This document shows positions 1 to 61,944 of a stretch of DNA of 61,944 bases, piece by piece. Every line of letters starts with the position of its first letter. The stretch's first letter is position 1. Origin of the DNA: a virus (Duplodnaviria; Caudoviricetes); IMG/VR virus record IMGVR_UViG_3300020172_002942, positions 1-61,944 of that record. One strand, written 5' to 3'. Under the pieces are notes generated by a model, which saw only the letters and a list, made by a program, of their open reading frames with translations, was not told where the DNA came from and searched no databases. Both the position numbers and the translations under genes were made by a program.

Positions 1-100
1 TATACCTTGCAATTGATTGCCTTTGCTATTCGTTTGTGTGGTTGCTTCTCTTTATTTTATTAGTATGGTGGTGGGAATAGGAGAGGGAGGAGGAGGGATT

Positions 101-175
101 TGTAGCTACATTTTGAAATAATTAACTTAATTTTTGTAGCTACATTTCAAATTTTTTACTAATTTTGTAGCTACA
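101..175. promoter_or_regulatory. Three copies of palindrome TGTAGCTACA (101-110, 135-144, 166-175); putative operators overlapping a TAATTTTG -7 promoter (160-167)
   Basis: Exact 10-bp palindrome three times, 34 and 31 bp apart, directly upstream of ORF 190 and the RHH-like ORF 384. Confidence 0.8.
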
Positions 176-189
176 ATAAAATATTTACT

Positions 190-381
190 ATGAGAGAAAC
201 AATAAAAAAAGAAGCAAATAAAATTTTAGACACATTTGATGGGTTAGATGGTATTTTAGATTGGGTAACAGTTAAACAATGTGCTATAATAACAATAGAT
301 GAAATAATGAAAGCAAGTATTAATCCTATTGATAGGGTTTTTTATTGGGAAGAAGTTAAAAAAGAAATAGAAAAATTATAA
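190..381 (+). CDS. Hypothetical phage protein (AKQCA...YW.EVK.EIEKL type, common in Bacteroidota phages)
   Basis: 63-aa ORF downstream of a promoter; recognisable C-terminal pattern. Confidence 0.7.
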   Translation: MRETIKKEANKILDTFDGLDGILDWVTVKQCAIITIDEIMKASINPIDRVFYWEEVKKEIEKL

Positions 382-383
382 TT

Positions 384-680
384 ATGGCAAAAAGCAAACC
401 AATTGGAGTTAGATTTGACTTATGTAAGTTGGATATGATTCAAAAAGAGCAGAATTTGACATCTGTTCAGCAAGTAGTAAATTATTTAATGGATAATTAT
501 GGTTCAAAAGAACCTAAAAGAGGCGCACCATTTAAAAATATGCCTCCTTACGACATAGATAGCTCAATAATGGCAGATTATCCAAGAGTGGTAGCAATAC
601 CTCGTGAAAATATGAAAACGCCTCCAGAGGGCTTAAAAGGGATAGATTTAGTTATTTGGAAAGCAGAGAACTGGAAATAA
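384..680 (+). CDS. Putative ribbon-helix-helix DNA-binding protein
   Basis: N-terminal KPIGVRF beta-strand followed by two helices (...SVQQVVNYLMDNY); palindromic operators upstream. Confidence 0.55.
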   Translation: MAKSKPIGVRFDLCKLDMIQKEQNLTSVQQVVNYLMDNYGSKEPKRGAPFKNMPPYDIDSSIMADYPRVVAIPRENMKTPPEGLKGIDLVIWKAENWK

Positions 681-684
681 TTCG

Positions 685-692
685 TATCTTAG
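685..692 (+). promoter_or_regulatory. Bacteroidota -7 promoter variant (TATCTTAG)
   Basis: TTCG-TATCTTAG immediately before ATG 697. Confidence 0.5.
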
Positions 693-696
693 CATA

Positions 697-852
697 ATGA
701 AAGGTAAATTAAAAATGATGAAACGAGCTGATGGTTCAACCTCTCCTCGTGGTTTATGGGACAATATTCGTGCAGCTGCTGGTTCAGGTAAAAAGCCTAC
801 AGAAGAAATGTTGAAACAAGAAAAGAAAATTAAAGCACAAGAAAAAAAATAA
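697..852 (+). CDS. Small basic phage protein, 51 aa (MKGKLKMMKRADGSTSPRGLWDNIRAAAGSGKKPT...), not in the ORF track
   Basis: ATG 697 to TAA 852; GLW.NIR motif typical of small basic phage proteins. Confidence 0.75.
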   Translation: MKGKLKMMKRADGSTSPRGLWDNIRAAAGSGKKPTEEMLKQEKKIKAQEKK

Positions 853-854
853 TT

Positions 855-1142
855 ATGGCATCAGAAGCTTGGCAACGTAAAGAAGGAAAAAATCCTGAAG
901 GTGGTCTTAACCAAAAAGGTCGTGATTCATACAATCGTGCACATGGTGGTCATCTTAAAGCACCTGTTAAATCAGGAACTAATCCTCGTAGAGTTGCTTT
1001 TGCAGCTAGATTTTCAGGAATGTTAGGAGCAATGAAAAAACCAAATGGTGAACCTACTCGCAAGGCACTTGCACTTAAAGCATGGGGATTCGGAAGTGTT
1101 GAAGCAGCTAGAAAATTTGCCAATACTCACAAAAAGTCGTAA
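855..1142 (+). CDS. DUF6321-like small basic phage protein
   Basis: AWQRKEGKNPEGGLN.KGR...LKAPV...RR.AF.AR motif. Confidence 0.75.
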   Translation: MASEAWQRKEGKNPEGGLNQKGRDSYNRAHGGHLKAPVKSGTNPRRVAFAARFSGMLGAMKKPNGEPTRKALALKAWGFGSVEAARKFANTHKKS

Positions 1143-1180
1143 ATTAGCAAAATATATTATAAACAAAAAAAAGAAATAAT

Positions 1181-1957
1181 ATGCCAGTAGGAGTTCGTTC
1201 AATGAGAAAAGTACCAGGTACAGGTTTAAGTCTTTATGAAAGTAGAGAAAAAACACCTACTGGTTTAAGTAATTCTTTTTCAGCAGGTGGTTTAACACCA
1301 GAAGATTTAGTAGCTTACGCTAGAAAATATAATCTTCCAACTACGTCAAATAGAGAGTTTCAACAAGCTCAATATGACATGATGATGAAAACACCAGAAG
1401 GAAGAGATGCTATAAAAGCAATGGAAGTAAAATATGGTAAACCAAGATCTGGTAATTATGCAGACAATATGCTTGGTGCAAGAACACTTGACATGATGAT
1501 GTCAAGTCCATCACGTCCTATGGAAGATCCTATTTTAATGGAAAGACCAAAATTTACTCCAAAACAACCGACAATAGAATATGTAAATGACAATACTCCA
1601 TTAATACCTAATCCAGTTACTACACCTAATTTAACTCCTGTAGAACAACAAGTAGTAAATCAAGATGAAAAACATGGTAAATATGTAGTTGAAAGACCTA
1701 ATTGGTCTTTGTGGGGGGAAGATGATCGTTATGGTGGTTTAGGTGGATATAGAAACGGCCAAGCCCCTCATTGGTATAATTTAATAAGACAAATAAAACG
1801 TGGGGCTGATAGAAGAATGTTAAGAAAATATAAGGAACAAAATCCTACAGGAACTAAATATGGAGGGCCAATGACTGACGAGCAATATTATAGATGGTGG
1901 AAAGGAACGGGTAATAGCGGGCCTGCTCCTAAAATAGGATCAGTAGTAGAATACTAA
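1181..1957 (+). CDS. Hypothetical protein, possibly virion cargo; N-terminal ~105 aa paralogous to ORF 1979
   Basis: Shared KVPGTGL.LY...EKTPTG...KYNLPTTSNR.FQ.AQY...LGART. Confidence 0.7.
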   Translation: MPVGVRSMRKVPGTGLSLYESREKTPTGLSNSFSAGGLTPEDLVAYARKYNLPTTSNREFQQAQYDMMMKTPEGRDAIKAMEVKYGKPRSGNYADNMLGARTLDMMMSSPSRPMEDPILMERPKFTPKQPTIEYVNDNTPLIPNPVTTPNLTPVEQQVVNQDEKHGKYVVERPNWSLWGEDDRYGGLGGYRNGQAPHWYNLIRQIKRGADRRMLRKYKEQNPTGTKYGGPMTDEQYYRWWKGTGNSGPAPKIGSVVEY

Positions 1958-1978
1958 ATAAAAATAAAAAAATAATAT

Positions 1979-3232
1979 ATGCCAGTAAGTATTCGTTCAA
2001 TGAGGAATTTAAATAAGGGTGTAAAAGTTCCTGGAACAGGTTTGGTTCTTTACCCTGGTGGTACCGAAAAAACTCCTACAGGAGAAAGTAATGCATTTGT
2101 AAATTCTGGTTTAACAGCTGAAGATTTATTGTCATATGCAAAAAAATATAATTTACCTACTACATCAAATAGAGATTTTCAAAAAGCTCAGTATGAATTA
2201 TTAAATAGTACACCAACTGGAAGAAGATCATTGGAAATTATGCAGAAGAAATTTGGTAAATCAAAAGCAGGTACATATGTAGATGACATTTTAGGAGCAA
2301 GAACAATGGCAATGATGAAAAATACTCCTACTATAGGAGGGGAAGAACATATCCGAATTGTACCTAAAGAAATTCCTATAACTCCATTAGAAATACCAAA
2401 AAAAATACCTGATATAGCAGGATTAAAAGGTAATTATTATATTAGTTGGCCAGGAGATAGATCATATGCTAAAGAAAACAATTTAAATCATATAGATGGT
2501 TATAATCAATTACCATTAAGTTCTTATAAAGATTTAGAGTATATTAAAAATGAAGCGGCAAAAAGAGGGATTGAGCCAGGTGGATACACAGAACATAAAG
2601 AAGGAGATATTGATTGGAAAAATAAAATTGGTGAAAACCCAGCTAGCGGATTTTATAATTTAAATTATGCATTAGATAGATTTTCGGCACTTGATTTACC
2701 ACAAGATGAAGATGTTTATAATCAATTACTTAAAGAAGTATATCCAAATGAAGTTGTTAATCCAGAAGAATATAAAGAAAATAGAACTAAGATACCAATG
2801 GGTATCATAGATGTAAAAACAGGTAAATTTATTCCAGAAGAAACAGATAAAACAAAAGATACTTGGAAGTATGCATATCTTAAAAAAATGACCGAAAAAT
2901 ATCCTGAATATTTTGACTTGACAAAGTCTGCAAATATGGTTCCAAAAGAAATATATGAAGCTTCACCTGGTGGCAGAGGATATAATACAGGTAGAGGTGT
3001 AGGTGTACAAGATAGAAAAATAATTAATGAATTAAACCAATTTCATCCCGATGTAGATTCAGAACATCCTAGATACGAATGGAAAAATAAAGGGGTTGAT
3101 GGAGAAGTTGGTATGTGGAAAAGTGAAGCACCTGAAGGAGCAAATGCTTATGATAGAAGATATAGGTATGGAAGTAGGCTAGATAAAAGTACTCCTATGA
3201 GAAGAAAAACAGATGCAATGATAAAACAATAA
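1979..3232 (+). CDS. Hypothetical protein, possibly virion cargo; paralog of ORF 1181 with an unrelated C-terminus
   Basis: Shared N-terminal domain; 417-aa ORF. Confidence 0.7.
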   Translation: MPVSIRSMRNLNKGVKVPGTGLVLYPGGTEKTPTGESNAFVNSGLTAEDLLSYAKKYNLPTTSNRDFQKAQYELLNSTPTGRRSLEIMQKKFGKSKAGTYVDDILGARTMAMMKNTPTIGGEEHIRIVPKEIPITPLEIPKKIPDIAGLKGNYYISWPGDRSYAKENNLNHIDGYNQLPLSSYKDLEYIKNEAAKRGIEPGGYTEHKEGDIDWKNKIGENPASGFYNLNYALDRFSALDLPQDEDVYNQLLKEVYPNEVVNPEEYKENRTKIPMGIIDVKTGKFIPEETDKTKDTWKYAYLKKMTEKYPEYFDLTKSANMVPKEIYEASPGGRGYNTGRGVGVQDRKIINELNQFHPDVDSEHPRYEWKNKGVDGEVGMWKSEAPEGANAYDRRYRYGSRLDKSTPMRRKTDAMIKQ

Positions 3233-3256
3233 TATAAATTAAAAATAATAAATAAA

Positions 3257-3628
3257 ATGTCTAGTGAAAAATTTTCTTATTTAGTATCTTATTTAAAAGA
3301 TTCTTTTGAACAATCTGTAGTTTGGCACCATCAAACTGATTCATATGCAGTACATAAAGCATTGGGTAATTTTTATGATGAAATAGTTGAATTAACTGAT
3401 GGGTTAGTAGAAAGCGTAAGTGGTATTTATGATAGACCAACTCATTATGAGCTTGATAGCCCAGTAGATTATAAAAACGTAGAACAAGTAGTTAAATATT
3501 TTAAATCAGTTTACAATACAATTGAAAAAGAAAGAAAAAATATTTATCAAGAAAGCTGGATTCAAAATCAAGTAGATGAAATAGCTCAATTGTTTGCAGA
3601 AACACTTTACTTACTTAGTTTAAAATAA
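3257..3628 (+). CDS. DUF5856 / ferritin-Dps-like four-helix protein
   Basis: WH.QT.SYA.HKAL..FYD......D.LVE...G motif. Confidence 0.75.
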   Translation: MSSEKFSYLVSYLKDSFEQSVVWHHQTDSYAVHKALGNFYDEIVELTDGLVESVSGIYDRPTHYELDSPVDYKNVEQVVKYFKSVYNTIEKERKNIYQESWIQNQVDEIAQLFAETLYLLSLK

Positions 3629-3634
3629 TATGTC

Positions 3635-4786
3635 ATGGCATTAAGTTCAATGAAAGGTTCAGGCCCTGTGAAAAAACTTCATCCTCAAATAGAAGAAAAG
3701 ATTAATTATATATTAAGCCCTAATTATAAAAGAAGGCTTTTAGAAATGGGAGAGCCAGAAGAAACGGTTATGAAATTAATACAAGATAGAGTAAATGTAT
3801 TAAAAAATACAGAACTTAGACCTTATAAAAGTACAGGAGGTGATTGGACTGGTGGAGGAAGTGCAAGCAAGGATCTTAAAACAAATAGGCCATATTTGGC
3901 TTATGATAGTACAAAATCAAATGCTGATACTATATTTGCTCATGAATTAGGGCATTTAACTTCTGGAGTTGATAGAAATACATTACCTAATACAACATAT
4001 CAACCTCATTACGGTGCGTATAGAAGTATTTATGATTCAAGAAATGAATTGGGTAAAGTTTTAGGAAGCGGAGGATCAATGTATATGTCCCCAGTTGAAA
4101 AATATTTTATTGATTTACAAAATAAAAATTCTAATGAACTTCCTAAAAAAGGATTCTTATTCGATAAATGGCATAATGGTAGATCAATTAATGATTGGTT
4201 TTATAATAAACCAAATGAAGAAAAAAATCCAAGTACTAATTTCCCATTAGGCACTCGTGTTAATTTAGATCAAGTTATATTAGAACAACCATCGACATCC
4301 ATTGCTTCAGGTACTAGGAATCCTACTGTTACTAATACAGTTAAAGTAATGAAAAAAAATCCAACTTTTGTATCTAGACTTTTAGATAACCCAGCATATA
4401 ACGAAGCTTTTTTAAGTAATATACACGAATTTGATCCATATCAATCTAATAATGGAATACCAGGGAAAAGTTATGCAACTAGTTTGTCTGGCGTTCTAAG
4501 CGGACAGTATGATCCACATGATTACGGGGCTGGTGAAAATAAAGCAGATTTAGATGCTGTAAGATTTGTTCTTAAAAAGAATGGTTACACCCAAAATTAT
4601 GGTGACAATATAACACCAGAATTATGGCAAAAAGCATTACAAGATAAAAGAGTAAATCAAGATGAACATATAAAAAGAATGAGAAAAAACTTTGATGACA
4701 AAGCTATTATTAATTTAAATAATAGAGTGGCTTACGAAAATGCTTCGCCACTAGGAATAATGAAAAATACTGATTACCTTTCATAG
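3635..4786 (+). CDS. Zincin-like metallopeptidase-domain protein, possibly virion-associated
   Basis: HELGH (HExxH) plus downstream E.KADL..VR. Confidence 0.55.
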   Translation: MALSSMKGSGPVKKLHPQIEEKINYILSPNYKRRLLEMGEPEETVMKLIQDRVNVLKNTELRPYKSTGGDWTGGGSASKDLKTNRPYLAYDSTKSNADTIFAHELGHLTSGVDRNTLPNTTYQPHYGAYRSIYDSRNELGKVLGSGGSMYMSPVEKYFIDLQNKNSNELPKKGFLFDKWHNGRSINDWFYNKPNEEKNPSTNFPLGTRVNLDQVILEQPSTSIASGTRNPTVTNTVKVMKKNPTFVSRLLDNPAYNEAFLSNIHEFDPYQSNNGIPGKSYATSLSGVLSGQYDPHDYGAGENKADLDAVRFVLKKNGYTQNYGDNITPELWQKALQDKRVNQDEHIKRMRKNFDDKAIINLNNRVAYENASPLGIMKNTDYLS

Positions 4787-4820
4787 GTTTGTTTTTTCAT
4801 ATAGTTTTAGTTAGAATCGT

Positions 4821-4854
4821 AACCCCTAAGTTTTTACTTGGGGGTTTGTGTTTT
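4821..4854. terminator. Hairpin between convergent units (AACCCCTAAGT-TTTT-ACTTGGGGGTT)
   Basis: GC stem followed by a T-rich tract. Confidence 0.65.
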
Positions 4855-4941
4855 ATCATCATCTTCAAATGGTGCATTATTTATTTCGTATGCTATCCAA
4901 AATATTATTATCATTAATATAAGTATTACTATATATATCAT
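4834..4941 (-). CDS. 35-aa single-TM membrane peptide (MIYIVILILMIIIFWIAYEINNAPF...), not in the ORF track
   Basis: Open frame with a hydrophobic N-terminus, coupled to the upstream small ORF. Confidence 0.5.
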   Translation of the reverse strand: MIYIVILILMIIIFWIAYEINNAPFEDDDKTQTPK

Positions 4942-4942
4942 G

Positions 4943-5032
4943 TTATTTGTTTTTAAATTCTTTGTACATTAATAGTGTAGCGAATATTGCCGCCAATAAT
5001 ACACTGCCAATAATTCCAATTAAAAGTCCCAT
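4943..5032 (-). CDS. 29-aa single-TM peptide (MGLLIGIIGSVLLAAIFATLLMYKEFKNK), not in the ORF track
   Basis: Open frame tightly packed between neighbours. Confidence 0.5.
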   Translation of the reverse strand: MGLLIGIIGSVLLAAIFATLLMYKEFKNK

Positions 5033-5036
5033 ATTA

Positions 5037-5300
5037 TTAAGTTATTGGTTGATCATCTAATATTTTAACACCTGCGTCTGTTAATGGTCTAGCGAATATT
5101 CTTAGTTTTTTACCTGTATTTGGGCATACAAATGTTACACCTGCGTCCTGGTAAGCCTTAATAACTAATTCAATTGCTCCATGTTCATCAGGGCTTGCTC
5201 CTATTACGTGAATATCATCGTAATCAAATTGCATACAGAAATCACATCCTTCTGTATATGGTTTAGCTTCCTCTGGTATGTTTGCTTTTTTCTTTGCCAT
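5037..5300 (-). CDS. Hypothetical protein
   Basis: ORF in the leftward operon, A-rich start. Confidence 0.65.
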   Translation of the reverse strand: MAKKKANIPEEAKPYTEGCDFCMQFDYDDIHVIGASPDEHGAIELVIKAYQDAGVTFVCPNTGKKLRIFARPLTDAGVKILDDQPIT

Positions 5301-5301
5301 T

Positions 5302-5670
5302 TTATTTTTCGTTTATTTCTTTAATATCTACAATTTTTACTTCTTCCCCAGACAACATAGCATCTAAAGTATCTTCTATTAGTTCTCTTTGTTCTGGAGT
5401 TAATAAGGCTACCTTTTCAATGATGGCAGGAACAGCAAAAACATCGCTTTGTATTTCGTGCTTAATGCCATCCCTAACTTCACTTGTTAAAAATGGGTGA
5501 GTTACAATATCTGAAAACATCCAATCTATTCTATCAATATATTTTTTAAATAGTCTTGATCCTGAAGAGTTAGGATATTGTCTTGTAAAATCCAAAAACT
5601 GTTCTTGTGCCATTTTCATATTTTGAATGGCATTAATAATGTTTGCACCCTTTTTTACTTCTTGGTTCAT
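5302..5670 (-). CDS. Hypothetical protein
   Basis: Start overlaps the stop of the exonuclease gene. Confidence 0.7.
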   Translation of the reverse strand: MNQEVKKGANIINAIQNMKMAQEQFLDFTRQYPNSSGSRLFKKYIDRIDWMFSDIVTHPFLTSEVRDGIKHEIQSDVFAVPAIIEKVALLTPEQRELIEDTLDAMLSGEEVKIVDIKEINEK

Positions 5671-6389
5671 TTATTAAAATTCAAATGTGTTTCTTCTAAT
5701 TCTCTTAAAAACTCTCTTGCTTTTTCTACTTTTTGTTGGATGCGTAATATGTCATCTTCGTTCCTACCAACATTAAACATTAGTACTCTTTCATCAATAG
5801 CAATATCATCAAAAGACATGTTAAACTCTATCTTCATGGCTTCTTTTACATATTCTGGGTTTTCTTCTGTAGCTACATCCATTTTTTTAAGCAAATAGTA
5901 TTTTTCTTGTTCTATTATGCTTTCTGGTGTATTTACTAAACAATATGCAATAACAGCACTTTTTGCCCCTGTTAACCACATATAAGACTGCATTTGCCAA
6001 TGGTATAAACTATCCAACTTATCTGGTATATTGCCTATAAATGTCCATAAATCATAACTAGACTTAATATCAATTATTCTATCATTATCAATAATATCTG
6101 GGAATCCAGTTATATAATCATTGGTAAATCTTTTGTCATTTTTGCTAAATGGCATTTTTAAATACATAGAAAGCAATTCAATAGAATCTTGTTCTACTTC
6201 TATTCCTTTCTTCATTTGTTTTGTTTGTATGTCCTTTTTACGTCCATACTTTTCAGCAATATAAACATCTAATAAATGTTTTTGAGCTGTTTTAGATAAC
6301 AACCCAGCTTCTTTATCAGCCTTTGATTGCGGTTCAGTCATTAAATAGCCTACAGAGCTTGCTCTGATGTGTGTGTTTTCCCATTGCAT
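5667..6389 (-). CDS. YqaJ/lambda-exonuclease-like PD-(D/E)xK nuclease
   Basis: IRASS...KG.EVE...TG.PDII...DIKSS...Y.WQ.Q.YM motifs. Confidence 0.85.
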   Translation of the reverse strand: MQWENTHIRASSVGYLMTEPQSKADKEAGLLSKTAQKHLLDVYIAEKYGRKKDIQTKQMKKGIEVEQDSIELLSMYLKMPFSKNDKRFTNDYITGFPDIIDNDRIIDIKSSYDLWTFIGNIPDKLDSLYHWQMQSYMWLTGAKSAVIAYCLVNTPESIIEQEKYYLLKKMDVATEENPEYVKEAMKIEFNMSFDDIAIDERVLMFNVGRNEDDILRIQQKVEKAREFLRELEETHLNFNK

Positions 6390-6392
6390 AAT

Positions 6393-6758
6393 TTACAGTG
6401 TTTTAAATTTATTATTATAGTATTCTAGTAATTCAGGATTGCTTTTGCTCATTAACTCCCAGGCTTTTAATTCTTCTTTTGTTTTGCAAGAATCAATAAA
6501 GTCTTTGGTTTTTTCAGCTAAAGTTTTTTTTGATTGAGTAGGAATTATTTCTTCAGAAATTTGTTCATCATAAAAATATCCTAGTTCTTTTAATCTGATA
6601 ACGCTTTGTTTGTGATATTCTTCTACTAATTCTCTAGCAGCGTCTAACGCTTTGCCTGCCGAATCTCCTTCATTAAGAGCAAATTCAACGCCAATTTTTT
6701 CAGAAGAATAATTTCCTAAATTAAAAGTTCTAGTGTAGTTAACGGTTTGTATATGCAT
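6393..6758 (-). CDS. Hypothetical protein (RTFNLGNYSSEKI type), possibly recombination-associated
   Basis: Motif typical of phage proteins found next to exonucleases. Confidence 0.65.
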   Translation of the reverse strand: MHIQTVNYTRTFNLGNYSSEKIGVEFALNEGDSAGKALDAARELVEEYHKQSVIRLKELGYFYDEQISEEIIPTQSKKTLAEKTKDFIDSCKTKEELKAWELMSKSNPELLEYYNNKFKTL

Positions 6759-6768
6759 ATATTTTGGT

Positions 6769-6966
6769 TTATTTAATTCTAATTACAGTAGTTACATCAT
6801 CTTTTATTCTTATTTTAAATATTTTGTCCTTATGCTCTTTTTTACGTTTTAACATTGATACCATAACTGTAACTGATGTGTATGGGTTGTTAAATAATGC
6901 AATGTCATTAATTTCTAATTTACCGACTTTGCTACTTACTGAATCTGGGCTAATATCTCGTGCCAT
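6769..6966 (-). CDS. Small basic hypothetical protein, possibly DNA-binding
   Basis: First gene after the leftward promoter at 6983-6990. Confidence 0.6.
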   Translation of the reverse strand: MARDISPDSVSSKVGKLEINDIALFNNPYTSVTVMVSMLKRKKEHKDKIFKIRIKDDVTTVIRIK

Positions 6967-6982
6967 ATGTTTTATTTTTTAT

Positions 6983-7041
6983 CAAAATTAATTTAATTAA
7001 TTTAATTAAAAAAATATATTTAATTAAATTTTGTATATTTG
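6983..7041. promoter_or_regulatory. Divergent Bacteroidota promoters: leftward TAATTTTG (6983-6990) and rightward TATATTTG (7034-7041), with TTAATTAAATTAA boxes between them
   Basis: Exact TAnnTTTG matches on both strands. Confidence 0.7.
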
Positions 7042-7045
7042 CTTT

Positions 7046-7107
7046 TCATATGCAATCAGTGTTAACGGTTTAACTCCCCCTTACGTTTCTACGTTGAGGG
7101 GTTTTTT
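7046..7107 (+). ncRNA. Putative ~60-nt small RNA with its own promoter and terminator
   Basis: Promoter 7034-7041, then hairpin CCCCTTACGT-TTCT-ACGTTGAGGGG plus T6; no credible ORF. Confidence 0.55.
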
Positions 7108-7548
7108 GTTCACTATAGTGCACCTTTCACGTTTCCGTAAACGGCATAAAAAAGTGGACAAGTCAAGTTTTACCTTTACTTTATTACAATTTTTGTCAAG
7201 TTATACCTTTACTTTGTAACATATTTATATGCTTATTTGTTACCGAAAAATATATTAAAGTAACATTTGCGCCCGTTTATTTTAATTTGCGCCCATAAAG
7301 TAACTTAAAAGACACATTTTGCGACACTTTGTGCTTTTTATGACACATTTTGCGACATTTTGCACATCTAAAAGTGCTTTTTTGTGAAAAAATCACAATT
7401 TATTATAATTTAGGTACAACAAGATATTAGAATTATAATTCTAATTTGCATGAGTTTTACCAAAAAAGCACATCTAAAAGTGCATTTTTAGAAACATATT
7501 GCTAATTTATAAGTCAAAATGAGCCGTATTTGATTGATAATCGGCTCA
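7107..7548. repeat. Non-coding array of about ten different paired direct or inverted repeats, operator-like
   Basis: GTCAAGTTwTACCTTTACTTT x2, ATTTGCGCCC x2, GACACATTTTGCGACA x2, GCACATCTAAAAGTGC x2, perfect 20-bp palindrome at 7426-7445, TGAGCCG-N15-CGGCTCA. Confidence 0.85.
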
Positions 7549-8091
7549 CTATTGATTGATAAATTTACTTTTGATTAAAAATAGCTTTGATCTATATTCA
7601 ATAATCAAATGCTTTAATTCTTCTCTTGTTGGTTTTGCTACTTGTCTTGCTGTTTCTTGTAAATAATCAACTATTCCCTTGTGCTCGTTTTCTAAATTCT
7701 TTTCAAATACTTGTAAATTGCCTGATAGTAAGCAATTATCATGTTCTGATTGTGGTCTGCAATTTGCTTCCATCCATCTCGTACCTAAATTTGCTCTAGG
7801 AATAAAATGTCCATTTTGTATTTTTGTCCAATGGTATTTTTTACCTGATGTAAAACATTCAACCATTCCTTCTTTATCCGCATACTTACAACGAATGTAT
7901 TGGCTAAATATTGCATCTAAATCCTGGACAAGGTTTTGAAAACTTTCTGTATCATCTTCAAACTCTTCCATTCTCTTTTGTGTGGAATGTATTGTAGCAC
8001 ACTGTTTGCACATCTTTTTTGAAAAATGATAATCTATTTTACCACAGTTAACACATCTTTTTTTCTTTACAATAATTGTACTATTACGCAT
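7549..8091 (-). CDS. ninG: NinG/Rap-family recombination endonuclease with N-terminal Zn finger
   Basis: LD.IFS.YIR...C.T.G...Q.GHFI.R...TRW.E.NC.PQ...N motif. Confidence 0.85.
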   Translation of the reverse strand: MRNSTIIVKKKRCVNCGKIDYHFSKKMCKQCATIHSTQKRMEEFEDDTESFQNLVQDLDAIFSQYIRCKYADKEGMVECFTSGKKYHWTKIQNGHFIPRANLGTRWMEANCRPQSEHDNCLLSGNLQVFEKNLENEHKGIVDYLQETARQVAKPTREELKHLIIEYRSKLFLIKSKFINQ

Positions 8092-8296
8092 TTTTTAACT
8101 TAATTTTTTTTAAATAAAATAATATGTTTTCATAATATTTCTTCTCAACATCATTTTTACTTTCTTCTTCCAATTTATGTAAATGTTCTAACGATCTTCT
8201 TTTTGCAATTTTAAATCTTTCTTCATATGGCACTTTTGTATAAGCCATATAAAACTTAGTTAGTACTCCAACAGCTTTGTCTTTATAACACTCCAT
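8084..8296 (-). CDS. Hypothetical protein
   Basis: ORF in the leftward operon. Confidence 0.55.
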   Translation of the reverse strand: MECYKDKAVGVLTKFYMAYTKVPYEERFKIAKRRSLEHLHKLEEESKNDVEKKYYENILFYLKKIKLKNA

Positions 8297-8297
8297 T

Positions 8298-8429
8298 TTA
8301 TTCTTCTTTTAGTTTATGTAATTTCCCATTTATAAATCTAAATCTACCAACATACTTACCTTCTTTCCATACTTCAATAACTAAATCTAATCTTTTAGCC
8401 ATATCGTATATTAATTCTCTATTTTCCAT
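8298..8429 (-). CDS. 43-aa hypothetical protein (MENRELIYDMAKRLDLVIEVWKEG...), not in the ORF track
   Basis: Fills the gap between ORFs 8084 and 8429 with coupled start and stop. Confidence 0.6.
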   Translation of the reverse strand: MENRELIYDMAKRLDLVIEVWKEGKYVGRFRFINGKLHKLKEE

Positions 8430-8611
8430 TAATACCATTCTAATTTTTCAGGTGATAGTTTTTCTTTTAATAATTCATTTAATGTTAATTTATCAATATA
8501 AGCTACTTTATTATTTTTTTTAGACTCTATTAAATATTTGTCTTTTGAAACTTTTTCAATTTTATAATAAACAAAATTTATATTTACTGTCTTTGTTTGT
8601 CCTGTTTCCAT
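8429..8611 (-). CDS. Hypothetical protein
   Basis: ORF in the leftward operon. Confidence 0.55.
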   Translation of the reverse strand: METGQTKTVNINFVYYKIEKVSKDKYLIESKKNNKVAYIDKLTLNELLKEKLSPEKLEWY

Positions 8612-8627
8612 AGTTTATTTGTTTTGG

Positions 8628-9044
8628 TTATAAGTTTTCTATTTGTTTATAAATTTTACGTAATGGTTCTTTCCATTTAATATCAATAATCAAGCCTAAT
8701 TCTTTTACTAGATTAAGTATATTTTTCTTTTTTTCATTCTTAGTTAATTCTTTAGTTAACTTAGTTGGCATGTTATTATTCACGTCCCAAATTAAAGCAT
8801 TAAATCCACTGGTTTTACAAACTCTTTTACCAACAGTATTTACAACACCCATTCTTTCTAATTCACTTAACCTTGTTGAAAAAACTCCAGAGTTAACATC
8901 TTTAGAAGCATACATTCTCATTTCATTTGCAGTTAATGGGCCATACTTGCAAAGTATCTCATAAACAATAAACCTAGTATTGCTTAATAAACCATTTTCT
9001 TTTATGGCTTCGTATGCTTCTTTTGTTGTAGGTCTAATATCCAT
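8628..9044 (-). CDS. Winged-helix DNA-binding protein
   Basis: T..AY..I...GPLTANE...STRLSELERMG.V...GKR.C..SG....W pattern. Confidence 0.7.
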   Translation of the reverse strand: MDIRPTTKEAYEAIKENGLLSNTRFIVYEILCKYGPLTANEMRMYASKDVNSGVFSTRLSELERMGVVNTVGKRVCKTSGFNALIWDVNNNMPTKLTKELTKNEKKKNILNLVKELGLIIDIKWKEPLRKIYKQIENL

Positions 9045-9060
9045 TTTGTAATTATTTCCA

Positions 9061-9147
9061 CAAAATTAATTAAATTAATTAAATTACAAAATTATTTTAA
9101 AAAAAAGTTAAAAAAATTTGGGAATATGAAATTTAACACTATTTTTG
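9061..9147. promoter_or_regulatory. Divergent promoters: leftward TAATTTTG (9061-9068) and rightward TATTTTTG (9140-9147)
   Basis: TAnnTTTG matches plus TTAATTAAATTAA at 9066-9078. Confidence 0.65.
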
Positions 9148-9172
9148 CCTTTCACTAATCACAAAAAAATAT

Positions 9173-9370
9173 ATGGAAATCAAAACAGAATTAAAGCTTC
9201 ACGAAAGAATTAAAGAAGCTTTAGATGGCCGTACACAAAGGTGGCTATCACTAAACGCAAAGATACCAGAATCGGAATTATCACGAAAGATGCAGGGTAA
9301 ATTATTATTTACCGATGCAGAAGTTGCTCGCATAAGCGAAGCGTTGAAAACCGATTTTATTAACGATTAA
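9173..9370 (+). CDS. XRE/Cro-like HTH regulator
   Basis: RTQRWLS....I.ESELSRKMQG...FT..E...I..AL. Confidence 0.8.
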   Translation: MEIKTELKLHERIKEALDGRTQRWLSLNAKIPESELSRKMQGKLLFTDAEVARISEALKTDFIND

Positions 9371-9379
9371 GATAATCAA

Positions 9380-10075
9380 ATGCCAAAAGATACATTCTAC
9401 TTCTCACACGACTATAATGCTCGTAATGATGAGAAGATAAAAAGGCTAATAAGAAAACATGGCATGATAGGCTATGGTATATTTTGGTCTATAGTTGAAG
9501 ACTTATACAATAATGCGAACGCATTGCGAACGGATTACGATGGCATTGCGTATGACTTGAGGTCGGATAGCGAAATTGTTGCGTCCGTAGTAAACGAATT
9601 TGATTTGTTCATTTTTAATGGTGATTTTTTTGGTAGTAATTCTGTTCAAGAAAGATTAGATCAAAGAAATAACAAAAGTGAAAGTGCAAGAAAATCAGCT
9701 AGTTATAGATGGGAAAATGCGAACGCATTGCAAACGCAATCCGAAGGCAATGCTAAAAAGGAAAGGAAAGGAAAGGAAATAAAAGGAAAGGAAATAAAAA
9801 TAAAATACAGGGATAACATTTCTTTGACAGAAAAAGAAAATGAAAAACTTGTTTTAGAATTCGGGGAAGGTGTAGTAAAAAGGTGTTATGATTTTTTAGC
9901 TTCTTACAAGGTGGAAAAGTCATATTCTACAAAATCTGATTACCTAACTATCCGTAGATGGGTGCTAGATGCCGTAAATAAGCCAAATAAGACACTTTCT
10001 CCTCAAAATAGTACTAACCCTTACCAACAACAATTAGAGGCCGCTAGAACGGCTTATAAAACAATTTCTGAATAA
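9380..10075 (+). CDS. Replication initiator with DUF4373 (Lin1244/Lin1753-like) N-terminus
   Basis: YFSHD.NARND.KI..L...HG..GYG.FW..VE.L; carries internal iterons. Confidence 0.8.
   Translation: MPKDTFYFSHDYNARNDEKIKRLIRKHGMIGYGIFWSIVEDLYNNANALRTDYDGIAYDLRSDSEIVASVVNEFDLFIFNGDFFGSNSVQERLDQRNNKSESARKSASYRWENANALQTQSEGNAKKERKGKEIKGKEIKIKYRDNISLTEKENEKLVLEFGEGVVKRCYDFLASYKVEKSYSTKSDYLTIRRWVLDAVNKPNKTLSPQNSTNPYQQQLEAARTAYKTISE
9512..9806. other. Probable replication origin inside the initiator gene
   Basis: AATGCGAACGCATTGC at 9512 and 9716, further degenerate copies to 9753, then a purine-rich (AAAGG)n tract; lambda-O-like layout. Confidence 0.65.
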
Positions 10076-11937
10076 TGATAACAATTTTTAAAAATATATT
10101 TAGCAAAGAACCACATTTCATAACCGTAGAAAAGGCTCTTGAAAGGATTAAAATAGGGGCTAGTAAACAGTTGGTAATGGAAATTAGATTGGCCCTAGAC
10201 AAGGAAAAAGCTAATAAATTGAAATTAAATCTACCGTCTATTTGTTTCAGTGGAAAATTTGGATTAGATAGAAAGGATGAACAACTTTTAGTGCATAGTG
10301 GTTTTGTAGTACTTGATTTTGATGATATTTCTGAATTGAGAGATAAGCAAACCGAAATAATATCAAATAAGTTCATTTATGCTTGTTGGGTAAGTCCATC
10401 AGGAAATGGATTAAAAGCTTTGGTTAAAATAGCTGATGGCAAAAAACATAGGGAACATTTTCAATCACTTCAGGACATTTTTCCTGAAATTGACCGAAGT
10501 GGAATTAATGTAAGTAGGGTTTGCTATGAGAGTTTTGATCCTGATATTTACATAAACGAAAATGCTGATGTTTTTACAAAAGCAAAGAAAATTGAAAAGG
10601 TTGTAGTTTCTGAAAATGAGAATTTAGATGATTCAGAAAACTTTCGTAGAATTTTAAAATGGTTGACAAACAAAAATGATGCATTTGTTACAGGTGAAAG
10701 AAATACTTATATTTTCAAGTTAGCTTCTGCATGTTGTAGATTTGGTATTGGTGAAGATTCTGCATTGGGATTAATTTCTACAGAATATACAGTTAGCAAT
10801 GATTTCACAATGTCTGAAATGAAAAGTGCTGTTAAGAGTGGATATAGAGCAAATAAGAACAATTTTGGTACAGCTTCAATTCAAAAAGAGAAACTTGTAA
10901 GCAAAACTACTAATTACGAAATTGATGTTAAAAAAGAGTTTACTGAAGAGGTTGGGGAGAGTTATAGGGTTGAAGATGTTGTATATGGAATTGATGTAAA
11001 AGATAGAGCATTATATATCAATCAGAATGGTTTTGATAAAGTTTTAGGCATTGGAATACCACAAATAGATTATCTTTTTAAACCAAAAAGAGGAGAAATT
11101 TCATTACTTACTGGTATAGGAAACTATGGTAAAACAGCTTGGCAAAAAGCTCAACTACTTATGAGAATGGTTATGTTTGGTGAAAAAGTTGCAACATTTT
11201 CGCCAGAGGATGTACCAGCAGAAGAATATTTCCACGATTATGTTGAAATGCTTTTGGGATGTGAATGTACTCCTTATAACCCAAATAGACCTTCCGATGA
11301 TATTTATGAAGCAGCATATGATTTTGTATCTAAACATATTTTTTATATAAGTGCTGAAATGTTATCGCCAACTCCACAATATATTAAAGAAAAGTTTTTA
11401 GAACTTATTGTTCAAGAAAAAGTAGATTTTTGTTGTATAGATCCTTTTAACCAAATGACAAATGATTATAAGGGGTATGGAGGGAGAACAGATAAATATC
11501 TTGAAACTTTATTAGCTGATTTCTCTAGATTTGCAAGAAAGAATGATGTGTATTTTTGGATTATTGCTCACCCTAAATTAATGGAAAGAGATAGAACAGG
11601 GAACTATAAATGTCCAGATGTATTTGATGTTAATGATGGTGCAATGTGGTCAAACAAAATGGATAATATTTTAGTCTATCATAGACCATTTGCACAAACC
11701 GATCCAAATAATCCATTAGCTGAATTTCATTCTAAAAAAATTAAGAAGAAAAGCGTTGGTAGAAAAGGATTTATGATGCTTGATTATGTTTGGGAAAGAA
11801 GAAGATTTTTTATTGAAGGTAAAGATATTTTACAAGAAATGTTGAATAACAAAAAAATGGATTTTTGGAAGAGAAAAGAAGCTAATCAATCATGGCTTCC
11901 ATACAAAGATGAAAACGGAGAAGAAGTAATATTTTAA
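10075..11937 (+). CDS. Primase-helicase: BT4734/VirE-N primase, PriCT and SF4 (DnaB/Twinkle-like) helicase
   Basis: K..LPSICFSG, LDFDD, SPSGNGLK, GERN..F; Walker A TGIGNYGKT; IDPFN; AHP. Confidence 0.85.
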   Translation: MITIFKNIFSKEPHFITVEKALERIKIGASKQLVMEIRLALDKEKANKLKLNLPSICFSGKFGLDRKDEQLLVHSGFVVLDFDDISELRDKQTEIISNKFIYACWVSPSGNGLKALVKIADGKKHREHFQSLQDIFPEIDRSGINVSRVCYESFDPDIYINENADVFTKAKKIEKVVVSENENLDDSENFRRILKWLTNKNDAFVTGERNTYIFKLASACCRFGIGEDSALGLISTEYTVSNDFTMSEMKSAVKSGYRANKNNFGTASIQKEKLVSKTTNYEIDVKKEFTEEVGESYRVEDVVYGIDVKDRALYINQNGFDKVLGIGIPQIDYLFKPKRGEISLLTGIGNYGKTAWQKAQLLMRMVMFGEKVATFSPEDVPAEEYFHDYVEMLLGCECTPYNPNRPSDDIYEAAYDFVSKHIFYISAEMLSPTPQYIKEKFLELIVQEKVDFCCIDPFNQMTNDYKGYGGRTDKYLETLLADFSRFARKNDVYFWIIAHPKLMERDRTGNYKCPDVFDVNDGAMWSNKMDNILVYHRPFAQTDPNNPLAEFHSKKIKKKSVGRKGFMMLDYVWERRRFFIEGKDILQEMLNNKKMDFWKRKEANQSWLPYKDENGEEVIF

Positions 11938-11955
11938 TAATTAAAAAACAAAACA

Positions 11956-12324
11956 ATGATTAAATTACAAGTAATCGGTCATTTAGGCCAGGATGCTACA
12001 GTAAACAATGTAAACGGTAAAACAGTAATTAATTTTTCTGTTGCACATTCTGAAAAATTTAAAAACAAAGAGGGAGCAGAAGTGAACAAATCGGTATGGG
12101 TAAGCTGTGCTTATTGGACTGATAAAACTAATGTGTCTTTGTATTTAAAAAAAGGAACTCAAATTTACGCAGAAGGTGTTCCAGAAGCAAAAACTTATAG
12201 AAATCAAACGACAAATGAAATTGTTCCTCAATTATCTTTGCGTGTAACTAATATTCAGTTACTTTCGAATAAGTCAAGTCAACAAGAAAATAATGATTTT
12301 GAACCAATAGAAAATTCATTTTAA
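11956..12324 (+). CDS. ssb: Single-stranded DNA-binding protein
   Basis: IGHLGQDA...NFSVA...YLKKG..IY.EG; acidic C-terminus ending in F. Confidence 0.92.
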   Translation: MIKLQVIGHLGQDATVNNVNGKTVINFSVAHSEKFKNKEGAEVNKSVWVSCAYWTDKTNVSLYLKKGTQIYAEGVPEAKTYRNQTTNEIVPQLSLRVTNIQLLSNKSSQQENNDFEPIENSF

Positions 12325-12551
12325 TGTATATTCACGAATTAACAAATATTATTGATGTAGAAACACCTTTAGGTTATGGAAAAGCAATCGCATGGATTGA
12401 TTACGGAAGCCAAACCAACACCGTTTGGAAAGTCATATTATACGACAGTGGCATGGTCAGGAATTTTTACGATGATGACATACTTGTACACCCCAATTAC
12501 ATGGACGGTGGACAATTAGACAAAACTTATTTCACAAATAAAATAAAATAA
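12324..12551 (+). CDS. Conserved hypothetical phage protein
   Basis: V.TPLG.G.A...IDYG...N..W pattern. Confidence 0.7.
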   Translation: MYIHELTNIIDVETPLGYGKAIAWIDYGSQTNTVWKVILYDSGMVRNFYDDDILVHPNYMDGGQLDKTYFTNKIK

Positions 12552-12552
12552 T

Positions 12553-12675
12553 ATGGCTAAAGTTAAATCTGATTCTAGAAAAATTACATTTGGTAAAAGA
12601 AAAACGGGTAATGCAAAAAAAACTTATAATAAACATTCGCCTAAACCTAAACAATATAGAGGTCAAGGACGATAA
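12553..12675 (+). CDS. 40-aa basic protein ending in YRGQGR, not in the ORF track
   Basis: The YRGQG(R/K) C-terminus marks a widespread small phage protein family. Confidence 0.8.
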   Translation: MAKVKSDSRKITFGKRKTGNAKKTYNKHSPKPKQYRGQGR

Positions 12676-12686
12676 AATTAATTAAT

Positions 12687-12827
12687 ATGAATAATAAAGC
12701 TGCAAAAAAATTAAGAAGATTATCAGTTATAATGGCTGCTAGTGCGGGTAAAACAATTGATGATGCTGAAAGAATTTATAAAAACCTTAAAACGGTTTAT
12801 AAAGAAAATAAAAAAGCCCCTAAATAA
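12687..12827 (+). CDS. 46-aa basic protein (MNNKAAKKLRR...), not in the ORF track
   Basis: MN.K.AK.LR N-terminus common in phages; open frame up to the terminator. Confidence 0.65.
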   Translation: MNNKAAKKLRRLSVIMAASAGKTIDDAERIYKNLKTVYKENKKAPK

Positions 12828-12838
12828 GGGGCTAATTT
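12810..12838. terminator. Hairpin AGCCCCT-AAATA-AGGGGCT between convergent genes
   Basis: Perfect stem; the A-tract on the left gives a U-tail on the minus strand. Confidence 0.8.
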
Positions 12839-12839
12839 A

Positions 12840-13085
12840 CTAAGCTAGTGCAGCATTTGCTGCAGTAATAACTTGTGCAACCGTTGAAGTAACAATTAAT
12901 TGTGTACTTCTTTGGTTTAATCCTGTTGGAGGAACTGTAATTAAAGAGTTAGCTGTAACTCCGTTTACTGTACCTGTGTAAGGAACAACCACAAGGCCTG
13001 CTGATGGGATAGCCCATACAACTCCGCCTGTTGCTAATGAGTATTGATTCTTTTGAAGAACCGTAACTGCGATTAAATTTGCCAT
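12840..13085 (-). CDS. Small hypothetical protein with no acidic residues, probably virion-associated; stand-alone transcription unit
   Basis: Own promoter (TATATTTG, 13129-13136, minus strand) and terminator; Ala/Val/Thr-rich. Confidence 0.65.
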   Translation of the reverse strand: MANLIAVTVLQKNQYSLATGGVVWAIPSAGLVVVPYTGTVNGVTANSLITVPPTGLNQRSTQLIVTSTVAQVITAANAALA

Positions 13086-13193
13086 TCTTTTTTGATTTTA
13101 ATTGTTATATAATAGTTGTTTGGCTTAACAAATATAAAAATAAAAAAGCAAAATTGAGTTATAATAATTTTGTTAATTTAATTAAATTAAATT

Positions 13194-13201
13194 TATCTTT
13201 G
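13194..13201 (+). promoter_or_regulatory. Bacteroidota -7 promoter TATCTTTG for the packaging operon
   Basis: Consensus match; TTAATTAAATTAA at 13178-13190. Confidence 0.7.
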
Positions 13202-13215
13202 AAAAAAAATAGTAA

Positions 13216-13881
13216 ATGAAATTAATAGCACCATCTAACAGAGTAATAATTAAAGTTGATTTAGAAAGTAAGAATAGTCACAAATTTGCTGATGGAACAA
13301 CAATAAAACTAGCAAGAGGGTACGATAATTTTAATATGAGGCAAGTAAAGCCTGTAAATGCTATAGTTGTAAATGCTAAAAACATTCCAGAAGATAGTGA
13401 AGTACTTATACATCATAATGCTACTCATGATACTTATAGGCTTTTTAATTATTTGCCACCAACTACAGATGCCTCATCTGATGTAAAATATTATTCTGTT
13501 CCTGAAGGAGATTGTTATTTATGGAGAAAAGACCAACAGGATGAATGGAAAACTTTGCCTAACTTTATAACAGCTTTAAGATTATTTAAGCCTTACCTTG
13601 GAACATTTGAAGGCATAGCACCCCAAAAAATAGCTGATAGGTTATATGTTACAAGTGGTGATTTAAAAGGGAACGTTGTAATTACTTTAAAAGCTTGTGA
13701 TTATGAAATCATTTATCAAAATGAAAATGGCACAGAAGATAAAGTAATTAGATTGAGATATTATCCTGAATGGCATGAAAGAAATGAAGTTATAGGTATA
13801 GATGCCGAACTTACAGAAAAAGTTAAAAAAGGAGAAATATTGGTTGGATTTTCGGATTTAGATGCAAAAAAAATAAATTAA
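13216..13881 (+). CDS. GroES-like-domain protein
   Basis: MKLIAPSNRVIIK...G..I...A.VV...V.IHHN resembles the extended GroES-like proteins found upstream of terminase in crAss-like phages. Confidence 0.5.
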   Translation: MKLIAPSNRVIIKVDLESKNSHKFADGTTIKLARGYDNFNMRQVKPVNAIVVNAKNIPEDSEVLIHHNATHDTYRLFNYLPPTTDASSDVKYYSVPEGDCYLWRKDQQDEWKTLPNFITALRLFKPYLGTFEGIAPQKIADRLYVTSGDLKGNVVITLKACDYEIIYQNENGTEDKVIRLRYYPEWHERNEVIGIDAELTEKVKKGEILVGFSDLDAKKIN

Positions 13882-13882
13882 T

Positions 13883-14284
13883 ATGTCATTAGAACTAGAG
13901 CAAAGAATAACTTTTTTGGAAAACAAAGAAGCTCAATTAAGAGCACAATTAGCTTATTATGAACAAGATGGAGTTGGTAAACTATATCATTCTCTTAATA
14001 GGAAAGCTAATGAAATGGCAGAGTTATTGAATAGAACTAGTTTATTGGTTATTGATATTGATGATCCTAAAGTGAAAACTTTTGACAGACTTCAAAAAAT
14101 TTGGTCTGATGCAGAAAGTATTTCAACTGCAATTAAGGCCCTTGGAGTTCTTTCTGGTGTTAATAATTTAGAAGCTCAAGCTAGGGAAGAAAAAGACAAA
14201 AAAGAACCAACTGTACAAAACAAACCATTTACACCCGAAAGTGTAGCAGATGCGGTTGGTGAGATTGCTGGAAGTAAAAAATAA
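13883..14284 (+). CDS. Putative terminase small subunit
   Basis: Helical 133-aa ORF immediately upstream of TerL; positional inference. Confidence 0.45.
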   Translation: MSLELEQRITFLENKEAQLRAQLAYYEQDGVGKLYHSLNRKANEMAELLNRTSLLVIDIDDPKVKTFDRLQKIWSDAESISTAIKALGVLSGVNNLEAQAREEKDKKEPTVQNKPFTPESVADAVGEIAGSKK

Positions 14285-14286
14285 AT

Positions 14287-16335
14287 ATGTACGAAAAAAT
14301 AGAAGGCGGTAAAAGTATTGATATTCAAGGGCTTATTTGCAATTTGCCTCCTGAAGGATATGTATATAATATTCTAACAAAAAAATTAGAACATCGTGGT
14401 ATATATCAAAGGTCTAAAAAAGAAGAAGAGCAATATTGGAAAAGAATAATGTTACCAGATTGGTACCAAGATACAATGAAAAAATGGGATGAATTTGACA
14501 AGAAAAAAAAGGATGATGAAGCTGAATTTTATGATGAAAAATTAGAAGAATATAAAAAACAAGAATGGGATAGAAGATTAAATGGATTTTGGTACATGAA
14601 CAATGGCAAACCAACCTACTTAACAGGTTTGCATTATTTATATTTACAATGGTGGTCAATAGATATTGGTTATCCTAAGTTTAGGATTCCAGATTTAGAA
14701 AAGTTTTATTTTATGCAGTATTGCATAGAAGATCCATTTTGTATGGGTATGCTTGAGGTAACAAAAAGACGTTTTGGTAAATCTTTTGTGGCGGGATTAT
14801 TTGTTACAGAATATACTACTCGTACAAAAATGACCAATGGTGGTATTCAATCAAAGACTGGTTCTGATGCTAAAAAGTTCTTTGCTAAAACTGTTGTAAA
14901 TCCGTTTAGAAGGCTTCCTAAGTTCTTTAGACCTGAATATGACATGTCTTTGGGTGTTAATCCAAAATCAGAAATGAGATTCCAAAAGACCAACGTAAGG
15001 GGTAAAAAGGCTGAAGAAAATATTGATAAAGATGAATTGGGTTCGGTAATTGACTTTCAATCTGCTGAAACGGTAGCTTATGACGGTCAAAAATTACATA
15101 GATATGTAGCTGATGAGTGTGGTAAAACTACAGAAGTAAATGTTTATGATAGACATGAGGTTGTTCGTTATTGTATGTTAGATGATGAAGGAAAGATTAT
15201 TGGAAAGGCTCTTTATACTACTACTGTAGAGAAATTAGGCACTGAAAAAGATGGTATTCAAGAAGCCTTTAAATTACTTTGGGATGAGTCAGACCAGGGA
15301 AAAAGACAAGAAAATGGGACTACTTCTAGTGGATTATATAGATTTTTCATGTCTGCTAAACGTACAAGAAATTTTGATGATTTCGGATTCCCTGATGAAA
15401 ATTTAACTGAAGCACAGATACAAGCCGATAGGGAAACAGTTAAAAACAATTCTAGAGCATTATCTGCCCGTATTAGAAAGGAGCCATTGACAATTGATGA
15501 GGCATTTAGTACAGATTCTGATAAATGTATATTTAACGTATTGAATATAGCTTCTAGAGAAGCATATTTAAAAGAAAATCCTGTCTTGAAAAGATGCGTA
15601 TGGTTCTACAGAGATATAGATCAAAAGGTAAAGTGGAGAGAAATTACAGATAAAGAGCAGGATTTTCATTGGAAAATTACACAATTTCCTCCACCTGGAG
15701 AAGAAAATAAACATGTAATTGACATTAAACATAGAATTCCTAAAAGAATAAATGACGGTGCAATAGCAATTGACGGATATAGTAATAGCCAAGGCGGTAA
15801 ATATGGTTCAAAAGCATCAGCATGGATTGGAAGAAGATATAATATGTTAGACCCAACAAAGACGGGGAAGGCTATTGGACATCTTTATGGAAGACCACAA
15901 ATTAAAGAAACATTGCATGAACAAGTGCTTTTAGCTGCCGAATATTATGGTTATAAGGTTTGGTATGAGCATAACTCCGATGATTATTTGTCTTATTTTA
16001 GAGATAGGGGTCGTGTTGGTTATTTAGGAAGTTATCCACTTACCTCTATTGACCCATCAAAAAGAGATACTCAAGAAAGATATAAAGGGTTCCCAACTAC
16101 TCCATTTAGCTTAACAAAACAGGCTGATACAGGCATTATGTATTTTGAAAATCATATAGATGCTATAGATTATGAAAATTTACTAGAAGATGCTAAAAAG
16201 TTTGATCCAAACAATAGAACTGATTTTGACCAAACTGTATCTTTTTTGATGCTTTTGGTGTGTTTAATGGAGCCTGTTCCTATGCAAGTTAAGAAAGAGC
16301 CATTGGTGAAAAGCTACCCAATATCTATACAATAA
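14287..16335 (+). CDS. terL: Terminase large subunit (crAss-like type)
   Basis: YLTG.HY.YLQW, Walker A KRRFGKS, Walker B DECGK, nuclease IDGY...E.N...D. Confidence 0.92.
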   Translation: MYEKIEGGKSIDIQGLICNLPPEGYVYNILTKKLEHRGIYQRSKKEEEQYWKRIMLPDWYQDTMKKWDEFDKKKKDDEAEFYDEKLEEYKKQEWDRRLNGFWYMNNGKPTYLTGLHYLYLQWWSIDIGYPKFRIPDLEKFYFMQYCIEDPFCMGMLEVTKRRFGKSFVAGLFVTEYTTRTKMTNGGIQSKTGSDAKKFFAKTVVNPFRRLPKFFRPEYDMSLGVNPKSEMRFQKTNVRGKKAEENIDKDELGSVIDFQSAETVAYDGQKLHRYVADECGKTTEVNVYDRHEVVRYCMLDDEGKIIGKALYTTTVEKLGTEKDGIQEAFKLLWDESDQGKRQENGTTSSGLYRFFMSAKRTRNFDDFGFPDENLTEAQIQADRETVKNNSRALSARIRKEPLTIDEAFSTDSDKCIFNVLNIASREAYLKENPVLKRCVWFYRDIDQKVKWREITDKEQDFHWKITQFPPPGEENKHVIDIKHRIPKRINDGAIAIDGYSNSQGGKYGSKASAWIGRRYNMLDPTKTGKAIGHLYGRPQIKETLHEQVLLAAEYYGYKVWYEHNSDDYLSYFRDRGRVGYLGSYPLTSIDPSKRDTQERYKGFPTTPFSLTKQADTGIMYFENHIDAIDYENLLEDAKKFDPNNRTDFDQTVSFLMLLVCLMEPVPMQVKKEPLVKSYPISIQ

Positions 16336-16367
16336 TTATTTTTTTTAAATAATTTCTAGATATTTGT

Positions 16368-16375
16368 TATATTTG
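16368..16375 (+). promoter_or_regulatory. -7 promoter TATATTTG upstream of the portal gene
   Basis: Consensus match in the intergenic region. Confidence 0.65.
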
Positions 16376-16396
16376 ACATTATAAAATCAACCCAAG

Positions 16397-18922
16397 TTGT
16401 CAGATAGTCCTTTATACATAAGCCCGAATAATGCTAGTGGTCAAGCTCTGAAAGATTTTCAGCTTACCACTGACGTTAAGTCCAAGTCAGATATGACATA
16501 TGGAAAGAAAGTCGCACAAAATATTTATTCTACCATTTATGGTAATCAGTCTTATTTCTGGATTAGGAATAACAGATTTAGAAAAAACAGACAGATTGCT
16601 AATGGTAAGATGGACATGAGTGTTTTTCTTGATAGACTAGAAATGAATGGAAAGGCAAATTATGTAAATATTAATTGGAAATCAATTATTATTGGTAATA
16701 CCATTGTAGCAAGATTAGTTGGCTCTTGGATGAATAGAAGAGAAAAAATTGCAGTAACTGCAGTTGATCCAACTTCAGCTAAAGAAAAACAAGATGCAAT
16801 AGATGAGGCTTCTTATGTTTATCAAAACAAAGAAGTTCTTGCACAATTACAACAAGAATCAGGAGTTACACTTATTCCTAAAAATCAATTTCTTGCAGAA
16901 GATCAAGACGATTTAGATTTGTGGGTTACTGAATTTAATCATTTGCCTGAAGAAATAAAATACGGCATTGGTATTAATAATGTACTTGAAGCTAATGGTT
17001 GGAATGATGTTTTAAAAGAAAGAATATTACATGATTCAGCAGAAGTTGGATTAGTGGCTACTTATACTTGGATGGATGAAGAAGGCGAAATACATGTAGA
17101 TTGGATTAGACCTGAAAATGCAATTTATTCATATTCAGATTTTCCAGATTTTAGAGATACTACATATCGTGGTCATATTTTATCAATGAAGATAAGTGAC
17201 GTAAGAGCTAAATATGGCAAAGAAAATGGTGGCACATTAAGCGAAGAGGAAATATTTAAACTTGCCTCTTTTGCAAAAGAATATCAATTAACAGATAAGA
17301 TAAAGTGGATGCAAGATTGGAACGTAGCTTATTTACGTCCATATGATGAGTGGAATATAGATTTAATGAATTTTGAAATTAAAACTTTAGATTCTACTGG
17401 ATATACTGTTACAAAAACAAAAAAGAATGGCAGTACTATTATTAAAAAAGGTAAGCCAGAAAGATTAGATGAAAATCAAGAATATGTTGAGGAGAAAAAA
17501 TGGAATATATACGAAGGTGTATATTGCCCAATTACTCAACAAATTTTAAAGTGGAATATTAAAAAGAACATGATACGTCCGCAAGATCCAAAACAAGTGG
17601 GTGATGCGGAATTTTCTTATAGTTTTTATATGTATCAGACATATGACATGAGAAACGTAGCTGTTCCTGAAAAAATTGAAGAACCTCTTGAACAAATGAT
17701 TTTGTCAAGATTAAAAATACAGCAATTAGTTGCTAAAATGGTACCTGCAGGAGCTGCTATTGACGTAGATGCTATGCAGGAATTAGATTTAGGTTTAGGT
17801 GATTCTGTAAAGCCATTAGATGTTCAAAAAATTTGGGAACAAACTGGTAAGCTTTATTATCGTGGTAGAGATGCTGAAGGCAATAGAATACCTGTTCCAA
17901 TTACTGAATTAGCTAATAGTGGATTTGCGCCTCAATTAAACGCATTAGTTCAATTATACCAATTTCATTATCAAATATTGAAAGATGAATTAGGTGATGA
18001 TCCTAATTTAGCTATGCAAGCAGCACAACCTAGAGTAACATCTCAAAATGTGGCAGCTTCTCAAACATTATCAAATAATGCTACTGATTATATGTATGAT
18101 GCATATATTCAAGTAATGGAAGAAACTGGTAAAAAAGTTGCTGCTTTATTAAACAAAAGTGTTGCTTTTGGAGCTAAAAAATATAGAGAAATATTAAAAC
18201 AAGAAGAAGTAAAAGATAGAAATTTTGTCGCTAGAGTAAAAATGCTACCAACTGATATAGATTTAGCTAAACTTGAAGCAATGATGAATAATGCTATTAC
18301 TGCTAATCCTACTATGGTTCTTTATTTAGATCCATTTAAAATTATGAGAATAGCAAGAGAAAATGCTGAATTGGGTGAATTGTATTTTAGACAAGCTCAG
18401 AAAAGAATGATTCAAAGTGAACAAGAACAAGCTCAAACTAATAGTCAACAAAACGCACAAATTCAACAAGCAAGCCAGCAAGCTAAAGCTCAAGGTGATG
18501 AGGCTTTATTAGACAAACAAACTCAAGCAAAACAAAGAGAGATTATAATTCAAGGCATGTTTGATTTAGCAAAGGCTAGTTTACCTATACCTGCTCAATT
18601 ACAACCTTTAATTCAAGAAATGTTGCAAAATATTGAAATGCCATTATCTATTGATAACTATCAATTAAATCAGCAAGTTCAACAAATGCAACAAGCTGAA
18701 ATGGAACAGCAACAACAGGCTATGCAGCAACAGCAGCAACAAGGGCAGCAACAGGGTCAAGAACAAGGTGAAGGACAAGAAGGACAAGAACAAGAAATGT
18801 CACCAGAAGATCAGCAAATGATGGCACAACAAATGCAACAACAGGGTCAGGGCCAAGAACAAGAAATGTCACCAGAAGATCAACAAATGATGGCACAACA
18901 AATGCAAATGCAACAACAATAA
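16397..18922 (+). CDS. Portal protein with Gln-rich C-terminal tail (TTG start)
   Basis: Follows TerL; 841 aa; P..V...W.QTG..YYR motif of crAss-like portals. Confidence 0.88.
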   Translation: MSDSPLYISPNNASGQALKDFQLTTDVKSKSDMTYGKKVAQNIYSTIYGNQSYFWIRNNRFRKNRQIANGKMDMSVFLDRLEMNGKANYVNINWKSIIIGNTIVARLVGSWMNRREKIAVTAVDPTSAKEKQDAIDEASYVYQNKEVLAQLQQESGVTLIPKNQFLAEDQDDLDLWVTEFNHLPEEIKYGIGINNVLEANGWNDVLKERILHDSAEVGLVATYTWMDEEGEIHVDWIRPENAIYSYSDFPDFRDTTYRGHILSMKISDVRAKYGKENGGTLSEEEIFKLASFAKEYQLTDKIKWMQDWNVAYLRPYDEWNIDLMNFEIKTLDSTGYTVTKTKKNGSTIIKKGKPERLDENQEYVEEKKWNIYEGVYCPITQQILKWNIKKNMIRPQDPKQVGDAEFSYSFYMYQTYDMRNVAVPEKIEEPLEQMILSRLKIQQLVAKMVPAGAAIDVDAMQELDLGLGDSVKPLDVQKIWEQTGKLYYRGRDAEGNRIPVPITELANSGFAPQLNALVQLYQFHYQILKDELGDDPNLAMQAAQPRVTSQNVAASQTLSNNATDYMYDAYIQVMEETGKKVAALLNKSVAFGAKKYREILKQEEVKDRNFVARVKMLPTDIDLAKLEAMMNNAITANPTMVLYLDPFKIMRIARENAELGELYFRQAQKRMIQSEQEQAQTNSQQNAQIQQASQQAKAQGDEALLDKQTQAKQREIIIQGMFDLAKASLPIPAQLQPLIQEMLQNIEMPLSIDNYQLNQQVQQMQQAEMEQQQQAMQQQQQQGQQQGQEQGEGQEGQEQEMSPEDQQMMAQQMQQQGQGQEQEMSPEDQQMMAQQMQMQQQ
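18785..18907 (+). repeat. 54-bp near-perfect duplication (QEQEMSPEDQQMMAQQMQ x2) in the portal tail
   Basis: 18785-18838 versus 18854-18907, one mismatch. Confidence 0.9.
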
Positions 18923-18945
18923 ATAAAAATATAAAATAAATAAAA

Positions 18946-19326
18946 ATGGCAACGGTAAGTAAACTTTTAATAAGACTACAAAAATTTAGCTCAAAAATTA
19001 GTACAGTTGTAGATGCAACTGAATCTTTTAATACTAATAACAATTTCTATCAAGATTTATCTGGATGGGATTCCGCAGTAGTTCAATTTGTAGGGACATC
19101 TGGAACAGTTAGTTTTAGCACTACGAATGATGATGGTTCTATAACAGGGCAATTATTGCCTGCACCAGAAGTGCCTATTAATGGGGTAACAGTATTAGGG
19201 GTAAATTTATCCACTAAAACTGATGTTTCATCTATTGCAGCTGCTGGAATTGTGGAATTTGGCATTATTGGTAAATATTTACTATTACAAGGTTCTACAA
19301 CAACAACAACAACAGCAGCACCTTAA
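18946..19326 (+). CDS. Putative virion protein with C-terminal poly-Thr tail
   Basis: Beta-rich; ends STTTTTTAAP. Confidence 0.65.
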   Translation: MATVSKLLIRLQKFSSKISTVVDATESFNTNNNFYQDLSGWDSAVVQFVGTSGTVSFSTTNDDGSITGQLLPAPEVPINGVTVLGVNLSTKTDVSSIAAAGIVEFGIIGKYLLLQGSTTTTTTAAP

Positions 19327-19345
19327 TAAAAAAAAATAAAAAAAA

Positions 19346-19714
19346 ATGGCAAATTCAATAGCATATGTATTGTCTAAAAATACATACCCTGATGCCTTTC
19401 AGGCAAATCTTATAGGAGTTGATCAAGGCACTCAAATTGTCTATGCAACAACAAGTACATTAACATCCGCAAATGTATTATTTGCCGATAGTAGATTAAC
19501 ACAACCAATTTTTGGAGATGGCACAAGTTGGTATGGTGTACAATTATTAACAGATGATTCTGTTTTATATCCTATTACCATAAATGGTATTGGAACTATA
19601 GTAATTGGTTCTGGAACTACTACTACTACAACGACTACAACAACTACTACAGCTGCACCAACAACTACTACAACGACTGCTGCACCAACAACAACAACTA
19701 CTACAGCAGCTTAA
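19346..19714 (+). CDS. Putative virion protein with a mucin-like (T)nAAP tail
   Basis: Ends T13-AAP-T7-AAP-T7-AA. Confidence 0.65.
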   Translation: MANSIAYVLSKNTYPDAFQANLIGVDQGTQIVYATTSTLTSANVLFADSRLTQPIFGDGTSWYGVQLLTDDSVLYPITINGIGTIVIGSGTTTTTTTTTTTTAAPTTTTTTAAPTTTTTTAA

Positions 19715-19741
19715 ACAAAATAGAAACCAAATCAGCATTTT

Positions 19742-20929
19742 ATGCCAGAGAATAACGGAGCAGCTCCATTAGAGCTAGCGGAAGGCTTCAATCCATTTTC
19801 GGATGATGCACAACAAGTGCAAACACAACAAAGAGTAGAAGAGGCCCCTACTCAACAAGTACAAGAGCCAACACAAAGTGCTCCTGTAGAAACACAAAAT
19901 ACTTCTTCACAAGAAGCGTCCCCTGAAAAAGCTCAAGTTCAGGAAACAGGACAATCTACATTTGACTCTAACCAATTTTTAAAAGAAAAATTTGGTTTTG
20001 ATAATATAGAGCAAGCAGAGCAAGAGTTTAAAAAAATAAAAGAATCAAAAGATTCTGAATTTAATTTTGAAAATGAAACAAGTAGAAACTTGTTCAATGC
20101 AATTAAAGAAGGAAAACTTGATGAAATTTATGATGTTTTAAGCCAACAAAAGAGGTTAGAAAAGTTGACAAATTCGGAAATAAATGGTAACTTAGCTGTA
20201 GATATCATCCGAACTAATCTACAAAATAAATATAAGGATTTAACTTCGGATGAAGTAGATCTTTTATTTTATCAGAATTACAATTTCCCTCAAAGACCTG
20301 AAAAGTCATTTGAAGACACAGATGAAGACTATGAACAAAAGCTAAATGGTTGGCAAAATGAAATAGACTTTATAGAAAGAAGAATGATTATTGATGCGAA
20401 AGTTATCAAACCAGAATTAGAGAAATTAAAAAGTGAGATAAGATTACCAGACGTTTATGGCCTTGAACAGCAAGAAGCTCAAAGTAGAGAAGCATTCGAA
20501 ATGGCTACACAAGCTAGACAAGTTTATGAACGAACTCTTGAATCTGATTTTAAAAACTTCAATGGTTTTGAAGTAACAGTGAAAGACGAGGATGTCGAAG
20601 TACCTGTTAATTACAACATTTCTGAAGAAGAAAAATTAGATTTAAAAAATAGGCTTTCAGATTTTGATTCAGATGCTTATTATGAAAATCGTTGGTTTAA
20701 CAAAGATGGAACTCCAAATGTAAAACAAGCTATGCAAGACATATACTTGTTGGAAAATTTTGATAAAATCTCTAAAAAACTAGTGAATGAGGCAGCATCT
20801 CAAGTAAAGTTAGCTTATATCAAGAATTCAGGTAATGTTACTTTAAACCCAAAAACGCCTCAAGGAACACCACAGCCTAATCCAAATGCGCAAATGGAGG
20901 ACTTGGCAATGTGGGCGTTTAGATCTTGA
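19742..20929 (+). CDS. Putative scaffolding protein
   Basis: Acidic coiled coil with disordered N-terminus, directly upstream of the major capsid gene. Confidence 0.65.
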   Translation: MPENNGAAPLELAEGFNPFSDDAQQVQTQQRVEEAPTQQVQEPTQSAPVETQNTSSQEASPEKAQVQETGQSTFDSNQFLKEKFGFDNIEQAEQEFKKIKESKDSEFNFENETSRNLFNAIKEGKLDEIYDVLSQQKRLEKLTNSEINGNLAVDIIRTNLQNKYKDLTSDEVDLLFYQNYNFPQRPEKSFEDTDEDYEQKLNGWQNEIDFIERRMIIDAKVIKPELEKLKSEIRLPDVYGLEQQEAQSREAFEMATQARQVYERTLESDFKNFNGFEVTVKDEDVEVPVNYNISEEEKLDLKNRLSDFDSDAYYENRWFNKDGTPNVKQAMQDIYLLENFDKISKKLVNEAASQVKLAYIKNSGNVTLNPKTPQGTPQPNPNAQMEDLAMWAFRS

Positions 20930-20972
20930 TTATTTGCTCTTGGCAAGAGCATTATTTTAAAAATTAAACAAA

Positions 20973-22382
20973 ATGGCTGGAATACCAACCTCAAATATCC
21001 TGCAACCAGGTGCAATATCGTTGCAGTCCCAGAATCGCCAGTTGATGGTAGATTTACAATTATTAACTCCTCAGTACTATAAGTACTACACTGAAAAGTA
21101 CGGTAACGAAGACTTTACTTGGTGGTTATCTGCTCATAGCGGAATGGAAGAAGTAAAAAACCAAAATTTCTTCTGGTTTGAAAACAGAGGTAAATTAATG
21201 CCAGGTGTAACTAATGCTAGTACTGTTACTGGTGCTGCAGGTGCAACTGTTACTTTAACTTTAGGCTCTGAAGCTTACTACAATAGTGGTACTCAATCTC
21301 CATTGAGAGTTAATGAAACTTTACGTGTTGCTTCTAGCAACGTAGAGGGTGTGATTTTGTCAATTGACACAACTACTCCTTATGCTTTCACTTTCACAGT
21401 TCGTCCAAAAATCTCTACTCAAAGATTTGCTTCTGCTGGTTCTAACTCATTGTTAGCTGGTGAGGTATTATTATTTGGTGGTGATGTAGATGCTGGTGAA
21501 GCTTCTCAACAAATCAATCCATTAATCCATTTAGACCAAAAGTATAACAACAATATCACTGAAATTCGTGATGGTTGGAGCAATACTGACTTGGCTCAAA
21601 TGGCTGATACTTACTACGAATATCCTGTTTCTGCTGATATGGCTGCAAACGGTGTAACTGCGTTTACTTATAAGGGTATGTACAAGACTCTTGTTCGTTT
21701 CAAAAACAACGTAGAAGCAAAATTAATGCGTGGTAATATCCAAAATAATAGCGGTTTATCTAACTCTCCTGGTGCTCAAGGTATCATTCCTAAAGTAGTA
21801 GCTGATGGTGAAACAGTTGGTTACACTCCAGGTACTTTAGACATCGCTAAATTACACGAAATCACTCGTATCATGGACGTTAACGGTTGTGCAAAGCAAT
21901 CTGCATGGTTAACTGACATCTTCCAAAGACAAGACTTCAGTGATGGTATCTTCGCTGCATACCCTGCTGGTGCTTTTGTTTACGGACAAGGCGAAAAATC
22001 AAAAGAAGCTTCTGTAGCTTATGGTTTCCAAGAAATCTTCATTGATGGTTATTTATTATCTGTTAAGAAATATCCTCAATTTAACTCTGAAGTTACCACT
22101 GGTTTAACTCCAAATGTTGATTACTTCCGTAATTTCGGTTTAATCTATCCAATGGGTGAAACTAAAGATGCTAAAACAGCTCAAGTTTACAAGAATATCA
22201 CAGTTATGTACCAAGAGCCACCTAAAGGCGGAACTGTTGGTAATGGTATTCGTGTATGGCAATATGGTGGTGGATCTCCAAACCCAACTGACGGTACAAT
22301 GACTAATCAAATCGCAATGATTACTTACCGTTCAACTCGTGTTTGTGCAGCAAACCAATTCATCATTGTTCAAGGTCAATAA
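20973..22382 (+). CDS. Major capsid protein (crAss-like type)
   Basis: 469 aa; PQYY....EKYGN, F.W.E.RG motifs; strong codon bias; terminator follows. Confidence 0.88.
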   Translation: MAGIPTSNILQPGAISLQSQNRQLMVDLQLLTPQYYKYYTEKYGNEDFTWWLSAHSGMEEVKNQNFFWFENRGKLMPGVTNASTVTGAAGATVTLTLGSEAYYNSGTQSPLRVNETLRVASSNVEGVILSIDTTTPYAFTFTVRPKISTQRFASAGSNSLLAGEVLLFGGDVDAGEASQQINPLIHLDQKYNNNITEIRDGWSNTDLAQMADTYYEYPVSADMAANGVTAFTYKGMYKTLVRFKNNVEAKLMRGNIQNNSGLSNSPGAQGIIPKVVADGETVGYTPGTLDIAKLHEITRIMDVNGCAKQSAWLTDIFQRQDFSDGIFAAYPAGAFVYGQGEKSKEASVAYGFQEIFIDGYLLSVKKYPQFNSEVTTGLTPNVDYFRNFGLIYPMGETKDAKTAQVYKNITVMYQEPPKGGTVGNGIRVWQYGGGSPNPTDGTMTNQIAMITYRSTRVCAANQFIIVQGQ

Positions 22383-22401
22383 TTAGACCAAAAATAATAT
22401 C

Positions 22402-22438
22402 GGTGGCGGCAACTTTATTGTTGTCGCTGCCTTATTTT
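22402..22438 (+). terminator. Intrinsic terminator after the major capsid gene
   Basis: GGTGGCGGCAAC-TTTATT-GTTGTCGCTGCC plus TTATTTT. Confidence 0.75.
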
Positions 22439-22458
22439 AAACATTTTAAAACCATTTT

Positions 22459-23343
22459 ATGGCACGTTTAAAGGATGTAAATTTCTCCATGTCTGGAGAA
22501 GATGTTTCAAGAGAAACAAGAAAAGTAGAAGAGTCTGTAGATGCAGGTAACAGAATGGTAGATCAAGCTGCTACTGAATCATTTAGAATTTTTAAGCTTT
22601 CAGATACTACAAAAAAGGGTAAATACCACATGGAATGTACCGATGATGTATGGGATGAAAACGAGAAAAAAATGATTAGAATTCGCCTTTTACGAGGTGT
22701 AGATACTATTTATCAAAGAGATCAAAAAGGTTTAGAGCCTGCTTATGTTTCTTCTAATAGAAGAACTCTTATTTTTGATAATCGTGTACTTAGAGTGCCT
22801 GGTTATGACACAGTTGCACTAGAATTTTTAGAAAAATGTAATGCTAATGTAGATAACCCACATAAAAGAGGAACAAGAAAATTAACCTTTTTTGAGTGGA
22901 ATCCTGTTCGTCAAGCTGAACTTGAAAGAAGCAAACGTGTGGCTAGAATTGAAGCTATTAAATATGCTTCTATGCAATCAGACGAGGACATGAAGAAACA
23001 TGCTACATATCTTGGAATTCCATTTTTTGATGAGTTAAGCATACCAAAAACTACTGAAGCTCTTAGAAATGACTACGAGTTTTATGCCGAAGCACAACCA
23101 GCTAAATTTATGCAAAGTGCTGGTAGTAAGGAAGTTGAAGTAGCTTATATTGTTAAAAATGCAATTATTTCAGGTAAAATTGATTTAGGTATAAAACCAG
23201 GATCAGCATATTGGGCTTCTGATGGTGGATTTATTTGTAAGATACCTCCAGGAACACCACCAAACTCATATTTGGTTGATTTCGCATTAATGCCTAATGA
23301 TGATAGTGTTAATTTCTTGAATCAATTAAAGAAGATGCAATAA
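22459..23343 (+). CDS. Conserved crAss-like protein following the capsid gene
   Basis: Position and SI...Q...F..G.L.V-like pattern. Confidence 0.55.
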   Translation: MARLKDVNFSMSGEDVSRETRKVEESVDAGNRMVDQAATESFRIFKLSDTTKKGKYHMECTDDVWDENEKKMIRIRLLRGVDTIYQRDQKGLEPAYVSSNRRTLIFDNRVLRVPGYDTVALEFLEKCNANVDNPHKRGTRKLTFFEWNPVRQAELERSKRVARIEAIKYASMQSDEDMKKHATYLGIPFFDELSIPKTTEALRNDYEFYAEAQPAKFMQSAGSKEVEVAYIVKNAIISGKIDLGIKPGSAYWASDGGFICKIPPGTPPNSYLVDFALMPNDDSVNFLNQLKKMQ

Positions 23344-23366
23344 ATTTGTTACTTTCCATCTAAATT

Positions 23367-23398
23367 AAGCCTGTAATCTAAAAATTACGGGCTTTTTT
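23367..23398 (+). terminator. Intrinsic terminator
   Basis: AAGCCTGTAAT-CTAAAA-ATTACGGGCTT plus T-tract. Confidence 0.8.
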
Positions 23399-23412
23399 AT
23401 TTTTTATTTTTG

Positions 23413-23420
23413 TATATTTG
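23413..23420 (+). promoter_or_regulatory. -7 promoter TATATTTG for the tail operon
   Basis: Consensus match. Confidence 0.7.
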
Positions 23421-23437
23421 GGTATAATTTTTTTTAC

Positions 23438-24148
23438 ATGAACATTAATGATATGTACCAAATATGCCAATATGCGATAAACAAGGCGCAAAATGGCTAT
23501 TTGACTCCTTCACAGTTCAATTTATTAGCTAATCAAGCTCAAGTGAGCTTTATGGATTATTTATTGGGTGAATTCCAGCAATATCAACCAGGAAGACCAC
23601 AAGCAAGAGTAAATTATAGTCAAAATAGTAACACTAGACAAAGAATTTCTCCTTTTATAAAAAATGTAACATCCACACCAGATGCTGGTGGAGTTCTTTC
23701 ATATCCTGCTGATTATTTAGAAACAGATTCTATTTTAACTTCAGCTAATGAAAGAGTTAGATTTGTTCAACCAGAAAGTTTATATTCTTATTTAAAAAGC
23801 GAAATTGATCCTGTAGTAAGTAATCCTGTTTATTTGATAAATGATACTAGCTATAAATTTTATCCAAATACAACTGATAATACAGTTGCATTAACTAATT
23901 TAAAAATTACCTATATAAGTAATCCGCCTACTATGATATGGGGGTATAGCTTAGATGGTAATGGAAGACCAGTGTATAATCCAAATCCATACAATCCAAG
24001 TACTCAGCCAACTGGAAGTGTACAGCCATTGTGGTATGATGTTGATAAATTAGAAATTATTTCTAGAATATTAAAATTAGTAGGAGTAAACTTAAAAGAT
24101 AATCAAGTTGAACAATACGCTAATATGGTAACAACTCAAGGACAATAA
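23438..24148 (+). CDS. Tail ring / adaptor protein
   Basis: NK.Q.GY.TP..FN..A..AQ motif of crAss-like ring proteins. Confidence 0.7.
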   Translation: MNINDMYQICQYAINKAQNGYLTPSQFNLLANQAQVSFMDYLLGEFQQYQPGRPQARVNYSQNSNTRQRISPFIKNVTSTPDAGGVLSYPADYLETDSILTSANERVRFVQPESLYSYLKSEIDPVVSNPVYLINDTSYKFYPNTTDNTVALTNLKITYISNPPTMIWGYSLDGNGRPVYNPNPYNPSTQPTGSVQPLWYDVDKLEIISRILKLVGVNLKDNQVEQYANMVTTQGQ

Positions 24149-24149
24149 A

Positions 24150-24782
24150 ATGACAAGAAAAATATTTATAGAAAGAATATTAAGGCAGATATATAATGGT
24201 CAGCCTTCAGATGATTCTAGTATTACTTTTAATCAAGTTAATCAATGGCTAAATGATGCTATTGGTTTAGTTGTTAAAAAGAATTATACTGAAAACATTC
24301 AAATGGATGGTGTTGCGTATATAAATAACTCTTTTTATACAACATTTACAAATATAGATATAACCCCAGAATCAGTAGATAATCTTACTTATAGCCTTAT
24401 TTTACCAACAATACCTTATTCTTTAGGTAGAAATGAAGGTGTTGCCACTTTGCAGTTCGTTGGTGACAAGAAAACCTCTCAGACAGCTATTCCTTTAAGT
24501 ATGAATCAAGTTCCTTATATTGAACAAATAAGGCCCATTCAGAATAAGATTTTATATTGGGTTGAGGGCAAGAACATTTTTGTAAGAACAACTATTCCTT
24601 TATCAAATTATAAAGCTACTCTAAGAATGATAAGTGGTGGTAATTCTTCTGATTTATCATCTACTTTAATTGTGCCTGATGATTATGTTCCAATGATAGT
24701 TGAATATATTAAAGGGCAATTAGCTTTTGAGAGATCAAGAGTTATAGACCAAAGTAATGATGGAGTTGACAATGTAAATTAA
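24150..24782 (+). CDS. Tail ring / structural protein
   Basis: Position; C-terminal D..ND pattern. Confidence 0.6.
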   Translation: MTRKIFIERILRQIYNGQPSDDSSITFNQVNQWLNDAIGLVVKKNYTENIQMDGVAYINNSFYTTFTNIDITPESVDNLTYSLILPTIPYSLGRNEGVATLQFVGDKKTSQTAIPLSMNQVPYIEQIRPIQNKILYWVEGKNIFVRTTIPLSNYKATLRMISGGNSSDLSSTLIVPDDYVPMIVEYIKGQLAFERSRVIDQSNDGVDNVN

Positions 24783-24792
24783 AATATAAACT

Positions 24793-25065
24793 ATGAAACC
24801 ATTAAGAGATTTAGTATTAATTAGACCATGTGCTGCAGACTTGGTAACTGAAGGTGGGTTATTTATTCCTTCTTCAGCTCAAGAAAGAAGTTCAAAAGCG
24901 GAAGTTATTGAAGTTGGCAGAGGAACAAAAGATATAAAAATGGAAACAAAAAAGGGAGATATTGTATTTCACATAAAAGGAGCAGGGGAAGAAATTTTAA
25001 TAAATGACGAACCATATTATTTGATTCGTCAAGCAGATATATTATCTTACGTTTCAAATAACTAA
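24793..25065 (+). CDS. groES: Co-chaperonin GroES (Cpn10)
   Basis: MKPLRDLVLI...TEGGLFIP..AQE....EV.EVG.G...GD.V......G.E....E.Y.LI...DIL. Confidence 0.93.
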   Translation: MKPLRDLVLIRPCAADLVTEGGLFIPSSAQERSSKAEVIEVGRGTKDIKMETKKGDIVFHIKGAGEEILINDEPYYLIRQADILSYVSNN

Positions 25066-25067
25066 AG

Positions 25068-25841
25068 ATGGCATCACAAGAAAGGAACTATATAACATTA
25101 GACTCTGTAATCAATGAATATATTGATGCATCAGAGCAATCTGTACATAAATATGCTAAATTATACAACATAGCATATAGAGGTATGGAAGAGCTTGGAT
25201 TGGATTTTTTTTATAAAATCAGAACAGTTAAAGTGCCAATTGACACAACTAATTATACAGCTCAATTGCCTAATGATTATGTAAATTATACTAAAATAGG
25301 AGTGTTAAATTCAAGAGGAGAAATTATTCCTTTGACATTTAATAGAAAACTTACTAATTATGCTGACCAACAGCCAAATAGATTAGCATTAACACAAGAT
25401 AATACCTTAGTTGATTGGTATAACCAAAATTACCCATTATTTTATAACTATTGGGATGGATATGGTTTTACTAATGTATATGGTTATCCAAGCGGTTCTC
25501 CATTCGTAGGAGAATTTAGCATAGACGATTCAAATGGAGTAATTCTATTGAATCAAAATTTTTATTACGATTATTTAATGATTGAGTATTTGGCTAGCCC
25601 AAATCCTGATGAAAAATATATGATACCATTGCAATTTAGAGAAGCTATGATTGCATGGTTAGCGTGGCAAGATATTGCTTATTTACCAACATCAAGAAAA
25701 GGTAATTTAGGTGACAAGCGTGACAGAAAAAACAACTATTTTAATGAGAGAAGACTAGCAAATGCTAGATTTAAACCTCTTTATTTAGATGAAACATATG
25801 AATGGAATTTAGCTAATCAAAGAATGACAGTTAAGGGATAA
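25068..25841 (+). CDS. Tail tubular / ring protein
   Basis: A.RG..EL..D...LP.DYVNY.KI...IEYL...RLA..R pattern. Confidence 0.72.
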   Translation: MASQERNYITLDSVINEYIDASEQSVHKYAKLYNIAYRGMEELGLDFFYKIRTVKVPIDTTNYTAQLPNDYVNYTKIGVLNSRGEIIPLTFNRKLTNYADQQPNRLALTQDNTLVDWYNQNYPLFYNYWDGYGFTNVYGYPSGSPFVGEFSIDDSNGVILLNQNFYYDYLMIEYLASPNPDEKYMIPLQFREAMIAWLAWQDIAYLPTSRKGNLGDKRDRKNNYFNERRLANARFKPLYLDETYEWNLANQRMTVKG

Positions 25842-25844
25842 GAT

Positions 25845-28800
25845 ATGCCAATAATAAATAACCCATTTAATGGTAAATTAAATCTGGATGTAGCAGATTA
25901 TAGAATTGACAACAATGACTATATTGATGCTTTAAACATAACCAAAGACGCAGAAGGTACAGGCCAAGATAGAGTAGTATCTAATATATTGGGTAATACC
26001 AATATATCATATAGTTTACCATCTGGAACAAATAAAGTTATTGGATTTTACGCTGACCAAATAAGAAATAGAGCTTATTATTTTGTATGGAATAGTAATG
26101 GTTATAGTAGTATTTTGTATTTGGATTTAAATACTAATAAAATTACTAAAGTTTTACAAAGCAAAACAGATAGCAGTGATGTTGATATCTTAACATTTAA
26201 TCCATCATATAAAGTATTGTCTGTTAATATATTTTATAGAGATGATGAAGGCGATATTTTATATTTTAATGATGGCCTTAACCCACCTAAAAGTATAAAT
26301 ATTCTTAATACTTACGGCACATCTTGGAAATTGGAGTATTTGTTAATCGCAAAAGCTCCTCCAGTAATGCCTCCAAAAGTTACATTTGAAAATGATACAG
26401 TTGTAACTGTAAATAATTTAAGGAATTCATTATATCAATTTTGTTATAGATTTGTTTACCAAAACAATGAAAAATCTGTATGGAGTTCAAGGAGTGTAGT
26501 ACCTTTGCCACAACAGCCTACATTATTTTTGACAAATCCTGATTTAAGTTTAAATGCTAGAATTTCAATATCTGTTTCTACTGGGGATAAAGATGTTAAA
26601 GCTATTGAATTAGCTTTTAGAGAAAATAATAATAATACGGTTTCTGATTTTTATTTAATTAAGCAATTAAATAAATCTGAAAATTCAATACCACATAATG
26701 ACATATATACTTACAAATTTTATAATGATAGTATTTATGGTCAAATAGATGTTATAGAAACAGCACAATTGCAAGATTGGGTTCCTCAAAAGGCAAATGC
26801 TGCTGAATTAGCAAATGGTAATACTTTATTATATTCTGGGATTACTGAAGGTTACGATAGGACAAGTATGAATTTATTGTCCTATACTCCAAATCCAGCA
26901 CTAAATATACCAGTTCCATATACATTTTTCCAAGATTTTTGTGGATTATTGTTCTTTGCTACCTGTAATGGTTTAGATAGTGGTTCGACTGGTAGAATAT
27001 TAAAAATATATTTATATGGTACGGGTACAAATACTAATGGTGAAGTTACTACGTTAAATAACGCTATAGGTCAATATGTTATCAATGTAGTAAATTCTAG
27101 TTATACTAATATAGGATTTACATATGAGAATTTAACAACGCCAAAAACTGTTTCTTCTATATTAACGGCTATTTCTGTTGGTTTAGTTGCAAATGGAAAT
27201 AATTGGAGTCAAGTATCACTAAATGGTAATGTGTTAACAATGTCAAACACAAATGATTTTACATTATATTCAAGTGGTTTAAAATATATTAGTAATGCTG
27301 TAAACCCAATTAATAATACTGTATATGCTAATTCTTGGGATTCTGGTTATCAGTATGGATTACAATATTTTGATGGTCAGGGAAGAACAATTGGAACACA
27401 AACAAATAAGTTAGCAACATTTACTACTAATAAATACAACGGAACTAGATTTACTCAAACATATTTGCAGATTAAAAATAGACCACCATTAGAAGCTAAA
27501 TATTTTCAAGTAGTAAGATCAAATAATACTACTTATAATAAAAGATTATTTTGGATATGTAATAATGCATTTAGAAGTCCATTATCTGTAAATTCAGTTA
27601 CTTCAACATATGATTTAGAATCATTTGCATATATAGATATATCAAATATTACTGAATATAATAAACAGTTTAGTTCATCTACGAGTGTTGTTTCTTATGC
27701 TTTTACTCCAGGAGATAGAATTACATTTTTACAGAGATATAATGAATTAGGTGTTGCTGTGCCTATTAATATTGTTGATTTTGAAATTTTAGGTACAGAA
27801 GGATTGGTAGAAACCACTGTTGGTCAAAGACAAGGCAATTTTATTAAAATTAAATATCCGCAGGCTGCTGTTGATGCAGATCCAACTAATTTTAATTTTA
27901 ACAATGAAGTTGGATTTAGGAATTATGAGATATTTTTGTATAATTATTCTACAAATTCTGATTCTACACAAAAGTTTTTTTATGAATTTGGTAAATGTTT
28001 TGGTATTGGTAATCCTGGCACCGAAAATAGATATCATATAGGATTAGAACAAACGCAATCTGCTACTGATTATGTAAATGTGCCAGCTATAATTAGTGGT
28101 ACAAATGGTGATTTATTTTGGAGGCAAAGAAATGTACTTTATCAAACATTATGGGATTATAATGCAGGAAATCAAAATGTAGCTATAACTGGTAATGTTC
28201 TTATTTTTAAGTCATTAATAATGAATCCAGATAATGTAAATAATTCTTTTGCATATGGTAATGCAAATTTTTTAATATCTGGGCAGGGAGATGTTGCAAT
28301 GTACCCATTAGATCCTACTTTATATCCTTCTTTTTCAGATAATGGATTTTTTTGGAATAAAACATCTGGTACTATTTTATTATCAATTGATTTTAGTGTA
28401 AGAGCAACATATGATAATGAAACAGCTAGCGTTATACCAAATTTCTTTATTGTTTATGTAGATTCAACAACAAAAACATTTAAAATACTTTCAACTGTAA
28501 GAACAGAAGGTACGGGGCAAGATACATTAGTTTGTTCTACAAAAATAACTATCCCACCTAATACAAAAGCATGGATTGGAGTAGATGGTGAAAGTGTTTA
28601 TTATTCTTCATTTAAAATGAAGATTAACATATTGCAAACACAACTTATTTCAGTTATTGAAAGTAGTTTTAATGATGCATACTATTTATCAATGAATAGT
28701 AATGGTAGAGAATCTGTTATTGATGTAAATGCTAGAAAAGTTTATTTCCCTACATTGATTAGATTTAGTCAATCTTATCAAGTTAGTACAAATATAAATG

Positions 28801-29630
28801 GTACAAATAGTTTTTATTTTGAAAACTTTGATGAATATGATAGAAGTTTTGGAGATGTAATGAGATTACATGTGAGAGATAGATATTTAAAAGTTTATCA
28901 AAAGTTTAAAGTGGGAAATGTTCCTATTTTAACACAAATTATTAAGGATAGTGCAAATAACCCATTACAAGCTAATACTGATAAATTAATTAACAAAATT
29001 CAATACTACGAGGGTAATTATGGCATTGGAGATGCTTCTACTAGTTTAGCATGGAATAACTTTGCTGATTATTTTGTAGATAATTATAGAGGAGTTGTAT
29101 GTAGATTAAGCCAAAATGGTATTGAACCAATAAGTATTGTATATCATACAAATGCATTTTTTGTAGCTAAATTGAAGGCTTATAGGCAACAATTAAATAA
29201 TGGAGCTGCAGCAGATGGTCAAATATATACAGGAAATTCTTGTATATATGGAGTATTTGATTCTTATACAAATAAGTATATAATTGCAATGGAAGAGATT
29301 AATAGATATTCTGATTGTACTTATAATGGAGGTATTGCAATAACTTATACGCCTACAACTACAACCACAACCACAACGGCTGCTCCAACAACCACAACCA
29401 CAACGGCTGCGGCTACAACGACTACAACTAGTACTACTACAACAACTACAACAACTAGTACAACTACAACCACAACCACAACGGCAGCCCCAACAACTAC
29501 AACCACAACGGCTGCACCTTCTGTTACGTATATATGTAACGGTAATCCTAATTGTGTACCTTATGATAGTTTAATAAACTGTCAAGATTCTGGTTGTCAA
29601 GATTGTATTCAAGGCAATTGCCCTCCATAA
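25845..29630 (+). CDS. Tail stabilization (muzzle) protein, N-terminal part, ending in a poly-Thr linker and Cys-rich tip
   Basis: F.G.LN.D......Y.DALNI, ND..N.PK.IN, QF.YRF.Y...E.S..S, YGI, YFVD..RG.V.RLS.NG; family pattern stops near 29310. Confidence 0.8.
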   Translation: MPIINNPFNGKLNLDVADYRIDNNDYIDALNITKDAEGTGQDRVVSNILGNTNISYSLPSGTNKVIGFYADQIRNRAYYFVWNSNGYSSILYLDLNTNKITKVLQSKTDSSDVDILTFNPSYKVLSVNIFYRDDEGDILYFNDGLNPPKSINILNTYGTSWKLEYLLIAKAPPVMPPKVTFENDTVVTVNNLRNSLYQFCYRFVYQNNEKSVWSSRSVVPLPQQPTLFLTNPDLSLNARISISVSTGDKDVKAIELAFRENNNNTVSDFYLIKQLNKSENSIPHNDIYTYKFYNDSIYGQIDVIETAQLQDWVPQKANAAELANGNTLLYSGITEGYDRTSMNLLSYTPNPALNIPVPYTFFQDFCGLLFFATCNGLDSGSTGRILKIYLYGTGTNTNGEVTTLNNAIGQYVINVVNSSYTNIGFTYENLTTPKTVSSILTAISVGLVANGNNWSQVSLNGNVLTMSNTNDFTLYSSGLKYISNAVNPINNTVYANSWDSGYQYGLQYFDGQGRTIGTQTNKLATFTTNKYNGTRFTQTYLQIKNRPPLEAKYFQVVRSNNTTYNKRLFWICNNAFRSPLSVNSVTSTYDLESFAYIDISNITEYNKQFSSSTSVVSYAFTPGDRITFLQRYNELGVAVPINIVDFEILGTEGLVETTVGQRQGNFIKIKYPQAAVDADPTNFNFNNEVGFRNYEIFLYNYSTNSDSTQKFFYEFGKCFGIGNPGTENRYHIGLEQTQSATDYVNVPAIISGTNGDLFWRQRNVLYQTLWDYNAGNQNVAITGNVLIFKSLIMNPDNVNNSFAYGNANFLISGQGDVAMYPLDPTLYPSFSDNGFFWNKTSGTILLSIDFSVRATYDNETASVIPNFFIVYVDSTTKTFKILSTVRTEGTGQDTLVCSTKITIPPNTKAWIGVDGESVYYSSFKMKINILQTQLISVIESSFNDAYYLSMNSNGRESVIDVNARKVYFPTLIRFSQSYQVSTNINGTNSFYFENFDEYDRSFGDVMRLHVRDRYLKVYQKFKVGNVPILTQIIKDSANNPLQANTDKLINKIQYYEGNYGIGDASTSLAWNNFADYFVDNYRGVVCRLSQNGIEPISIVYHTNAFFVAKLKAYRQQLNNGAAADGQIYTGNSCIYGVFDSYTNKYIIAMEEINRYSDCTYNGGIAITYTPTTTTTTTTAAPTTTTTTAAATTTTTSTTTTTTTTSTTTTTTTTAAPTTTTTTAAPSVTYICNGNPNCVPYDSLINCQDSGCQDCIQGNCPP

Positions 29631-29662
29631 TTATAAATAAAATATGTAAATAAAAATAAATC

Positions 29663-30232
29663 ATGTATATACTAGTTAAATTAAATTCAAATCAAGGAAC
29701 AGATTTAGGCCCTAATTTTACATTAGCTGCAAATGTTGGTACATTAGTGCCAGCAACTGCTACTTTAGCCGAATTATTGGTTGGCGTAACAGTTCTTGCT
29801 GATAATGCAGCTACTCAGGTATTTGTAACTTCTCAGGGGGTATGTACAAATACATTGACTATTGCTGTTTCCCCTGCTACAACTACAACTACATCAACAA
29901 CTACATCAACAACTACGACTACAAATACGAATTGTTTATTATCTGGTGGTACTGTGGTAGTATCTCCATATATTTTATATTCTAATAGATTTGTATTTAG
30001 TAATTCAGGGCCAACTGATATATGTATTTTACCAACTGTACCTGCTTATGGGTTACCATATTATATTTTTGATTCACCTCCGCAATTATTTCAAGATCCA
30101 TATGGAACAACACCGTTCCCATATTCAAAGGTTCTTGATGTAGTTTTCCCTAGCGGTGGTTCTAATAATGTATATGAATATAATAGTTCAACAGGGGCGG
30201 TAGGGGCTTATTTTGGGGCATGTTTAAGTTAA
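29663..30232 (+). CDS. Putative virion decoration protein with internal poly-Thr linker
   Basis: G.D.GP.F...S.G.C.N domain plus Thr tract. Confidence 0.6.
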   Translation: MYILVKLNSNQGTDLGPNFTLAANVGTLVPATATLAELLVGVTVLADNAATQVFVTSQGVCTNTLTIAVSPATTTTTSTTTSTTTTTNTNCLLSGGTVVVSPYILYSNRFVFSNSGPTDICILPTVPAYGLPYYIFDSPPQLFQDPYGTTPFPYSKVLDVVFPSGGSNNVYEYNSSTGAVGAYFGACLS

Positions 30233-30248
30233 ATTTAAAATAATAAAA

Positions 30249-30530
30249 ATGGCAATAGCGACAATAACATTAACAACAGCAGGTGCAGCAACTGGCCCAT
30301 TTGATTTATATTCAAATATAGATGGTTATACTACACCATTTGCTACGGGAGTAACAAGAGCTCAGATATTAGCAGGCTATTTAACTAATAATTTTCCAAG
30401 CTTACCCTCACTACCCACAATTGTTAGAGTAAAATCTACTGTTTATTGTGTTAATTATTTGGATATTAATGTTACACCTATGACTACAACCACAACAAGC
30501 ACAACGACTACAACAACAACAGCTCCTTAA
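30249..30530 (+). CDS. Putative virion decoration protein with C-terminal poly-Thr
   Basis: ITLT.AG..TGPF.LYS..D.Y...F..GV...RVKS...C.N domain. Confidence 0.62.
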   Translation: MAIATITLTTAGAATGPFDLYSNIDGYTTPFATGVTRAQILAGYLTNNFPSLPSLPTIVRVKSTVYCVNYLDINVTPMTTTTTSTTTTTTTAP

Positions 30531-30540
30531 ATTTAAATAA

Positions 30541-31089
30541 ATGGCAAATACCTTACAATTTCACCAAGACCCATATACTATCTCATTTGATGAGGTTGGT
30601 AATGCTTTTGAGTCGTTTTACTCGTATTTCCCTGAAATGATGGGTAATCTTACCAATAAGTTATTTACCTTCAAAAATGGGCAAATTTGGGCCCATACAA
30701 ACACTACTTATTGTAATTTTTATGGTACTCAATTTGAAGCATCTATAACCACAGTATTTAATCAAGTAAATATTAACAAAAAAACTTGGATTTCTATAGC
30801 TGAAACAGCAAATACAACATGGGAATGTCCGTTAATTTATACTCAAATGATGAGTTATGGCACCCAAAGACAAGAAAGTTCGCTTGTAGAATCTGATTTT
30901 TCAGTTTTGGAATCTACATATAATGCTTCATTTTTAAAGGATAGTTATAGCATAGGGGGGCTTTTGAATGGGGATTCTTTAAAGGGCGGATATATTGTAA
31001 TAAAATTAAAGAAATCTAATGCAAATTCTTTCGTATATTTGAACAACGTAGGAGTCAAATATATTGACTCTCCGTTGAATAACCGATGA
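30541..31089 (+). CDS. C-terminal part of the tail stabilization protein, encoded as a separate gene
   Basis: TISFDE..N.F.SFYSY.PE...FTFKNG..W.H...NFYG...SI..VFN...K.W...GD.LKG.Y pattern. Confidence 0.7.
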   Translation: MANTLQFHQDPYTISFDEVGNAFESFYSYFPEMMGNLTNKLFTFKNGQIWAHTNTTYCNFYGTQFEASITTVFNQVNINKKTWISIAETANTTWECPLIYTQMMSYGTQRQESSLVESDFSVLESTYNASFLKDSYSIGGLLNGDSLKGGYIVIKLKKSNANSFVYLNNVGVKYIDSPLNNR

Positions 31090-31511
31090 GTAAAATAAAA
31101 TATAAAACTATTTTATACGTTTTTCATGATGATGATGAAATAAATAAATATTGTGATCCAGATTTTGAAAAGAAAGAAAGAAAGAAATTAGTTCATAGTA
31201 TTTATAAAAAAATTGAAGAATATAATAAAGTGGGCTATTGCAAGTTTTATGATTTAGTTGTTGATAATGAATTAGTTGGATATGGTTTTAATTATAGGAA
31301 TCTTTTAGTTAGCTTTGGGGTTAATAAAAAATATAGAACGCCAGAAAAATTAACAAAGGTTTTTGAAATTATAAAAGATAGTTTTGAAGGTGATTTTGAA
31401 TCGTATATGTGGACTAGGAATTCTAGAGCTATTAATTGGTTAAAAAAATGTGGTATGACAGAAATAGAAAGTAAAATTAATAACGTAACTAAATTACAAT
31501 TTTTATGTTAG
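31086..31511 (+). CDS. GNAT-like acetyltransferase
   Basis: L.SFGV...YR...N.RAI.WL.K.G motif; internal promoter at 31034-31041. Confidence 0.6.
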   Translation: MSKIKYKTILYVFHDDDEINKYCDPDFEKKERKKLVHSIYKKIEEYNKVGYCKFYDLVVDNELVGYGFNYRNLLVSFGVNKKYRTPEKLTKVFEIIKDSFEGDFESYMWTRNSRAINWLKKCGMTEIESKINNVTKLQFLC

Positions 31512-32290
31512 GAGCAATATTAGGTATAGGCCAGGCACTTTACGGTGGATATCAAGCTTATAAATCAGGACAAGAAGCTGATGAGTATCAAAAAAAGATG
31601 GAAAAACTTGCTGCTAATAGTCCATTAGCAAAAAGAAATGCAGCCATTGATAATTATGCTCAAGAAGCAACAAATAGGTATAATGAAAATCCATACCAAT
31701 CCGCAGCTTATCAAATGGCAGCTAGAAATGCAAGAAGATATACTTCATCTGCACTAAATGCTGCAAATGATAGAAGATCAGCAATAGGTTTAATACCTAA
31801 ATTGGGCATTACCGAAAATAATGCATTAGGTAATGCTGGTGTTCAAGCAGAAAGTTACAAAGAAAGACAATTTGCAAATATGGGTAGAGCTGCACAAATG
31901 CAAGATGCTCAAAATAAATATTTATTTGATGTAAATGAAGCTACCCCATATAACCGTAGATTCGGATTAAGTCAAATGGCATCACAACGTAAAAATGAGC
32001 AAACCAATGCAGGTTTACAAATGATGGCTCAAGGAATAGGAAATGCAGCTGCAATGTATCAGGCCGACGAATCTAATAAATTATCAAAAGAAGGTTTGCA
32101 AGCACAAAAAGATTATTATAAAAGTTTAAATCCTACAACTAATACTAATTTTGGATTAAATTCTAATTATAACCCTCAATTAGGTTTGAGTGGTTATGGT
32201 AGAGCTGGAGTACAATCAAATGGTACTTATGTGCCATTTTTTGGGTGGAATCCAACAAATCCTATAACAGGTAAACCATACGGTTTCTAA
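31505..32290 (+). CDS. Internal virion / ejection protein
   Basis: Gly/Ala-rich hydrophobic N-terminus, helical Ala/Gln-rich body, position after the tail genes. Confidence 0.65.
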   Translation: MLGAILGIGQALYGGYQAYKSGQEADEYQKKMEKLAANSPLAKRNAAIDNYAQEATNRYNENPYQSAAYQMAARNARRYTSSALNAANDRRSAIGLIPKLGITENNALGNAGVQAESYKERQFANMGRAAQMQDAQNKYLFDVNEATPYNRRFGLSQMASQRKNEQTNAGLQMMAQGIGNAAAMYQADESNKLSKEGLQAQKDYYKSLNPTTNTNFGLNSNYNPQLGLSGYGRAGVQSNGTYVPFFGWNPTNPITGKPYGF

Positions 32291-32308
32291 ACCATAAATA
32301 ATATAAAA

Positions 32309-33592
32309 ATGGCAGCAACAGGTCTATTAAATTCTAATCCATATGGTAAAGCAGTAGCTTTAGACTTTTCTACTAAAGCCACTAATGCAGCTATTCAATT
32401 AATACAAAAGGAGCAAGCTAAAAAAGATGCTCTTGACAAAACTTTCAGAGAATATGAGAAATCTATAAATTCTGCTGGAATGAGAGAACAAGACCAAAAT
32501 GTATTTTTAGATCAAATGAATGATGCAAAATTATATTATTTGCAAAATCAAGAGAGAATAACAATGCCTTCTAAATATGGTGCTCAATACCAATCAGAAT
32601 ATTTAGGTAAGCTTAAAAATGCACAAGTTTTAATTAATGAGTCAAAACAAGAGGCAGCTAATACAAAAATAGATGCAGATCATTATTATCAAGCTATAGT
32701 TCAAGGACTTGATGTTCCTGATGGATATATGGAAGCTAGAAGAAGAGCTGATTTACCATTAGGTAATCCTGAACATCAAAAAATAGATCCTTTTAAATGG
32801 AATTTTACTAAAGGATTTAATGAAGATGATTTTGTAAAATCAATAACTAGAGGTTTGCAATCAGATGAAACAATTATAAGTCAAGTTCCCGATAATAAGG
32901 GTAAAATACTAACAACTATATCATATGATTATAGCGATCCTTCTAGACAAGCATTAGCTAGTAGAGCAGCAATGATGTATGGAACTGTTCCTGGTGTTAC
33001 TAATCAAATTAATAAATTAATAAAAAGCGGGGAATATTTAAATTTTAAAAAGCAATTCCAAGACTTATTCCCAGGAGATGATATTGAAAATGCTTTACCA
33101 CAACAAGTAGCAGCCGCAGTAGGATTAGGATTGACTGGACATGGTAAAATAGTAACTAAAAATCAACCTGATGATGTTTGGTTAAAAGCGGAAGCACTTA
33201 AAAATTCATTAAAAATTGCAGCAGCTGGCAGATCTAATATAGTTGTTAATACTGGAGGAGGAGCAACAGGAAGTAATCAACCTCATCCTGCTAGTATAAT
33301 TGATGCAGTAACTGTTATTAATACAAATTATGCTAAACCAACAAGTACTGCTAATGTGTATGATGCAACTAGTGATTTGGCGGGGTATAATACAACCAAG
33401 TTTGGTTCAGTATCAGTTAGGCCGCAAAAAATCTTATATAATAAAGCTACTAACAAATTTACATTGAAATATAATCCTAATGATGGCATAGATGATGAGA
33501 TACTTTCTCCTGATGCTTTTAAAGTTGTAATTGGTAATAATAATAAAGTAAGTTTAAATCAAAAATTTAACGGGAAAATAAAAACTAATTAG
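32309..33592 (+). CDS. Internal virion / ejection protein
   Basis: Position between ejection genes. Confidence 0.55.
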   Translation: MAATGLLNSNPYGKAVALDFSTKATNAAIQLIQKEQAKKDALDKTFREYEKSINSAGMREQDQNVFLDQMNDAKLYYLQNQERITMPSKYGAQYQSEYLGKLKNAQVLINESKQEAANTKIDADHYYQAIVQGLDVPDGYMEARRRADLPLGNPEHQKIDPFKWNFTKGFNEDDFVKSITRGLQSDETIISQVPDNKGKILTTISYDYSDPSRQALASRAAMMYGTVPGVTNQINKLIKSGEYLNFKKQFQDLFPGDDIENALPQQVAAAVGLGLTGHGKIVTKNQPDDVWLKAEALKNSLKIAAAGRSNIVVNTGGGATGSNQPHPASIIDAVTVINTNYAKPTSTANVYDATSDLAGYNTTKFGSVSVRPQKILYNKATNKFTLKYNPNDGIDDEILSPDAFKVVIGNNNKVSLNQKFNGKIKTN

Positions 33593-33594
33593 AA

Positions 33595-36500
33595 ATGGCA
33601 AATCAAGCAAGATATTCATTTGACGAATTACCTGATTATATTAAAAATGCACCTGCATTTAAAAATCCTGTTGTAGAAGTCCCTGTGGTTAAAGAAACAG
33701 TTATTGAACAACCAATAATCACAGAACCTGTGAAAGAAATAGCAAAATCAAATAATTCACTTTATGGGTTTTTAAAAGACCGTAATCTTACTGATTTAAA
33801 TGAAACTGATTTTCTAAAAGCTTATTCTACAAAAGAAGGAGCTAAAGAAATTCATGATTATATGTCTATGAGTAAAGATGATGATGGTAACAGATTGACT
33901 ACATTAAATTACAATGATTTTTATAATCAATTTTTAAACCCATATAACAATGGTTTAAAAAAAAAAGACTTCATTACTACTGGACTTGGTTCAGAGAATT
34001 TATCACAAGATTTAGGAAACATTGAAGATTTAGGAAGCATTGAAGATTTAGGTGACGGAGGCCCAGGTAAAAAGAAAAAGAAAACAACAGAAGTTAATTT
34101 AACTAGTAATGGGAAACCATTAACAGGTGAATTAAAAGCTAAGGTTTTAACTTATATGCGAAATAGCGGACAGAATGTGGTTGATGGCATGGACATTAAT
34201 CCTAAAGTTCTAGATAAAGCAAATTCCGCATATGTTTTTATGAATGGACGTGTATTTGGAAGAGAAGGATGGGGTAGTAATTCTGGGAAGAATATTTTTT
34301 CTGGTAATTCTGTTATTAATCCTGGAAAACAATTACGTACACCAGTTTCAATTACAAAAAATCCTGGAGAAGATGATGAAGCATTTGGTTTTAGAAAATA
34401 TTTTGCAGAAAAAGCTGCTTTAGATAAACAAACGCAAGAGGATCAGCAAATGCAGCAATCTCTTAGCGAGTTGAATAAAAAAAGTAGTAATCATGGTTTT
34501 GTTCAGTTAGACCAAAATGATCCATATTATCCTGGTTATATAAATTCTTTAACAGGTGGTCGTGAAGGTGCAACGGTAGTTGCAGGGGCAATAAATAAAG
34601 CAGATTTCCAAAATTATAAAGCTGGTGTAATAGCAGAAGAAACAAAAAAAGCTGCTATACAAAATACTCTCAATAGAAAAGCTTTTATTCCTAGTGGGCC
34701 AAATCATACTAGAGCTAGTGATTCAACAATGCTTGCTGATGGGATAAATAGTGGACAATATGTTGTTACACAAGATAATTCTGGTTATCCTATTCTTGGT
34801 TTGCCTGATTATGATTTATTTAATTCATACGACAATTCTTATAACCAATTATTTGAAAAAGAAGCAGATGAAAAATATTTAAAAACTTTATCTGATGAAG
34901 ATAAATATAAATATAAAGAAAATCAAGCGTATCAAAATTCTATAAGTACACACATGCCACAAGTTCCAAGTGGTTTTAAAGGTAATCTTGGGTCTTTTTT
35001 AGCGGGCTTTCAAAGAACAGTAGAAAAGCCTATAATTTATGGCATAGGAGCTGCGTCTGGCGCAGGACTAGTAGGTGAAGCTGCTGTAGGTGCTGCTGCT
35101 GTCCCAGAACTTGTTCAAAACGCAAGAAGTTTTGGTAATGCAGTAGGGTGGATGCAACAAACAGCAGATAATTCATTTGGGCCAACTTGGGATAGAACTT
35201 ATTATGGTCAATTAGCAAACATTCCAAATCCAACAGAAGCACAAAAATTAGCCGCATCTAAAATGGCTACAAATGCAGCTAATAATGCACAAATAGTTGG
35301 TATGGGGGAAGGATTTCTTCTTAGTGTCCCATTTGGTAAACTTACTCCAGGATTAGAAAATGCAGCAAAAAGTTATGATAAAGCTATTCAAACAGTTAGA
35401 AAAGCAGCTCCTAGAACTGAAAATAGTCTTCTTAATAAAGTTGCTGAAGTTGGAAAAAATGCAAAAACAACAATCCCACAAATGTATGGAGCATCATTTG
35501 CTGGAGAATTAGGTAAAGGTGAAATAGCTGCAGCATATGGTTCTGGAGAATCACAAGCTGATATATTTGGTGGTGCTCATGAGATGGGCGTAGAAAATGC
35601 AAAAACAGCTGGAATGTTTACTGGTTTGCATATTACTCAAGCTATTGTTCCACATGCACTTGGAGTATTAATGACTGGTAATAAAAATGTTCCTGCATCT
35701 ATTATTACTAATAGAGCATATGAAGTTGCATCACAATTACCAGCACAAAATCTTAAAGAAATTTTTGCTAAAGCAGAGCAAGATGGAATTATGAAACCTG
35801 GAGAAGGGGAGCAAATTCTTAATAATATAGAACAATATAGAAAAGCAAAATCTTTAGTTCCTAAAAATGTAACTAATCCAGAGGCGGCAATTTCAATGGC
35901 AGGGTTTATTCAGAAAATTGAAGGTTTAAAAGAAAAATTAAAAACTGCGCCAACAGAACAAATAAGAAAAGATCAAGAAGCAGAAATAGCAGAATATGAG
36001 AAAAAAATTAATGGTATATATTATGGAGATGACCCCCTTTTACATGAAACAGATAAGTTAAATAATCCACTTGTTCAAACAGCAGGATTATCTGGACAGG
36101 ATTTCAGAAATATGTTAAAAGGTGTTACTAATTTAGGTTCTAAAGCTTATGGTAAAGTTAAAGAATTTATAACTGGTAAAAGTGGAGAAGAAGCACCTCA
36201 ATCAAAAGAACAAGTTGTTGATAGGCTTTTAAAAGAATTTGACCCAAATTTTACTGACCCAAATTATGAACATCCAGAAAACGATAAAATTTTTATACAA
36301 AATATTAAAGATTATCCTATTGAAATAATGGATAGGATGATTGAAAGTTCTAAAAATAATAATAATATTGATAATGTTAAAAAATTTGAAAAATTAAAAG
36401 AAGATTTTCTTAATGCAGTTAAAGCTGAAGATCAAGCTCAAATACAAGGTGAAGGTCAACAAGGATTTAATCCAGCTCAACAAGATATTCAAAGACCTGA

Positions 36501-39500
36501 AACAAAAGAACAATCTATCAACAACTTGATAAAGATGTTTGTTCCAGATGATCCAAATTATGAAATGAATGATTGGGATAAAGATGTTATAAATAGAATA
36601 AAAAATAATCCTGTTAAATTTATAGACGAATTAATAGATTACAATAAAAGAGAGATTGAAGCAAATCCAAAAGGGCAAAATACTGATATTAATATTGAAA
36701 ATATAAAAAGATTTGAAGATATAAAGCAAAACTACCTTAATACAGAAAAGGCTGAAGGTAAAGGTCAACAAGCAGCTCCAATTGCTGAAATTCCTGTTGT
36801 TGAAGAAGTGAATCAACCAATGGCTGAAACAGAAGTTGAAACGCCAGTATTAGAAACTGAAAACAAAGGTAAAATTAATGAAGAAGATATAAATCAAGGA
36901 GAAGTTGTAGAAGGTGCTCCTAAAAGAGTATCTGGGGTATCTCATGATGCTTTAGAAAATATTGCAGAAAGATTAGGATTGCCAAAGATAGAAAGAGGAA
37001 CTGTATTAAAGCCAGAGGAATATGCTGCAAGAGGTAGAAAACTTGTAGATGGCGGGATAGATCCAGAATCTGTAAGAGGAAATGTAAACAACCCTACTCC
37101 TGATGAAATTTCGATAGCAAGAGCTCATTTAATTGATTTAGATAATAATCTTGATGCAGTAGGAAAAGAATTTGGAATTGATAGTCAGGAATATAAAGAT
37201 GCTAAAGCTAAAGTAGATGATTGGGCTAGAAATGTAGTTAAAATACAAAATACAACATTTGCTGAAAGAGGTACTGCTATGCAAGGTGTTACAGATTTAG
37301 ATACTGGTTCATTTTCATCTGTTTCAAGAAAGTTAGAAGATAATTTAGGGAGGCCTTTGACTCCAAAAGAACAAGAAGCTGTACAAAAAAAGGCTGAACA
37401 AAATAGAGCTTCAGAACAAGCTCAAAAAAATGCTGAATCTAATTTAATATCAGAAACTGATAAAGAATTAGGTGAGGGATCAACGCCAACTGAAGGCCCT
37501 AAATTATATAAAGAAAAAGCTAAAGTTGTTGCTGATAAATTTAGAAAGTTAAAAACAAAAGAATTTACTTTTAAAGATGAAAATGGCAATGATATACCTA
37601 TTCATAAAATGGGGGCAAGCTGGAATGAAATGATTGAAATAGGTGCAAAAGCAATCGAAGCAACTGGAGAGATTGCAGATGGAGTGAAAGCAATTGTGGA
37701 TCAAGTAAAAGATAAGGATTGGTATAAAAATTTATCTAAAAGAGATAAAGCTAATTTTGAAGATCAATTAGCTAGTCAGTTACAAGAACCTATTGTGGAA
37801 ACACCTGAATCAAAAAACATTGCACGACTTGAAAAACAATTAGATGATTTACAAAATGGTAAATATAAAGAAAAAGCTACTCCAAGAGAATTATCAGATA
37901 GAGAAAAAGAATTAAAAGCTCAAATAAAAGCAGAAAAAGAAAAACTTGGCTTAATTAGCAATAAAAGTAAAACACCATTAACTGAAGAAGAAGAGTTAAG
38001 TAATCTTCAAGCACAATTTGTAGATAAAAAAGGTAATAAATTTACTCCTGATGAAGCTAAATCTATTTGGAAATATATTAAGAAAAATTATATAGATAAA
38101 GGTGTTGAGTATAATGAATCATTAAGAAGAGCATCGGAAGATTTAGGAATGAATTACGAGCAAGTAGCTAATGCAGTTGTTACTCCTAAAACAAAAAAAA
38201 TGTCTAATGAATATTATGCAAAAAGAGGAATTGCAAATAAAAATAGACAAGCTACTAAACAATGGGTTGAAGAAAAAAATCAATCTAACAGTGTTAAAAT
38301 TTTTAGAAAAATATGGAATTTCCCTAAAGCATTAATGACTTTTGGGCATGGTCACGTATTTATTGGAACTCATGGTGCTACAAATTTAGCAGATCCTAAA
38401 TATGTTTTAAAAACTGTAAAGGGAATGGTTAATGCATATAAATATGCATATGGTAATAAAGGTAATTATGAAAGAGATATGGAGGCTTTAAAAAACCATC
38501 CACTTTATCGTGTAGCTAGAGAGGCGGGGTTAGCAAATGATCCAGATGTATTTCATTTTGATGATGCAGATAATTACAAGAGTTTTGTAAAAAAAGTTGG
38601 TCAAACTGGAGAAAGAGGGTTTAATGCTATTAAAGTTTTAAGACAGCAAATATTTAATAATGAATATGAAGGGTTAACTGAGTCAGAAAAACAAAATCCT
38701 GAAGTAGTAAAAAGAATAGCTGGATTAGTTAATAACTGGACAGGGGCTACAAATGTAAATTTACCAAACGTAGTAAAGGATCTTGGATTTTCTTCTAATA
38801 TGGAAGCTTCTAGATGGGAAAGACTTGGTTCTGGGCCAAAAGCACTTGGTTATGCATTAAAAGGATTGACGGGGAATGGAACTCCTGACCAGAAGGCATT
38901 TGCAAAAGTATGGTTTAAAAGAGCTGGTAGGCAAGTAGCTACTTATGGAAGTTTATTAGCAGCTAATGCTGTTGTTCAACATTATAAAAATCCAGATAGA
39001 GAAGTTAATTTTACAGATCCAACAAAATCAGATTTTTTATTGCCTAAATTTGGCAAGCATGATATAACACTTGATTTAAGTGGTGGTATGTTATCAGCAC
39101 TTGGTTTGATGTCTAGATTAACTAAATATGCTACCATAGATGAGAAAAAATTACCTAGAGGTAAAACAAGAGGAGAAGCTCAATGGGAATCAGTTGGTGG
39201 TTATTTAAGAGGTAAATTAAACCCTGCAGCAGCTATTGCCGTAGAAGCTGCTACTGGTAAAGATTTTAGTGGAAATGCCGTTCCTTGGTCAAATGATAAA
39301 CTTAAAGGGGAACAAAGAAAATTAGGATGGGGAGAATATATGGCAGGCCATACACTTATGCTACCATTAGCAGAAGGTTTCCATGTTATGCAAAAATCAG
39401 CTAAAGACAATGGCTTATCTCCATTTGATTTTGAAAATTTAATGAAGGGATTAGAAGTTGCTGCTATTTCTGGTGCTACGGGTATTAAAACAAAAGAAGT

Positions 39501-39975
39501 AAAAGATGATGTGGAAGAACCAGCAGAATTAGAAAAAGTATTAAATTATAGACAAAAAGGACGCCCAATTACGCCAGAAGAACGTAAAATTTATGAATCT
39601 AGATCTGAACAAATTTATAATATTTTACTTAAACAAAATGAGGAGGAAGGTGTGCCTATGACTAGTGATGATAATAAATATATAATTAAAGCTACTAAAA
39701 AAGGATTAACTGATAAAAATGGTAATATTTTGCCAGTTCTTACTAAAGAAGAAAAATATAAAGAATTAAATAGATTGAAAGAAGAAGCAGCAAACTATGC
39801 TAGAAAAGAATTATTTGGTATAGAAAAACCAACTGTACGTAAAATAGTTTCTCAAACTAAATTAGAGCAAGAAAGATTAAGAAGAAGAAGGTTGTTAAAG
39901 CTTAATATACCTAAATTAGAAGAGGAATATGAAGACCCTGATTTTTTAAATAATGAAGAAGAAGAAAATCCATAA
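33595..39975 (+). CDS. Large (2126 aa) internal virion / ejection protein
   Basis: Size, position, Gly/Ala membrane-like segments, C-terminal KL.P....E..TGKDF.G pattern; no DFDxD RNAP motif seen. Confidence 0.65.
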   Translation: MANQARYSFDELPDYIKNAPAFKNPVVEVPVVKETVIEQPIITEPVKEIAKSNNSLYGFLKDRNLTDLNETDFLKAYSTKEGAKEIHDYMSMSKDDDGNRLTTLNYNDFYNQFLNPYNNGLKKKDFITTGLGSENLSQDLGNIEDLGSIEDLGDGGPGKKKKKTTEVNLTSNGKPLTGELKAKVLTYMRNSGQNVVDGMDINPKVLDKANSAYVFMNGRVFGREGWGSNSGKNIFSGNSVINPGKQLRTPVSITKNPGEDDEAFGFRKYFAEKAALDKQTQEDQQMQQSLSELNKKSSNHGFVQLDQNDPYYPGYINSLTGGREGATVVAGAINKADFQNYKAGVIAEETKKAAIQNTLNRKAFIPSGPNHTRASDSTMLADGINSGQYVVTQDNSGYPILGLPDYDLFNSYDNSYNQLFEKEADEKYLKTLSDEDKYKYKENQAYQNSISTHMPQVPSGFKGNLGSFLAGFQRTVEKPIIYGIGAASGAGLVGEAAVGAAAVPELVQNARSFGNAVGWMQQTADNSFGPTWDRTYYGQLANIPNPTEAQKLAASKMATNAANNAQIVGMGEGFLLSVPFGKLTPGLENAAKSYDKAIQTVRKAAPRTENSLLNKVAEVGKNAKTTIPQMYGASFAGELGKGEIAAAYGSGESQADIFGGAHEMGVENAKTAGMFTGLHITQAIVPHALGVLMTGNKNVPASIITNRAYEVASQLPAQNLKEIFAKAEQDGIMKPGEGEQILNNIEQYRKAKSLVPKNVTNPEAAISMAGFIQKIEGLKEKLKTAPTEQIRKDQEAEIAEYEKKINGIYYGDDPLLHETDKLNNPLVQTAGLSGQDFRNMLKGVTNLGSKAYGKVKEFITGKSGEEAPQSKEQVVDRLLKEFDPNFTDPNYEHPENDKIFIQNIKDYPIEIMDRMIESSKNNNNIDNVKKFEKLKEDFLNAVKAEDQAQIQGEGQQGFNPAQQDIQRPETKEQSINNLIKMFVPDDPNYEMNDWDKDVINRIKNNPVKFIDELIDYNKREIEANPKGQNTDINIENIKRFEDIKQNYLNTEKAEGKGQQAAPIAEIPVVEEVNQPMAETEVETPVLETENKGKINEEDINQGEVVEGAPKRVSGVSHDALENIAERLGLPKIERGTVLKPEEYAARGRKLVDGGIDPESVRGNVNNPTPDEISIARAHLIDLDNNLDAVGKEFGIDSQEYKDAKAKVDDWARNVVKIQNTTFAERGTAMQGVTDLDTGSFSSVSRKLEDNLGRPLTPKEQEAVQKKAEQNRASEQAQKNAESNLISETDKELGEGSTPTEGPKLYKEKAKVVADKFRKLKTKEFTFKDENGNDIPIHKMGASWNEMIEIGAKAIEATGEIADGVKAIVDQVKDKDWYKNLSKRDKANFEDQLASQLQEPIVETPESKNIARLEKQLDDLQNGKYKEKATPRELSDREKELKAQIKAEKEKLGLISNKSKTPLTEEEELSNLQAQFVDKKGNKFTPDEAKSIWKYIKKNYIDKGVEYNESLRRASEDLGMNYEQVANAVVTPKTKKMSNEYYAKRGIANKNRQATKQWVEEKNQSNSVKIFRKIWNFPKALMTFGHGHVFIGTHGATNLADPKYVLKTVKGMVNAYKYAYGNKGNYERDMEALKNHPLYRVAREAGLANDPDVFHFDDADNYKSFVKKVGQTGERGFNAIKVLRQQIFNNEYEGLTESEKQNPEVVKRIAGLVNNWTGATNVNLPNVVKDLGFSSNMEASRWERLGSGPKALGYALKGLTGNGTPDQKAFAKVWFKRAGRQVATYGSLLAANAVVQHYKNPDREVNFTDPTKSDFLLPKFGKHDITLDLSGGMLSALGLMSRLTKYATIDEKKLPRGKTRGEAQWESVGGYLRGKLNPAAAIAVEAATGKDFSGNAVPWSNDKLKGEQRKLGWGEYMAGHTLMLPLAEGFHVMQKSAKDNGLSPFDFENLMKGLEVAAISGATGIKTKEVKDDVEEPAELEKVLNYRQKGRPITPEERKIYESRSEQIYNILLKQNEEEGVPMTSDDNKYIIKATKKGLTDKNGNILPVLTKEEKYKELNRLKEEAANYARKELFGIEKPTVRKIVSQTKLEQERLRRRRLLKLNIPKLEEEYEDPDFLNNEEEENP

Positions 39976-39986
39976 AATCCATAAAA

Positions 39987-40151
39987 ATGCCATATAAAAG
40001 CGCAGCCCAAGAGGCTTACTTTAATATCCACAAAAAAGAGCTCGAAAAGAAGGGTGTAAACGTAGATGAATGGAATAAAGCTAGTAGGGGGATGGCTTTG
40101 CCTGCCAAAGTCAGCAAAGTCAAGTCTATGAAGAAAAATAAAATGGGTTAA
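39987..40151 (+). CDS. 54-aa basic protein (MPYKSAAQEAYF...LPAKV), not in the ORF track
   Basis: MP(F/Y)KS.AQ...EW......LP.KV is a widespread small phage protein pattern. Confidence 0.8.
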   Translation: MPYKSAAQEAYFNIHKKELEKKGVNVDEWNKASRGMALPAKVSKVKSMKKNKMG

Positions 40152-40168
40152 TATAGCTATTTTTTTCT

Positions 40169-40176
40169 TATATTTG
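40169..40176 (+). promoter_or_regulatory. -7 promoter TATATTTG for the fibre operon
   Basis: Consensus match. Confidence 0.7.
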
Positions 40177-40192
40177 GGTAAAATTTACCAAA

Positions 40193-40711
40193 ATGCCTCT
40201 TACTCCAAATTTTACGGCTAGTCAGGTTAGTGGCAGCCCTTCTATTATAACATTAACAGACACATCAACTGGGTCTGATGTTACTATTACCAAGCGTAGA
40301 ATTTTTCTATTGCAAGCCAATGGTACTCTTTTAGTACCTAATGGTACTACTACTACATATATTGATTGGCCTTTAGCCGCTACTAGTATTAGTTTAAATG
40401 TATTAACTCAAGATAGTGCATTAAGTGTTACTGTGCAATGGTTAACTTCTGCAAATACAGTAGTTACATCATTAACTCAATCATTTGCATTTACTGCATA
40501 CAATGAAACATTTTATTATGGTTTATCACAAAGTCTAGTTGGCAATTCTAATCTTGCGGCAAGTACAGATTGGTTTGGATGGATGATGGATTTAAGAGTT
40601 CAATTAGATAGTGCAACGCAAGCGATTGCATTTGCTTCAGACATATATACAGCACAAGCTGCATTGAACAGAGCAACATTTATATCTACTAACTCAGCTT
40701 ATTTCTTCTAA
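40193..40711 (+). CDS. Structural protein with PKD/Ig-like N-terminus
   Basis: PNFTAS...G.P..I.LTD.STG pattern. Confidence 0.55.
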   Translation: MPLTPNFTASQVSGSPSIITLTDTSTGSDVTITKRRIFLLQANGTLLVPNGTTTTYIDWPLAATSISLNVLTQDSALSVTVQWLTSANTVVTSLTQSFAFTAYNETFYYGLSQSLVGNSNLAASTDWFGWMMDLRVQLDSATQAIAFASDIYTAQAALNRATFISTNSAYFF

Positions 40712-40712
40712 A

Positions 40713-41243
40713 ATGACACCTCAAGAAACAGTATCTTTAGCAAAGATTTCACAATACCTTTGGAATGAAAAAATTCCAAAAGAACAATATTTTTTTAATG
40801 GTACAATTGACCCTAGAAAAGCTAGACAATTGTATATGATTAGAACTGCATTACAATATGGTATTGCTCAAAATTTATTAGGGCAAGCTGGTATGTCAAA
40901 TTACCTTTATGCTTTATGTGGTGCTGAATTACAAAGAGCAAAACAAATATTAGGTACAGGGCAAGGTGGAGGTTCAGTTATTCCTGGTGGTGGCGGTAAT
41001 TTTAGTGTATATGAATATACAACTAATGCCACAACGGGATCTGCAACAGTTTACTTCCCATTAGCTGTTGGTAAAAGATTAGTTAATGCTTTCAGACAAG
41101 GTAATAACATTGGAACAATATTGACAGCAGGAACCCCAACAGGTAATCAAGTAACATGGGATTCAGCATCAGGTTCTTTAACGGTTGCAAGTACTGTTGC
41201 ATTTTATGATCAAGAGTTTGTAAGGGTAGTAGTTCAACAATAA
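40713..41243 (+). CDS. Putative fibre-attachment structural protein
   Basis: Position upstream of the fibre; Gly linker plus beta domain. Confidence 0.5.
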   Translation: MTPQETVSLAKISQYLWNEKIPKEQYFFNGTIDPRKARQLYMIRTALQYGIAQNLLGQAGMSNYLYALCGAELQRAKQILGTGQGGGSVIPGGGGNFSVYEYTTNATTGSATVYFPLAVGKRLVNAFRQGNNIGTILTAGTPTGNQVTWDSASGSLTVASTVAFYDQEFVRVVVQQ

Positions 41244-41255
41244 AAATATTAACTA

Positions 41256-44200
41256 GTGGCGATACAGAATTTAATCAGCGGTGATTTAAAATTAAGAAAT
41301 GAGAATGGTATTCTTGTTGCCGTAAATGGTATTGTAAACGCTGATACTAGTGGAACTATAGGAACATCTGGTTCTTCAGGTACTAGCGGCACTTCTGGAA
41401 CTAGAGGCACTTCTGGTACATCGGGTTCAACGGGTACAAGTGGGTCTAGTGGAACAACGGGAACATCTGGTAGCTCTGGTAGTTCTGGTAGCTCTAGCAC
41501 TTCTGGTACATCGGGAACTACAGGTACTAGCGGTACAAGTGGATCATCTGGTTCTTCAGCAACAGCTGGAACATCGGGAACATCGGGAAGCTCTGGTAGT
41601 TCAAGTACTTCAGGAACTAGTGGTACTTCAGCAACCTCTGGTACATCTGCTACAGATGGTACAGGTGGAACTTCGGGAACAAGCGGTACATCGGCAACTT
41701 CTGGTACTAGTGGTACTTCAGGAAGCTCTGGTACCGATGGTACTTCAGCAACTAGTGGTACTGATGGTACAGGTGGTACAAGCGGTACTTCTGGTACTTC
41801 AGCAACAAGCGGTACAAGCGGTACGACTGGCACTTCTGGTTCTTCAGGGACTAGTGGGAGCAGTGGTACAAGCGGTACTACAGGAACTAGTGGTACAAGT
41901 GCGACAGATGGGACAGGTGGAACTTCTGGTACTAGTGGTACAGATGGCACTTCTGGTACTAGTGGTACAGATGGAACTTCGGGTACAACAGGTACATCGG
42001 GCACCTCTGCGACAAGCGGTAGTTCAGGTACTAGTGGAACAGATGGTACAGGCGGAACAAGCGGTACGGGTGGTACAAGCGGATCTTCAGGGACTGATGG
42101 CACAAGTGGAACTTCTGGAACTTCTGGAACTTCTGGAACTTCTGGAACAACAGGTACTTCAGGTACTTCAGGTAGCAGTAGCACATCGGGTACATCGGGT
42201 ACATCAGGAGTAAATGGCGTATCAAATAACTTATTCTTATATCAAGCACACACAACATCTCAATCAGGTTATCCTGGTAATGGCCATATTCTTTGGGATA
42301 ATGCTACACAAATTAATTCTACATCAATAAACATTAGCCATTTGACTGATAATGGTATTGATGTTGATATTTTCTTGGCATTACTTCAAGATTTACAACA
42401 AATAACTATTCAGGATCAAAATAATTCTGCTAATCGTCAGATTTGGGATATTAATGGAACGCCAACTTTGGTACCAGGAACAAATAATTATTGGATAGTA
42501 CCTGTTACATTAATATCATCGGCTGGTACAGGTACAACAAATTTTGCTAATAATCATCCTTTATTTTTAGCTATTGTTTCTCAATCAGGTACTAGTGGTA
42601 CTAGTGGCCTTAATGGTACGTCTGGTACGTCTGGTACGTCTGGTACGTCTGCAACAAGTGGTACAACGGGTACTTCAGGTACTTCAGCTACATCTGGTAC
42701 AAGCGGTACAAGCGGATTTTCTGGTACAAGCGGAACTTCTGGTACAAGCGGTACAGATGGGACAGGAGGAACATCAGGAACATCTGCTACATCAGGAACC
42801 ACAGGTACATCTGGAACTACAGGTACAAGTGGAAGCTCTGGGACAAGTGGTGGAACTGGTAGTGCAGGCACTTCTGGTTCTTCAGGAACTAGTGGAAGCA
42901 GTGGGACAAATGGTTCTTCAGGAACTACAGGAACTTCTGGTTCTAGTGGAACTTCTGGTTCTTCAGGGACTAGTGGAACCACAGGAACAAGTGGTACTTC
43001 TGGTACTAGCGGTACATCAGGTACTAGTGGTGGAACTGGTTCTTCAGGAGCATCAGGTACGTCAGGTACTTCAGGTACTTCAGGAGCAGCTGGGGGATCT
43101 GGTTCATCTGGAACTTCTGGTGTAAATGGTACAAGTGGAACAAGTGGTGTATCTCCATCTGTATCAGGGTATTTACCACTAAGTGGTGGTACAATGACAG
43201 GAGATATAACTTATGTCAATTTAAGAAGTAGTGTAGATTCTTCATATGGTTTTATTGGAAGAAATGTTTATGCTGATACTATAAATGGTATTGGAGCAGA
43301 TCCACTAGAATTAAATTATTATAGTGGAGGTTCTGTAATTATAGGTACTGGTACAGGAAGTAAAGCATTATATGCTGGTTCATTATTTTCTGCTAATAGT
43401 GCTGTATTAACTGTTGCTAACTATACATCATATGCAGTTCAAACAACAAGTCAATCAAACTGGAACTCTTATAGTGTAATAAACAATGTTGTAGGAATGT
43501 TAGCATGGAAAAACTATGGTAATAGTCACGTTATATTTGATGCTTCTCAAGGTACTTCTCCAAGTGGTGGTGGTGTAAGTCAAACTAATGCAACATATGC
43601 ATGGAGTGCTTCTTATCCTACATTAATGGGATGGAATGGTAGTGCTACATATGGGGTAAGAGTTGATTCTGCTAGGGTTGCCGATAGTGCTGGTTCTGCA
43701 TCTACTGCAACTTATGCTACTAATAGTACTCGTTTATATGCATCAGATAACCCTTATTGTTATGGATGTGCTGCACCATATTATATGTATATGACATATG
43801 ATGGAACAAGATGGTTATTGCAAGTTTCTCCAGCTACACCATCTGCTGTAAGAGTTTCTTATGCTGATAGTGCAGGAGGGTTAGTAGCTGATGCTACTGG
43901 TACTAATATCTATAACAATGGATGGTTTAGAAATAATAATTCTAATCAAGGATTGTATAATCAGGTTACAACAATGCATTGGTCATCTAATAGTAATGGT
44001 AATTGGGATGCATCTTCTACTACTAGTACTACTGCTATTAGATTTTATACAGGAGGTCATGTATTATCACTTAGAGGTTATGTTTATGCAGACAGTAGCA
44101 ATAACATTGGTTTTTTAGATAATGGTGGAAACTGGTCTTTTAGAACTAATGGTAATAATGTTTATGCATATGCTTATAGGGGTAGTGGAAACGTAGCTGG

Positions 44201-44966
44201 AACAGGAGAAGCTACATATCATCCAGCTGGTATATATAGTACAGGAAATAACTGGTTATATGGTACTATATATATGAATTACAATTCTATTAATGATGTT
44301 AGTAATTTGTATAGTGGAGCATATTATGCAACAAACTGGTTTAGAGCACAAGGAGATTGTGGATTATACACACAAGATTATGGTGGGCATTTTAGAAGAA
44401 GTGCTTCATCAAATTATGGTACTTGGGAAGTTTTTGGTTATGCTAAAGGTAATTATAATGGTATAAATATTATAGATAATTCAGGCTACTGGAATAATCA
44501 TATGTTTAATAGCGGTAATGGTGGAGTGTATCAGGAAAATGGACATGGTTGGTTATGGTATTATCATCTTGGTAATAACTGTTTTGGTGTTACAACTTCA
44601 ACTACATCAAGTTCATATAGAATGTATGTAGCTGGAGCAATATATGCAGAAAGTGATATTTGTGCTTATTCAGATGTGCGTAAGAAAGAAAACATTGTAA
44701 CAGTAGAAAATGCTCTTGAAAAGGTTTTGAAACTTCGTGGTGTTAACTACAACAGGATTGATGATGAAACTAAGACACGTAAGATTGGGGTAATTGCACA
44801 AGAAACAGAACCAATACTTCCAGAGGTAGTAACATATGCAGCAGATGTAGATGAATATAGTGTAATGTATGGAAACATGTCTGGATTGTTTATTGAGGCT
44901 TTTAAAGAGCAGCAAACTGAAATAAAGCAACTTAAACAATTAGTTAACCAATTATTAAGTAAGTAA
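41256..44966 (+). CDS. Tail fibre with Gly-Thr-Ser repeats and C-terminal peptidase S74 intramolecular chaperone (GTG start)
   Basis: (GTS)n blocks, YLPLSGGTMTG, NGWFR/NWFR repeats, YSD.RKKENI...AL.KV..L.GV.Y...IGVIAQE....PEVV. Confidence 0.9.
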   Translation: MAIQNLISGDLKLRNENGILVAVNGIVNADTSGTIGTSGSSGTSGTSGTRGTSGTSGSTGTSGSSGTTGTSGSSGSSGSSSTSGTSGTTGTSGTSGSSGSSATAGTSGTSGSSGSSSTSGTSGTSATSGTSATDGTGGTSGTSGTSATSGTSGTSGSSGTDGTSATSGTDGTGGTSGTSGTSATSGTSGTTGTSGSSGTSGSSGTSGTTGTSGTSATDGTGGTSGTSGTDGTSGTSGTDGTSGTTGTSGTSATSGSSGTSGTDGTGGTSGTGGTSGSSGTDGTSGTSGTSGTSGTSGTTGTSGTSGSSSTSGTSGTSGVNGVSNNLFLYQAHTTSQSGYPGNGHILWDNATQINSTSINISHLTDNGIDVDIFLALLQDLQQITIQDQNNSANRQIWDINGTPTLVPGTNNYWIVPVTLISSAGTGTTNFANNHPLFLAIVSQSGTSGTSGLNGTSGTSGTSGTSATSGTTGTSGTSATSGTSGTSGFSGTSGTSGTSGTDGTGGTSGTSATSGTTGTSGTTGTSGSSGTSGGTGSAGTSGSSGTSGSSGTNGSSGTTGTSGSSGTSGSSGTSGTTGTSGTSGTSGTSGTSGGTGSSGASGTSGTSGTSGAAGGSGSSGTSGVNGTSGTSGVSPSVSGYLPLSGGTMTGDITYVNLRSSVDSSYGFIGRNVYADTINGIGADPLELNYYSGGSVIIGTGTGSKALYAGSLFSANSAVLTVANYTSYAVQTTSQSNWNSYSVINNVVGMLAWKNYGNSHVIFDASQGTSPSGGGVSQTNATYAWSASYPTLMGWNGSATYGVRVDSARVADSAGSASTATYATNSTRLYASDNPYCYGCAAPYYMYMTYDGTRWLLQVSPATPSAVRVSYADSAGGLVADATGTNIYNNGWFRNNNSNQGLYNQVTTMHWSSNSNGNWDASSTTSTTAIRFYTGGHVLSLRGYVYADSSNNIGFLDNGGNWSFRTNGNNVYAYAYRGSGNVAGTGEATYHPAGIYSTGNNWLYGTIYMNYNSINDVSNLYSGAYYATNWFRAQGDCGLYTQDYGGHFRRSASSNYGTWEVFGYAKGNYNGINIIDNSGYWNNHMFNSGNGGVYQENGHGWLWYYHLGNNCFGVTTSTTSSSYRMYVAGAIYAESDICAYSDVRKKENIVTVENALEKVLKLRGVNYNRIDDETKTRKIGVIAQETEPILPEVVTYAADVDEYSVMYGNMSGLFIEAFKEQQTEIKQLKQLVNQLLSK
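41346..43148 (+). repeat. Two low-complexity (Gly-Thr/Ser-Ser)n blocks, 41346-42209 and 42585-43148
   Basis: 9-bp periodicity with heavily varied synonymous codons. Confidence 0.95.
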
Positions 44967-44967
44967 T

Positions 44968-45267
44968 ATGTCAACTCCTAGTAGCGGTACCATATGTTGG
45001 AGCCAGATACAATCAGTATCAGGGGGAAGCTATTGCATGTCTAATTTTAATGCTGTGAGTGGAAGGGGGTATTGCGCAAGTAACTATTATAGTTATAGTC
45101 CACCTGCTACTTGTCTTGCTTATCAATGTTATGATTATGGATGGGTTGAATATATTGATTGTTATGGATATTACCAATACTATTATGTAAACCCTTATGA
45201 TAATTTTTGTGTAAATAATTTCTTAGGAGGCCCTGCTTATTGGACAGGTAGTTATTGTGAATTTTAA
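44968..45267 (+). CDS. Small Cys/Tyr-rich fibre-tip or adhesin-like protein
   Basis: M..PSSG.I....I N-terminus typical of genes following S74 fibres. Confidence 0.55.
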   Translation: MSTPSSGTICWSQIQSVSGGSYCMSNFNAVSGRGYCASNYYSYSPPATCLAYQCYDYGWVEYIDCYGYYQYYYVNPYDNFCVNNFLGGPAYWTGSYCEF

Positions 45268-45276
45268 ATAAAAAAA

Positions 45277-45513
45277 ATGATAAATTATTACAAATTTAAA
45301 GTTAGTTATTATAAAATAAATATGGACAATAAATATTTTGTTCAGATAAATGATGCAGTAGATGCAACATCTTTTGGTGTAATAACTAATGAAAGTGCTT
45401 TTAATAGTATAAATAATGCTATTGAAAAAAACATGGGTGATCAATGGGAGGTAATTTCGGAGGAAGATTTTACTATTGTAAAAGAAAAAGTATTAAGTAA
45501 ATTAAACAAATAA
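45277..45513 (+). CDS. Hypothetical protein
   Basis: ORF in the fibre operon. Confidence 0.6.
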   Translation: MINYYKFKVSYYKINMDNKYFVQINDAVDATSFGVITNESAFNSINNAIEKNMGDQWEVISEEDFTIVKEKVLSKLNK

Positions 45514-45516
45514 AAA

Positions 45517-45864
45517 ATGAAACAAATTCAACCAGTAATGGTATGGTCTAATGGCCAAGAGTTGGAAGCAAATGTCTTAAATGCTTATGTTGTAAGTGAT
45601 AACTTATTAAATGAAGCTGTTTTTTATTATGGCATAGGTACTATATATTATAGTATAAACCCATTATCAACACCATTGTCATTTGGCAGACTTACAATGA
45701 CAGGACAGGATTATTTAGATTGGCAAACTAATCAATATGCTTGGGATTGGGTAGCAGCACAGTTAAATTTGACAATTGTGGGAGATATTACCACAACTAC
45801 AACAAGTACAACAACAACTGAAGCTCCAGCTACTACTACTACTACTACTACATTGGTTCCATAA
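45517..45864 (+). CDS. Fibre-associated protein with C-terminal poly-Thr
   Basis: MK.IQPV..W.NG...DNL...A.F.Y...G.LTM.G.DY..W..N..A..WVA..LNLT pattern plus Thr tail. Confidence 0.65.
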   Translation: MKQIQPVMVWSNGQELEANVLNAYVVSDNLLNEAVFYYGIGTIYYSINPLSTPLSFGRLTMTGQDYLDWQTNQYAWDWVAAQLNLTIVGDITTTTTSTTTTEAPATTTTTTTLVP

Positions 45865-45914
45865 TTATTTGTTTAATAGTATTAATTAAATTAATTTTGT
45901 TAAAAATATAATAT

Positions 45915-46358
45915 ATGAAGTTAACATTAGGAGAAATTGCTACAATGTTTGATGAATTAAATGGTAGAATTATTGATCAACAAACAGGTGAAAGAAGTAA
46001 AACAGGTTTGCTTTCACAAAAGTTATCTATTAAAATTAAGTACATTTTGAACAATCAGGTAAATAAACAGCTTGTTGATGAAAAAAAGTCTTTTGATGAA
46101 AGTTGTTTAGAAGTATTTAAGGAAATGATAGCAGAAGGCAAAGGGGAAGAAAAAGACGGGCGGTTTTTAGTGCCAGAAGAACATACTCCAGAATTAAAAA
46201 GCAGATTAGCTGTACTAGAAAAAATTGAAAAAGATATTGAAGTCCCTGAATTGAATGTTGAAGAATTATTTGACATAGAAACAGAGGACTACTATCCTGT
46301 TTTATTAGAAAAGTTTCTTAAAAAGGAAACGCCAACTGAACTTACAGTTGTAAAGTAA
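45915..46358 (+). CDS. Hypothetical acidic helical protein, possibly an assembly chaperone
   Basis: Own promoter TAATTTTG at 45892-45899. Confidence 0.6.
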   Translation: MKLTLGEIATMFDELNGRIIDQQTGERSKTGLLSQKLSIKIKYILNNQVNKQLVDEKKSFDESCLEVFKEMIAEGKGEEKDGRFLVPEEHTPELKSRLAVLEKIEKDIEVPELNVEELFDIETEDYYPVLLEKFLKKETPTELTVVK

Positions 46359-46359
46359 T

Positions 46360-46390
46360 AAAAAAGCAGGCTAAAAACCTGCTTCTTTTA
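46360..46390. terminator. Bidirectional terminator (AAGCAGG...CCTGCTT)
   Basis: Stem flanked by A and T tracts between convergent genes. Confidence 0.7.
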
Positions 46391-48380
46391 TTTTATCTAT
46401 TACCATGTTAGATGGGATTGACCTTTGACATTCAAATTCTTTGTTTCGTGGACACCATAGCCAATGTGGATCTAGCTTAATATTTGGATCATTCCAACAT
46501 CCATTGCATACATCAGGCTTAGTTACTCGGTAACAATCAAATTCATGGTCTGCTTCGGTAAAATTGGAAATCATAACTACTTTTTGATTGAGAGCCCACG
46601 CTAACCAAGATAGCCCACTAGATAAACCTATAAATAGTTTAGCTCCTCTAATTACATCCATTGTACTTCTTATGGAAGTATCTTTTATTTTGGTGCAATT
46701 TTCAAATGGATTATCCTCTTTTGATACATTGTAAACATCATATCCTAATTTATGAAAGTAGTTTATAACTTCTTGCCATCCTTCTCTAGTCCAAAACTTA
46801 CATTCCATTGTAGAATTTGTGGCAATTGTAATATATTTTTCACTAGGTATGCCAAATTCATTAGAATGATTTATTCTAGGTCTTAATGGCTTATAATCTA
46901 AACCAAGTATATTAGCAGCAGCCTGTTGAAGCGGTATGGTATTGCATAATACAGGCTCTTTATTCTCATCCCACTTCCATCCAATCCTATATAAAGCATA
47001 ACAATTAACCGTAGTTCCAGGCTCAACTAACTCTAATTCTGGATAGTCCAGTATTTTATTCCAAAAACTGGACATTACCACATGGCAATTATGCTTCTTT
47101 TGGAATTCTAAGCCATATGCAGCCCATGCAATTGTATCACCTAGGGATTTACTATCCAATACTATAAAAACCCTCTTATTGGTCAGATTTAGGGTGTTTT
47201 TGTAGATCAAATAACCATCCTGCCAAACCTTTGTTGTCCATTTGGTATAATATTGCCTGTTTAACTTAACCCAAGAGTTTGCTTTTATTGTGTTTTCATA
47301 AGCAATACTACCTTTCTCATCTAAAAATTGAACCTTAAAGTTGCTATCTGAAATTCCCTTGATTTCCAAAAATGGATTGTCCACAAAATGCTGTGTAATT
47401 TTTACCTTTTGTTTTTGAATAGGTAATTCTAATAATTTCATATAAGCTTCTTCATGTCTAAGTCCAAATATTAATGTGGTGTTGTCAGTAGGTACATTGT
47501 AATTACATTCTATGGTATTTAAATCAGTATCTATTGGCTGTATGTATTTGGTAAACATATCACCATATTGAGGTAAGTTTCTAGATATGATAGGTAAACC
47601 ATAGCTTATGGCCTCACGCAAAACTAAGGGATTACATTCCCAAGTGCTATTAAACATGAAAATATCAGCCATCTCCATAAAAGTATCAACGTCTTTTCTT
47701 TCTCCCCATATCCTTACATTATCTGGTATATCTTTCATAAGTGGTTCCCAATAATCTTTAAAGTTCCCAGCTTGGTTACCAACAAAATGAAATGTCATAT
47801 TAGGGTATTTGCGAGCAATCTCAAGTCCCTCAGCTTGATTTTTACCTTTAGTCCATAAGCCTACATTAAGAACATGTTTACCATCTTTCACTGCATTTAC
47901 TTCTTGTTTATCTATTGGATATTGTATTGTAACAAACTTAGATTCCATATTAGAAAATGTTTGCTCATGGTATGGGGTACAAAAAGCATATAAATCAGGA
48001 TGAAATAATTTTTCTTCATCAGGATTAAAAGCAACGTCATGTATTGTTTCTACTATTCTATATTTTCTATTAGAATCATAAAGTTTAGCTATCATCTGTC
48101 TATCCAATCTTTCTGATGGTTCATCTATATGAATAATATCTGGTTTCCATTTTTTAATTACATCAAATAGCTCCATTTTATTTTCATACAAAGTAGTAAA
48201 GTTTTCTTCTAGTAAACTTTTTATAGCATCACGTTGCACCACAAAATCTAAACTATGACATTGATATTCAACTACATAGTATTCATTTTCGGTATAATCT
48301 TTAAGACTTTGAATTCTTTTAAGTAAAAACTGAGGCATCCCCCCTGTACTAAGATGCGGAGCTAGAAATAGTATTTTCAT
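46371..48380 (-). CDS. GT4-family glycosyltransferase fused to an Aah/TibC-type (BAHT) protein O-heptosyltransferase
   Basis: N-terminus: HLSTGGMPQ...DIFMF.S..E..PLVL.EA...GLP. C-terminus: SLGDTIAW, F.KKH.C, ST...K.W...GW.EV, FIGLSSGLSWLAWA, C.GCW.D...WCPR...FEC. Confidence 0.85.
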   Translation of the reverse strand: MKILFLAPHLSTGGMPQFLLKRIQSLKDYTENEYYVVEYQCHSLDFVVQRDAIKSLLEENFTTLYENKMELFDVIKKWKPDIIHIDEPSERLDRQMIAKLYDSNRKYRIVETIHDVAFNPDEEKLFHPDLYAFCTPYHEQTFSNMESKFVTIQYPIDKQEVNAVKDGKHVLNVGLWTKGKNQAEGLEIARKYPNMTFHFVGNQAGNFKDYWEPLMKDIPDNVRIWGERKDVDTFMEMADIFMFNSTWECNPLVLREAISYGLPIISRNLPQYGDMFTKYIQPIDTDLNTIECNYNVPTDNTTLIFGLRHEEAYMKLLELPIQKQKVKITQHFVDNPFLEIKGISDSNFKVQFLDEKGSIAYENTIKANSWVKLNRQYYTKWTTKVWQDGYLIYKNTLNLTNKRVFIVLDSKSLGDTIAWAAYGLEFQKKHNCHVVMSSFWNKILDYPELELVEPGTTVNCYALYRIGWKWDENKEPVLCNTIPLQQAAANILGLDYKPLRPRINHSNEFGIPSEKYITIATNSTMECKFWTREGWQEVINYFHKLGYDVYNVSKEDNPFENCTKIKDTSIRSTMDVIRGAKLFIGLSSGLSWLAWALNQKVVMISNFTEADHEFDCYRVTKPDVCNGCWNDPNIKLDPHWLWCPRNKEFECQRSIPSNMVIDKIKEAGF

Positions 48381-49722
48381 CTATAAATTTATTTATTTTT
48401 TCAATATTTTTTTCGCCATGATAGAATAAATGATTTTGTTCTAAAGGTACCTTTTGCCATTGTTTAAGTATGTATTCATGGTTTTTATACTCTAATTTTT
48501 CATGCAACCCGTTTATGTAACAGTATGGCAATCCTTTATGCTGGTTGTATTTCCATAATAATACATTAGCTATTGTTTCTTCATGAAAAGGTGCATACCA
48601 ACCATTGTTTCTGATAATTGACGGATGTTGGCACATCCAAGCCCATTCGTTTAACCAATCAATACAGTTCTGTCCTGCTACAAAATAACCAGTCTGTCTA
48701 TATCTTTCACGAACATATTGATTAATTGAAAATAATTCACAAGCGGGAGCTTCTAATGTAGTGCTCATATCTTCTCTTGTTTCAGCTCCTCCTCTACCAT
48801 TCACATGTAAGTAATCGTATATACCTTCTGCAAAATAAGGATGGCTAGAATCTTTATCAAAATAATCAAATATTTTATTTATTTTATCAGTGGCTATGCT
48901 GTCTGTGTCAATGTAGGCAACTGTTTCAGCATAATATTCTAACGCATGTGCTAATATTTTAGGGCGTTCTATAAGTAGTTTATATATCTGTTTATCCTCT
49001 CTGTCAATATACTCTTTTCTTTTCTTTAAATGTATTACATCACATTGCCATTCAATGGTTTGTGTGTTTTTTACATTTATTTTAGCTTTAGAATTAAGTA
49101 AATAAACGAAAATAGGAATATTACTATAATTTCTAATGGAATTACAACAAGCATCCACAAGATCCAAATAAGACTCATCAGCATAAAGTACAAAGGCTTT
49201 TTCATGTTTTTGTTTTTTATTTGTATAATAACCATAGAAATTATTGCCATAAAGCAGTTCTAAATCTGGGTATCTTTCGGCCATTATATCAGGCGTAAGG
49301 TCAGGCTGTAAGTGGGTTTCATATTTGTTACCTTCATATTCGTCTTGCTCCATTTGGTATGGCACTGCAACAAGAAACTTCTTTTTAGACATTTCCAAAA
49401 AAGTTATAAGCCATTGTCCTTCCATTTCAGATAAATGTTCTAAGACATCACCTAAAATAAAAAAATCATATTTTTTGTAAAAAGCAGCAGGCATGCCGAG
49501 TATGTTTTTATTATAAACTACACCATACTTTTTATTTAATTCGTATTTATCTATGTATGGTTTCCATATTTCTACTGCATCCATTTTGTAACCATAACCA
49601 CGTAATAAATCACTATAAGTACCACATCCAGCTCCAACATCTAATATTTTAGCATCTAATGGCACATGATTCAAAAACCAATTCCTTACAGAATCTTTGT
49701 ATAACGGGTAACTTGTCGGCAT
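48349..49722 (-). CDS. SAM-dependent methyltransferase fused to a GT-A glycosyltransferase-like domain
   Basis: ILDVGAGCG, DVLEHL; C-terminal YIDTD (DxD), EET.AN.LLW, YHG.K. Confidence 0.75.
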   Translation of the reverse strand: MPTSYPLYKDSVRNWFLNHVPLDAKILDVGAGCGTYSDLLRGYGYKMDAVEIWKPYIDKYELNKKYGVVYNKNILGMPAAFYKKYDFFILGDVLEHLSEMEGQWLITFLEMSKKKFLVAVPYQMEQDEYEGNKYETHLQPDLTPDIMAERYPDLELLYGNNFYGYYTNKKQKHEKAFVLYADESYLDLVDACCNSIRNYSNIPIFVYLLNSKAKINVKNTQTIEWQCDVIHLKKRKEYIDREDKQIYKLLIERPKILAHALEYYAETVAYIDTDSIATDKINKIFDYFDKDSSHPYFAEGIYDYLHVNGRGGAETREDMSTTLEAPACELFSINQYVRERYRQTGYFVAGQNCIDWLNEWAWMCQHPSIIRNNGWYAPFHEETIANVLLWKYNQHKGLPYCYINGLHEKLEYKNHEYILKQWQKVPLEQNHLFYHGEKNIEKINKFIDENTISSSAS

Positions 49723-49735
49723 AAATTATTTATTT

Positions 49736-50278
49736 TTAATATCTTTCAAAAAGGAATTTACCAACAAATGGATGAATTTTAAACATTCCATAATTCACAG
49801 CAATTCCTTGATTACATGAAATTACTAATTTGTGAAAACCTTTTAATTTCTCTCTAAATTCTTCTATATTATCATTCCCTTTATAATCTTTACATGTATT
49901 ACAACAAGGCATAAGATTATCATATTCCATTGATTCGGGCATCATTTTATCAACTTTCATATTATTTATTGTAATTCTTTGTCCACAATAAGCACAAAGA
50001 CCATCATATTTTTCGTATATTTTTTCTATATCCATTTTATGAGTTTGGTTGTAATATTCTTCTGATGTCATTTCGGAATCCCAATTAGTATATCCTTCAT
50101 TATAAGCATTTCTTATCTGCTCCTTTTCTTTTTCAAGTAGGTATTCTGCTAATGTTAAAACAACAGAATAAGCTATATTATGCCCATATTGATAAACAGT
50201 TAATTCACCATTTTCTTTACTTGATGGTATAATTTTACTTTCAATTTCATCCTTTAAAAATTGCATTGCTGTTTTCAT
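49736..50278 (-). CDS. Fusion of an EKEQI..AY..G-type phage domain with a degenerate HNH endonuclease
   Basis: CAYCG...VDKM.P...NLMPCC.TC...KG; the catalytic His position reads Lys. Confidence 0.65.
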   Translation of the reverse strand: MKTAMQFLKDEIESKIIPSSKENGELTVYQYGHNIAYSVVLTLAEYLLEKEKEQIRNAYNEGYTNWDSEMTSEEYYNQTHKMDIEKIYEKYDGLCAYCGQRITINNMKVDKMMPESMEYDNLMPCCNTCKDYKGNDNIEEFREKLKGFHKLVISCNQGIAVNYGMFKIHPFVGKFLFERY

Positions 50279-50281
50279 AGG

Positions 50282-50611
50282 TTATTTGTTTTCAGCTTTT
50301 GTAAGCCATTCATTAAACCTTTCATAAATGTTGTGTATGTCATCTATTTCTTCATCTTTCCAATAAAATTTACCATTGCTTATTTTCATAACTGGTTTAA
50401 CTTCATTATCTAATTTAAAATAAATGCTATTTGCAGGAACTAAGTCTATTGCTTCTTTTTCTTGTAAAGCGTATAAATTAGCTGCCTTAATAATATCTGG
50501 GCTAGTTAATGCTAATTTGCAAGCACCTCTAAATTCTCCAAAATTTTGTACGCTTTTTTCATTTGCATACTTATTTATAAGTTCCCAACATTCATTACTT
50601 AATTCTTTCAT
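50282..50611 (-). CDS. Hypothetical protein
   Basis: ORF in the leftward operon. Confidence 0.6.
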   Translation of the reverse strand: MKELSNECWELINKYANEKSVQNFGEFRGACKLALTSPDIIKAANLYALQEKEAIDLVPANSIYFKLDNEVKPVMKISNGKFYWKDEEIDDIHNIYERFNEWLTKAENK

Positions 50612-50614
50612 AGG

Positions 50615-50806
50615 TTATTTGTTTAAGTTTTCAGATGTGCCACAAGTACCACTAAATCCAATAGACTTATGTGTTACGTTTTCAAAAACTAAATCTAAAT
50701 GTTGTTTAATCATTTGTACCTGTGTTTCATCAAGTGATTGTAAATTAGATTTCTTTGATAATTCAAAAAAACCTTGCAGCCAATAAGCAAATTCAAGTGA
50801 GTTCAT
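50615..50806 (-). CDS. Conserved hypothetical phage protein
   Basis: F.YWLQGFFE...Q...IK.HL.LVF pattern. Confidence 0.75.
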   Translation of the reverse strand: MNSLEFAYWLQGFFELSKKSNLQSLDETQVQMIKQHLDLVFENVTHKSIGFSGTCGTSENLNK

Positions 50807-50828
50807 GGTTTATATGTTTGATTTACCA

Positions 50829-50887
50829 CAAAGCTATATAATTAATTTAATTAAATTAAATAAATATTAATAAAATTATTACCTTTG
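50829..50887. promoter_or_regulatory. Divergent promoters: leftward TAGCTTTG (50829-50836) and rightward TACCTTTG (50880-50887), driving both halves of the glycosylation island
   Basis: TAnnTTTG on both strands with TTAATTAAATTAA at 50847-50859. Confidence 0.7.
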
Positions 50888-50891
50888 GCGT

Positions 50892-51269
50892 ATGAAAATA
50901 GAAGTCAGCATAGGTGAAGTGGTAGATAAATATACCATCTTAACCATAAAAAAGCTATTCATTCATGACAGTGAAAAGCTTGCAAACATTGAGAAAGAGT
51001 GGAAGTTAATCAAATCTTCATTGGTCAAAAAGTACCCAGAAACCTTAACAGATCCATTTACCCAAGAGCTTTATGATATTAACAAAAAATTATGGAAAGT
51101 AGAAGATGATATAAGGGATTGTGAACATAAAAGCTATTTTGGTGAGAAGTTTGTGGAATTGGCCAGAGAAGTTTACCAATTAAATGATGTCAGAGCCATA
51201 ATTAAAAAGCAAATAAACCAAAAGTATGGTTCGGAACTCATAGAAGAAAAATCGTATAAACAACACTAA
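50892..51269 (+). CDS. DUF6165-family protein, often linked to glycosyltransferase clusters
   Basis: I.VS.GE..DK.TIL.IK...N..LW.VED.IR..E....F...FVELAR.VY..ND.R...K..IN...GS.L.EEKSY. Confidence 0.85.
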   Translation: MKIEVSIGEVVDKYTILTIKKLFIHDSEKLANIEKEWKLIKSSLVKKYPETLTDPFTQELYDINKKLWKVEDDIRDCEHKSYFGEKFVELAREVYQLNDVRAIIKKQINQKYGSELIEEKSYKQH

Positions 51270-51272
51270 TTT

Positions 51273-52205
51273 ATGAAAAACCTCAGATTTATCTGTGCAC
51301 AGCCAACATCTCTATTTTATGCTTGGCAAGTAGAAGTATTAGTAAACAACTTTATGGATATGGGTATCAACCCTAATAATATTGATATTGTAAGTTGGAA
51401 AGTCAATGGTGTAATACCTGTGGAGTGGGTAAAGCTTACTCAAAAATACCCCGTTAACTTCCATTTTTATAACGATACTAGAGAAACAAAACATTACATT
51501 TCCTCAATCCGTCCAAACATATTAAAACAGCATTTTGAGGCACACCCTGAATTACAAAATGAAGCCATATTCTACCATGATTGTGATATAGTATTCACTA
51601 AACCAATTGATTGGAAACAATTTTTAGAGGATGATAAATGGTATGGTTCTGATACAAGATGGTATATTGCCCATAGTTATATTTTAAGTAAAGGCCAGGA
51701 CATAATGGATAAAATGTGTGAAATAGTAGGCATAGAAGAGTCAATCATTAGGGATAATGAGCTTAACTCAATCGGGGCCCAGTATTTAATGAAAGGCATT
51801 AATGCAGAATTTTGGGCTAATGTAGAAAGAGATTGCGAAATTTTATATAAAGACATAAGTGCTTTAAGTAATATTAAAAAGTCCCAAGATCCTAGTTATC
51901 ATGAATTACAGATATGGTGTGCGGATATGTGGGCAGTCCTTTGGAATGGGTGGAAATTAGGCAAAGAAACGGTTTGCCATCCTGATTTAGAGTTTGCATG
52001 GGGGACTAGTTCGGAAAGCGATTTTGATAGGTTAAATATATTGCACAATGCAGGTGTTGTTTCTGCCGATGATGGATTATTTTACAAAGCAAATTTCATG
52101 AATCAATTGCCATATAATCGTAATTTGAATATAAAGGAGGGGACAGCTTCCAAAAAATATTATGAAATTATTCAGAAAATAGAGAAAAAATCAGTTTTAA
52201 TATGA
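51273..52205 (+). CDS. GT95/GT96-like (HPAT/SGT1-type) protein O-glycosyltransferase
   Basis: FYAWQVEVL..NF, Y..SIRP..L..HF, YHDCDIVF..PI (DxD), W.ADMW, ILH.AG line up with plant SGT1/HPAT motifs. Confidence 0.65.
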   Translation: MKNLRFICAQPTSLFYAWQVEVLVNNFMDMGINPNNIDIVSWKVNGVIPVEWVKLTQKYPVNFHFYNDTRETKHYISSIRPNILKQHFEAHPELQNEAIFYHDCDIVFTKPIDWKQFLEDDKWYGSDTRWYIAHSYILSKGQDIMDKMCEIVGIEESIIRDNELNSIGAQYLMKGINAEFWANVERDCEILYKDISALSNIKKSQDPSYHELQIWCADMWAVLWNGWKLGKETVCHPDLEFAWGTSSESDFDRLNILHNAGVVSADDGLFYKANFMNQLPYNRNLNIKEGTASKKYYEIIQKIEKKSVLI

Positions 52206-53065
52206 TAATTACAAAAGCCACTTATGGAGGGGTAGATTGTACTAATATATTACAAAGCAAGATAGTAGCTGATAAGCTAGTAATTAGGGCAAATAATGAT
52301 ATAATTGGTGATCCTGCTGTGGGGCAAGTAAAATATTTGGAAATTGAATTTGAGGATGGTTTTCAGGCACAAATCAGAGAAGGCAATACATTTGTTTATC
52401 CTGAATCAAAGAATAGAAAATTGGGCATATTTTACTCAAATAACAACAATCATAATATTTGGCCTGCAATATATAAATCATTAGATACGATAAAAGAAGC
52501 AAGTGATGGGGTAGCTGATATTGTGGTGTGTACTTGGGAGTTTATGCCAGGTGTACCTTTCCATCAATTTAATAGTTGGTACACTAGCCAATCTCACTTA
52601 AATCAACTGTTGCAAATAATGCAATGCCTTTACATTGCTAAAACAATGGGACAATACGAATATGTTTCTTTCCTTGAACATGATGTAATGTACCCGAAGG
52701 GCTACTTTGATTTCCCTGATTTCCCTTCGGGTAAAGTGCTAACCAATATGAACTATGGCGGTGTTTGTAAAGATGGTTGGCAAAAAAGAAAGCAAAATGA
52801 TGAGCCATTTCATCAAATGACTATGAGATTAGAAGATGCAATTGAGCATTGTTTATCAATATTGCCAAATGCTTTAGTTACAAATAGTGGAATGATAGAA
52901 ACCCAAAAATTGAAAAGAATTCAATGGGAATGTGCAAATGAACCAGTTCATATTAACCATGGGGTACATTTTACAAGCCACAATTCTATTTACGACAAAA
53001 ATAATTTAACAGAAAACCACCCATATTGGGGGAATATTAATAATTATAAAAATTTATTTATATGA
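52202..53065 (+). CDS. SUEL/DUF3395-like lectin domain fused to a GT-A glycosyltransferase
   Basis: I.KA.YG..DCT...GDP..G..K.L.I; FLEHDV.YP. Confidence 0.65.
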   Translation: MIITKATYGGVDCTNILQSKIVADKLVIRANNDIIGDPAVGQVKYLEIEFEDGFQAQIREGNTFVYPESKNRKLGIFYSNNNNHNIWPAIYKSLDTIKEASDGVADIVVCTWEFMPGVPFHQFNSWYTSQSHLNQLLQIMQCLYIAKTMGQYEYVSFLEHDVMYPKGYFDFPDFPSGKVLTNMNYGGVCKDGWQKRKQNDEPFHQMTMRLEDAIEHCLSILPNALVTNSGMIETQKLKRIQWECANEPVHINHGVHFTSHNSIYDKNNLTENHPYWGNINNYKNLFI

Positions 53066-53280
53066 ACAAAGTAAAGGAAATCTTGTTATCCTACATGGCA
53101 GCCATGAATCCAACAGAGGAGCAAAAGGAATTAGCTGAAAAAAGGCTTAATACCTGCGTGGAATGTGAACATTGGGTACAAAACCCAGCAAGATGCGGTC
53201 TATGTGGTTGTCTTACAAAGGGTAAGGTTTTTACCCCTAGAGGTGCGGATGCTTGCCCTGCTCATAAATGGTCTGAGTAA
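53062..53280 (+). CDS. Small Cys-rich metal-binding protein (DUF6171-like)
   Basis: RL..C..C...C..CGC...K.......CP..KW. Confidence 0.7.
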   Translation: MNKVKEILLSYMAAMNPTEEQKELAEKRLNTCVECEHWVQNPARCGLCGCLTKGKVFTPRGADACPAHKWSE

Positions 53281-53319
53281 AAATATTTTCAATTTAACAT
53301 AATATAACTAAATTAATCT

Positions 53320-53327
53320 TATATTTG
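53320..53327 (+). promoter_or_regulatory. -7 promoter TATATTTG for the lysis cassette
   Basis: Consensus match. Confidence 0.7.
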
Positions 53328-53340
53328 GTAAAAAATTGAC

Positions 53341-53520
53341 ATGACCAATACTCAAGGGGATGTATCTGCAACAATTAGTATTTTAGGTGCGGTTGTTACA
53401 ATAAGTAGCATACAGCCAATTATAAGTCTTTTTGCAGGCTTGGTGGCAATAGTTTCAGGTATTTTTGCAATAAGATATTACTATTGGAAAACTAAACACT
53501 TGAACAATGACAAGCATTAA
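53341..53520 (+). CDS. 59-aa holin-like membrane protein, not in the ORF track
   Basis: Two hydrophobic segments and a basic C-terminus; first gene of the lysis cassette. Confidence 0.65.
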   Translation: MTNTQGDVSATISILGAVVTISSIQPIISLFAGLVAIVSGIFAIRYYYWKTKHLNNDKH

Positions 53521-54073
53521 GAATATACTTATAGTCTTATTACTTTTAGTAATAGGATTTTTTATTTTTAGTGATCCTAAGTATATTGGGCCAGGCAGTT
53601 CTACCACTATAGTTACCAAAAGAGATACACTTTACAAGATAGATACATTGTTGAAATACAAGAAAGGGAATGATATCCCTTTTGTCGTTTTAGATACTTT
53701 ATATCAAATTGATCAAGTGCATGTTCATGATACCACTTACATAGTAAACGATTACAATAAAGTTAAAGTATATTCAGATACTTTGCGTATAAATACGGAT
53801 AATAGCGTATATATTCAAGATACAATTAGTCAAAATAAAATCATTGGTAGGTTCTACAAAGCTAACTTAACTGAAAAAACTATAGTTGTTACTAATGATA
53901 TATACCATAAGCCTAAGAATGAACTTTTTGTGGGATTAATTGGTGATTTAAGACGTTTTGATAATAAAATAGGTGTTGGAGTTGGATTAAATTATAAGAA
54001 ACAAAAAGAGGCTTATACTTTGAATTTTACTACCAATCAAATTAGTTTCGGATTGTATAAAAAATTATTTTAA
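53507..54073 (+). CDS. Membrane-anchored spanin-like protein
   Basis: N-terminal TM, DT-rich periplasmic region, C-terminal beta strands ending in F. Confidence 0.6.
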   Translation: MTSIKNILIVLLLLVIGFFIFSDPKYIGPGSSTTIVTKRDTLYKIDTLLKYKKGNDIPFVVLDTLYQIDQVHVHDTTYIVNDYNKVKVYSDTLRINTDNSVYIQDTISQNKIIGRFYKANLTEKTIVVTNDIYHKPKNELFVGLIGDLRRFDNKIGVGVGLNYKKQKEAYTLNFTTNQISFGLYKKLF

Positions 54074-54379
54074 ATGGCAACAAGCAAAAAAACAAGCATA
54101 ACTCCATCTTTATTACCAATGGATTTTAAAACATTCGCTAAAAATCCTGTAGTAGCTACTTTATTTATTGTATTAGGTGCTATTGGGTATTTGTATATTG
54201 ATGTTAAGAGTACATTTAAGGAACAAGCTGTGTCGCAAGGATTTAGAATTGAAAAAATTGAAGGCAGATTAGATATTGTTCAAGATGCATTAAGAAGAAG
54301 TGATTCTATTAAAGCAGTTACCAGTACTCAATTAAGTACATTGAGAGAAATGGGTGCAATAAAATCAACTATAAAATAA
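54074..54379 (+). CDS. Single-TM coiled-coil lysis-cassette protein
   Basis: F.KNP....LF.V...IGYLYID then coiled coil. Confidence 0.6.
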   Translation: MATSKKTSITPSLLPMDFKTFAKNPVVATLFIVLGAIGYLYIDVKSTFKEQAVSQGFRIEKIEGRLDIVQDALRRSDSIKAVTSTQLSTLREMGAIKSTIK

Positions 54380-54717
54380 TGAAATATTTATTTGTTATAT
54401 TGATTGTGGGTATGTATGGGTGTCAAAATATAACAGCTCAAAGTAAAGATAAAACTTTGGAGAAAGATGCAGATTTTGAAAAGTTGATGAAACAAGTTAA
54501 AGAAAATGATCAATTGACTTTTAAAATAAGTGCTGACGCAACTGATGAACAAAAGCAAATAGTAGAAGAAACAGTTAATAAAATAGTTGCATTGAAAGAA
54601 GAAAATAAAGACTTAAAAGAACAGTTAAATGAAACAAAAGCAAAACTTGATAATGCTAGTATTGATACTCTTATCCCATTCACTCTTAGCCCAATATCCA
54701 ATAAAAAGGATTTTTAA
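54379..54717 (+). CDS. Lipoprotein, o-spanin-like
   Basis: Signal peptide with lipobox MYG-C, then coiled coil. Confidence 0.6.
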   Translation: MKYLFVILIVGMYGCQNITAQSKDKTLEKDADFEKLMKQVKENDQLTFKISADATDEQKQIVEETVNKIVALKEENKDLKEQLNETKAKLDNASIDTLIPFTLSPISNKKDF

Positions 54718-55018
54718 GGGTGATTCGGTGGTAATAATGAAGGTATCTCAAGCTGACACAATTAATTTGCTTTATAAAAATTATAATGATACGATAAACG
54801 ATTTAAAAAATTCAATAAAAATTAAAAAATTATTAGTAGATAGTTTAAATATTGAAATTTCGGATTTAAATATAAAAAAAGAAAATTATAAAATAAGATA
54901 TGAAGAACGATTAAAAATGCCTACGAAATACCAATATCACGATGATGGTTGGGATTTTGCACAAAAATTAGTATTAGTTGGTATTATCGCTTTGCAATTT
55001 TTTACAATAAAAAGATAA
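54629..55018 (+). CDS. Exported or membrane lysis-cassette protein
   Basis: Signal peptide, coiled coil, C-terminal TM; overlaps the lipoprotein gene. Confidence 0.55.
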   Translation: MKQKQNLIMLVLILLSHSLLAQYPIKRIFKGDSVVIMKVSQADTINLLYKNYNDTINDLKNSIKIKKLLVDSLNIEISDLNIKKENYKIRYEERLKMPTKYQYHDDGWDFAQKLVLVGIIALQFFTIKR

Positions 55019-55022
55019 AAAT

Positions 55023-55250
55023 ATGAAACAATTTTTTTGTGATGAAACAGGTCAATTAAGTATGAAGCGTATATGTGGTTTGCTTTGTACCATAGCTTTA
55101 TGTACCACTATGTACCATAATAGCTTTAGTGATGAGCATACGGCTCCATCTCCAGTATTGGTAGAATCAGTAGCTTTATTAGCTTTTGGATGCCTAGGTT
55201 TAACAGCAGTAGAAAAAATATTTAAAAAAGAAAATAAAACTGAAGAATAA
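55023..55250 (+). CDS. Holin-like two-TM protein
   Basis: G..S.KR..G...LG.T..EK pattern; directly upstream of the endolysin. Confidence 0.6.
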   Translation: MKQFFCDETGQLSMKRICGLLCTIALCTTMYHNSFSDEHTAPSPVLVESVALLAFGCLGLTAVEKIFKKENKTEE

Positions 55251-55888
55251 TGATAACAGCAGATCAACTAAAGAAAATTTGTCCTAATCTTAAATTAGAA
55301 AGAGCCACTACATTGGCAGAACTTATCAATAAGGTATGCCCTAAATATGGTATTGACAACCCAGCAAGATTGCAAGCTTTTATTGCACAAATTGCACATG
55401 AAAGCGGGGAGTTTACAATTAAGCAAGAAAATATGAATTACACCACTCCTGCAAGACTTGTAGCTATATGGCCATCAAGATTTAATTTGACTGGAGAGGG
55501 TGGTAAAGCAAATGCTAACAACTATGTTCGTAATGCAGAAAAATTAGCTAACAAAGTTTATGCTAATAGAATGGGTAATGGCGATGCAGAAAGCGGTGAT
55601 GGTTACAGATACAGAGGTGGTGGATATATGCAATTAACTGGTAAAGAATCTTATGAGGCTTATGCAAAACATATTGGTATGGATATAGCAGAAGCAGCTA
55701 AGTTAGTTCACGATACGGATGAATATGCATTGGATTCAGCATGTTGGGAATACGCAATTGATAAGAAATTGAACGATGATGCTGATGCGAAAGATTTTGT
55801 TACCATAACAAAAAGAATTAATGGTGGCACGATTGGTTTGACTGAAAGATTAAAATACTATAAGCAGGCACAACAGGTCATCGTTTAA
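55250..55888 (+). CDS. GH19 (chitinase-like) endolysin
   Basis: F.AQ.AHESG, EN.NY, VYANRMGN, DG.RYRG.G..QLTGK, T.RINGG..GL..R. Confidence 0.92.
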   Translation: MITADQLKKICPNLKLERATTLAELINKVCPKYGIDNPARLQAFIAQIAHESGEFTIKQENMNYTTPARLVAIWPSRFNLTGEGGKANANNYVRNAEKLANKVYANRMGNGDAESGDGYRYRGGGYMQLTGKESYEAYAKHIGMDIAEAAKLVHDTDEYALDSACWEYAIDKKLNDDADAKDFVTITKRINGGTIGLTERLKYYKQAQQVIV

Positions 55889-55897
55889 AATAAACAT

Positions 55898-56905
55898 ATG
55901 GCATCCACAAATGGTAATGCAGACATTTCAAGGGAATACAGGAATAAATATCCTGATATGCCTTCAAAGAAATTAGCTCGGATTATTTACAACGAAAATA
56001 ATTTAGCTTTTAAAAATTGGGAATCGGCTTTATCTTCATTAAGATATATTGAAGGTAAGTTTGGTGAAAAACACCGATCTCATGCTACCGTAAAAAATAG
56101 TGAATTTTTAAAAGAAGAAGCTAGACCCTATAACCCATATAAATTGCCAGCTTCGGACGAAACAGCGTTTGAGCCATTTGTATTTAAAGGGCACAAGAGA
56201 ATTCTAATTCTTTCCGATATACACGTGCCATATCATAGCATAGATGCCATAACCGCAGCTTTACAATATGCTAAGAAAAGTAAACCTGACGCTTTACTTT
56301 TAAACGGAGATACTATAGACTGCCATCGTTTAAGCCGATTTATAAAAGACCCAAAGAAGCGTAACTTTAAACTAGAATTAGACACATTCAAGGCTTTGTT
56401 TGATGTGTTTGAGAAAGAGTTAAAGTGCAAGATATATTTTAAAATAGGCAACCACGAAGAAAGATACGAGCATTTCCTGTATGAAAAAGCAGGTGAGTTA
56501 GTAGGCATAGAGGAGTTTGAGTTTGAAAATATCATCAAGGCTAGGGCCAGAGGCATAGAAATTATTGGGGACAAGAGGCCAATGAAGCTAAACAATTTGT
56601 GGGGAATTCATGGCCACGAGTACGTAGGTGGTATTTCTGCCCCTGTTAACCCCGCTAGAGGCTTATTTTTAAAAGCCAAGGTAAGTACCTTCCAAGGCCA
56701 CAACCACCAAACAAGCGAGCATACAGAGCCAACATTGACAGGTAAGATGGTTACAACGTGGTCATTGGGTTGCCTATCCGAATTGCACCCAGCGTATATG
56801 CCATTGAACAAATGGAACCATGGCTTTGCAGAGATAGATTTAGATCCAAACGGGGAAGACTTTGAGTTTCATAATAAGCGTATCTTTAAGGGTAAAATAT
56901 TGTAA
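55898..56905 (+). CDS. Calcineurin-like metallophosphoesterase with N-terminal extension
   Basis: SDIH, NGD..D, GNHE, HGH, GH.H. Confidence 0.9.
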   Translation: MASTNGNADISREYRNKYPDMPSKKLARIIYNENNLAFKNWESALSSLRYIEGKFGEKHRSHATVKNSEFLKEEARPYNPYKLPASDETAFEPFVFKGHKRILILSDIHVPYHSIDAITAALQYAKKSKPDALLLNGDTIDCHRLSRFIKDPKKRNFKLELDTFKALFDVFEKELKCKIYFKIGNHEERYEHFLYEKAGELVGIEEFEFENIIKARARGIEIIGDKRPMKLNNLWGIHGHEYVGGISAPVNPARGLFLKAKVSTFQGHNHQTSEHTEPTLTGKMVTTWSLGCLSELHPAYMPLNKWNHGFAEIDLDPNGEDFEFHNKRIFKGKIL

Positions 56906-56909
56906 TCCC

Positions 56910-57332
56910 ATGAAGCCAAAGTTATATAAAACATATACATATAAGATACCAACCTTTTATGTTACTATGAAAATAATGGTAGCTGAAAAGATGTCCCACA
57001 TGCTTTCGGATAAAATATTTGAATTAGATGAAAATAAAGATAACTACGCAAAAACTGCTGCCGCAATGTGTCTTACATATAAGGACGATATATACCTTTG
57101 TTTACCAAACGAAGGCAAATTTGCCACTGAATTTATGTTTCATGAGATAATACACGCTAAAAACTTTGTTTATTCAAAAAGAGGAGTAAAGCTTGATGTA
57201 GATAATGATGAGAATGAGGCATACCTTGTCCAGTATATTTATAGCAAATGTGAGGACGCCAAAAAGAAATTCGCTAAATTTATATTAAATTCTCAAAAGC
57301 CTACTGATGAAAGCGTACCGAGTATATTTTAA
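56910..57332 (+). CDS. HExxH metallopeptidase-like protein (likely start is ATG 56910)
   Basis: HEIIH...DE..AYL. Confidence 0.65.
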   Translation: MKPKLYKTYTYKIPTFYVTMKIMVAEKMSHMLSDKIFELDENKDNYAKTAAAMCLTYKDDIYLCLPNEGKFATEFMFHEIIHAKNFVYSKRGVKLDVDNDENEAYLVQYIYSKCEDAKKKFAKFILNSQKPTDESVPSIF

Positions 57333-57477
57333 AAAAAACGGCATAAACCTAACTAAAATGGTCTATGCCGAATCTTTATTAGAAGTGCTTAATCAGTTCA
57401 AGGGGATTGATGTTTTAATGGTTAAGGAAATAGATGTGTTGCCAGACGGGGACATTGATATTATATCGTTGAATTAA
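57307..57477 (+). CDS. 56-aa hypothetical protein (MKAYRVYFKKNG...), not in the ORF track
   Basis: Open frame from ATG 57307 to TAA 57477 filling the gap. Confidence 0.55.
   Translation: MKAYRVYFKKNGINLTKMVYAESLLEVLNQFKGIDVLMVKEIDVLPDGDIDIISLN
57331..57370 (-). terminator. Intrinsic terminator for the leftward early genes
   Basis: Minus strand CGGCATAGACC-loop-GGTTTATGCCG plus T8. Confidence 0.65.
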
Positions 57478-57877
57478 CAATATCAATCATTTTATTAAGG
57501 CTATCTATCTGTGCTTGCTCATAGGTTAGCGAATCAAGAACAAATGTACTTTGAGTTGGTTGTCCTACATCCCTAGTAATTACTGAATGATTGTGAATGC
57601 CAATAGAACAATATATGTTATGCTTTTCTTTGAGCCAACTAAAGGCTTGTTGATATAATGGTGCACTGCACCAATTTGAATCTTTAAAATTTACTGAGTT
57701 AATCACATATGCTGTATCTGGTTCATCATACATGATCATTTTAGGTTCATTTTCAGCAGGGATATTCCACACACTCATCAAATCCCCATCATTTGCATAA
57801 CTGGTAAGACATTTTTCATCAAAACCTAATTTTTTAAGTTCTAATGCTTGGTCATAAGGGATAAATTCTTTGTTCAT
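57461..57877 (-). CDS. Conserved Bacteroidota-phage hypothetical protein
   Basis: EF.PY..AL.LK.LGFDE.C...APLYQQAF.W..EK. Confidence 0.75.
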   Translation of the reverse strand: MNKEFIPYDQALELKKLGFDEKCLTSYANDGDLMSVWNIPAENEPKMIMYDEPDTAYVINSVNFKDSNWCSAPLYQQAFSWLKEKHNIYCSIGIHNHSVITRDVGQPTQSTFVLDSLTYEQAQIDSLNKMIDIVNSTI

Positions 57878-57897
57878 AAGTTATTTATTTTAAAAAA

Positions 57898-58092
57898 TTA
57901 TAAAAGTTCTATTTTTTCAAGTTCATCATCGGTGTATGGTATTAAGCCAAGATGAGTTAATTTATCATTAATGTATATAAGTAACCAATAATCACTTAAT
58001 GAATTTGTATTTGGCATTTGTTCTCTAGCTTGATGACATAATATTTCAAACAACCTTTCATAATTTTTTCTAGTATGATAGTTTATCTTCAT
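57898..58092 (-). CDS. Hypothetical protein
   Basis: A-rich start in the leftward operon. Confidence 0.55.
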   Translation of the reverse strand: MKINYHTRKNYERLFEILCHQAREQMPNTNSLSDYWLLIYINDKLTHLGLIPYTDDELEKIELL

Positions 58093-58369
58093 AATTTTAT
58101 TTTTATTGGTTATTAAAAAGCATAAATTCTATCTTCCTTTTTTTTCTCTCTTAATTTACGATTATATATTTTTTCGCATTCTTTACACGATGAAGTACGC
58201 CCATCAAAGGCTGTCCTGTTTATGTAAAACTCTACCAGTTCCTTTACCAGTTGGCACTTTGCACATTTCTTTTTCATTTATAATCATTTTAAGTTTAGCA
58301 TTTTCAGCTTTTAATTCTTTTAATTGTTCCCTTAATGTATCATTCTCTAATTGAATGATATAATGGTCT

Positions 58370-58621
58370 TTAATCAGGTAATTGTTCTTCATTCTCATTT
58401 GTTTCGGGTAAAATAAATTTTCTATTTGTAAGAGGGTTTGTTGCCCATTTATTGTATAGATCATACATTTCCTCAAATCTTTCTTGGTCATACCAAGCAT
58501 TGTGATATAGTTCTGCAACTATCATTTGTCTTTCATAAGGTGTAAAGTCTGCGAATGTTGTAAAGTTTTGAGGTTCTGTTGGTGTTCCCAATACTTGTTC
58601 TACTACTGATTGTTTTTTCAT
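58370..58621 (-). CDS. Hypothetical protein
   Basis: A-rich start in the leftward operon. Confidence 0.6.
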   Translation of the reverse strand: MKKQSVVEQVLGTPTEPQNFTTFADFTPYERQMIVAELYHNAWYDQERFEEMYDLYNKWATNPLTNRKFILPETNENEEQLPD

Positions 58622-58656
58622 AATTTATTTTTTTTAGTGTGCGACCTAGTTTTAAG

Positions 58657-58863
58657 TTAAAAATCTTTTTTTACTGTAAGTACATGTACCTTCCCTATCT
58701 TATCATACCTTACGACCTCTGGCAAATCCATATTTTTTTTGATACGGTATTTAATAGCTTGCCTTGTAACGGGTGCGTTAGCGTTTTTATTTGATACCCT
58801 AAAATAATTGGGATCAATTGTAGCTACATAGTCTTTAATGCTAATTTGTTTAGTCTTTGTCAT
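58657..58863 (-). CDS. Putative HTH DNA-binding protein
   Basis: SIKDY...VTRQAI.YRIK...LP.V...KIG pattern. Confidence 0.6.
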   Translation of the reverse strand: MTKTKQISIKDYVATIDPNYFRVSNKNANAPVTRQAIKYRIKKNMDLPEVVRYDKIGKVHVLTVKKDF

Positions 58864-59056
58864 GTATTTCTAATTTTCTAATTACTTCAATAGTGGGTTC
58901 AGCTAAAAACCCGTTTACAATTTTTTCAAATAATTCATTTGCTTCTTCAAATTTTTTTGTGTAGGTTTCATTTACGTGTTCTCCATTTTTTGTAATATGA
59001 TACCATACATCTCCGTTAATCTCGGTTTTTTTTACTAATTCATAGTTTGTTGTCAT
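58850..59056 (-). CDS. Hypothetical protein
   Basis: Coupled ORF in the leftward operon. Confidence 0.6.
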   Translation of the reverse strand: MTTNYELVKKTEINGDVWYHITKNGEHVNETYTKKFEEANELFEKIVNGFLAEPTIEVIRKLEIHDKD

Positions 59057-59058
59057 AG

Positions 59059-59319
59059 TTAATTGGTTTTATAGTTTTTATTAAAATAATCTTCTCGTCC
59101 TTCATACTGAAATTGGTTTTCGTTCTTATGCCTATCCCATACATTTTGCTCCCCATCAGTAAAGGCTTGCTTAATTGCAATTTCTTCATAGTGTAAAAAT
59201 ACCTCGGCTAGCTTCATGCATTCCGTAGTGGTGTCCCTTACAATGTTTTCGTTAGTGGCTGGCATTGAGTCAATTGCTCTCTCAAAGGCTTTTAATAGCC
59301 TTGTAATTGGTGTTTCCAT
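59059..59319 (-). CDS. Hypothetical protein (E...I..AF..G...EDYF family)
   Basis: Pattern shared with ORF 59344 and the N-terminus of ORF 49736. Confidence 0.65.
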   Translation of the reverse strand: METPITRLLKAFERAIDSMPATNENIVRDTTTECMKLAEVFLHYEEIAIKQAFTDGEQNVWDRHKNENQFQYEGREDYFNKNYKTN

Positions 59320-59343
59320 AGTTTTGTTTATATTGTTATTAAA

Positions 59344-59574
59344 TTATTCTGCTGTGTCTTTATATTTAAGGAAAAACCATTTATCATGGCTCGTACCTTG
59401 GTTTCTCACGCCCTCATTAAAAACCTCTTTAAGTTCTTTTTCTTCATCATCTATAAGACTTTCGGCCATGTTCTTTGCTTGCATCAAGCCATAGTATTTA
59501 ATACCGCCTAACGTGTTCTTTTTAATTTCTTGTTCTAATTCATAAACAAGAGTTTCCATTGTAGTTTTCTGCAT
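59344..59574 (-). CDS. Hypothetical protein (KT.ME.L...E...L...FN.G family)
   Basis: Paralogous pattern. Confidence 0.6.
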   Translation of the reverse strand: MQKTTMETLVYELEQEIKKNTLGGIKYYGLMQAKNMAESLIDDEEKELKEVFNEGVRNQGTSHDKWFFLKYKDTAE

Positions 59575-59578
59575 TGTT

Positions 59579-59827
59579 TTATTTTTTAATTGTTTCTAAA
59601 ATAAGGTGCTCTATTTGGTGCCGTTGTTTTGGGGTTAATTTATGAGTAATAGTAATGGGTTGTTGGCAAAAAATAATGTCTAACTGATACAGCTGTATGT
59701 AATCATAGTTCCCGACCTCATGATAGCCATGCCCTTCTTCTATTTGCGATTGAACATGCTCAATTATGTACTGGGCCACAATCTCAAAGCCATTGTCATC
59801 GCATAGTGTTATGACGTTTTTTTGCAT
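59579..59827 (-). CDS. Hypothetical protein
   Basis: EE.HG.H pattern. Confidence 0.6.
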   Translation of the reverse strand: MQKNVITLCDDNGFEIVAQYIIEHVQSQIEEGHGYHEVGNYDYIQLYQLDIIFCQQPITITHKLTPKQRHQIEHLILETIKK

Positions 59828-59940
59828 AGTCTTACAATTTCATAGGCAGTCTGCCCGATTAATAATAGAGTACAAGCAAGGGGTACGCATACAAAGAAAA
59901 AGTACGCAAATCCCAATGTGCGAAAAAGAAATTTTCTCAT
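59809..59940 (-). CDS. 43-aa membrane peptide (MRKFLFRTLGFAYFFFVCVP...), not in the ORF track
   Basis: First ORF after the leftward promoter TACCTTTG at 59961-59968. Confidence 0.55.
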   Translation of the reverse strand: MRKFLFRTLGFAYFFFVCVPLACTLLLIGQTAYEIVRLCKKTS

Positions 59941-60008
59941 AGTGTTTTGGTTTAGGAAAACAAAGGTAATATTAATTTTGTTTTGAGCAAAATAATTAAT
60001 TAAATTAA

Positions 60009-60185
60009 CTAATTATCCTCTTTATCCCCATAAAAGTCTAGGGAATTGCCCTCCTCCTCGTAGTGTATTTTACTAATTTTTAGTTCCACCGAGGTTGAGT
60101 TATGCGGGATATTTAATTGATCACAAACGGCTGTCCAATCATGCCATTTTGCAAAGTCTTCGGGGTATAAATTTAATGTTGTCAT
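60009..60185 (-). CDS. 58-aa hypothetical protein (MTTLNLYPEDF...), not in the ORF track
   Basis: Open frame with a typical start context. Confidence 0.55.
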   Translation of the reverse strand: MTTLNLYPEDFAKWHDWTAVCDQLNIPHNSTSVELKISKIHYEEEGNSLDFYGDKEDN

Positions 60186-60230
60186 AAAGTAATTTTTAAG
60201 GGGTTTAAATTTGTTAATGTGCGACCTAGT

Positions 60231-60434
60231 TTAAGGTTGAACTTGTGTATTTTCAATAATCGCATAATACTTATCATATAAATCATTGAAAATGTCTTGT
60301 GCTTCTTCTGTGTAGTTAGTGCATTCTTCGTCTTCGCCTCCCTCCCAAATAGCTACTGACTGGCACCAATTTTCCTCTAGTTCATAGCTAGCCAATTCGC
60401 TGGCCAATTCGACAATGTTAATAGTTACATTCAT
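60231..60434 (-). CDS. Highly acidic early protein
   Basis: YTEEAQDIFN..YD.Y pattern; very Asp/Glu-rich. Confidence 0.7.
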   Translation of the reverse strand: MNVTINIVELASELASYELEENWCQSVAIWEGGEDEECTNYTEEAQDIFNDLYDKYYAIIENTQVQP

Positions 60435-60444
60435 AAAGTTTAGT

Positions 60445-60654
60445 TTAATTGTTTATTTCAGTTAATAATATTTGTTGCAAGTGAATAGGTAATTCAGTAC
60501 AAGAAATTATTTCTTCGTCATCAGTAAATAAATCGGCCTCCGCTTCTTCTATTGTACTATAAATAATTATTTTTTGAGAACCTCCAACATAACAGAGTAA
60601 ATCATCGCATTTTCGGTCATAAATAACATAATCATTTGAATTTAATTTTTTCAT
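60445..60654 (-). CDS. Acidic early protein
   Basis: Bounded by junction repeats. Confidence 0.65.
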   Translation of the reverse strand: MKKLNSNDYVIYDRKCDDLLCYVGGSQKIIIYSTIEEAEADLFTDDEEIISCTELPIHLQQILLTEINN

Positions 60655-60664
60655 AAAATTTAGT

Positions 60665-60868
60665 TTAATTGTTTATTTTTTTAAGATTATAAGGTACGCA
60701 ATCAAGGTAAAAATCAAAACTATACCCATAAACAGCCATTTCCTTGCCCATATTAATAAGGTCGGTATATTCTATACCCTTTTCAATTTCAAGGTCATTA
60801 TAACGGCTTAAAATAGCTTTTATTGGGTTGGGTAGCAATTCGGGTGCCTCAAATAAATCTTTTGCCAT
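60665..60868 (-). CDS. Acidic early protein
   Basis: DLF..PE.LP...GY.FD..LD..PY.L pattern. Confidence 0.7.
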   Translation of the reverse strand: MAKDLFEAPELLPNPIKAILSRYNDLEIEKGIEYTDLINMGKEMAVYGYSFDFYLDCVPYNLKKINN

Positions 60869-60873
60869 AAAGT

Positions 60874-61125
60874 TTAGTTTATTATTTCTTCAATTGTATT
60901 GCCATTTTTATCTAGTATTTCAATTAGGCTTGTGTCTGTTACGGTGTCATATAAATACTCGTAATCGTCCAAGTCATCATAAATAGTCCCATCTTTAATT
61001 TGGCTTAAAATTTGACTATTTGCGTCCTCTTGACTTGTTGCCTTTACATATTTTTTACTGCGTGTCCACATTTCAATACGTTGGTCAATGTGAAATTCAA
61101 ATAATTGTGTGTTTTCTGTTTGCAT
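60874..61125 (-). CDS. Acidic early protein
   Basis: Bounded by junction repeats. Confidence 0.65.
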   Translation of the reverse strand: MQTENTQLFEFHIDQRIEMWTRSKKYVKATSQEDANSQILSQIKDGTIYDDLDDYEYLYDTVTDTSLIEILDKNGNTIEEIIN

Positions 61126-61130
61126 AAAAT

Positions 61131-61673
61131 TTAGTTTAATTGTTTATTGTATTTAAATCTTTTTCCATTTTCTAGAAATTCGCATTCCATACCTTGCAAA
61201 TGATCCCCAATGCATTCGTCCGATATAAGCCATTCAAATTCTTCTTCTAGCATATTTAAGTAAGTTTGGCAAATATCATCTTTAAAAGCGTTATCGTTTT
61301 CATCTAGCTTTTCTTCCAATAATTCGCTATCTAAAACGTCCCCGTTTTCGTCCTTTTCGGCTTCTGCATAGGTTTTTTGTCTAGACTGAAGGTAACAATG
61401 TGCGTCCTTGTTTAGGGCCGTATTGTCCCCCCATTGAGCAATTATTTCTTTGGCAATTTTTTCTAAAGTTTCACTAAATTCAATATCTATTTTTTGGCTC
61501 GTTTCAAATTCAAAGGACTTTATATTTATGCCAAAACTTAACTTAGCGTCTAATATTGTGTCCTCCCACCAACCAAAATTGCCTAAAAAATATCGGTGGT
61601 CATTAAGGGCCGTTTCTTTTGCTGTGTCGTTTAATTCATTAAAAAAGTAGGTGTTAATTGTGTGCGTGTTCAT
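61131..61673 (-). CDS. Acidic early protein (F.EL...AK..A...WW...E.E.L.SDE...EF.ENG family)
   Basis: Recognisable widespread phage/plasmid pattern. Confidence 0.7.
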   Translation of the reverse strand: MNTHTINTYFFNELNDTAKETALNDHRYFLGNFGWWEDTILDAKLSFGINIKSFEFETSQKIDIEFSETLEKIAKEIIAQWGDNTALNKDAHCYLQSRQKTYAEAEKDENGDVLDSELLEEKLDENDNAFKDDICQTYLNMLEEEFEWLISDECIGDHLQGMECEFLENGKRFKYNKQLN

Positions 61674-61692
61674 TTGTTATAATTTTAAAGGT

Positions 61693-61920
61693 TTATTTGT
61701 CCATAAATTCAATAATATACTTTTTCTCTAGTGTGTCATAAATAGCCATTAATTCCGTAGGGTTGGCCCTATCTTTGCTAATTGTATGCTCGTTAAATTC
61801 TTCGGGCAAGTCAATTTTTGGTATGCTGTTTTTTATTTGTTGGTTTACAATCGTCAAAAATATAATAAACCCGACTAAGAAAAATAAGAGGCCGACCTGC
61901 AAAATGTCATCTTTTTTCAT
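61693..61920 (-). CDS. Single-TM early protein
   Basis: N-terminal hydrophobic helix; junction repeat at the start. Confidence 0.6.
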   Translation of the reverse strand: MKKDDILQVGLLFFLVGFIIFLTIVNQQIKNSIPKIDLPEEFNEHTISKDRANPTELMAIYDTLEKKYIIEFMDK

Positions 61921-61944
61921 AAAATTTAATTTAATTGTTTAATA

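What the first reader, a model, noticed from the sequence alone, without database searches (positions are those of the whole stretch)
7107..7548. Non-coding array of about ten different operator-like motif pairs: possible DNA decoy sponge
Seen, packed edge to edge in 440 bp without a credible ORF: GTTCACTATAGTGCAC (7108-7123) with a further AGTGGACA half-site (7153); CGTTT-CCGT-AAACG (7130-7143); GTCAAGTTwTACCTTTACTTT x2 (7162, 7195); GTAACA...TGTTAC (7216-7243); TAAAGTAAC x2 (7256, 7296) enclosing ATTTGCGCCC x2 (7265, 7285); GACACATTTTGCGACA x2 (7311, 7342); GCAC-N8-GTGC 16-mer x2 (7362, 7468); TTGTGA-N5-TCACAA (7382-7398); perfect ATTAGAATTATAATTCTAAT (7426-7445); TGAGCCG-N15-CGGCTCA (7520-7548). 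Each motif is doubled or palindromic, several with 20-33 bp spacing (2-3 helical turns), and the motifs are unrelated to each other. That fits neither iterons, CRISPR nor a single repressor's operators, and the phage ori appears to lie elsewhere (9512-9806). Inference: this is a collection of binding sites for many host DNA-binding proteins (for example autorepressors of toxin-antitoxin, restriction or other defence operons) that the replicating phage titrates.
Basis: partly seen in the sequence, partly recalled or inferred. Interest (0 to 1): 0.85.

Follow-up and report, generated by a model that had tools for sequence, protein, structure and literature searches.

The report
Phage array copying host defence-gene operators
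A 440-base gene-free stretch of an uncultured freshwater phage is a modular string of protein-docking DNA sites, at least two of which copy the control sites of bacterial anti-phage genes, so it may be a DNA decoy against host defences.

Summary
Repeat density beats 500 of 500 shuffles.

The stretch fills an ORF-free gap between a NinG/Rap-like gene and a 65-aa gene. In 69 relatives this gap runs from 68 bp to 3.3 kb, so the array is accessory.

It belongs to a large family.

The words are conserved as sequence, with almost no compensatory change.

Two of eight module types tested have counterparts in Bacteroidota chromosomes:
- **TGAGCCG-N15-CGGCTCA** lies on the start of SoFic-type Fic genes.
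- **The four-site GTTCAC module** is the operator layout in front of AbiEi_2 antitoxin genes.

The window carries both, at 7520-7548 and, diverged, at 7103-7161. The phage DNA held encodes neither protein. Six modules found no counterpart.

Binding and titration are untested.

The parts
7103..7161 (.). Diverged AbiEi-operator-like module. Layout: GTTCAC-type words at about N11 / N5-6 / N11 spacing.
   Evidence: It aligns over the whole 59-nt host AbiEi_2 operator. Scores are 18 (shuffled maximum 16, 0 of 200 reach it), 17 (maximum 14, 0 of 200) and 16 (maximum 18, 2 of 200) for three host operators. Better-preserved copies occur in relatives.
7162..7226 (.). Two 33-bp tandem units, each with an imperfect dyad of the type GTAAAG-N6-CTTGAC on the minus strand (module H).
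   Evidence: The same module with the same 33-bp period is in L006, L008, L069 and L321. No host counterpart: 5 of 221 genomes, fewer than the reversed control.
7216..7243 (.). Dyad GTAACA-N16-TGTTAC (module C). The half-sites are 22 bp centre to centre.
   Evidence: A family-consensus pattern found 0 of 231 host genomes.
7256..7304 (.). Nested pair: TAAAGTAAC x2 enclosing ATTTGCGCCC x2 at a 20-bp period (module G).
   Evidence: The 20-bp period is kept in L008, L069, L070 and L293. Host search ambiguous: 8 of 261 genomes against 2 control; of the 5 loci examined, 3 hits are inside coding sequence and one is a TGCAC-word field beside a primase-like gene.
7311..7357 (.). GACACATTTTGCGACA x2, 31 bp apart.
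   Evidence: No other copy in the 80 relatives: blastn found nothing over 7345-7357, the second copy lies outside every alignment, and the one alignment reaching 7311-7344 (L069) holds a different sequence there.
7362..7483 (.). Two copies of GCACATCTAAAAGTGC (7362-7377 and 7468-7483; module J). They bracket TTGTGA-N5-TCACAA (7382-7398) and a module of AAATTATAA words plus a TACAACAAG word that includes the perfect 20-bp palindrome 7426-7445 (module I).
   Evidence: Host searches: J gave 9 sites in 8 of 201 genomes, all inside unrelated ORFs. I gave 1 of 236. The palindrome core at up to 1 mismatch gave 20 of 236, no more than the control.
7520..7548 (.). Module A: TGAGCCG-N15-CGGCTCA with a TTATCAATCA word in the spacer. 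The same word recurs at 7552-7562, inside the end of the NinG-like gene.
   Evidence: Its arms and spacing equal the palindromes on the starts of SoFic-type Fic genes in Bacteroidota genomes.
7034..7106 (+). Companion unit at the other end of the array: a -7 box TATATTTG, about 30 nt, then a hairpin with a conserved loop and a T-run. Probably a small RNA or a terminator.
   Evidence: Exact box at 7034. In relatives the hairpin stems differ while the loop is kept, and the unit accompanies arrays in several gene contexts. This rests on inspection; no formal pair count was made.
7549..8091 (-). Flanking NinG/Rap-like junction endonuclease gene. The array starts at its stop codon.
   Evidence: PHROG 5034 at 4.1e-15; Pfam NinG at 33.2 bits against a 25.4 cut-off.
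6769..6966 (-). Flanking 65-aa gene with its own -7 box (TAATTTTG on the minus strand, first base at 6990). A 121-aa gene and a PD-(D/E)XK exonuclease gene follow.

Best explanation
Window 7103-7548 is one member of a widespread, accessory, modular family of gene-free DNA arrays in phages of Bacteroidota-type (AT-rich, freshwater). Each module is an operator-like set of 2-4 short words at fixed spacings of about one, two or three helical turns. That is the format used by dimeric or tetrameric DNA-binding proteins. At least two module types are copies of operators that sit on the promoters of host defence or toxin-antitoxin genes whose products carry their own DNA-binding domain: SoFic-type Fic proteins with a winged-helix-like C-terminal domain, and AbiEi_2 antitoxins of AbiE-like type IV systems.

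Inferred mechanism: once injected and replicated to many copies, the array binds these proteins. That would pull autorepressors off their own promoters and raise antitoxin supply. It could also hold an effector by a domain it needs: the Sofic CTD is required for toxicity according to PMC12249575 (abstract and passages read). Either way it would blunt abortive-infection defences. Different phages carry different module sets, which fits different host defence repertoires.

Shown here: the array family, its modularity and accessory status, word-level rather than base-pair conservation, and the two host counterparts. Inferred: which proteins bind, that binding happens, and that it helps the phage.
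For: Real and non-random.

Accessory: across 69 relatives the NinG-to-orf65 gap is 68-88 bp in 30 loci, 128-328 bp in 19, a 501-1025-bp ORF-poor array in 9, and 2.6-3.3 kb with accessory genes in 11. Of five relatives with no array at this site searched whole (four with short gaps, CheckV 100% complete; one with a 2.8-kb gene-holding gap, 59% complete), three gave only 23-nt matches and two gave none.

116 non-redundant arrays lie in at least three gene contexts: NinG to orf65 (the NinG family flanks 29 arrays, the orf65 family 34), terS to terL (about 24) and after a 172-aa gene that I read as structural, unscanned (10). Order is shuffled or inverted, as in L070 against L008.

Word-level conservation: in 53 aligned A-blocks only 7 cells show a change on both sides, and paired cells are 92.6% against 92.0% in shuffles.

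Spacings are fixed at 11, 17, 20, 22, 31 and 33 bp.

Host counterpart 1: TGAGCCG-N15-CGGCTCA in 17 of 401 Bacteroidota genomes against 5 control. The sites are mostly TGAGCCGAWTA-N7-TAWTCGGCTCA in 1-3 tandem copies at a 44-45-bp period. 14 of 19 sites examined lie within 130 nt of a Fic_N-type start. The one gene scanned is DUF4172+Fic plus a C-terminal DIP2311-like_C match, and scores as PADLOC SoFic at 1.3e-46. In L421 the same palindrome precedes what I read by eye as a stand-alone homologue of that C-terminal domain.

Host counterpart 2: TGTTCAC-N5-GTGAACA in 4 of 201 genomes against 0 control. 3 of the 4 lie on the start of 327-336-aa AbiEi_2 genes (Pfam E 1e-24 to 1e-25), flanked by further GTTCAC words at N11. 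In G006 the next gene gives a sub-threshold AbiEii hit; in G171 a similar 279-aa gene follows with no Pfam hit. A host operator aligns gap-free with a phage array at 42 of 53 positions, score 31-33 against a shuffled maximum of 19-22. 20 of 116 arrays keep the four-site layout.

No Fic or AbiEi homologue in the window or in 2.2 Mb of phage loci.

AbiEi is a known autorepressor that binds inverted repeats in its promoter (PMC7319586, abstract read).
Against: Six of the eight module types tested found no operator-like host site.

The true host is unknown.

The strict module-A pattern, with the phage-type spacer, occurs in only 2 of 185,579 species genomes. Both are MAG contigs; one plainly holds a phage-type array between phage-like genes, and I read the other the same way. 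So phage and host versions share arms and spacing but differ in the inner 8 positions of the right half and in copy number.

The window's AbiEi-like module is diverged and has one extra base in the central spacer.

The Sofic paper read does not describe its CTD as DNA-binding. The Pfam hit to a regulator C-terminal domain is just below cut-off (26.4 against 27 bits).

Titrating an autorepressor would also raise toxin expression, so a net benefit to the phage is not obvious.

The minus strand folds better than shuffles (z -4.0), so an RNA role is not excluded.
Confidence: 0.5

Rival explanations
1. Regulatory co-option. The sites are real protein-binding sites, but the phage uses the bound proteins (host defence regulators or unrecognised phage regulators) to control or time its own neighbouring transcription units, including the small promoter-terminator unit at 7034-7106. 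It does not titrate them.
For: The array lies inside the early leftward operon with no predicted intrinsic terminator after the NinG-like gene. A promoter-plus-hairpin unit accompanies arrays in several contexts. In relatives with longer gaps, word pairs sit directly upstream of small genes: TGTAGCTACA x2 before a 92-aa gene in L013 and GATACG x4 before a Zn-ribbon gene in L034.
Against: The same arrays occur in unrelated gene contexts and in either orientation. No canonical -7 box lies inside 7107-7548. Close relatives do without the array at this site; of five searched whole, four CheckV 100% complete, none holds one elsewhere. No homologue of the two identified binding proteins is encoded in the phage DNA held.
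Confidence: 0.15
2. Structured non-coding RNA or an RNA decoy array, for example mimics of antitoxin RNAs as in pseudo-ToxI. The dyads would be hairpins in a read-through transcript of the early operon.
For: The minus-strand RNA fold is -102.4 kcal/mol with z = -4.0 (0 of 100 shuffles); the plus strand gives z = -2.2. Some dyads change on both arms between relatives, for example TGTTAC..GTAACA against TGTCAC..GTGACA.
Against: No Rfam family reaches its threshold; the best is LOOT at 27.7 bits against a gathering score of 46.4. RNAalifold on 53 A-blocks finds only the invariant 7-bp stem. The explicit three-helix test shows 7 doubly changed cells and no excess of pairing over shuffles. Many modules are direct repeats at a fixed 20-33-bp period, which cannot pair. 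The 'loops' of the dyads are mostly 13-16 nt. G·T and A·C mismatches are about equally common, 350 against 313, so no strand is favoured. Orientation relative to flanking genes is not fixed.
Confidence: 0.1
3. Non-functional debris. The site is an insertion hotspot, and the array is what remains of promoters and operators of accessory (defence) cassettes once carried there and later deleted, or of captured host DNA.
For: The same gap holds accessory genes in 11 relatives: a metallophosphoesterase, a DUF6782-like protein and small proteins with word pairs upstream. Phages and other mobile elements commonly carry defence genes (recalled general knowledge).
Against: Modules are packed edge to edge, and I saw no coding remnant between them when reading the array sequences; this was not tested. 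The same modules are kept at 70-95% identity, read by eye from the alignment, in more than 100 phage loci and in different genomic sites. The words are better conserved than the spacers. No Fic or AbiEi fragment is detectable by tblastn in 2.2 Mb of phage loci.
Confidence: 0.1
4. Replication origin, packaging site or other essential cis element of the phage.
For: The arrays are dense in direct and inverted repeats and AT-rich. In one phage group they lie between the small and large terminase genes.
Against: The array is absent from this site in close relatives; five were searched whole (four CheckV 100% complete) and none holds one elsewhere. It has many different word types rather than one iteron. 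An iteron field with an 11-bp period lies inside the initiator gene at 9501-9805. The family occupies unrelated genomic positions.
Confidence: 0.03

Closest known systems
AbiEi operator of the AbiE type IV toxin-antitoxin / abortive-infection system (PMC7319586, abstract read; PMC3985639, search listing and start of abstract only)
   Same: Inverted repeats bound cooperatively by a winged-helix antitoxin. The phage module reproduces the four-word layout, the spacing and about 79% of the sequence of the site in front of Bacteroidota AbiEi_2 genes.
   Different: In the phage no abiE gene follows. The site is one of many unrelated modules in a gene-free array, so it cannot be an autoregulatory operator there.
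Titration or decoy sites for a single DNA-binding protein: E. coli datA for DnaA, P1 incA iterons for RepA (both recalled, not read); decoy transcription-factor sites studied in PMC3322331 and PMC8599769 (search listing and start of abstracts only)
   Same: DNA sites that are not next to a regulated promoter and would act by soaking up a protein. The effect should scale with copy number.
   Different: Those are many copies of one site for the element's own or the cell's own regulator. This is a collection of different sites, at least two of them for foreign (host defence) proteins, carried by a virus.
   Same: A non-coding phage locus that copies a host defence system's own nucleic-acid ligand. 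Accessory and variable among relatives.
   Different: Those act as RNA and mimic one system. Here the conservation pattern points to double-stranded DNA sites, and several systems are combined.
PeSL-type promoter / stem-loop cassettes of T4-type phages and REP/BIME mosaic palindromes (both named in earlier notes e1-3539564 and e1-2321797; papers not read)
   Same: Modular palindrome-rich non-coding DNA at gene junctions, with a mosaic order.
   Different: No promoter box inside the array. The motifs do not recur elsewhere in the genome, so they are not dispersed repeats. Two modules trace to specific host operators.

Membership tests
Operator of an AbiEi-family antitoxin | Inverted repeats lying on the promoter or start of an abiEi gene | tested here: not met
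   Met for the host sites: 3 of 4 hits lie on AbiEi_2 gene starts. Not met for the phage copies: no AbiEi homologue in the window or in 2.2 Mb of phage loci; the best tblastn E is 0.034, in unrelated L316. The phage module is a copy of the operator, not an operator of its own gene.
Operator of an AbiEi-family antitoxin | Sequence and spacing match to a bona fide operator | tested here: met
   42 of 53 positions without gaps between host L435 and phage L339, scores 31-33 against a shuffled maximum of 19-22. The window module scores 18 and 17, above all 200 shuffles, and 16 (2 of 200 reach it).
Operator of an AbiEi-family antitoxin | Bound by the AbiEi protein | not testable with these tools
   Needs a gel shift or pull-down. 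The complex predictor takes no DNA.
Binding site of SoFic-type Fic proteins | Palindrome shared with sites on the starts of SoFic-type genes | tested here: met
   Same 7-bp arms and 15-bp spacing. The left inner ATTA is also shared. 17 of 401 genomes against 5 control. 14 of 19 sites lie within 130 nt of a Fic_N start. One adjacent gene was scanned and scores as PADLOC SoFic at 1.3e-46.
Binding site of SoFic-type Fic proteins | The C-terminal domain is a DNA-binding domain that recognises the palindrome | tested here: inconclusive
   The Pfam DIP2311-like_C hit is 26.4 bits against a 27-bit cut-off. What I read by eye as a stand-alone homologue of the domain sits behind the same palindrome in L421. 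The Sofic structure paper describes 3 helices plus 3 strands but no DNA binding.
Structured non-coding RNA | Helices supported by compensatory changes across relatives | tested here: not met
   7 doubly changed cells in 1306. Paired cells are 92.6% against 92.0% in shuffles. Helix 1 has 22-26 of 53 unpaired cells at two positions. No Rfam family reaches threshold.
Replication origin / packaging site | Present in all complete relatives that share the replication or packaging genes | tested here: not met
   The gap is 68-88 bp in 30 relatives. Five relatives with no array at this site, four of them CheckV 100% complete, show no array-like match elsewhere. Ori-like iterons lie at 9501-9805.
Dispersed palindromic repeats (REP/BIME-like) or CRISPR | The same unit repeated many times in the genome, or regular repeat-spacer periodicity | tested here: not met
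   The longer motifs occur only inside 7107-7548. Each occurs twice at most, and the units differ from each other.
Decoy / titration site array | Sites for a protein whose regulated gene lies elsewhere, and no cognate gene nearby | tested here: met
   Counterpart operators lie in host chromosomes. No cognate genes in the phage DNA held.
Decoy / titration site array | Measurable sequestration of the protein with a phenotypic effect | not testable with these tools
   Needs a reporter, plating and binding experiments.

The most novel reading that the evidence does not exclude
Phages of freshwater Bacteroidota carry exchangeable 'operator libraries'. These are gene-free DNA arrays that collect copies of the control sites of host abortive-infection and toxin-antitoxin genes (SoFic-type Fic, AbiE and others still unidentified). 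As multicopy DNA decoys they would disarm or mis-regulate several defence systems at once. That would be a DNA-level counter-defence with no protein or RNA product.
Probability: 0.4. Interest if true: 0.92.

Novelty: categorically new. Interest (0 to 1): 0.85.

Why it matters
All described phage counter-defences that I could find act through proteins, RNAs or small molecules. My searches and a November 2026 review of countermeasures found no phage DNA-site decoy. In that review, 'operator', 'titrat', 'non-coding' and 'DNA mimic' occur 0 times.

If the arrays work as proposed, three things follow:
- **A new class of anti-defence element.** It is invisible to gene-based annotation.
- **A reading of 'empty' accessory DNA.** It would account for gene-free accessory stretches in many metagenomic phages.
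- **A guide to regulators.** Each unexplained module would predict a host or mobile-element regulator and its operator.

Independently of the phage, the host-side observation appears undescribed in what I read. Tandem TGAGCCG palindromes lie on the starts of SoFic-type genes and before a gene I read as a stand-alone copy of their C-terminal domain. This suggests that the domain binds DNA.

Tried and rejected
**RNA evidence.** The look-up of sequencing runs listed no RNA holder for window 6400-8100, so expression could not be examined.

**Rfam.** Only sub-threshold LOOT (27.7 against 46.4 bits) and S15 leader hits in the region. Nothing at gathering threshold in the window or in 9 relatives apart from tRNA-Gln genes outside the arrays.

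**Isolate phages.** blastn of 6700-8100 found no match.

**IMG/VR scan of the 16-mer GACACATTTTGCGACA.** Nearly all of the 45 examined lie in one GC-rich conserved block (translated by eye; no ORF call) of an unrelated phage group. Rejected as chance amplified by a family.

**Promoter reading.** No exact TAnnTTTG box inside 7107-7548. The sigma-70-type scan was at shuffle level, 11 found against 9.1 expected.

**Terminator reading of TGAGCCG..CGGCTCA.** Dropped, because in relatives the module often follows a separate terminator and is not followed by a T-run.

**Long-range pairing of the TTATC..TCA words.** Tested and not supported.

**Strand test by G·T against A·C mismatches in dyads.** 350 against 313, uninformative and confounded by redundancy.

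**Host-operator searches with no operator-like counterpart (G ambiguous).**
- G: 8 of 261 genomes against 2 control; of the 5 loci examined, 3 hits are inside coding sequence, one is intergenic between housekeeping-type genes, and one is a TGCAC-word field beside a primase-like gene.
- H: 5 of 221, fewer than the control, which hit over 20 genomes.
- J: 9 sites, all inside ORFs.
- C: 0 of 231. The pattern used was the family consensus ending TGTTACAA, which the window copy (TGTTACCG) does not itself match.
- I: 1 of 236.
- Palindrome core: 20 of 236 at up to 1 mismatch, no more than the control.

These samples are small and unnamed, so they are weak negatives.

**Not done.** Structure prediction, complex prediction, the protein atlas and the large protein searches were not used. 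Supplementary files of papers were closed and not consulted; they might hold operator sequences for AbiEi or Sofic promoters.
Full report
**What the window is.** It is a complete-looking IMG/VR virus record of 61,944 bp, with a CheckV estimate of 99%. It is AT-rich at about 30% G+C. Exact Bacteroidota-type -7 boxes occur in it (the consensus itself is recalled). Two of the boxes, with upstream TTTG, form a divergent pair at about 9090 and 9117.

From there an early leftward operon runs through a 138-aa gene and a NinG/Rap-like gene (7549-8091). It continues through a 65-aa gene (6769-6966), a 121-aa gene and a PD-(D/E)XK exonuclease gene (5667-6389). A repressor-like gene, a replication initiator and a primase-helicase run rightward.

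The finding occupies most of the 582-bp gap between the NinG-like gene and the 65-aa gene.

- With 9-mers, local direct repeats cover 144 bases and inverted repeats 81 bases of the 442.
- Shuffle means are 12 and 17, and none of 500 dinucleotide shuffles reaches either value.
- There is no tRNA, no Rfam family at threshold, and no exact -7 box inside 7107-7548.
- The gap's other end (7034-7106, plus strand) holds a perfect -7 box, about 30 nt, and a hairpin with a T-run.

**Relatives: the array is accessory and modular.** The NinG-like protein finds 205 relatives in IMG/VR, of which 80 loci were kept. In 69 of them the 65-aa gene is also in reach (11 loci were cut short). The gap lengths fall into four groups:

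| Gap length | Loci | Content |
|---|---|---|
| 68-88 bp | 30 | none |
| 128-328 bp | 19 | short non-coding |
| 501-1025 bp | 9 | ORF-poor arrays |
| 2.6-3.3 kb | 11 | inserted genes |

- The inserted genes include a metallophosphoesterase, a DUF6782-like protein and small proteins.
- Only the 140 bp next to the 65-aa gene is widely alignable. L069 shares window 6973-7344 at 88% identity, and other relatives share isolated modules.
- The arrays of relatives are built from a common vocabulary:
  - GTTCAC/GTGAAC words;
  - GTAACA..TGTTAC;
  - TGAGCCG-N15-CGGCTCA;
  - GTAAAG-N6-CTTGAC pairs 33 bp apart;
  - GCGCAAAT-type pairs 20 bp apart;
  - GCATGAA..TTCATGC;
  - GGTAGT-N3-ACTACC;
  - AAATTATAA words.
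- Order and content vary, and in L070 the whole array is inverted.
- Five relatives with no array at this site were searched whole: four with short gaps (CheckV 100% complete) and one with a 2.8-kb gene-holding gap (59% complete). None holds anything array-like elsewhere: 23-nt matches in three, none in two. The element is therefore dispensable, which argues against an origin or packaging site.

**A widespread family in several genomic contexts.**
35 of them have the phage-type spacer; 16 also hold a homologue of at least one of NinG, the 65-aa gene or the exonuclease, and 19 hold none.
- Those contigs hold the same kind of ORF-poor array with the same vocabulary.
- 116 non-redundant arrays fall into at least three contexts:
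  - NinG to the 65-aa gene: the NinG family flanks 29 arrays and the 65-aa gene family 34;
  - between a terS-like and a terL-like gene, about 24 arrays; the terS/terL names are my reading of the N-termini, not a family scan. In L293 this array is about 880 nt long;
  - after a 172-aa gene that I read as structural (unscanned), 10 arrays.
- The strict pattern occurs in only 2 of 185,579 species genomes. Both are Bacteroidota MAG contigs; one plainly holds a phage-type array between phage-like genes, and I read the other the same way.

**DNA sites or RNA helices?**
- The minus strand folds better than shuffles (z = -4.0); the plus strand gives z = -2.2.
- The comparative signal is of the other kind. 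In 53 aligned A-blocks the words are near-invariant, and RNAalifold finds only the invariant 7-bp stem.
- An explicit three-helix model has 7 doubly changed cells of 1306, and pairing is no better than in shuffles: 92.6% against 92.0%.
- Many modules are direct repeats at fixed periods of 20, 31 and 33 bp.
- The dyads mostly have 13-16-nt 'loops', which puts half-sites about two helical turns apart.
- GTTCAC words come as four sites with N11 / N5 / N11 spacing.
- This is the format of operators for dimeric or tetrameric proteins.

*Module A.* 17 of 401 genomes hit against 5 for the reversed control.
- The hits form a coherent family: TGAGCCGAWTA-N7-TAWTCGGCTCA in 1-3 tandem copies at a 44-45-bp period.
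- 14 of the 19 sites in the 12 loci fetched lie within 130 nt of a gene start reading M..YNWQ. One of the 12 loci is the array-bearing contig in G006 itself.
- The one gene scanned is DUF4172 + Fic plus a C-terminal match to a regulator domain, at 26.4 against 27 bits. It scores as PADLOC SoFic at 1.3e-46. Its closest solved chain is 8cil.
- In L421 the palindrome precedes what I read by eye as a stand-alone homologue of the C-terminal domain.
- SoFic is a defence protein that acts by AMPylation. Its C-terminal domain, three helices and three strands, is required for toxicity (PMC12249575, abstract and passages read). The paper does not mention DNA binding.

*Module B (TGTTCAC-N5-GTGAACA).* 4 of 201 genomes hit against 0 control.
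- 3 of the 4 lie on the start of 327-336-aa AbiEi_2 genes (Pfam E about 1e-25) with the outer GTTCAC words at N11.
- In G006 the next gene gives a sub-threshold AbiEii hit, 20.3 against 22.5 bits; in G171 a similar 279-aa gene follows with no Pfam hit. G030 has no such gene.
- One host operator aligns without gaps to a phage array at 42 of 53 positions. Scores are 31-33 against a shuffled-query maximum of 19-22.
- 25 of 116 arrays have the dyad and 20 have the four-site layout.
- AbiEi is an established autorepressor that binds inverted repeats in its promoter (PMC7319586, abstract).

*No cognate genes in the phages.* Neither protein has a homologue in the window or in 2.2 Mb of phage loci.

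*The other six modules* found no operator-like counterpart (G ambiguous); details are under Tried and rejected.

**What this means for the window.** The array's two ends are the two identified modules.
- 7520-7548 is module A.
- 7103-7161 aligns over the whole host AbiEi_2 operator, though diverged and with one extra base in the centre. Scores were 18 and 17, above all 200 shuffles, and 16, reached by 2 of 200.
- The seven or so modules in between remain unassigned.

**Best reading and its limits.** The array is a string of operator-type protein-binding sites. At least two are copied from the promoters of host abortive-infection or toxin-antitoxin genes whose products bind DNA.
- The consequence could be derepression, which raises antitoxin supply. 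It could also be sequestration of an effector by a domain it needs. This step is inference.
- Against: most modules are unexplained, the host is unknown, the phage and host versions of module A differ inside the arms, and the benefit of titrating an autorepressor is not self-evident.
- I put the decoy reading at about 0.5. The weaker statement, 'array of protein-binding sites, some copied from host defence-gene operators', I hold with much higher confidence.

**Novelty.** Full-text searches for phage operator decoys or titration arrays found nothing relevant. A November 2026 review of phage countermeasures contains none of the terms 'operator', 'titrat', 'non-coding' or 'DNA mimic'. The nearest known things are single-protein titration loci (datA, P1 incA; recalled) and RNA mimics such as pseudo-ToxI (recalled, and named in note e1-295008).

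Noticed in passing
window 9501-9582, 9716-9753 and 9756-9805: Five 11-bp-period iterons (ATTGCGAACG type), a further copy 171 bp on, then an AAAGG-rich tract. All lie inside the replication-initiator gene 9380-10075. This is a lambda-O-like origin within the initiator gene.
   Followed up: partly
window 7034-7106 (+); also L003, L004, L006, L064, L082, L262, L320: A promoter box plus a hairpin with a conserved loop (GTTTCTAC on the window plus strand). The stems differ between relatives while the loop is kept. The unit travels with the arrays into different gene contexts. Probably a small RNA gene or a regulated terminator. No formal pair count was made.
   Followed up: partly
host loci L411-L418 (handles G046, G146, G174, G242, G322, G374, G394): Tandem TGAGCCGAWTA-N7-TAWTCGGCTCA palindromes at a 44-45-bp period overlap the start codon of SoFic-type Fic genes. 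In L421 one precedes what I read as a stand-alone copy of the Fic C-terminal domain. This suggests that the domain is an autoregulatory DNA-binding domain, which the Sofic structure paper I read does not mention.
   Followed up: partly
L432 (G006:C50), about 230-280 nt from the AbiEi_2 operator: A host intergenic region holds TTACTCA / TGAGTAA words almost identical to a module found in many phage arrays (for example L063, L231, L320). This may be a third host counterpart. The gene it serves was not identified.
   Followed up: no
L034 gap positions about 500-760 and L013 gap positions about 2190-2430 (relatives with long gaps): A roughly 250-nt C-rich (G-rich on the other strand), ORF-free, conserved stretch in an otherwise AT-rich phage. 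No Rfam family reaches threshold. Possibly an unknown structured RNA on the strand opposite to the flanking genes.
   Followed up: partly
L013 gap about 2125-2175; L034 gap about 437-480: TGTAGCTACA x2, 33 bp apart, lies directly upstream of a 92-aa gene. GATACG x4 lies upstream of a 93-aa Zn-ribbon gene. These are ordinary-looking operators next to small genes in the same hotspot.
   Followed up: no
L293 (about 880 nt between a 175-aa terS-like and a 378-aa terL-like gene), and about 24 similar loci: In another phage group the same array family fills the gap between the genes I read as the small and large terminase genes (names from N-terminal sequence only, no family scan).
   Followed up: partly
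L422 (G146:C4): A Bacteroidota chromosome region is packed with TGCAC / TTTGCACC words at about 10-bp spacing, between a Zn-finger primase-like 359-aa gene and a divergent gene. It looks like the iteron field of an integrated element.
   Followed up: no
L070 gap 140-339; L231 downstream of the array: A small gene of roughly 65 aa (protein starting MDN.., ending ..GKRTLKIFLG) is embedded at the edge of some arrays. Its function is unknown and it was not searched.
   Followed up: no
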